17,901 nucleotides of DNA from Pseudomonadota bacterium (GTDB lineage Bacteria; UBA10199; 2-02-FULL-44-16; JAAZCA01): contig JAZDOG010000028.1 of assembly GCA_043798915.1 (NCBI GenBank), positions 1 through 17,901 of the forward strand. Reading direction: 5' to 3'. A program made the position numbers and the translations under genes. The notes under the pieces were generated by a model, which was not told the origin of the DNA, did no database searches, and saw nothing but the letters and a program-made list of their open reading frames with translations. This document shows positions 1-17,901 of this stretch, piece after piece (position 1 is the stretch's first letter; every line of letters begins with the position of its first letter).

Positions 1-1152
1 GCGCGCTCCTTCATCCGGAAGATCAGGTTCGACAACCTCTCGGGCGCGGTGAGACTCCTGAAGCGCGCAAACGTCCTTGCCGCCTCCTGCGCCAGGATAT
101 GTCCGACCGGCGCGCTCTGCTGCAAGGAGTGCCTGGCCGCAGGTCTCTCGCGTCAGATCGACATCGCCGGCCTCCAGCGCTTCGTGATGGATTGGGAACT
201 GAAGAGCGGGATGATAGAGCCGGCTCCGTCCAGAAAGGACGGCGCAAGGGTGGCCGTCGTCGGCTCCGGCCCGGCAGGGCTGGGGTGCGCGGCGGAACTC
301 GCGGTGCGCGGCCACATCGTCACAGTCTTTGAAAAAAGCGATAAACCGGGCGGCATTCTCAGCAATTGCATTCCATCCTTTCGCCTGCCAGTCGAGGTCG
401 TCGATTTCGAGATCGAATTCATAAAGAAGCTCGGCGTCGAGTTCGTCTGCGGAAGTTCCGTGGACGGGACGAAGGGCCTTTTCGGCGATGGATTCAAGGC
501 CGTCTTTCTCGGCGCCGGTCTCGATAAGCCGCGCGGCGGAGATATCATCGGGGCGAACATCCCGGGCGTCCATCAGGCGATGGATTTCCTTCGAGCCGCA
601 AAGGCTGGAAACGTTCCGGAACTCGGAAGCCGCGTCGTTGTCATCGGCGGCGGCGACACTGCGCTCGATGCGGCGCGGGTGGCGAGGCGCTCTGGCGCGG
701 AGTGCCTCGTCCTCTATCGCCGCACGCAGCCGGAGATGCCGGCGTATCGGGACGAGGTGATCGGCGCCTGGGACGAGGGCGTGGAGTTTTATTTCCGCAC
801 TGTCGTCCGTCTGATAGCGGGGACGGACAAGGTCCGCGGCGTCAAGTGCGTGCGCATACGCTGGCGTCCACGCGTCCGCGGTATGCCGAATGGATACGAC
901 GTTGAGGGCTCCGAGTTTGTCATCGCCTGCGACTCGGTGATCCTCGCGATGGGCCAGGGGCCCGCTTCTTCCTGGGGCCTGAGAACATCGCCAAAAGGCC
1001 TCGTCGCGGTCGAGACGGAGACGATGATGACGTCCGAGAAGGGCGTCTTCGCCGGCGGCGATCTGGTCCTCGGCGGCGGCACGGCCGCGAGGGCCGTGGG
1101 GCAGGGCAAACAGGCGGCGGTGAAAATTGATGAATATGTATCCAGAACCTAA
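1..1152 (+). CDS. preT: Dihydropyrimidine dehydrogenase subunit A-like FAD/Fe-S oxidoreductase (PreT/GltD family), 5'-truncated
   Basis: Frame open from base 1 (ARSFIRKIRFDNLSGAVRLLKRAN...). Fe-S segment CARICP..LC...C and LQRF; FAD motif VAVVGSGPAG; NAD(P) motif VIGGGDTALD; C-terminal FAGGD. Overlaps the start of the preA-like gene. Confidence 0.8.
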   Translation, partial: ARSFIRKIRFDNLSGAVRLLKRANVLAASCARICPTGALCCKECLAAGLSRQIDIAGLQRFVMDWELKSGMIEPAPSRKDGARVAVVGSGPAGLGCAAELAVRGHIVTVFEKSDKPGGILSNCIPSFRLPVEVVDFEIEFIKKLGVEFVCGSSVDGTKGLFGDGFKAVFLGAGLDKPRGGDIIGANIPGVHQAMDFLRAAKAGNVPELGSRVVVIGGGDTALDAARVARRSGAECLVLYRRTQPEMPAYRDEVIGAWDEGVEFYFRTVVRLIAGTDKVRGVKCVRIRWRPRVRGMPNGYDVEGSEFVIACDSVILAMGQGPASSWGLRTSPKGLVAVETETMMTSEKGVFAGGDLVLGGGTAARAVGQGKQAAVKIDEYVSRT

Positions 1153-2341
1153 AATAGATCTCTCGATCGAATTTTGCGGCGTGAAGTTTGCGCACCCGTT
1201 CATCCTTGCGGCGGCGCCGCCGACGGACGACATCGACATGGTGCGCGACGCCTTCCGCGCGGGATGGGCTGGCGCCGTCCTCAAGACGACGTCGGTCGAA
1301 GGTGCTCAAGTTTCGCTGGTCAATCCGATGATGAGCGGGCTCGACTGCGGTCCGGATCGCCTGATGGGAATGGGGAATATAGATCTCGTCAGCGAGCATC
1401 ACATCGACGTCGTCGAGAAGAGGATCTCATCTCTCAAGTCAGAGTTTCCCGACAAGCGCGTCATCGCGTCGATCAGCGGAGATTCAAAGGAGAGCTGGGC
1501 CGAGCTCGCCCGCCGCGCGCGGGAGGCCGGCGCCGACCTCATCGAATGCAGCTTCTCGTGCCCGCAGGGGACGATGGGGCTCAAAGCCGGCGCGATGCTC
1601 GGGCAGGACCCCGTCGCGTCGGCCAAGGTCGCTGACTGGATCAAGGAGGCGGCGGGCGACGTGCCGGTGGTGATCAAGCTGACGCCGCAGGTGGCCGACA
1701 TCGTCGAGATCGCGCGCGCGGTGAAGGGGGCCGGCGCCGACGCGGTCTGCGTGGGGAACACGGTGCCTGCGCTCATGGGGGTCGATCTGGCGAGCTGGGT
1801 CCCCATTCCAAGCATCGGCGGCAAATCCACCTATTCCGGCCTTTCCGGCCCTGCGGTGAAACCGATTTCGCTCCGCTGCGTCGCGCTCGTCTCGAAAGAG
1901 GCGCAGATGCCGATCGCCGGCAGCGGCGGCGCCGTGACTTGGCGCGATGCCCTAGAATTCATTTTGCTGGGCGCCTCGGTCGTGGAGTTCTGCACGGCCG
2001 TGATGCACTACGGCGTCGACATCGTGACCGATCTCGTCGAAGGCATGTCGTTTTATCTTGAGCGGCGCGGCGTCGGGTCCGTCCGCGAGATCGTCGGCGC
2101 GGCGCTTTCCCATATCGTTCCGCATGAGGAGCTGCCGCGCGGAAAAAAGTGGAGGCCGTGCGTCGAGCGCGAAGAGTGCGTCCGATGCGATCTGTGCATG
2201 ATAGCCTGCCGCGACGGCGCGCATCGCGCGATAACGGTCGATGCCGAGAGATATCCTGTGATGGATGAGGAGAGATGCACCGGATGCGCACTGTGCACCA
2301 CCATCTGCCCGGCATATTGCATAAAAATGGAAGAAAAATGA
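1130..2341 (+). CDS. preA: Dihydropyrimidine dehydrogenase subunit B-like protein (FMN TIM barrel plus two 4Fe-4S ferredoxin motifs)
   Basis: PFILAAAPPT, GWAGAVLKT, active-site FSCP, KLTP, GNTV, GLSGPAVKPI; C-terminal CVRCDLCMIAC and CTGCALCTTICP. Start uncertain (TTG 1127, ATG 1130 or ATG 1136). Confidence 0.85.
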   Translation: MNMYPEPKIDLSIEFCGVKFAHPFILAAAPPTDDIDMVRDAFRAGWAGAVLKTTSVEGAQVSLVNPMMSGLDCGPDRLMGMGNIDLVSEHHIDVVEKRISSLKSEFPDKRVIASISGDSKESWAELARRAREAGADLIECSFSCPQGTMGLKAGAMLGQDPVASAKVADWIKEAAGDVPVVIKLTPQVADIVEIARAVKGAGADAVCVGNTVPALMGVDLASWVPIPSIGGKSTYSGLSGPAVKPISLRCVALVSKEAQMPIAGSGGAVTWRDALEFILLGASVVEFCTAVMHYGVDIVTDLVEGMSFYLERRGVGSVREIVGAALSHIVPHEELPRGKKWRPCVEREECVRCDLCMIACRDGAHRAITVDAERYPVMDEERCTGCALCTTICPAYCIKMEEK

Positions 2342-3612
2342 GCTCATATCTCTTTGAATGCATCGATTGTCACAAACATTACCGACCGGATGAGGTCAAA
2401 TATCTTTGTCCGGAATGTTCTGCGGCGGCGCGGCCAATGGAGCCTCTCGCCGGGGTCCTCAAGTGCAACTTCAATTACCGCGCCCTTGCGGAGAGGTTTG
2501 ACCCGCAGACCCTGAAGTGCCGTTCGGAGACGGGGCTCGGGCGCTGGGCGGAGCTTTTGCCCCTCGACTCGATCGACTCGCTCCCTCCGCTCATCACCGC
2601 GGCGACCCCTCTCAGGGCCGCGGTCAACTTGCGGCGCGAGTTCGGCCTCGACGCCCTCTGGATCAAGGACGACACGGTCCAGCCCACCGCTTCGTTCAAG
2701 GACCGCGCATCCGCCCTCGCCGTGGCTGTGGCGCGCGAGCGCGGCATCGACACCGTCGCCACGGCATCCACCGGCAATGCCGCGACAGCGCTCGCGGGGC
2801 AGTGTGCCTCCGTGGGGATGAAGAGCGTTATATTCGCCCCCGCCTCCGCGCCGCCCGCCAAGCTCACGCAGATCGCCGTCTACGGCAGCCTCCTGATGCC
2901 GGTCAAGGGGACGTACGACGAGGCCTTCGAGCTCTCGATAAAGGCGTGCGAGGAGTTCGGGTGGTTCAATCGCAACACCGCCTACAATCCCTTCACGATC
3001 GAGGGCAAGAAGACGGCCGCCCTCGAGATATGGGAGCAGTTGGGCTACATGGCCCCTGACTGGGTCGTGGTGCCGACAGGCGACGGCGTGATACTGGCCG
3101 GGATCGAGAAGGGGTTCTCGGATATGAGGGCCATGGGGCTCATCAAACGCATCCCGCGGCTCGCCGCTGTGCAGGCCTCAGGCTGCGCCCCTATCGTCCG
3201 TGCCTTTGACGCCGGGATCAAGACGATAGTCCCAGAAAAAAAACCAAAGACGATCGCCGACTCGATATGCGTCGGCGTCCCGCGGGCAGGGAGATGGGCG
3301 CTTCAAGCCATATTTTCGAGCGTCGGCACAGCCGTGGCGGTGGAGGACGACGAGATTCTGGAAGCGATTTCTATCCTTGGCAGGACGTCGGGCGTCTTCG
3401 CGGAGCCAGCCGCTGCAACGTCGATAGCAGGCCTCAAGAGGCTTGCGGCAGACGGGACGATAAAGCGCGGCGAGACCGTCGTGGCGCTCGTCACCGGCAA
3501 CGGCTTGAAGGACATACCCGCCGCTGCCCGCTCGGTTTCGATGCCAAAGCCGATTGAGTGCACCCTCGACGCGGTCAGGCGGGTTGTGGAACGAGCGTCC
3601 GGCTCCGCTTGA
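2338..3612 (+). CDS. Threonine synthase-family PLP enzyme (fold type II) with N-terminal zinc ribbon; substrate uncertain
   Basis: ATG 2338 overlaps the preA stop (ATGA). CxxC...CxxC N-terminus, PLP-lysine motif PTASFKDR, ASTGNAA, VPTGDG, AEPAAA, VTGNGLKD. Confidence 0.85.
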   Translation: MSSYLFECIDCHKHYRPDEVKYLCPECSAAARPMEPLAGVLKCNFNYRALAERFDPQTLKCRSETGLGRWAELLPLDSIDSLPPLITAATPLRAAVNLRREFGLDALWIKDDTVQPTASFKDRASALAVAVARERGIDTVATASTGNAATALAGQCASVGMKSVIFAPASAPPAKLTQIAVYGSLLMPVKGTYDEAFELSIKACEEFGWFNRNTAYNPFTIEGKKTAALEIWEQLGYMAPDWVVVPTGDGVILAGIEKGFSDMRAMGLIKRIPRLAAVQASGCAPIVRAFDAGIKTIVPEKKPKTIADSICVGVPRAGRWALQAIFSSVGTAVAVEDDEILEAISILGRTSGVFAEPAAATSIAGLKRLAADGTIKRGETVVALVTGNGLKDIPAAARSVSMPKPIECTLDAVRRVVERASGSA

Positions 3613-3637
3613 CAACCGTCGGGTGCGTCTCTATAAA
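3609..3637 (+). promoter_or_regulatory. sigma70-type promoter for hppA
   Basis: TTGACA (3609-3614), 17-nt spacer, TATAAA (3632-3637); GAGGAGG RBS before ATG 3676. Confidence 0.75.
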
Positions 3638-3675
3638 TCCCCCGTTTTGTATTCCCACACATCGAGGAGGAAAAG

Positions 3676-6165
<2,490 letters not shown>

Positions 6166-6188
6166 AGAGAATAAATAGTCAATATAAG

Positions 6189-6230
6189 TAAAGGGGACGT
6201 TTCTCCTTCAAAAGAGAAACGTCCCCTTTA
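6189..6230. terminator. Perfect 17-bp inverted repeat, probable bidirectional terminator
   Basis: TAAAGGGGACGTTTCTC (6189-6205), 8-nt loop, GAGAAACGTCCCCTTTA (6214-6230), between the convergent hppA and methyltransferase genes. Confidence 0.8.
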
Positions 6231-6233
6231 TCA

Positions 6234-7058
6234 TCAATCGACCCATCTCCACAAGCGTTCGGTCATCTTGAGAGGGTCGTCGGGGTGGGGCTTTATGATG
6301 AGTTCCAGCCCGGCGCTGTCGCCCTGGGTGACTTGGCGCATCTCGACGGGGAGGATGCCCTGCTTCCAGTGCGTGGGGGCCACGAGTGGCGAGGAATCCG
6401 TCGCTTCGCCACGCCCCCAGGTGGTCCGGGGCCAGACGGCGAAGACGCGGACGGCGCCGCTCCTTTCACAGCGGAACTCGTGTTCGACCTGTATCGATTC
6501 CGGAATCTTCTTCTGAAAATCCACAGCGACAATCCTCGACGGCGGCCCCATCAGGTCCATTCCCTTGACGGAGGCGATGTCGGCAGGTCTGTCGATCTTT
6601 GGCAGGCGGCAGCAGGGGGCGCCCCAGAGCTCCAGGCGCTCCGGGATGATGCGCCCGCCGCGTTTAAGGAGGCGTTTTTTTGCGTCGGCCAGGGTGGCGA
6701 GGATGTTTTCGTCGAAGGCGAAGCTCCCCACGGTTTCGCAGATCGCGATGTCGGCGCGAGCGGCGAGATCGAGATCGAAGGAGAGCCCGTTCACAAATGC
6801 GATTTTGTCTGAGACGCCCTCGCGTCTGGCATTCAGCTTTGCCTCGTCAAGCGCCTCGCTGTCGAAGTCCACGGCCCACACCAGCTTCGCACCGGCCTTG
6901 GCCGCCGCGATAGCCAGGAGCCCGAGCCCCGTCCCGATGTCGAGGACGACGTCGCCCGGCTTCACGGATTTTGCGACGGCTCGGACGAGCGGCCCGGTCC
7001 TCAAGGGATCGTCCACCATGTGCGCGTGCCTTTTGCCAGTTCTCGATGAAAGCGCCAT
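6234..7058 (-). CDS. SAM-dependent methyltransferase with PRMT (protein arginine N-methyltransferase) architecture
   Basis: HxxMxxDxxR, VLDIGTGLG, double-E loop (E108-TVGSFAFD-E117), LKRGGRIIP, and C-terminal SP...THWKQ. Confidence 0.8.
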   Translation of the reverse strand: MALSSRTGKRHAHMVDDPLRTGPLVRAVAKSVKPGDVVLDIGTGLGLLAIAAAKAGAKLVWAVDFDSEALDEAKLNARREGVSDKIAFVNGLSFDLDLAARADIAICETVGSFAFDENILATLADAKKRLLKRGGRIIPERLELWGAPCCRLPKIDRPADIASVKGMDLMGPPSRIVAVDFQKKIPESIQVEHEFRCERSGAVRVFAVWPRTTWGRGEATDSSPLVAPTHWKQGILPVEMRQVTQGDSAGLELIIKPHPDDPLKMTERLWRWVD

Positions 7059-7061
7059 ATT

Positions 7062-8000
7062 TTATGCCTGCGCCTTTCCGCAGAATTCCTCGTAGAAGAG
7101 TCCCCATTTGACGCCGCGGTCGCTGATGGTCGCATTGGCAAACCCCAAGGCGCTCATCGATTCGTGCAGGAGGCATGCGCCGGCGAGTATCACGTCGGCG
7201 CGCTCCGGGATGAGGCCGGGCATGCGCTTTCGCTCCTCGAGCGTCATCCTCTTGAATGCGTCCACGATGCCGCGCAGGTCGTCGATCTTGAGTCTGCCGC
7301 CGTGGACCAGGGCAGGGTCGTAGGTCGCAAGTTTGAGATGCATCGCCATGAGCGTGGTGGCGGTCCCGGCGGTGGCGACGAGCGTCCTGTCGTGCGGCCT
7401 GGAATAGATCTCCGGCTCGATGTCCGCCTTGAGCGAGGCCCGGATACGAGAGCGAAGCGCGAGGATATCGGCGTCGGAAGGCGGGTCGTTTTTTATAAAC
7501 TCCTCCGTGAGCGAGACACAGCCCAGGTTCAAGCTCCTGAAGCGGAGAGGTCCCGGTTTGCCGTTGCTTCGCTCCCTGCTCACGAACTCGGTGGAACCCC
7601 CGCCGATGTCGATGACGACGATGTCGTCGCCGAAGTCGCGGGCCGCAGAGGCAAAGGTGAGCGTGGCTTCGCGGTCGAACGATATGATTTCGATCTCGAG
7701 ACCGAGCGACCGCCTTGCGAGCAGCAGGAAGTCCGCCGCGTTCCTTGCGTTTCGAAGGGCCGCCGTCCCGATCGCTGCGACGCGGCGGACGCCGTGCTTT
7801 ACGCAGAGCTCCCAATAGGAAGAGAGCGCATCGAGCGTGCGCTTGGACGCGGCGCCGGATATCTCTCCGCTTTTTCCGAGCCCTTCGCCCAGCCTCGTCA
7901 TCATGGCCCTGTCCTCGACGACGCGCACGCTGCCGTCCGGCACGGCTTCGCCGATGAGGAGGAGAACGGAGTTGGTGCCTATGTCTATAGTGGCAAACAT
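7062..8000 (-). CDS. ppx: Ppx/GppA family phosphatase, short form with no C-terminal HD domain
   Basis: Start MFATIDIGTNS at ATG 8000, 2 nt after the tolB stop. TRLGEG, GTAALRNARN, REA catalytic Glu, DIGGGSTE, LGCVSLTE, RADVILAG, SDRGVKWG. Confidence 0.9.
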   Translation of the reverse strand: MFATIDIGTNSVLLLIGEAVPDGSVRVVEDRAMMTRLGEGLGKSGEISGAASKRTLDALSSYWELCVKHGVRRVAAIGTAALRNARNAADFLLLARRSLGLEIEIISFDREATLTFASAARDFGDDIVVIDIGGGSTEFVSRERSNGKPGPLRFRSLNLGCVSLTEEFIKNDPPSDADILALRSRIRASLKADIEPEIYSRPHDRTLVATAGTATTLMAMHLKLATYDPALVHGGRLKIDDLRGIVDAFKRMTLEERKRMPGLIPERADVILAGACLLHESMSALGFANATISDRGVKWGLFYEEFCGKAQA

Positions 8001-8002
8001 AT

Positions 8003-9274
8003 TTACTCCACTCGGGGTCCCCAGCTCGGGAGCATTCCGTTGCCCTCCGAGACCTTCGTCTGGTTGGAGCCGTCGGCGCGCATGAGGAATATCGCCGGCG
8101 CACCGCCCCGCGTGGAGGAGAAGGTGACGAACCGGCCGTCCGGCGAGAAGTAGGGATGCTCGTTGCTGCCGGTCCCCACCGTCAGGCGCTGGATGTTGCT
8201 GCCGTCGGTGTTCATGATGAAGATGTCGAACGTTCCGCCGTCGCGGCCGGCGAAGACGATCTTGTCGCCGAGCGGCGAACAGCTCGGCATGTCGTTCTGG
8301 TAGCCGACGAAGGTGAGCCTCTGGGCGCTGCCGCCGGTGACCGGTATCCGGTAGAGGTGAAGGCCGCCCGCGCGCTCGGAGGCGAACACGAGCGAGGCAC
8401 CGTCGGCGGACCATGCGGGCGAGACGTCGATCACCTCGCTCTTCGTGAGGCGCAGCATCTTGCCGCCGCCCGGCGGCATAGCGAAGATGTTGTTGATGCC
8501 GGCGATGGACGACGAGAGGGCTATCGTCTTGCCGTCTGGTGACCACTTGGGCGTGATGTTTGCTCCGCCGCTCGTGATCCTCCGGAAATTCTTCTTGCCG
8601 GGCGAGGCCGTGTAGAGGTCCGGGTTTCCCTTCATGTATGACGTGAAGACGAGCTGCGTGCCCTCGGGCGACCAGTTCGATCCGAAATTGAGCGACTTGC
8701 TCTTCGTGACGGCGGTCGGGGCGTTGCCGTCCATGTCCATGACGTAGATGTCCTTGCTGCCCTTGCCGGACTGGACGGTGTAGGTGATCCTGGTGTTGAA
8801 GACGCCGCGGATCGCCGTGAGCGACTCCATGATCTCGTCTGAAAACCTGTGCGCCACCTCGCGCATATGTTTTTTGTCGGCCTTGTACTGTTTGCCGACG
8901 AGCATCTGGCGGTCCATCGTGTCGAAGAGGCGGAGCGTCACCACCGTGTTGCCGCTCTCTTTTTTTACCTCTCCCTTCACGAGCGCCAGCGCCTCGATGG
9001 CCGCCCAGTAGTCGAAGCGTATCGTCTCCTGGGATATTCCTTCTTTCTTCTCCACGCTCTGATATGCGGATTCCGGCACGAGCCTGAAATAGCCCGAGAG
9101 GGTCATGTCGTTCCGGATTATCTTTGCGATCTCTTCGCCAATACCTCCGCCCCGGATATCGGGTATGGCGATCGGAAACTTCTGCTCCGAGGGCTGGTCG
9201 ATCGGGATGTAGATGCGCGCGTGCGCCACGGAGGACACGAAGAGCAGGATTAAGATGGTCGCGAGCTTTTTCAT
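8003..9274 (-). CDS. tolB: Tol-Pal system beta-propeller protein TolB
   Basis: Signal peptide ending VAHA; TolB_N features (IIRNDMTLSGYF, AHRFSDEI...GVFNTRI); repeated PxWSPDG-type (PD40) blades; downstream of tolQRA. Confidence 0.92.
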   Translation of the reverse strand: MKKLATILILLFVSSVAHARIYIPIDQPSEQKFPIAIPDIRGGGIGEEIAKIIRNDMTLSGYFRLVPESAYQSVEKKEGISQETIRFDYWAAIEALALVKGEVKKESGNTVVTLRLFDTMDRQMLVGKQYKADKKHMREVAHRFSDEIMESLTAIRGVFNTRITYTVQSGKGSKDIYVMDMDGNAPTAVTKSKSLNFGSNWSPEGTQLVFTSYMKGNPDLYTASPGKKNFRRITSGGANITPKWSPDGKTIALSSSIAGINNIFAMPPGGGKMLRLTKSEVIDVSPAWSADGASLVFASERAGGLHLYRIPVTGGSAQRLTFVGYQNDMPSCSPLGDKIVFAGRDGGTFDIFIMNTDGSNIQRLTVGTGSNEHPYFSPDGRFVTFSSTRGGAPAIFLMRADGSNQTKVSEGNGMLPSWGPRVE

Positions 9275-9302
9275 ATGATATCGATCTCCTTGTCGTCCTT
9301 TA

Positions 9303-10178
9303 TCATTGCGGCTTCATTCTCGGATCAAACTCTATCAGAAAGCCCTCGTTGTAGGCTTCCCATGCGAGGCGGTCGGGCGGCGTCGGGAAGGGGGAGGCCT
9401 TTTTCACGGCGCGGATGGCCGACTGGTCGAACGAGGCGTTGCCCGAGGCCCGCTCCAGCCGCGTCGACGTGACTTCGCCGTCCACGTTGATTCTGACATC
9501 GATGCGGGAGCTGAACCTCTTGCCGCCCTCTTCGGCGTACACGGTCGGCACGACCCACTCCCTGATGATCCTGCCGCGCACCATCGCCTGGTACTTGAGA
9601 TACTCCGGATCCGAAGGCGAAACGCGCAGCGGCTTGTCGCTCGTGCCGTATTTGTATCCTTCGTTGCCGGCGGCAACCTGGGCGGCCTCCGGCACCACCT
9701 GCCGGCCAGTCAGCTGCTTGTCTATCTTTGCCAGCGCGTTCTGTATCTGCCGGTCCGCTTTCGAAGCCGCCTTTGGCTTGAGCTTCGCATCCGTCTTCGT
9801 CATCTTCGGCGTCTTGATCTCAGGGCGCGGCTCCGGTTTCACCTGTTCCTTGGGCTTCTCCTCCGCCGTTTTCTCGGGCGGCGCCTTCATCTCCGGGGCG
9901 AGCGCCTTCATCTCCGGCGCCTCGGGCTGGAAGGTCTTCTGCTGTTCCTCGATGGTGCTCTGGGGCAGTTGTTCTGCCTTCTTGAGCCCCAGGCCGAGAT
10001 CCTCGCCCGTGCCGCGGGGCAGCTCGACCCACGTCACGTCTATCCTCATCGGCTTCTCCCTGAACGGGAAATTGAGTCCCGGGGTGACCGAGAGCGTTAT
10101 CAGGATCACCATATGGAAGATTGCGGAGGAGATGATCGGCTTCCGCAAGCGGGAGCCGTTTGACAGCCGTGTTCTCAC
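9303..10178 (-). CDS. tolA: TolA/TonB-family energy transducer
   Basis: Single TM with SAIFH (S-xxx-H) motif, Pro/Lys/Glu-rich linker, C-terminal SGNASFDQSAIRAVKKASPFP; lies between tolR and tolB. GTG start is tentative. Confidence 0.85.
   Translation of the reverse strand: MRTRLSNGSRLRKPIISSAIFHMVILITLSVTPGLNFPFREKPMRIDVTWVELPRGTGEDLGLGLKKAEQLPQSTIEEQQKTFQPEAPEMKALAPEMKAPPEKTAEEKPKEQVKPEPRPEIKTPKMTKTDAKLKPKAASKADRQIQNALAKIDKQLTGRQVVPEAAQVAAGNEGYKYGTSDKPLRVSPSDPEYLKYQAMVRGRIIREWVVPTVYAEEGGKRFSSRIDVRINVDGEVTSTRLERASGNASFDQSAIRAVKKASPFPTPPDRLAWEAYNEGFLIEFDPRMKPQ
9881..9920. repeat. 21-nt tandem duplication in the tolA linker (APEMKAL-APEMKAP)
   Basis: GCGCCTTCATCTCCGG at 9881 and again at 9902. 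Confidence 0.8.
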
Positions 10179-10210
10179 TTAGAGCCTCTCAAAGCCCCTG
10201 AAAGCCCCCC

Positions 10211-10648
10211 CTATTGAGGCTGAGGCGGCGCTTCGGTTTCTGGCTGGGTGATCATGCCGATGCGGTCGACCCCCGCCTTCTTCGCCAGCGACATGACCTT
10301 GACCACCATGCCGTAGCGCAGGTCGGTGTCGGCCTTGATGAAGAGATCCTTGTCCTCTTTGGCCGAATAGATGGCCTGGAGTCTTCCCTCAAGATCATCC
10401 ACCGGGATCGAGGTCTTGTCGTCGCCAAGGAATATGCCGCCGGCCTGCTGGAGCGTGAGTATCACGTCGGTCTTCGTGCGCTTGAGCGCGGGCGCTGCGG
10501 CCTCCGGCAGATGCACGGGCAGCCCCTGCTGCAGGAGCGGGGCTGTGACCATGAAGATGATGAGAAGCACGAGCATCACGTCCACAAAGGGCGTGATGTT
10601 GATCTCGGAGAGCACTCGGTTGTGACTGCCGTTTCTATGAACGATCAT
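10211..10648 (-). CDS. tolR: TolR/ExbD
   Basis: SEINITPFVDVMLVLLIIFMVTAP; FIKADTDLRYG. Confidence 0.93.
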   Translation of the reverse strand: MIVHRNGSHNRVLSEINITPFVDVMLVLLIIFMVTAPLLQQGLPVHLPEAAAPALKRTKTDVILTLQQAGGIFLGDDKTSIPVDDLEGRLQAIYSAKEDKDLFIKADTDLRYGMVVKVMSLAKKAGVDRIGMITQPETEAPPQPQ

Positions 10649-10666
10649 GTCTCTTTCCTCAATGCA

Positions 10667-11395
10667 TCAGCTGAAGTATTCGCGGTTGATCTTCGCCCAG
10701 AAGTCATCCGTGAAGTCGATCAGGTCCTTGGAGACGAGCCTGATCTTGTTGACGTAGATGTTGTAGAAGATCACCGCGGGGATCGCGGCCGCAAGGCCGA
10801 TGGCGGTTGCGATGAGCGCTTCGGCGATGTGGGGTCCAACGATCGCGAGGCTCGTCGCGCCGGTGCGGCCGATCTTCCAGAAGGCGTTCAGGATTCCCCA
10901 CACGGTGCCGAACAGCCCGATGAACGGGGCTGCGCTGCCTGTCGTGGCCAGGAACGGCACGCCGTATTCCATCTCGGCGATTTCATCCTCGGCCGCCCGC
11001 CTGATTTCCTTTTCGACGACTATTGCGGAGTGCGGCGATTTCGTCTGGTTTTCCCGGAGCGTGTCGATGCCCGCCTTGAAGACGCTGAAGGCCGGGCTCT
11101 TTCGGAACGAACCCTTCGACACGATGGCGTCTATGGATTTCGACTGCCAGAAGAGCTGATAGAAGCGGTCGGAGCGCTTTTTGGCGTTCTTGAGCTGGCG
11201 GTGTTTGCTGCCGATGATCGCCCAGGAGACCACGGAAAAGATGACCAGCAGGAGGAGCGTAAGCTGGACCACCGTGTTCGCGTGCAGGACGAGCGAGATG
11301 AGATTGTGGTCGCCGCCCATCTCCGTCGCCTCTATGACGCCCCCGGCCTGTGCCGGTGCCTGTGCAAGAAGACCCATGATTGCCAAGAAATTCAT
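10667..11395 (-). CDS. tolQ: TolQ (MotA/TolQ/ExbB proton channel)
   Basis: FLATTGSAAPFIGLFGTVWGI; IAEALIATAIGLAAAIPAV. Confidence 0.93.
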   Translation of the reverse strand: MNFLAIMGLLAQAPAQAGGVIEATEMGGDHNLISLVLHANTVVQLTLLLLVIFSVVSWAIIGSKHRQLKNAKKRSDRFYQLFWQSKSIDAIVSKGSFRKSPAFSVFKAGIDTLRENQTKSPHSAIVVEKEIRRAAEDEIAEMEYGVPFLATTGSAAPFIGLFGTVWGILNAFWKIGRTGATSLAIVGPHIAEALIATAIGLAAAIPAVIFYNIYVNKIRLVSKDLIDFTDDFWAKINREYFS

Positions 11396-11434
11396 ACGGT
11401 TTCCCTTCCTTTGAGGTGTATTTTATGAAGGCGG

Positions 11435-11464
11435 ATACTAAGGTTCAAGGGGCACGGATGTCAA
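11435..11464 (-). promoter_or_regulatory. Candidate sigma70 promoter for the tol operon
   Basis: Minus strand TTGACA (11464-11459), 18-nt spacer, TAGTAT (11440-11435), about 40 nt upstream of the tolQ ATG. Confidence 0.55.
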
Positions 11465-11638
11465 TACTTGTGAGGGCGCTCCCCGCAAATCACGGCCAGT
11501 CAACAATCTGGCATTCCAATGTGTTACATATGTCTCCGGTACCTACTGATGTCAAAATTTCCATTGCGTCAAAATCCTCATCACTTTAATTCGATTTTCT
11601 CTTTTTGAGAACCGCCTCCCCAAACAAATAATATTTAA

Positions 11639-11651
11639 AATCAAATAGTTA
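11639..11651 (+). promoter_or_regulatory. IHF-binding site
   Basis: AATCAAATAGTTA matches WATCAANNNNTTR, is preceded by an A/T tract and sits just upstream of a sigma54 promoter. Confidence 0.65.
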
Positions 11652-11665
11652 CAACTTTACTATCG

Positions 11666-11681
11666 TGGCACGAGTGTTGCA
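11666..11681 (+). promoter_or_regulatory. sigma54 (RpoN) -24/-12 promoter
   Basis: TGGCACGAGTGTTGCA matches TGGCAC-N5-TTGCW exactly, about 60 nt upstream of ATG 11743. Confidence 0.85.
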
Positions 11682-11742
11682 AATAACATAGCTTGGTGGA
11701 AAGGGAACATCAATCGACCTCAAGGTCAGAAAAGGAGGGATT

Positions 11743-12240
11743 ATGGGAGGCGGAATGATAAACAAAGTGGAGGGCGCAGTTTCACAGCCCAAATTGGAAC
11801 AGCGGAATTTCGCCCGCCAGCTGGCGGCATTCATGAAAGCGAAGAAGGCAGGGGATTTTGAAAAAAAAGAAGTCCTCTACAACGACCACGATCACCCAAA
11901 GGATTACGCGACAGGCGTGGGTGTACCGCTGTCCGCCTTTTTCCACATCGTGCCGGAGGCCCGGATGGCTAAAGGAGAAGAGGCGAAGCTTGCCGCCGTG
12001 GAGAAGTTTTTCGACGGTTGGGAACAGGTCAAGGATAAGAAGGGGCGTCCGTGCATCCTTGGCTATGAGAAGGATAACAGTATCGTAGCACAACAGAAGC
12101 TGGCGTCGCGCAGTATGGTGTTTGAGCCGGAAGAGGAAGAGCGGCCGACGGCCGTTGTCGGCAAAAACGCTGCAGGTATTCCAACGGACAAAGCTGCAGT
12201 GCCATTCGGCAAAGAGCCGCCTCCGTTTCCTAAGAAGTGA
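11743..12240 (+). CDS. Hypothetical protein (165 aa), hydrophilic
   Basis: AGGAGG RBS before ATG 11743 (alternative ATG 11755), own promoter and terminator; no family motif recognised. Confidence 0.75.
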   Translation: MGGGMINKVEGAVSQPKLEQRNFARQLAAFMKAKKAGDFEKKEVLYNDHDHPKDYATGVGVPLSAFFHIVPEARMAKGEEAKLAAVEKFFDGWEQVKDKKGRPCILGYEKDNSIVAQQKLASRSMVFEPEEEERPTAVVGKNAAGIPTDKAAVPFGKEPPPFPKK

Positions 12241-12265
12241 GTACGTGACCTGAAAGAATAGGGGG

Positions 12266-12299
12266 GCCTCCGTTCTTCTTCAGAAACGGAGGCTTTTTT
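12266..12299 (+). terminator. Rho-independent terminator
   Basis: GCCTCCGTT (12266-12274) / AACGGAGGC (12285-12293) stem followed by T6. Confidence 0.8.
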
Positions 12300-12309
12300 A
12301 AGATGTTAG

Positions 12310-13323
12310 CTATTTGCAATACTTCTGCATGCGCTTTGCGTAGCCGCTGCCTGCCGGGCGCAGATCCGCCGCCCGCCTGGCCTCGTTGCAGGCCTCAGCT
12401 TTGTTGCCGTAGCGTTGCCATAGCAGAAGTGAATAGTTGAAATGGGTATGCGCGAAGCCTGGATCGTATCGCATCGCCTCCTGATAGAGCTTCCTGATGC
12501 GGTCGGTCTCATTATTCCCCTGCGGCGACTTCCAAAGCATCGTCGCCAGATTATCGTAGTAAACAGCCATCGCGCCGAGCGCTGTCAACTTCGACTGTTC
12601 GGTGTGGCCCTGGTCGGAGACGATGTGGTGATAGAGGTCTACTATAAATATCTTTTCCGGATGATCCGGATCGAGGTGCAGGCCGATGGCCATATGTTCG
12701 GTGATCTCCGGATCGATGCGGTCTTTTTCGACGTAGAGAAATTCAGGCGCCAGGCCCGCAAGCCTGAAGACAGTGTATGCAAGCCTTGAGAGTTCGCTGC
12801 AGTCGCCTTCCCGCCGACCGTCGGGCTGGACCAGAAATTCCATGAGCATCATTTCCCTTGATGCCCCCTCCACCTCCACTACGACAAAGCTCACGCCTTT
12901 GGCGGACTCCATCCATGAGACGAGTTCAGCGACAAACGCGCGATTGAATTCGAGTGTTCCCTCCACCAGGCCCTTTGCCTTTGTCTCTGCCCTCGCTTTG
13001 GCGATAGCGCCGCCTATCTTCACGAGCATCTGGTTGTCGGTGTTTGTGAGCGGATTGAAATCGTTCACAAGCCATGGAACGCGGAAGGTTGTTTTCGTGG
13101 AGACGAGGTCGGTGAAGGGGCGCCCGGAATGGCCGCCGCTTGTCACGAACTCGTCCTCTTCTTTCTCGAGGAGGGAGATCGAATTTGCATATATCGACCT
13201 GGCCCTGGCCTGGCAGTTCTGGGCGGGACTCAGCTTGGCCTTTATATCCCCGGGCAGAATATCGTAGAGGACTGCCGCCTTGGGATCCGATGCCGCGAGG
13301 TTTGTGCATGCGTCATTGGACAT
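12310..13323 (-). CDS. Transglutaminase-like (Cys-His-Asp) domain protein with C-terminal TPR-like repeats
   Basis: EGDC175SELS...FRLAGL, EH210MAIGL, IVD229L; C-terminal LYQEAMRYDPGFAHTHFNYSLLL...EARRAADLRP. Confidence 0.65.
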   Translation of the reverse strand: MSNDACTNLAASDPKAAVLYDILPGDIKAKLSPAQNCQARARSIYANSISLLEKEEDEFVTSGGHSGRPFTDLVSTKTTFRVPWLVNDFNPLTNTDNQMLVKIGGAIAKARAETKAKGLVEGTLEFNRAFVAELVSWMESAKGVSFVVVEVEGASREMMLMEFLVQPDGRREGDCSELSRLAYTVFRLAGLAPEFLYVEKDRIDPEITEHMAIGLHLDPDHPEKIFIVDLYHHIVSDQGHTEQSKLTALGAMAVYYDNLATMLWKSPQGNNETDRIRKLYQEAMRYDPGFAHTHFNYSLLLWQRYGNKAEACNEARRAADLRPAGSGYAKRMQKYCK

Positions 13324-13359
13324 GGGTTTTGGTGCCGGCCTTTCCCGCCAGCGTCCTTC

Positions 13360-13386
13360 TTATCGCACATATGGGAAAAAAGTTGC
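13360..13386 (-). promoter_or_regulatory. Candidate sigma28 (FliA/WhiG)-like promoter
   Basis: Minus strand GCAACTTT-N11-TGCGATAA versus consensus TAAAGTTT-N11-GCCGATAA, 36 nt upstream of ATG 13323. Confidence 0.45.
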
Positions 13387-13470
13387 GTGTTATCTGGCCA
13401 ATGTTTGCATTTTTTTTGGCGGCGGATTTTGCTGGCCGAGTGGGCCTTTATGGGCTATAGGCGCGTCGCT

Positions 13471-14277
13471 ATGGCACTTGATCCGCAAGGCCCCATCGGC
13501 ATATTCGACTCCGGAATAGGCGGTCTCACCGTCCTGGCGGCCATTCGCCGGCATCTGCCACATGAATCGCTCATCTATCTCGGCGACACCGCTCGCCTCC
13601 CATATGGAACGAAGTCTGCGGAGACGGTCGTGCGCTACTCGCGCGAATGCGCCGCGTTTCTCATCGAGCGGGGCGTCAAGGCGCTCGTCGTCGCCTGCAA
13701 CACGGCCTCGGCCTATGCCCTTCCCGAACTCTCGCGGCGTTTCGATCTGCCGGTCCTGGGTGTGATCGAGCCCGGCTCGGCGGCGGCGCTCGCCGTTAGC
13801 AAGAGCCGTGGCATAGGCGTCATCGGCACCGCGGGGACGATCGCCTCCAACGCCTATGGCAGCGCGCTCAAGGCCCTCGACCCGCGTGTCCGCGTCGTCT
13901 CGCGGGCCTGTCCGATCTTCGTGCCGCTGGTCGAGGAGGGCTGGATTGAAAACGAGGTGGCCGTGGCCGCCGCGAACCGCTACCTCGGCGGCATGCGCGA
14001 AGAGGGGATCGACACGCTGATTCTCGGATGCACGCACTACCCGCTCCTTGCGGGGGTCATAGGGAAGACGGTCGGCGAGGGGGTTGCCCTCGTGGATTCA
14101 GCCGAGACCACGGCGCGCGCCCTCACGGAGCTTCTGGCGAAAAACTCGATCGCCGCGAGCGGGGCCGCGGGCGTCTCGCATCGCATCTATGTGACGGACG
14201 TCCCTGCGAAATTCGAGTCGATCGCCCACAGATTCCTCGCGGGAGATCTTCCTTCCGTGACCAGAGTGGACCTGTAG
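13471..14277 (+). CDS. murI: Glutamate racemase
   Basis: PIGIFDSGIGGLTV, GDTARLPYGTKS, VACNTAS and ILGCTHYP (both catalytic Cys). Start placed at ATG 13471, not ORF-track 13129. Confidence 0.96.
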   Translation: MALDPQGPIGIFDSGIGGLTVLAAIRRHLPHESLIYLGDTARLPYGTKSAETVVRYSRECAAFLIERGVKALVVACNTASAYALPELSRRFDLPVLGVIEPGSAAALAVSKSRGIGVIGTAGTIASNAYGSALKALDPRVRVVSRACPIFVPLVEEGWIENEVAVAAANRYLGGMREEGIDTLILGCTHYPLLAGVIGKTVGEGVALVDSAETTARALTELLAKNSIAASGAAGVSHRIYVTDVPAKFESIAHRFLAGDLPSVTRVDL

Positions 14278-14290
14278 AAAACCTGCTTTT

Positions 14291-15037
14291 TCACCCGATC
14301 AGAATCAAAAGCGCCATAATCCCTATGCCAAGCAGGATGCAGCAGAGCTGCCATATCGATGGCAGGATATTAACGTCGTGGTGGAGTTCCGGTATGAGGT
14401 CCGAGCCCGCCACATACACGAAGCCGCCGGCCGTGATTGGCAGGAGAAAATTGGCGTAGCCGGCGACATGGGGTCCGACCGTGAGCGAGAACAGGGCGCC
14501 GGCCACTGCGACGAGCGCCGAGAGAAAATTCCACAACAGGGCCTTCCTGACCGACAAACCTCCGTGGACGAGGACGCCGAAATTTCCAAGCTCGTGCGGT
14601 ATCTCGTGCAGGACGATCGCCAGCGTCGTCGCGATTCCGATGGGGATGCTCACGAGGTAGCTGGCGCCGATCAGCATGCCGTCGATCAGATTGTGGGCCG
14701 CGTCGCCGAAGATGTTCATGAATGCCACGGGCTGCGCGTGCCCTTTGCACTCATCGTTGTGACAGTGCCTCCAGCGTATGAATTTTTCGAGGATGAAGAA
14801 GAGAAGAATGCCCATGAGGACAAGGAGCGGGGTGGTGAGCCCCAAGCCGAGCGCCCTGAAGGATTCCGGAAGCAGGTGGATAAATGCGTCGCCGAAGAGC
14901 CCGCCCACCGCGAAGCTCACGAGGAGGAAGAGCGCCTTCTTCAAGTTTTCCCTCTTGAGCGCGAGTGTCACGACCCCGACGAGCGAGAGGAGGCTTACAA
15001 TGGCCACGCTCACCAGCGTATAGGCCCAGATGTGCAT
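14291..15037 (-). CDS. ZIP family divalent metal transporter
   Basis: About 8 TM; DAFIHLLPES, His/Cys loop RHCHNDECKGH, TM4 HNLIDG, TM5 LHEIPHE, SDLIPELH. Confidence 0.92.
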   Translation of the reverse strand: MHIWAYTLVSVAIVSLLSLVGVVTLALKRENLKKALFLLVSFAVGGLFGDAFIHLLPESFRALGLGLTTPLLVLMGILLFFILEKFIRWRHCHNDECKGHAQPVAFMNIFGDAAHNLIDGMLIGASYLVSIPIGIATTLAIVLHEIPHELGNFGVLVHGGLSVRKALLWNFLSALVAVAGALFSLTVGPHVAGYANFLLPITAGGFVYVAGSDLIPELHHDVNILPSIWQLCCILLGIGIMALLILIG

Positions 15038-15038
15038 A

Positions 15039-15809
15039 TCACTTCTCTTTCCCGAAAAATCCCGGCAGGCGGATCTTCAGATATCCGCCGAGATCGCAGC
15101 TCTTTCGCTTGGTGACCGGTCCTCTCTGTTCGTTCATCGAAGAGGTCTTGATATCTATCGTCCAGATGGTGGGTGCGATGCAGCTCTCTACCGTTTCGCA
15201 CTCGACGCTCATCTGGCGGCTGATGGCCGAGTAGCCCATGAGCACGATCGTGTCCTTGCCGCGCCAGTAGGCGTCGTCCACTCCTTCGAGCGCCGAGCAG
15301 TCGAGTATTTTCCTGGCTCGCTTTTCGGATGGCGTGTAGAGCGCCACTCCGCACGGGATCTCTATATAGGGCTGCCAGGCATCCCCCTCTTTCTTGTAGA
15401 GGAGCCTGCCCCAATAGGGGTTTAAGCGCCGCTTGCCGTCCGGGGATTTCAGATAGAACATCCTGCCCGGCCCTTCGCCCATCTGCTCCGGGCTGAGCAT
15501 CGGGATATCTTCGTCGTAGATCTGGGACTGGCCGATGTCTTCCATCGTGTCGAGCGAGAAATTGGACACGCATTTTTTCCACCACGCCGCCCACGCCTTG
15601 ACCTTCTTGTCGCCGGAGATCTCAACCACCTTGTTGACCTCGGGCGCTTCCTCTTTCTGCCTGGTGAGGTCGACCTCGCTTTCGCCGAGATGTTTGAATT
15701 TGCCTCGAGCCGGACCCCCGCTCTTGTATCCGTTGAAGAAGGCGACGAAGATGAATGCGAAGAAGACAAGAATAGCGGCCTTGCGGCCGATGTGAAGAAA
15801 TCGTTTCAT
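15039..15809 (-). CDS. Hypothetical N-terminally membrane-anchored, probably periplasmic protein
   Basis: ATG 15809 preceded by AAGGGGG; basic N-terminus plus hydrophobic AAILVFFAFIFVAFF; six Cys in the soluble domain; tightly packed between neighbours. Confidence 0.75.
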   Translation of the reverse strand: MKRFLHIGRKAAILVFFAFIFVAFFNGYKSGGPARGKFKHLGESEVDLTRQKEEAPEVNKVVEISGDKKVKAWAAWWKKCVSNFSLDTMEDIGQSQIYDEDIPMLSPEQMGEGPGRMFYLKSPDGKRRLNPYWGRLLYKKEGDAWQPYIEIPCGVALYTPSEKRARKILDCSALEGVDDAYWRGKDTIVLMGYSAISRQMSVECETVESCIAPTIWTIDIKTSSMNEQRGPVTKRKSCDLGGYLKIRLPGFFGKEK

Positions 15810-15820
15810 GGCATCCCCCT

Positions 15821-17326
15821 TCACCATTTTATACGATATATCCCGCCGAATTTTTTGCGCAGGTAGGCCAGGAAAAAGCGCGCATCCGGCTTCTCGCCGG
15901 TGGCGCGCGCGATCAGCTCCGCCGGGGCGTATCTGCGCCCGTGCCGGTGAATCCTGTCGCGGAGCCAGGCGAGGATCGTAGAAAAATCGCCCGCCGCCAT
16001 CTTGCCATCAACGTTCCTCACCTGCTTTCGAATGGTTGCCCAGAGCTGCGCTGCGTATAGATTGCCGAGCAGGTACGTCGGAAAATAGCCGAAGCCCCCC
16101 TGGGCCCAGTGCGTATCCTGGAGGACTCCCTCCGCGTCGTTTTTCGGCCGGATGCCGAGCAGCCCCTCCATCCTGCTGTTCCAGAATGCCGGCAGTTCGC
16201 CCACCTTCGTCTCTTTGGCGATGAGGGCCTTCTCGATTTCGTAGCGCAGGACCACGTGGAGGTTGTAGGTCGCCTCGTCGGCCTCCACGCGGATGGGCGA
16301 CGGCACCACCCTGTTGATCGCGTGCCAGAACTTTTCCGCTCCGACGCCCTTGAGCTGGCGCGCGAAGCGTTTTTTGAGCCGCGGCAGGAGGAATGAAACG
16401 AACGGGCGGCTGCGGCCGATCATGTTCTCCCAGAGCCGCGACTGCGATTCGTGGACGCCCAGCGACACCGCCTCAGCCAGCGGCGTGCTTAAGTTTTTTT
16501 CTTCGAAGCCCTGCTCGTAGAGCGCGTGCCCCGACTCGTGGATGACGCCGTAGAGGGACTGCGTGAGCAGCCTCTCGTTGTAGCGCGTCGTGATCCTGAC
16601 GTCCGTCGGCGCTATGCCGCAGCAGAAGGGGTGGGCCGAGCGGTCGAGGCGGCTCGCCTTGATGTCGATACCCATCGCCGCCATGACTTCGCGGAGCAGG
16701 GCCTCCTGGTCGCGCTCCGGGTAACGGCGGAGGAGGGGCTTCGTGTCGATGATCACACCGGAGTCGCGTATGGCGGCGACGATCGGTACGAGGCCCTTTT
16801 GCAGCTCGCCCACGATGGGGTCGAGTTCAGCCACTGTCATCCTGGGTTCGTAATCGTCGAGGAGGGCGTCGTAGGGGACCCCTTCGTAGCCCATGGCGTC
16901 CGCCTGGCGGCGTTTGAGATCGATGGTCTTTTCGAGCCACGGCGCGAATGCGGCAAAATCGGATTTCCGCCTGGCCTTTATCCACGCATCCTGGGCGAGC
17001 GATGCAACGCGCGACATTTCGCGGACGAGATCCGCCGGAAGCCTGGCCGACTTTTCATGGTCGCGCAGCCATTCGCGGACGCAGACGCGTTCATCGTCGG
17101 AGAGGGGGGAGGGATCAGCGGCGAGCTGCCGGAGCGAATCGCCGAGCGACGGATCGATGAGTTTTTCGTGTATGACTGCCGAGAGCGCTGCGGACTGCTC
17201 TGCCCGGGCGGCGGAGCCGCGCTCGGGCATCATCGTCTCATGGTCCCAGCCCACGACACCCGCTGCCTGTGCCAGGGCAGAGATGTCCTTCATCCTTGCG
17301 GCGATTTGCTGATAATTTTCGCCCAT
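15821..17326 (-). CDS. Carboxypeptidase, peptidase family M32 (Taq-like)
   Basis: WD.ETMMP, YDALLDDYEP, HPF, DVRITTRY, HESGH (HExxH), HESQS, IRVEADE, LQDTHW, GYFPTY. Confidence 0.96.
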   Translation of the reverse strand: MGENYQQIAARMKDISALAQAAGVVGWDHETMMPERGSAARAEQSAALSAVIHEKLIDPSLGDSLRQLAADPSPLSDDERVCVREWLRDHEKSARLPADLVREMSRVASLAQDAWIKARRKSDFAAFAPWLEKTIDLKRRQADAMGYEGVPYDALLDDYEPRMTVAELDPIVGELQKGLVPIVAAIRDSGVIIDTKPLLRRYPERDQEALLREVMAAMGIDIKASRLDRSAHPFCCGIAPTDVRITTRYNERLLTQSLYGVIHESGHALYEQGFEEKNLSTPLAEAVSLGVHESQSRLWENMIGRSRPFVSFLLPRLKKRFARQLKGVGAEKFWHAINRVVPSPIRVEADEATYNLHVVLRYEIEKALIAKETKVGELPAFWNSRMEGLLGIRPKNDAEGVLQDTHWAQGGFGYFPTYLLGNLYAAQLWATIRKQVRNVDGKMAAGDFSTILAWLRDRIHRHGRRYAPAELIARATGEKPDARFFLAYLRKKFGGIYRIKW

Positions 17327-17779
17327 TCACTTAGGCCTGGCTTTTATGACGTTTACCTCGACCCTGCGGTTCTTCGCGCGATTTGCGGCAGTCGTATTCG
17401 GGACGAGAGGCCTCTTGCGGCCCCATCCGACCGTGTGCATGCGCCTGGTTTCGATGCCCTTGAGGGCAAAATAGTCATAGACCACCTGAGCCCGCTTATC
17501 AGAGAGCTTTTGGTTGTAGTCGTCGCTGCCGATTATGTCGCAATGGCCTTCGACGGAGATGTCGAGGGTCTTGTCCCTCTTGAGGAGATCGACATCCTTG
17601 TCGAGGAGCACCTTGCCCTCGGGCTTGATGACTGATTTGTTGAAGTCGAAGTTGACGCCGTCGAGCACTGTCACCTTGATGACCTTGCCGCAGTCGACGC
17701 AGCGGGCGGCGCAGCCCATGGCAAGCGGTATTGCGAATACCGCGGTTGCCAGCAAAGCCAGGATTGAGCGGTTCTTCAT
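17327..17779 (-). CDS. OmpA-C-like peptidoglycan-binding lipoprotein
   Basis: GGAGG RBS 8 nt before ATG 17779; lipobox-like AMG|C; GVNFDFNKS, VEGHCD, YNQKLSDKRA, NRAKNRRVE. Confidence 0.88.
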   Translation of the reverse strand: MKNRSILALLATAVFAIPLAMGCAARCVDCGKVIKVTVLDGVNFDFNKSVIKPEGKVLLDKDVDLLKRDKTLDISVEGHCDIIGSDDYNQKLSDKRAQVVYDYFALKGIETRRMHTVGWGRKRPLVPNTTAANRAKNRRVEVNVIKARPK

Positions 17780-17901
17780 CGTGGACACCTCCCGTTAGTT
17801 GTTGGCCGAGAATTGCCACCTCTCCGGCTCAAAAGCAAGAGGCAATCGAGGGCTCGCTGCTGGCATTCAGTGACGGACAGCCTCTGCCCGGCGGGGCCTT
17901 T

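Follow-up and report, generated by a model that had tools for sequence, protein, structure and literature searches.

The window, by which we mean the whole 17,901-nt stretch of DNA that was analysed, carries on its minus strand an ORF with an ATG start (6234-7058) whose 274-aa product belongs, with near certainty, to the PRMT fold family. The PRMT-like gene (6234..7058, minus strand) is a genuine armless form of a known enzyme family that is conserved in one candidate phylum, and its product has neither the dimerisation arm nor the segment before residue H11, both of which eukaryotic PRMTs need. The assignment combines the ORF and its translation with the match to PRMT6, an AlphaFold2 model and a VIA-align structural alignment. 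Regarding its function, we put at about even the likelihood that the product is a cytoplasmic SAM-dependent PRMT-family N-methyltransferase of the arginine guanidino nitrogen acting on a peptidyl substrate.

The original prediction listed a series of catalytic motifs for this protein, and each one was found at its residue. The N-terminal helix motif, H11xxM14xxD17xxR20T21 (6996..7028; this and all following features of the gene lie on the minus strand), reads H11-A-H-M14-V-D-D17-P-L-R20-T21 and aligns with hEEMiaDqvRT of PRMT6, and the model places a helix at residues 6-15. The SAM-binding motif I, V38LDIGTGLG46 (6921..6947), is equivalent to VLDVGSGTG in PRMT1 according to a PRMT1 review (PMC8619983), and A52AKAGA57 lies downstream of it. 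The double-E loop, E108-x8-E117 (6708..6737), lies in a region of sequence CETVGSFAFDENI, with 8 residues separating the two glutamates, and is aligned with SEWMGYGLLHES in PRMT6; its spacing equals that of E144/E153 in PRMT1, as had been claimed (PMC8619983). Beyond L131KRGGRIIP139, the THW loop T229HWKQ233, within SP..APT229HWKQ233, aligns with THWKQ of PRMT6 and was correctly mapped to 6374-6360 (feature 6360..6374). The same text on PRMT1 defines these motifs together with their roles, the double-E glutamates being those that hold the guanidinium group (PMC8619983). Two larger features complete the picture: a beta-barrel domain at about residues 141-274 (6237..6638), recognised from the Pfam PRMT_C match, the all-strand region of the model and the structural alignment with PRMT6, and a short linker, residues 150-162 (6573..6611), which occupies the site of the eukaryotic dimerisation arm and falls between the two stretches of the PRMT6 alignment. 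The G+C content of the gene region, 0.62, is like that of its surroundings.

Sequence comparison places the whole protein, and not just its Rossmann half, among the PRMTs. The best match among PDB sequences (phmmer) is PRMT6, with E 3.2e-23 and 85.5 bits, in two stretches that pair query residues 11-149 with chain residues 30-169 and query residues 163-265 with chain residues 213-326. Naegleria and yeast PRMT1, CARM1, PRMT3, PRMT7, PRMT8 and PRMT2 are matched as well, and the matches to PRMT6, PRMT1, CARM1 and PRMT3 span E 3e-23 to 1e-13 and cover both domains. Pfam PRMT_C is found at residues 162-260 with 27.8 bits against a cut-off of 27; among the 25 NCBIfam models listed, none scored above its cut-off. 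The AlphaFold2 model, built on 26 relatives, has a mean pLDDT of 94.8 and a pTM of 0.90, and its C-terminal domain is all-strand at pLDDT >90. PRMT6 (5fqo) ranks first in the Foldseek search of this model (E 2.2e-25, TM 0.86 by query), and VIA-align superimposes 270 of the 274 residues on the same structure, in an alignment that runs from residue 1 to 274 (Z 29.8, rmsd 2.7 Å, 28% identity); the best 50 structural matches by VIA-align are type I PRMTs without exception. The original prediction had assigned the protein to the PRMT family and not to PrmA, and the model agrees with it: a Rossmann domain and a PRMT beta-barrel are both predicted with high confidence, so the protein is not PrmA-like, and neither Foldseek nor VIA-align pointed to a PrmA-like model lacking the barrel.

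Public annotation nevertheless says otherwise. NCBI records name relatives of the protein '50S ribosomal protein L11 methyltransferase', and PrmA is indeed its top Pfam family (E 1.3e-15). However, that match runs only from residue 26 to 138, on positions 153-257 of a 296-position profile, and is thus confined to the Rossmann part, whereas the C-terminal half is a PRMT barrel. Similarly, the ribosomal L11 methyltransferase chains 3cjt and 1ufk match residues 24-88 only (phmmer against PDB sequences, E 4e-11), the prmA model TIGR00406 gives 52.3 bits, far under its cut-off of 183.15, and the same genome holds a separate PrmA candidate gene that scores 157.7 bits for PrmA, compared with 51.6 bits for the PRMT-like gene. 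That the product is the ribosomal protein L11 lysine methyltransferase PrmA is therefore close to refuted and the least probable of all the readings considered here; the public records mis-label the relatives.

At the arm site, 13 residues (150-162) stand opposite PRMT6 chain residues 170-212, a stretch of 43 aa, and a helical arm was looked for at this site in the AlphaFold2 model and is not there. The N-terminal side is equally bare. Eukaryotic PRMTs have an alpha-X segment that carries a YFxxY-type motif; here H11 is preceded by only 10 residues, which hold no motif of this type, and the segment is therefore absent. A [YF]FxxY motif upstream of motif I was likewise found in 0 of the 262 homologues examined. 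Neither absence had been mentioned in the original prediction. The PRMT1 review (PMC8619983) describes the arm of that enzyme as mediating a dimer that is crucial for activity: arm deletion abolishes SAM binding and activity, and arm mutants and deletions were key to showing that SAM binding needs the dimer. A homodimer prediction for the present protein, run with two copies and the 26-member alignment, scored 0.00, a result with which the method gives no answer either way.

The catalytic positions are conserved throughout the family. In an alignment of 26 members with 44-65% identity, M14, D17, R20, S93, E108, E117, I119, T229, H230 and W231 are identical in every sequence, as are the three glycines of motif I (G42, G44 and G46); the acidic post-I residue, position 64, is D or E in 26/26, and Q233 is identical in 24/26. 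Position 11 is more variable on paper, being H in 16 members, Y in one and absent in nine, and these nine are the members whose gene call starts at M14. Since every one of the 11 loci of the window's own order that hold a close (short-form) copy has an in-frame RH[AS]xM ahead of M14, the longer start, judged from the DNA, is likely to be the correct one. The shortened arm site is also shared: in 21 of the 26 members, residues 149-162 make up the same stretch of 14 residues, and in three others the site is 31-50 residues long.

To what extent the gene is spread beyond the window was assessed by several searches. A word-indexed search with a threshold of E<=1e-3 returned 112 proteins. Close relatives, 250-310 aa long and without exception of metagenome or MAG origin, make up about 95 of these, and the names that some of them carry are '50S ribosomal protein L11 methyltransferase', 'predicted RNA methylase' and similar. 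At E<=1e-30 an exhaustive search gave 41 cluster representatives, a number that rises to 3523 at E<=1e-10. The Atlas and profile search found many prokaryotic PRMT_C clusters of 280-400 aa, spanning Actinomycetota, Acidobacteriota, Pseudomonadota, Myxococcota and some Archaea, and several of these proteins bear the JGI name 'protein arginine N-methyltransferase 1'. No sequence identifiable as eukaryotic was returned by the representative or the profile search. Among sequencing runs, a single DNA run shares a small part (0.05) of the sequence words, and no RNA run is listed.

Within the phylum, we scored the gene at E<=1e-25 in 93 species genomes, all from one class. It is present in 35 of them (25 of the 63 high-quality ones), mostly as a single copy per genome, and the genomes are small, about 2-3 Mb. 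Because it was not found at this threshold in the other 58 genomes, the gene must be dispensable. Its distribution is close to all-or-none by family: families f1 (11/12), f6 (5/6), f15 (3/3) and f18 (4/5) have it, and f7 (0/14), f10 (0/10) and f11 (0/6) are without it. A maximum-likelihood tree of 39 bacterial rows, 32 from the phylum and 7 from other phyla as outgroup (with a midpoint root for drawing only), splits the two sets with support 96/93, and the families are monophyletic within it, for example f1, f6 and f15 at 100/99 each; a single long-branch row (G020) is of unsure placement. We read this as old vertical inheritance of the gene, with repeated loss within the phylum, and its persistence and monophyly fit long purifying selection on a working enzyme.

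In the window the gene is the last of a packed minus-strand row. A promoter-like site upstream of tolQ (11435..11464, 10/12 consensus positions, a consensus match only) may mark the start of an operon that continues through tolQ (10667-11395, Pfam MotA_ExbB), tolR (10211-10648, ExbD), a tolA-like gene (9303-10178, TonB_2/TonB_C), tolB (8003-9274, TolB_N+PD40) and a short gene for a Ppx/GppA-family phosphatase (ppx, 7062..8000, Pfam Ppx-GppA 4.7e-53, ATG at 8000), all on the minus strand. tolB lies 2 nt from ppx, which in turn lies 3 nt from the PRMT-like gene. Directly after the stop codon, a terminator-like hairpin with a 19-pair stem (6189..6230, minus strand; a consensus match only) sits between the PRMT-like gene and a convergent H+-PPase gene.

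The same arrangement recurs in the window's own order, where ppx lies upstream on the same strand in 10 of 13 loci, mostly with tolQRAB before it; at one further locus (G003) the PRMT-like gene is alone beside a ThiF-family gene, and the remaining two are cut by a contig end or hold a distant form. Other families have other neighbours. One of them places efp directly after the gene, overlapping or abutting, in three genomes and 2.2 kb away in a fourth; priA follows the gene in four genomes, three of which also have an M20 peptidase gene upstream; and a gene with a double FHA domain precedes it in another four. The neighbourhoods in 32 phylum loci are thus of housekeeping type (tol-ppx, efp, priA-def and FHA/rho), and NRPS, PKS or SznF-like domains were found neither in the 16 window proteins nor in 50 proteins from other loci (neighbours as well as the PRMT-like proteins themselves). 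The context is housekeeping, not a biosynthetic cluster, and it names no target: the family groups of the phylum loci have no neighbour in common with one another, and so nothing points to a particular protein. The original prediction had gone from a housekeeping operon to a cellular protein target, a step that goes too far, since the tol-ppx context holds in the window's own order only, and in other families the gene either adjoins efp, priA or an FHA gene or stands by itself.

Several candidate targets were considered and set aside. For Ppx or the Tol proteins as partners, the only support is synteny within one order. The efp neighbour drew attention to EF-P. The loop of this protein is unusual in 29 of 41 related genomes, where it reads PGN[LKW]R[AG] or QGNKRG, with an asparagine at what we take to be the position of the modified lysine in E. 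coli and an arginine two residues later. According to a 2026 review (PMC13602936), EF-P types beyond the known modification classes are encoded in about half of all bacterial genomes. Across the 41 genomes, counted with kin that are not independent of each other, the N-type loop occurs in 20 with the gene and 9 without it, and the K-type alone in 5 with and 7 without. As a general target EF-P is therefore rejected, since the co-occurrence is weak and five genomes with the methyltransferase have K-type EF-P only. We give very little credence even to the narrower proposal that, in the family where efp overlaps the gene, the enzyme would methylate the conserved arginine of the EF-P PGN-x-R loop. 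EarP (PF10093) had no match in the window's genome, but it had none in the control genomes either, so that this negative carries no weight. RGG/GAR proteins were rejected as substrates as well: among 1955 ORFs of the genome, from crude gene calls, no glycine-arginine-rich repeat domain of the kind that type I PRMTs prefer was found, and no stretch of 30 aa holds more than five overlapping RGG-type motifs.

From the invariance of the double-E loop, the THW loop and the SAM site in the aligned sequences, the protein is probably active on a guanidino nitrogen, and the claim of an active guanidino N-methyltransferase in the original prediction fits the invariant catalytic loops of the family. In the mechanism that we propose, SAM would be held in the Rossmann pocket by motif I, R20 and the acidic residue 64, and the double-E loop would clamp the guanidinium group of the substrate between E108 and E117. 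Closure of the pocket would fall to the THW loop, with H230 paired with D17. With a methionine at position 14 and a THWKQ loop the pocket would be type I-like, so the expected product is monomethyl-arginine and perhaps asymmetric dimethyl-arginine. The substrate would be peptidyl arginine, in a single housekeeping protein or a small number of them and not in RGG-repeat proteins, and because there is no dimerisation arm the enzyme would have to act as a monomer or via a different interface. The analysis shows the fold, the motifs and their conservation, the vertical inheritance and the missing arm; that the protein is active, which type of product it makes and that its substrate is a protein and not a small molecule are what we infer in this proposal. 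A protein substrate is favoured by the loops, which match those found in protein-modifying type I enzymes, and by the lack of a biosynthetic cluster in the loci examined; taken by itself it is as probable as its negation, and the protein target is plausible but unproven.

The most serious alternative, which we regard as unlikely yet still well ahead of the other two weighed below, is that a free small guanidino molecule such as L-arginine, agmatine or similar is methylated, giving N-omega-methylarginine or a relative as a metabolite. At a Streptomyces locus (L064), a PRMT_C protein with 27% identity to the query over residues 3-253 is followed directly by a 474-aa haem-oxygenase-like plus cupin protein, which presumably has the SznF architecture, and by an ATP-grasp enzyme. 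From these neighbours we infer that the PRMT_C protein is an SznE orthologue in a szn-like cluster, which would tie the SznE type to the PRMT fold. SznE/StzE of streptozotocin biosynthesis makes N-omega-methyl-L-arginine from free L-arginine (PMC11705231). The sole characterised bacterial enzyme that is tied, by this route, to the fold thus uses a free amino acid, which weakens the earlier step to a protein target. The closest bacterial sisters of eukaryotic PRMTs, moreover, are reported by Aravind and colleagues to reside in secondary-metabolite operons and inside NRPS proteins (PMC3417536), and the missing arm, a missing N-terminal substrate-recruiting domain and the missing RGG substrates would all be immaterial for a small substrate. 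However, no SznF-like, ATP-grasp, NRPS or exporter gene adjoins the gene in the window or the phylum loci scanned, and the tree places the szn-like proteins with the outgroup, at a large distance from the window's clade. They also have SHW where the clade has THW, and 213 residues from motif I to this loop compared with 187, about 26 more, while the THWKQ loop in its SP..P.THWKQ context is that of protein-modifying type I PRMTs.

Two other explanations keep the PRMT fold and change what it does. In the one, which we consider improbable, the fold would serve to methylate a protein or peptide at a nucleophile other than a guanidino group, i.e., a lysine, an N-terminus or a side-chain amide. The invariant I119 would suit it, as it stands in place of a methionine, at the position that we take to be that of the second methionine of the type I pocket, and the bacterial relatives are described, by Aravind and colleagues, as a radiation of peptide methylases that includes domains within NRPSs (PMC3417536). 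On the other hand, neither the THW loop nor the two guanidinium-holding double-E glutamates vary among the 26 members, and the best sequence and fold matches are all arginine methyltransferases. The other explanation, less probable again, is a catalytically dead or weak PRMT-like binding or regulatory subunit that is without the arm-mediated dimer needed for SAM binding. The inactivation of PRMT1 by arm deletion (PMC8619983) speaks for this, as do the loss of the gene from many families of the phylum and the PRMT-like 'prozymes' of trypanosomes, known here from the title of PDB entry 6dnz. Yet the SAM-binding and catalytic positions tested all show either no variation or conservative exchange only. 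Dead paralogues usually lose such positions; moreover, there is mostly one copy per genome, with no active partner PRMT in the genome.

The novelty of a bacterial PRMT was overstated in the original prediction. Bacterial homologues are abundant, and Aravind and colleagues, who noted PRMT-fold proteins in bacteria in 2011-2012, gave a computational description of them (PMC3417536). In the literature on bacterial and prokaryotic PRMTs we found no biochemical study of a housekeeping bacterial homologue and no assigned PRMT-type bacterial protein arginine methyltransferase, and arginine methylation has been reported on many bacterial proteins, as stated in a preprint (bioRxiv 10.1101/2023.06.29.546327). 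The 274-aa PRMT core is a candidate writer of bacterial methylarginine. It is also a simple test case that can be expressed, as a core with all its catalytic residues kept and no arm, for whether the arm-mediated dimer is intrinsic to the chemistry of PRMTs or a eukaryotic addition. It is possible, although on balance doubtful, that the clade is a dedicated housekeeping writer of bacterial protein arginine methylation that does without arm or alpha-X segment; if so, a bare Rossmann-plus-barrel core would suffice for catalysis, and eukaryotic PRMTs would have arisen by elaboration of this bare core, the ground state in bacteria.

Compared with known systems, the protein is closest to the eukaryotic type I PRMTs (PRMT6, 5fqo/4c03, then PRMT1, PRMT3, PRMT8, PRMT2 and CARM1), with which it shares the Rossmann and beta-barrel core, motif I, the acidic post-I residue, the HxxMxxDxxRT helix, the identically spaced double-E loop and the THWKQ loop. 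It differs from them in size, with 274 aa compared with cores of 320-380 aa, in having I119 where type I enzymes have Met, and in its setting, a genome without RGG-rich proteins as far as crude gene calls show. The likeness to PrmA is that of a related class I Rossmann domain, which is the source of the database label of the relatives; the N-terminal L11-binding part of the PrmA profile is unmatched, and the protein differs from PrmA by a PRMT barrel with double-E and THW loops. The SznE/StzE type, as seen in the L064 protein, is likewise a bacterial two-domain PRMT_C methyltransferase with an E-x8-E loop and an HxxMxxDxxRN helix. SznE/StzE also methylates a guanidino nitrogen, in this case on free L-arginine (PMC11705231), and the L064 protein, unlike the product of the window's gene, is encoded next to SznF-like oxygenase and ATP-grasp genes. 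Finally, the uncharacterised prokaryotic PRMT-like families (Aravind et al. 2011/2012, and metagenomic clusters) have the same fold and loops and are also without the YFxxY segment; automatic annotation often names them L11 methyltransferase as well. Most of them carry 20-40 extra residues at the arm site and have about 210 residues from motif I to THW, compared with 187 here, and some sister families have 173-177. Unlike these wider families, the window's clade occurs, as far as the genomes searched go, in a single small candidate phylum and there in housekeeping contexts.

The gene for an H+-pyrophosphatase lies beside the PRMT-like gene in the window (nt 3676-6165, + strand, 829 aa). The encoded protein is extended at its N-terminus by a signal-like stretch, and its C-terminal tail is rich in Cys (…ACCCGSHAEQCAS…). 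The gene separates the PLP-enzyme gene from the PRMT-like gene in the window's genome only, and tblastn found no H+-pyrophosphatase copy at the same site in 11 syntenic loci. Between the convergent H+-pyrophosphatase and PRMT-like genes, the consensus scan and the sequence itself place a perfect hairpin of 19 pairs (nt 6189-6230), a candidate terminator that, judged by its sequence, could act on transcription arriving from either side.

The PRMT-like gene itself varies among relatives. In one relative from the window's own order (genome G015, L029:5818-7095) an insertion of approximately 100 residues occupies the arm site, and the distance from motif I to the THW loop is 285 residues, compared with 187 in the window protein. 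Another genome, G032, carries two near-identical copies on separate contigs (loci L027 and L178). In four genomes from three other families (G029, G091, G089 and G092; loci L024, L170, L171 and L172, respectively) the gene directly upstream, on the same strand, encodes a double-FHA-domain protein, and in two of these four rho is found near the pair.

Three ORFs of the window have no Pfam match at E<=1e-5: 165 aa (nt 11743-12240, +), 337 aa (nt 12310-13323, -) and 262 aa (nt 15039-15827, -). The racemase ORF has a long upstream extension, its own Pfam match beginning only at residue 137, and the 337-aa ORF overlaps this extension.

Elsewhere in the genomes of the phylum, the tip loop of EF-P is unusual in 29 of 41, where it reads PGN[LKW]R[AG] or QGNKRG, and several genomes have a second, PGKGNA-type copy. 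The EF-P gene of genome G000 lies at C12:43569-44123 (locus L117:1492-2049), with relatives in loci L118-L167. A search of the genome for EarP (PF10093) gave no match, but neither did the control genomes. The Asn of the loop corresponds in position to the modified lysine of E. coli EF-P.

A szn-like gene set is present on a Streptomyces sp. contig (L064:5725-10728), immediately downstream of a DDE transposase gene; it encodes a methyltransferase with a PRMT_C domain, a protein that joins a haem-oxygenase-like part to a cupin, an ATP-grasp enzyme and a LysE exporter.
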